Source of the DNA: a virus
Taxonomy: Duplodnaviria; Heunggongvirae; Uroviricota; Caudoviricetes
Strand: one strand, 5' to 3'
Length of the DNA: 5,774 nucleotides
IMG/VR virus record: IMGVR_UViG_2534681736_000010
Shown: positions 1-5,774 of the stretch, one piece after another
How the letters are laid out: the number at the start of each line of letters is the position of its first letter
Position numbering within the stretch: position 1 is the stretch's first letter
Position numbers and translations under genes: made by a program
The notes under the pieces: generated by a model
What the model was told of the DNA's origin: nothing
What the model saw: only the letters and a program-made list of their open reading frames with translations
Databases searched by the model: none

Positions 1-1
1 G

Positions 2-481
2 GGGCGTTCCGGGCGTCGCCCCAAGCCAACGGCGCGCAAGGCGCTGGCCGGAACCCCCGGCAAGCGAGCCCTGAACAAAGATGAACCTGTTTTTACGCCC
101 ATCAAAGGTGTTGAGCCACCGGAGTGGTTCGCTGAAGAAGATCTCCCTCTCGCCACGATCATGTGGCAACTGACAACCAAAGAACTCTGCGGTCAGGGCC
201 TGCTGTGCGTGACTGACCTCGCGGTGCTTGAGCGGTGGTGCGTGGCCTATGAGTTCTGGCGACGTGCCGTGAAAAATATTGCCAGACAGGGCAACACCAT
301 CACCGGTGCAATGGGCGGCATGGTCAAAAATCCGGAGCTGACCGCCAAAAAAGAACAGGAGTCCGAGATGAGCAGTACGGGGGCAATGCTCGGACTCGAC
401 CCCAGCAGCCGCCAGCGTCTGATTGGCCTGGCGGGGCAGAAGAAAGCCACTAACCCGTTTCTGAAAATTATCGAATCATGA
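2..481 (+). CDS. Phage terminase small subunit, P27-family-like; 5'-partial (start lies just upstream of the window)
   Basis: The frame of the track ORF 161..481 stays open back to nt 2 with no stop. The extended translation begins [29 protein letters not shown]..., which matches the basic N-terminal motif I recall for P27-type small terminases, so only a few codons are missing. Stop TGA at 479-481 overlaps the ATG of the next gene (ATGA). Position directly upstream of a large terminase fits. Confidence 0.85.
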
Positions 482-2211
482 GCCGGAAATCTTACCCCAA
501 CGTAAATGCTGCAAATCAGTATGCCCGTGATGTCGTGCGCGGAAAGATTGTGGCCTGCCAGTTTGTGATTCAGGCCTGCCAGCGCCATCTTGATGACCTG
601 ATGGCGGAAAAAAGTAAGTCGTTTCGTTACCGCTTCGACAAGGACCTGGCTGAACGGGCCGCGAAATTTATTCAGCTGTTGCCGCACACCAAGGGTGAGT
701 GGGCATTCAAACGGATGCCCATCACGCTGGAGCCGTGGCAGCTCTTTGTGATCTGCTGCGCGTTTGGCTGGGTCAATAAAGGCTCCCGGCTGCGCCGCTT
801 CCGGGAGGTGTATACCGAAATCCCCCGTAAGAACGGCAAATCGGCAATCTCTGCCGGTGTCGCCCTGTATTGTTTTGCCTGTGATAACGAGTTCGGCGCG
901 GAAGTGTATTCCGGTGCCACGACGGAGAAACAGGCATGGGAAGTCTTTCGTCCGGCACGACTGATGTGTAAACGCACACCCATGCTGACGGAAGCGTTCG
1001 GGATTGAGGTTAACGCCTCAAACATGAACCGTCCGGAGGATGGTGCGCGGTTTGAACCGCTGATCGGTAACCCTGGTGATGGTTCATCACCCCACTGTGC
1101 GGTGGTGGATGAATATCACGAGCACGCCACCGATGCGCTTTATACCACGATGCTTACCGGGATGGGGGCGCGACGTCAGCCACTGATGTGGGCCATCACC
1201 ACCGCCGGGTACAACATTGAGGGGCCGTGCTACGACAAGCGGCGGGAAGTTATCGAGATGCTCAACGGTTCGGTACCCAACGATGAACTGTTCGGGATCA
1301 TCTATACCGTTGATGAAGGTGACGACTGGATCGACCCGCAGGTGCTGGAAAAAGCCAATCCAAATATTGGCGTGTCGGTTTATCGCGAATTTTTGTTAAG
1401 TCAGCAGCAGCGTGCGAAAAATAACGCCCGTCTGGCAAACGTCTTTAAAACAAAACACCTCAATATCTGGGTGTCGGCGCGTTCGGCGTATTTCAACCTG
1501 GTGAGCTGGCAGAGCTGCGAGGATAAATCACTGACCCTTGAGCAGTTCGAGGGGCAGCCGTGCATTCTGGCCTTTGACCTGGCGCGTAAGCTGGATATGA
1601 ACAGCATGGCGCGACTTTATACCCGCGAGATTGACGGTAAAACGCATTACTACAGTGTGGCCCCGCGTTTCTGGGTACCGTATGACACGGTGTACAGCGT
1701 CGAGAAAAATGAAGATCGCCGGACAGCCGAACGCTTTCAGAAATGGGTGGAAATGGGCGTTCTGACTGTTACCGCTGGTGCGGAGGTGGATTATCGGTAC
1801 ATCCTCGAGGAGGCCAAAGCGGCGAACAAAATCAGCCCGGTCAGTGAGTCACCCATCGACCCCTTCGGGGCGACCGGGCTGTCGCATGACCTTGCTGATG
1901 AAGACCTGAACCCCATCACCATCATTCAGAACTACACCAACATGTCCGATCCGATGAAAGAGCTGGAAGCGGCGATTGAATCGGGGCGCTTTCATCATGA
2001 CGGCAATCCCATCATGACCTGGTGTATCGGCAACGTGGTCGGCAAAACCATTCCGGGTAACGATGATGTGGTGAAGCCTGTCAAGGAGCAGGCGGAAAAC
2101 AAAATCGATGGTGCGGTTGCGCTGATTATGGCGATCGGTCGGGCAATGCTCAAAGAACCCGACGATTTCCTCTCATCTCTTGATCCGGACGATGCTCTCT
2201 TAATTCTATGA
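478..2211 (+). CDS. Phage terminase large subunit (Terminase_1-type ATPase plus C-terminal nuclease)
   Basis: 577-aa ORF. P-loop-like motif IPRKNGKS at residues 115-122 (nt 820-843) and acidic Walker-B-like AVVDEYHEH (D211-E212 at nt 1108-1113). C-terminal region has motifs consistent with an RNaseH-like nuclease ([22 protein letters not shown]). ATG at 478 overlaps the upstream stop; the size is typical of large terminases. Confidence 0.95.
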
Positions 2212-2369
2212 AATCACTAATTGCTGATGTTATCGGGCTGGCTGGTTTTGGCCTGCTTACGTGCGGGTTTTACCTGCAGTTTGGTATGGCTCCGGCTCTG
2301 ATGCTGTCCGGCGGTTTACTGCTGGTGGGCGCACTGGCTATGGCCAGAAGGGGGACGCGTGCTGCTTGA
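2208..2369 (+). CDS. Small hypothetical membrane protein (53 aa, two predicted transmembrane helices); not in the supplied ORF track
   Basis: My translation: [56 protein letters not shown] 2208-2210 overlaps the terL stop 2209-2211 (ATGA); stop TGA 2367-2369 overlaps the portal GTG start at 2359. It fills the 147-nt gap between terL and portal exactly. Two hydrophobic stretches are separated by a short QFG turn, with a basic C-terminus (RRGTR). Codon choice is CTG/GGC-rich like the flanking genes. No Shine-Dalgarno is visible, so expression would depend on coupling to terL. Confidence 0.45.
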
Positions 2370-3585
2370 TGCTCTGTTCAGAAGTAAATCACTGGAGAAT
2401 CCTTCCACCCCGATAACCGGGGATGCCGTTGATACTGATGGGCTGTTCCGGACAGACGTTTATGTCAGTCCTGAAACTGCGATGAAACTGGCTGCGGTGT
2501 ATTCCTGTATCTATGTCCTGTCTTCCAGCCTTGCCCAGATGCCGTTGCATGTTATGCGCAGGCACAATGGGAAGGTTGAGCCCGCACGCGATCATCCGGC
2601 GTTTTATCTGGTTCATGATGAGCCCAATACCTGGCAAACCAGTTACAAATGGCGCGAACTGAAGCAACGTCACATCCTTGGCTGGGGGAATGGGTATACC
2701 TGGGTGAAACGTAATCGTCGCGGTGAAGTCATATCCCTGGATTGCTGTATGCCGTGGGAAACGACGCTGATGAATACTGGTGGCCGATATACCTACGGTT
2801 TGTACAACGAATATGGGGCGTTTGCGATCAGCCCCGACGATATGATCCACATCCGTGCGCTGGGTAATAATCAGAAGATGGGGCTGAGTCCGATTATGCA
2901 ACATGCCGAAACAATAGGCATGGGGATGAGCGGTCAGAAATACACAGAAAGCTTCTTCAGCGGTAATGCCCGTCCGGCGGGGATAGTATCCGTTAAAAGC
3001 GGACTCAATAAGGACAGCTGGGGCTGGCTTAAAGATCAGTGGCAGAAGGCATCGCAGGCGTTACGCAGCCAGGAAAACAAAACCATGCTGCTGCCAGCCG
3101 ATCTGGATTACAAGGCACTGACTGTGTCGCCAGTTGACGCTCAGATCATTGACATGATGAAACTGAACCGTTCAATGATTGCCGGTATTTTCAATATTCC
3201 TGCGCACATGATTAATGACCTCGAAAAAGCCACCTTCTCCAATATTTCTGCGCAGGCGATTCAGTTTGTCCGCTACACGATGATGCCGTGGGTAACGAAC
3301 TGGGAGCAGGAGCTTAACCGTCGCTTGTTTACCCGCGCTGAGTTAGCCGCCGGGTATTACGTTAGGTTCAATCTGACGGGGCTTTTACGCGGAACTCCGC
3401 AGGAGCGCGCGCAATTCTATCACTTCGCTATTACCGATGGATGGATGAGCCGTAATGAAGCCCGCGCATTCGAGGATATGAATCCGGTTGAAGGGCTGGA
3501 TGAGATGCTGGTAAGCGTGAATGCTGCTAACCCGGCAGGAGATTTTAAGCCCCCAAAAAATGATGAGGGAAAAACCAATGAATGA
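2359..3585 (+). CDS. Phage portal protein, HK97-family-like
   Basis: 408-aa ORF. N-terminus [22 protein letters not shown]...VSPETAMKLAAVYSCIYVLSSSLAQMPLHVMRR resembles the conserved N-terminal region of HK97-type portals. GTG at 2359 is the first possible start in this frame (in-frame stop TGA at 2299-2301; no ATG/GTG/TTG between). A G-rich stretch (agaaggggg, 2346-2354) lies just upstream. The size and position between terminase and protease fit. Confidence 0.9.
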   Translation: MLLDALFRSKSLENPSTPITGDAVDTDGLFRTDVYVSPETAMKLAAVYSCIYVLSSSLAQMPLHVMRRHNGKVEPARDHPAFYLVHDEPNTWQTSYKWRELKQRHILGWGNGYTWVKRNRRGEVISLDCCMPWETTLMNTGGRYTYGLYNEYGAFAISPDDMIHIRALGNNQKMGLSPIMQHAETIGMGMSGQKYTESFFSGNARPAGIVSVKSGLNKDSWGWLKDQWQKASQALRSQENKTMLLPADLDYKALTVSPVDAQIIDMMKLNRSMIAGIFNIPAHMINDLEKATFSNISAQAIQFVRYTMMPWVTNWEQELNRRLFTRAELAAGYYVRFNLTGLLRGTPQERAQFYHFAITDGWMSRNEARAFEDMNPVEGLDEMLVSVNAANPAGDFKPPKNDEGKTNE

Positions 3586-4180
3586 CCGTGAAATCCGTTG
3601 TTACAGCGGTGAGGTGCGTGCTGAGCGGCATGACGATAACCCTGCGCACATTATCGGTTATGGATCGGTGTTTGACTGTCGTTCTGAGCTGATATTTGGT
3701 TCATTCCGCGAAATCATCCGGCCCGGCGCTTTTGACGATGTGCTTGGTGATGATGTACGCGCACTGTTTAACCACGATCCTAATTTTATTCTTGGGCGTA
3801 GTGCAGCAGGCACGCTGAATCTTTCAGTTGATGAGCGCGGATTGCGCTATGACATCCAGGCTCCGGAGACACAGACCATTCGTGATCTGGTGCTGGCCCC
3901 GATGCAACGTGGAGATATTAACCAGTCATCTTTTGCTTTCCGTGTCGCCCGTGACGGCGAGGAGTGGTATCAGGATGAGGACGGGGTTGTTATTCGCGAG
4001 ATAACCCGCTTTTCCCGTCTGCTGGATGTCAGTCCTGTGACATATCCTGCCTATCAGGAGGCTGACTCGGCTGTTCGCTCCATGAAAGCATGGCAGGAGG
4101 CGCGCAACAGCGGCGCGCTACAGAAAGCCATTAATCAACGTATGGCGCGTGAACGCGTCCTGACCCTTCTTAACGCGTAA
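3578..4180 (+). CDS. Prohead maturation protease, HK97-family (S78-like) serine protease
   Basis: Translation from ATG 3578: MNDREIRCYSGEVRAERHDDNPAHIIGYGSVFD...PGAFDD...LFNHDPN...INQSSFAF, with His66 (nt 3773-3775) and Ser117/118 (nt 3926-3931) spaced as expected for the HK97 gp4-type catalytic residues. GAGGGA at 3565-3570 lies 7 nt upstream of the ATG, which overlaps the portal stop (ATGAATGA). In-frame ATGs at 3521, 3560 and 3563 lack a Shine-Dalgarno and are less likely. Confidence 0.88.
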   Translation: MNDREIRCYSGEVRAERHDDNPAHIIGYGSVFDCRSELIFGSFREIIRPGAFDDVLGDDVRALFNHDPNFILGRSAAGTLNLSVDERGLRYDIQAPETQTIRDLVLAPMQRGDINQSSFAFRVARDGEEWYQDEDGVVIREITRFSRLLDVSPVTYPAYQEADSAVRSMKAWQEARNSGALQKAINQRMARERVLTLLNA

Positions 4181-4190
4181 AGGAAACATC

Positions 4191-5420
4191 ATGAAACTGC
4201 ATGAACTGAAACAGAAACGTAATACTATCGCAACTGACATGCGCGCCCTGAATGAAAAAATTGGTGATAACGCATGGACGGAAGAGCAGCGCACTGAGTG
4301 GAACAAAGCAAAATCCGAACTGGAAGCGCTTGATGAACGAATTGCACGCGAAGAAGAACTGCGTCGTCAGGATCAGGCGTACATTGAAAGCAATGAGGAA
4401 GAGCAGCGTCAGAATCTTGATCCGGAAAACAATCCACAACAGGATGAGAAACGAGCTCAGGTTTTTGATAAGTGGATGCGTCACGGTGCCAGTGAGCTGA
4501 CATCAGAAGAACGAAAGGCGTTGCGTGAACTTCGTGCCCAGGGCGTAGCTCAGGATGAAAAGGGCGGATATACCGTACCAGAAACATTCCTGGCGAAAGT
4601 TGTTGAGAAGATGAAATCCTACGGTGGCATCGCCAGTGTGGCGCAGATTCTTACCACTTCTGACGGTCGCACTATGGAGTGGGCAACAGCTGATGGTACT
4701 TCCGAAGTTGGTGTTCTGCTGGGCGAAAATGAAGAAGCCGGTGAAGAAGACACCGATTTCGGTATGGGAAGCCTTGGGGCGCTCAAAATGACATCGAAAA
4801 TAATTCGTGTGTCTAATGAGTTGCTGCAGGACAGTGCGATCGATATGGAAGCTTATCTTGCCCGTCGCATTGCTGAACGTATTGGTCGTGGTGAAGCCCG
4901 TTATCTGATTCAGGGAACTGGTGCTGGTACGCCTAAACAACCCAAAGGGCTGGTCGCATCTGTGACCGGCACAACACAGACTGCCGCGGCAAATACGGTG
5001 AAGTGGCAGGAAATTCTGGCTCTGAAACACAGCATTGATCCTGCATATCGTCGCGGACCGAAATTCCGCCTGGCGTTTAACGATAATACGCTGAAACTGA
5101 TCAGTGAGATGGAAGACGGTCAGGGACGCCCTTTATGGTTGCCGGATATTGTTGGTGTGGCACCTGCTTCAGTGTTGAATGTACCGTATGTCATTGATCA
5201 GGAAATTGATGATATCGGGGCGGGTAAAAAATTCATGTTCTGTGGTGACTTTGATCGCTTCATTATCCGTCGTGTGCGATACATGATTCTTAAACGTCTG
5301 GTTGAGCGTTACGCGGAATATGATCAGACCGGTTTTCTGGCCTTCCATCGTTTTGACTGTATCCTGGAAGACACCTCTGCCATTAAAGCGCTGGTGGGGA
5401 AAGGTAGCGTTGGTGGTTGA
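4191..5420 (+). CDS. Major capsid protein, HK97-fold, with N-terminal delta (scaffold-like) domain
   Basis: 409-aa ORF. Residues 1 to about 115 are highly charged, helix-prone and rich in E/R/K/Q (MKLHELKQKRNTIATDMRALNEKIGDNAWTEEQRTEWNKAKSELEALDERIAREEELRRQ...), as in an HK97 delta domain. This is followed by GGYTVPETF and a body with motifs typical of HK97-type capsids (SNELLQDSAIDMEAYLARRIAERIGRGEARYLIQGTG). AAGGA at 4179-4183 lies 7 nt before the ATG. It sits immediately after the protease, the canonical order. Confidence 0.93.
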   Translation: MKLHELKQKRNTIATDMRALNEKIGDNAWTEEQRTEWNKAKSELEALDERIAREEELRRQDQAYIESNEEEQRQNLDPENNPQQDEKRAQVFDKWMRHGASELTSEERKALRELRAQGVAQDEKGGYTVPETFLAKVVEKMKSYGGIASVAQILTTSDGRTMEWATADGTSEVGVLLGENEEAGEEDTDFGMGSLGALKMTSKIIRVSNELLQDSAIDMEAYLARRIAERIGRGEARYLIQGTGAGTPKQPKGLVASVTGTTQTAAANTVKWQEILALKHSIDPAYRRGPKFRLAFNDNTLKLISEMEDGQGRPLWLPDIVGVAPASVLNVPYVIDQEIDDIGAGKKFMFCGDFDRFIIRRVRYMILKRLVERYAEYDQTGFLAFHRFDCILEDTSAIKALVGKGSVGG

Positions 5421-5445
5421 TTAGTCTTTTTACGTAATACAGCAC

Positions 5446-5466
5446 GCCGCGTAATGCGGTTTTTTT
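5446..5466 (+). terminator. Weak intrinsic-terminator-like element: short hairpin followed by a run of 7 T
   Basis: Stem CCGC (5447-5450) / GCGG (5456-5459) with loop GTAAT, followed directly by TTTTTTT (5460-5466), 27 nt after the capsid stop. The stem is only 4-5 bp, so predicted strength is low. Confidence 0.35.
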
Positions 5467-5488
5467 GTGCCCGCGTTCTGGCGGGCAC
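5467..5488 (+). other. Perfect 8-bp GC-rich stem-loop (GTGCCCGC / loop GTTCTG / GCGGGCAC) abutting the downstream Shine-Dalgarno
   Basis: Arms 5467-5474 and 5481-5488 are exact reverse complements (6 of 8 pairs G:C). It lies between the T-run and the AGGAGG at 5489-5494. Function is unknown (second terminator hairpin, RNA stabiliser or processing site). Confidence 0.5.
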
Positions 5489-5494
5489 AGGAGG
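5489..5494 (+). promoter_or_regulatory. Shine-Dalgarno (AGGAGG) for the downstream ORF
   Basis: Consensus AGGAGG sits 4 nt upstream of ATG 5499. Confidence 0.55.
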
Positions 5495-5498
5495 TTTT

Positions 5499-5735
5499 AT
5501 GCTGTTAAAAATGGAAGAGATTAAGCTTCAGCTCCGTCTGGATGATGATTTCTCTGATGAAGATGAGTTGCTTGAACTGCTTGGTAAGGCCGCTCAGAGT
5601 CGTACGGAAAACTTCCTTAACCGTAAGTTGTATGCAACCGCAGATGACAGGCCTGCGGATGATCCTGATGGGCTTGTGATATCTGATGATGTGAAGCTGG
5701 CACTTCTGAACCGCCCCGGAAATCCTGGAGACTAA
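5499..5735 (+). CDS. Small acidic protein, probably a gp6-like head-tail connector / DNA-packaging protein (short form)
   Basis: Translation MLLKMEEIKLQLRLDDDFSDEDELLELLGKAAQSRTENFLNRKLYATADD... resembles the N-terminal motif I recall for gp6-like connector proteins (EE.K.HLR.D.DD.D..L......A.......TGR.L). It lies directly downstream of the capsid gene, as in HK97-like modules. Start 5499 is preferred over the track start 5454, which sits inside the hairpin region with no ribosome-binding site; ATG 5511 is an alternative. Stop TAA at 5733-5735. Confidence 0.6.
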   Translation: MLLKMEEIKLQLRLDDDFSDEDELLELLGKAAQSRTENFLNRKLYATADDRPADDPDGLVISDDVKLALLNRPGNPGD

Positions 5736-5760
5736 ACTCCCTGAGAAAGAGGTAAACAGG

Positions 5761-5774
5761 ATGACTAAAAATAC
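5761..5774 (+). CDS. 5' end of next late gene (product unknown; truncated by window end)
   Basis: ATG at 5761 (MTKN...) preceded by AAAGAGG at 5746-5752 with an 8-nt spacer. Only 4 codons are visible, so the product cannot be assigned. Confidence 0.35.

Follow-up and report, generated by a model that had tools for sequence, protein, structure and literature searches.

Does the short reading frame that spans the 147-nt gap (2212–2358) between the large terminase gene terL and the portal gene encode a protein and, if so, what might that protein do between two packaging genes? The frame lies in the window, by which we mean the whole 5,774-nt stretch of Caudoviricetes DNA analysed; genomes that carry the gene place it in a late-operon context, with the gene order Q-like antiterminator, lysis genes, HNH, terS, terL, hairpin gene (named here for its predicted product) and portal. 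The features that define the junction are:

478–2211, plus strand: large terminase gene terL (PF03354 and PF20441; Pfam)
2208–2369, plus strand: hairpin gene, 53 codons and a TGA stop (open reading frame; RefSeq CDS)
2208–2211, plus strand: ATGA overlap placing the hairpin-gene start on the terL stop (sequence; read as termination-reinitiation coupling)
2348–2355, plus strand: Shine-Dalgarno-like AAGGGGGA for the portal, within the codons of the hairpin basic tail (sequence)
2359–3585, plus strand: portal gene (PF04860) with a GTG start (Pfam, E = 3e-98; RefSeq CDS)

The hairpin-gene ATG at 2208 lies on the terL stop codon (TGA, 2209–2211), and the gene ends at 2369, sharing 11 nt with the portal gene, whose GTG is at 2359. 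The first-pass annotation had described a frame that begins on the terL stop, ends over the portal GTG and spans the gap between them, and the sequence confirms each of these statements. No Shine-Dalgarno site is present in the sequence upstream of the hairpin-gene ATG. A portal start at 2359 is supported because relatives show GTG/ATG alternation at exactly that position. The possibility that the portal initiates further upstream in related genomes, as the SfV annotation has it, was rejected: the SfV annotation chose a GTG that the window does not have. With their portal start set too far upstream, the SfV records also miss the hairpin gene. An Rfam scan of 2000–2600 identified no known RNA element, the sole chance miRNA match being far below threshold.

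A single reading frame of this size means little alone, because the window contains 52 of at least 30 aa. All 83 loci retrieved via the peptide have the 162-nt frame with its ATG start and ATGA overlap, and (A/G)TGA is kept at the terL/hairpin junction in all 83 + 17 loci. Portal-anchored surveys are unbiased with regard to the presence of the hairpin gene: an intact homolog abuts the portal in 234 of the 235 loci retrieved via the portal alone (101 distinct peptides), and in portal-anchored loci the overlap lengths at the hairpin-gene junctions are conserved at 11, 4, 7 or 1 nt. The dN/dS ratio is 0.22 in the hairpin frame versus 0.44–3.6 across the five other frames; it ranges from 0.22 to 0.29 for the hairpin gene, with values of 0.06 for terL and 0.07–0.10 for the portal, and variable columns in the hairpin frame are distributed 15/11/31 over the three codon positions. 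Thus the examination of frame conservation and substitution pattern that had been proposed for this frame yielded a signature of purifying selection. Disrupted homologs beside an intact terL and portal had been named as evidence against the gene; no frameshifts or stops were found among the relatives, and a single locus (L202) carries a clean natural deletion of the hairpin gene with terL and portal intact. Judged by its conservation, 2208–2369 is a genuine conserved protein-coding phage gene; the alternative that it is a chance by-product of a GC/T-rich spacer was ruled out by the frame-specific selection.

The gene is also already known, which corrects the earlier description of it as unannotated. 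It is a member of phrog_7105 (HMM match E = 9.2e-22, residues 1–52 on profile positions 1–52 of 52), and RefSeq/PGAP annotates an identical protein, WP_000838374.1, as “hypothetical protein” at the same position in E. coli strain 7784. Homologs are annotated in several phage records, omission being limited to some older ones, e.g. SfV; in phages of Edwardsiella, Klebsiella, Salmonella, E. coli, Ralstonia and Pasteurellaceae the homologs share the slot and the overlaps. No function was found for it. Nothing meaningful came from Pfam, NCBIfam or PADLOC for the peptide or for two proteins occupying the same slot in other phages, ST64B Sb3 and Pseudomonas phage D3 orf3, and the hairpin peptide had no Pfam match at E ≤ 10; the family profile matched no PDB sequence, and Foldseek against viral predicted structures returned helical hairpins alone, none of them significant (best E about 1). 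Within these family and structure libraries we found no sequence or fold link to a characterised protein. We found no function for the slot genes in literature on small membrane proteins at the terminase or portal, on ST64B sb3 and on phage small-gene catalogues, and nothing on hairpin function or expression in that on Salmonella small-protein Ribo-seq.

The peptide is strongly hydrophobic (GRAVY 1.13), with 19-residue Kyte-Doolittle peaks of 1.76 at residues 3–21 and 1.91 at residues 27–46, and ends in a basic tail, RRGTRAA. AlphaFold2, run with a 45-sequence alignment, predicts two helices (residues 3–25 and 27–52) with a mean pLDDT of 86.8. Both helices are Gly/Ala/Ser-rich and carry small-residue motifs. 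Their positions in the DNA are:

2214–2282, plus strand: helix 1, residues 3–25, with conserved D7, G10, G13, G20 and the Y22-L23-x-F25-G26 turn motif (AlphaFold2, conserved columns, hydropathy)
2286–2363, plus strand: helix 2, residues 27–52, with a hydrophobic core at 28–46 and invariant G35, followed by RRGTRAA (AlphaFold2, hydropathy, conserved columns)

Hydropathy and the AlphaFold2 model thus bear out the initial view of a hydrophobic product with two predicted transmembrane helices and a basic C-terminus, and we are confident, as far as a predicted structure allows, that the product is a two-helix hydrophobic hairpin with a basic tail.

Comparison with other head modules indicates that a gene of this kind is regular at the junction, contrary to the earlier expectation that a membrane protein is out of place in a head module: a homologous or analogous hairpin gene fills the slot in SfV-, ST64B- and D3-type modules, being present in 80/80 ST64B-type and 79/79 D3-type loci. 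HK97 itself behaves as the first-pass annotation described, since none of 80 HK97-type loci has a slot hairpin gene, terL and portal being coupled directly with a 1-nt overlap. The ST64B Sb3/SfII_03 “membrane protein” (phrog_502) occupies the same slot behind a terL 89–97% identical to that of the window, and resembles the window peptide in its two-helix hairpin, Gly pattern and charged tail. It differs in being 60 aa long and 25–27% identical, with a YPPAG turn in place of YLQFG, in having its own GAGG Shine-Dalgarno site after an 11-nt gap behind terL, and in pairing with a portal 27–29% identical to that of the window. Profiles of the window family and phrog_502 cross-match at E 1e-4 to 1e-6. 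Alignment of the two families with hhalign (A3, window family, versus A6, Sb3) gave a probability of 92%, E = 6e-7 and a score of 34.6 over 51 columns, compared with 17.1 for a reversed alignment and a mean of 11 (sd 2.2, maximum 19.1) for 160 column shuffles. These comparisons support a remote homology of phrog_7105 to the ST64B Sb3 family phrog_502 that goes beyond hydrophobic composition.

The relationship to D3 is looser. D3 orf3 (phrog_4810) is likewise a hydrophobic hairpin, 54 aa long, that overlaps both terL (orf2) and portal (orf4), and by its location phrog_7105 is its positional equivalent. Relatives of the window peptide give only weak profile matches to phrog_4810 (E 3e-4 to 0.1), and D3 orf3 itself matches neither phrog_7105 nor phrog_502 at E ≤ 1; homology of D3 orf3 to the window family is plausible. 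D3 orf3 has been annotated since 2000, and RefSeq gives ST64B Sb3 the name “membrane protein”. A slot-fixed hairpin overlapping both neighbors occurs in phages of Enterobacterales, Pasteurellaceae, Ralstonia and Pseudomonas, and some Sb3-type clusters are found on about 1,000 contigs. The slot gene has been retained while the portals diverged to 27–35% identity, and the distribution suggests that its presence follows the terL family. From its distribution, phrog_7105 is best described as an old family that, across a large group of HK97-like prophages in proteobacteria, is fixed at the terL–portal junction.

Within the family, divergence of the hairpin tracks that of the portal (r = 0.85; partial r = 0.82 given the terL body). 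The hairpin subtype switches jointly with the portal type and with the terL C-terminal tail, i.e. the last ~25 codons (about 2134–2208), which co-varies with portal type and lies next to a mosaic joint in terL near 2133. Physical linkage partly forces the hairpin–portal co-variation. Tight matching of the hairpin to the portal body is not required, because the recombinant locus L167 pairs an Evi-type hairpin (55% identical to that of the window) with a portal body 99–100% identical to that of the window. Taken on its sequence context, the hairpin gene is part of the packaging/portal module and not an insertion.

What the product does can be addressed with less assurance. We tentatively favor a role as a late inner-membrane accessory of the packaging/portal module, by analogy most likely a small portal/terminase tether or assembly aid; this is possible rather than probable. 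Ribosomes ending terL would reinitiate at the ATGA overlap and those ending the hairpin gene would be passed to the portal start, so that hairpin output would be bound to that of terL and portal. The hairpin would insert in the inner membrane with, according to the positive-inside rule, its N-terminus and basic tail in the cytoplasm and the tight YLQFG turn at the periplasmic face. There it could hold the portal, as procapsid initiator, and/or the terminase–procapsid complex at the membrane, as gp40 aids the T4 portal, improving assembly or packaging while being non-essential. The gene is dispensable for keeping a module, because it has been deleted at L202 and is absent from the HK97-type loci. 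Membrane insertion, topology, late expression and a tether or assembly role are what we infer for the product.

The T4 precedent is that the portal initiator gp20 assembles membrane-bound with the viral chaperone gp40 and YidC (PMC9958956). gp40 resembles the proposed role as a phage-encoded helper of portal assembly at the inner membrane, the likeness being one of functional analogy alone (PMC9958956). T4, unlike the window, does not have an HK97-type module. In T4, gene 40 and the portal gene are not known to be neighbors, and we know of no membrane requirement for HK97-like portals or proheads. A stronger proposal, which we regard as doubtful, is that portal and/or terminase across a large HK97-like clade have in the hairpin a membrane anchor or chaperone of their own, the three slot PHROG families then forming one ancient, unrecognised class of head-assembly factors.

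The first-pass annotation had raised moron-type cargo, in particular a horizontally acquired gene expressed from the repressed prophage to the benefit of the lysogen, e.g. by superinfection exclusion. Morons are characterized by their own promoter and terminator, deviant GC, expression from the prophage and patchy distribution (PMC3594210). HK97 gp15, a YebO-family superinfection exclusion protein, is like the predicted window hairpin a small inner-membrane protein in a structural operon; gp15 is expressed from the prophage and encoded in the tail operon (PMC3594210). It differs in its own promoter/terminator, deviant GC, patchy distribution and bacterial homologs. The hairpin gene has neither a promoter nor a terminator of its own: a simple consensus scan found no sigma-70-like site just upstream, with window-wide counts at shuffle expectation, and the sole candidate terminator hairpin nearby (2262–2278) is weak, lies inside the reading frame and is at chance level. 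Its GC is close to that of its neighbors (~56%, versus ~54% for terL and ~51% for the portal; mean of per-codon-position values). It overlaps both flanking genes, shows almost no presence/absence polymorphism in the portal-anchored, ST64B-type and D3-type surveys above, and co-diverges with the portal. No homologs were seen outside the terL–portal context among the 83 peptide-anchored and further related loci, and no Pfam, NCBIfam or PADLOC matches to exclusion or defense families were obtained. The category to which PHROGs assigns phrog_502, a related family, is “moron, auxiliary metabolic gene and host takeover”, which could be counted in favor of cargo; this category looks like a default for “membrane protein” and not like evidence. 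We consider moron-type cargo very improbable and set that part of the earlier interpretation aside.

It is rather unlikely that the hairpin is a late membrane effector unrelated to head assembly that merely rides in the junction, e.g. a holin/antiholin-like protein that modulates membrane potential or lysis timing, or one that late in infection blocks the injection of DNA by other phages. Class II holins have two transmembrane helices and a cytoplasmic basic C-terminus, the layout predicted here, and helices rich in Gly/Ala/Ser with small-residue motifs favor oligomerisation. The amount of such an effector would be tied to portal production, and phage T7, in which the lysis genes 17.5 and 18.5/18.7 lie among packaging genes, provides a precedent for the location. 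However, the genomes that carry the gene have canonical holin/endolysin/spanin cassettes at other places, on which ground a role as the primary holin was rejected; the peptide matches no Pfam or NCBIfam holin model, and a function independent of terL and portal fails to explain why the slot is retained across such divergent portals. As a minor component of the virion or of ejection, the hairpin would be packaged at the portal or close to it and set free at infection to help DNA cross the inner membrane. Such a role would suit a gene encoded in the head module beside the portal that occurs with both contractile (SfV, ST64B) and non-contractile (Evi, vB_EcoS, D3) tails and so goes with the head and not the tail. 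This is quite improbable: we found no support in virion proteomics, a hairpin of 53 residues that is hydrophobic throughout could hardly be kept in solution in a capsid, and the tape-measure protein is the usual membrane-channel candidate in these tail types.

It is also improbable that the act of translation, and not the peptide, is what matters, the frame serving to relay ribosomes and so to set how much portal is translated relative to terL. Such a relay would account for a start on the terL stop without a Shine-Dalgarno site, a stop over the portal start and the conserved overlap lengths, and HK97 couples its terL to its portal directly. Against it, purifying selection acts on the peptide, whose Gly/aromatic pattern is invariant, a hairpin recurs in three PHROG families, and the ST64B-type genes initiate at their own Shine-Dalgarno site after a gap. 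Translational coupling is probably real but not the whole story. Finally, the lambda head-tail joining protein gpW, whose gene lies between A (terL) and B (portal), shares the slot and is of similar size. It is soluble, whereas the hairpin is almost wholly hydrophobic. The two hydrophobic helices and the lack of a Pfam match speak against a protein of the gpW type.

If the membrane accessory reading is true, head assembly with the help of the membrane, which has been documented so far for T4, would also apply to HK97-like phages; if the hairpin is an anchor or chaperone, procapsid initiation or DNA packaging would take place on the inner membrane in these phages, as in T4. Should a lysis-timing or exclusion role apply instead, it would be unusual for a gene with that function to be locked into a packaging module. 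Prophages of enterobacteria and other proteobacteria carry the gene in thousands of copies, fixed between two central DNA-packaging parts. Its recognition is of practical use in flagging annotation errors, among them the SfV omission and portal start, and the record of vB_EcoM-689R6, which calls its phrog_502 member “head-tail joining protein W”, a positional mis-annotation.

The window is the packaging/head module of an SfV-like E. coli prophage, with genes in the order terS (P27 family), terL, portal, prohead protease, and major capsid protein; over 1900-2700 it matches E. coli strain 7784 at 100% identity and phage SfV at 95.8%. The terL-portal junction comprises:

2208-2369, + strand, hairpin ORF, filling the 147-nt terL-portal gap exactly
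2209-2211, + strand, terL stop codon TGA, read from the sequence
2359, + strand, portal start codon GTG, with AAGGGGGA just 5′ of it

The ORF shares an ATGA overlap with the terL stop at its 5′ end and overlaps the portal gene by 11 nt at its 3′ end. Its 53-residue product scores 1.13 in GRAVY, with hydropathy peaking twice above 1.7, and has the C-terminal tail RRGTRAA; an AlphaFold2 prediction (45-sequence alignment, mean pLDDT 86.8) gives two helices, residues 3-25 and 27-52, with the break between them at the invariant G26. The first-pass annotation described the ORF accurately (gap fit, overlaps, two hydrophobic helices, and basic tail), coordinates, hydropathy, and AlphaFold2 being in agreement, and the product is very likely a membrane hairpin.

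Since 52 ORFs in the window reach 30 aa or more, size alone is no evidence of a gene. The ORF is 162 nt long, with the ATG start and ATGA overlap, in 83/83 loci fetched through the peptide. Among the 28 distinct DNA versions from these loci, the ORF frame has a dN/dS of 0.22; four other frames range over 0.9-3.6, and the antisense frame sharing wobble positions stands at 0.44. Variable columns number 15/11/31 by codon position. Because a set found through the peptide is biased, a second set was collected using only portal proteins as queries (SfV-type, Ralstonia-type, and Pasteurellaceae-type), and the terL-portal slot was then examined. An intact family member abuts the portal in 234 of the 235 such loci with upstream DNA (101 distinct peptides, mostly 50-53 aa; portal-start overlaps of 11, 4, 7, or 1 nt). 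The sole exception, L202 (IMGVR_UViG_2895086148_000001, 2490-2510), is a clean deletion of the hairpin gene: terL ends in DDILVM and a stop, the portal ATG lies 2 nt on, and both flanking genes are intact. The gene is likewise intact in 17/17 genome loci from Atlantibacter, Kluyvera, Citrobacter, Mangrovibacter, Kosakonia, Phytobacter, Edwardsiella, Rouxiella, Symbiopectobacterium, and Pasteurellaceae, and in each the terL stop falls within (A/G)TGA. Across 55 distinct close loci, the hairpin gene has a dN/dS of 0.29, against 0.06 in the terL body and 0.07-0.10 in the portal, pointing to purifying but looser selection, as is usual for small membrane peptides. Conservation and substitution pattern, the check proposed at first pass, thus settle the ORF as a gene, one that is almost certainly translated.

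A portal start further upstream, which the first pass had named as a finding that would count against the ORF, is not borne out. In the SfV records (NC_003444.1, 2392-3666) the small gene is missing and the portal is given a GTG start lying 48 nt further upstream; the window has GCG at this position (2311-2313), and relatives keep GTG or ATG at the position equivalent to 2359. This alternation confirms 2359 as the portal start, and the start in the SfV records is probably mis-annotated. In the Symbiopectobacterium purcellii MEX chromosome, the hairpin peptide is identical in 5/5 loci, whose terL and portal score equally against the window's proteins in all five. A 131-aa predicted protein from the profile search (P0037) runs from hairpin residues 1-39 into the portal N-terminus via a frameshift, and is probably an assembly or sequencing error, not a real fusion.

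The gene was called unannotated at first pass; the same CDS is in fact in RefSeq as a hypothetical protein (WP_000838374.1), and homologs are annotated in phages EPP-1, vB_VIPKPNMC05, vB_EcoS-716R3, F1055, and Evi. The peptide matches the PHROGs family phrog_7105 (E = 9e-22), and a profile search of 1.84 billion representatives gave 110 clusters at 50% identity, nearly all of 48-60 aa, with the common motif MKxLIxDxIGLxGF..L..GxYLQ(F/Y)G...ALM..G.LLL and a basic tail. The observation was accurate and the discovery an ordinary one: a small hypothetical gene, already annotated and catalogued.

The terL of ST64B, SfI, SfII, and SfIV matches the window only to ~2133, with a different portal beyond, and these phages fill the terL-portal slot with a two-helix gene of 58-60 aa, named "membrane protein" in RefSeq for ST64B Sb3 and SfII_03. 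Sb3 matches phrog_502 (E = 2e-28), which is also matched over nearly full length by the window peptide (E = 1e-4) and 5/5 relatives tested (E = 4e-6 to 2e-4). Profile-profile comparison of the window-type and Sb3-type alignments gave 92% probability, E = 6e-7, and a score of 34.6; a reversed alignment scored 17.1 and 160 column shuffles at most 19.1, so the similarity is positional, not only compositional. A phrog_502-type hydrophobic hairpin in Escherichia phage vB_EcoM-689R6 (2530-2706) is labeled "head-tail joining protein W", apparently a miscall from its terL-portal position, and in Shigella phage SfII a "putative rho-independent terminator" is annotated within the SfII_03 coding sequence (2370-2419). 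Pseudomonas phage D3, sequenced in 2000, has a 54-aa hairpin, orf3 (phrog_4810), overlapping both terL and portal; its homology to the phrog_7105 and phrog_502 families is only hinted at.

In portal-anchored surveys, the slot hairpin is present in 80/80 ST64B-type and 79/79 D3-type loci. In contrast, HK97-type terL overlaps the portal directly, and none of 80 such loci has the gene, in line with the first pass; two of them (L550 and L574) showed no large ORF, and no small hairpin ORF either, abutting the portal. The four portal lineages lie at similar distances from one another (27-35% identity), whereas terL identity is 46-91% among the three carrier groups and 25-28% to HK97 terL, so the presence of the hairpin may follow terL family.

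A moron is recognized by a promoter and terminator of its own, a GC content that deviates, patchy presence, and prophage expression (PMC3594210). The first-pass suggestion of moron-type cargo is not supported on these grounds: promoter and terminator counts equal shuffle expectation, with none immediately upstream of the hairpin gene; GC is 56%, against 54% and 51% for its neighbors; the gene overlaps both and is almost never absent; and the peptide has no defence-family match. A weak terminator-like hairpin within the ORF (2262-2278) is at chance level. In 168 distinct terL/hairpin/portal triples, the hairpin diverges along with the portal (r = 0.85; partial r = 0.82 given terL body) and much less so with the terL body (partial r = 0.31). 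We therefore consider the gene likely to be a module component rather than a moron.

The last ~20 terL residues also co-vary with portal type: DFLSxLDPDDxLLIL accompanies SfV-type portals even at 39% terL-body identity, and EDTLSDHIESYGIRSL accompanies ST64B-type portals even at 98-99.5%, consistent with a portal-docking tail. A sharp mosaic joint lies in this 3′ end (~2133-2211), many E. coli prophage terLs, like those of ST64B, SfI, SfII, and SfIV, being 90-98% identical only to ~2133. Part of the hairpin-portal linkage is simply physical. A natural recombinant, L167 (~1213-1500), with its joint ~100-140 nt into the portal, combines Evi-type terL, hairpin, and portal 5′ end with a portal remainder 99-100% identical to the window's; tight matching of hairpin to portal body is thus not required.

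In carriers, a Q-like antiterminator is followed by ordinary holin/endolysin/spanin cassettes, which rules out the hairpin as primary holin. The packaging genes come next in the same orientation, so the hairpin is expected to be made late, together with terL and portal; a late-acting holin-like or exclusion effector is one rival reading, and a virion or ejection component another. That the slot has stayed fixed while portals diverged to <30% identity favors a function tied to both flanking proteins; the ORF might alternatively be a pure translational relay. [quoted passage not shown] By analogy, the hairpin may be an accessory inner-membrane factor that would tether or assist the portal and/or the terminase-procapsid complex, the reading we favor, if tentatively, and against which we count the absence from HK97-type modules, the L202 deletion, and the L167 recombinant. 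The role of a membrane micro-protein locked between terminase and portal in a very large prophage set is of mild interest.

Around the module, a strong terminator-like hairpin (5461-5494; 14-pair stem, then a T run) lies directly 3′ of the major capsid gene, at the site of an annotated terminator in SfV. Upstream of the window's module in the E. coli 7784 locus (2793-3086 and 3612-3962), iss (serum-survival lipoprotein) follows the lysis cassette on the opposite strand, and an HNH endonuclease gene directly precedes terS, an HNH-terS order shared with ST64B and Klebsiella MC05.
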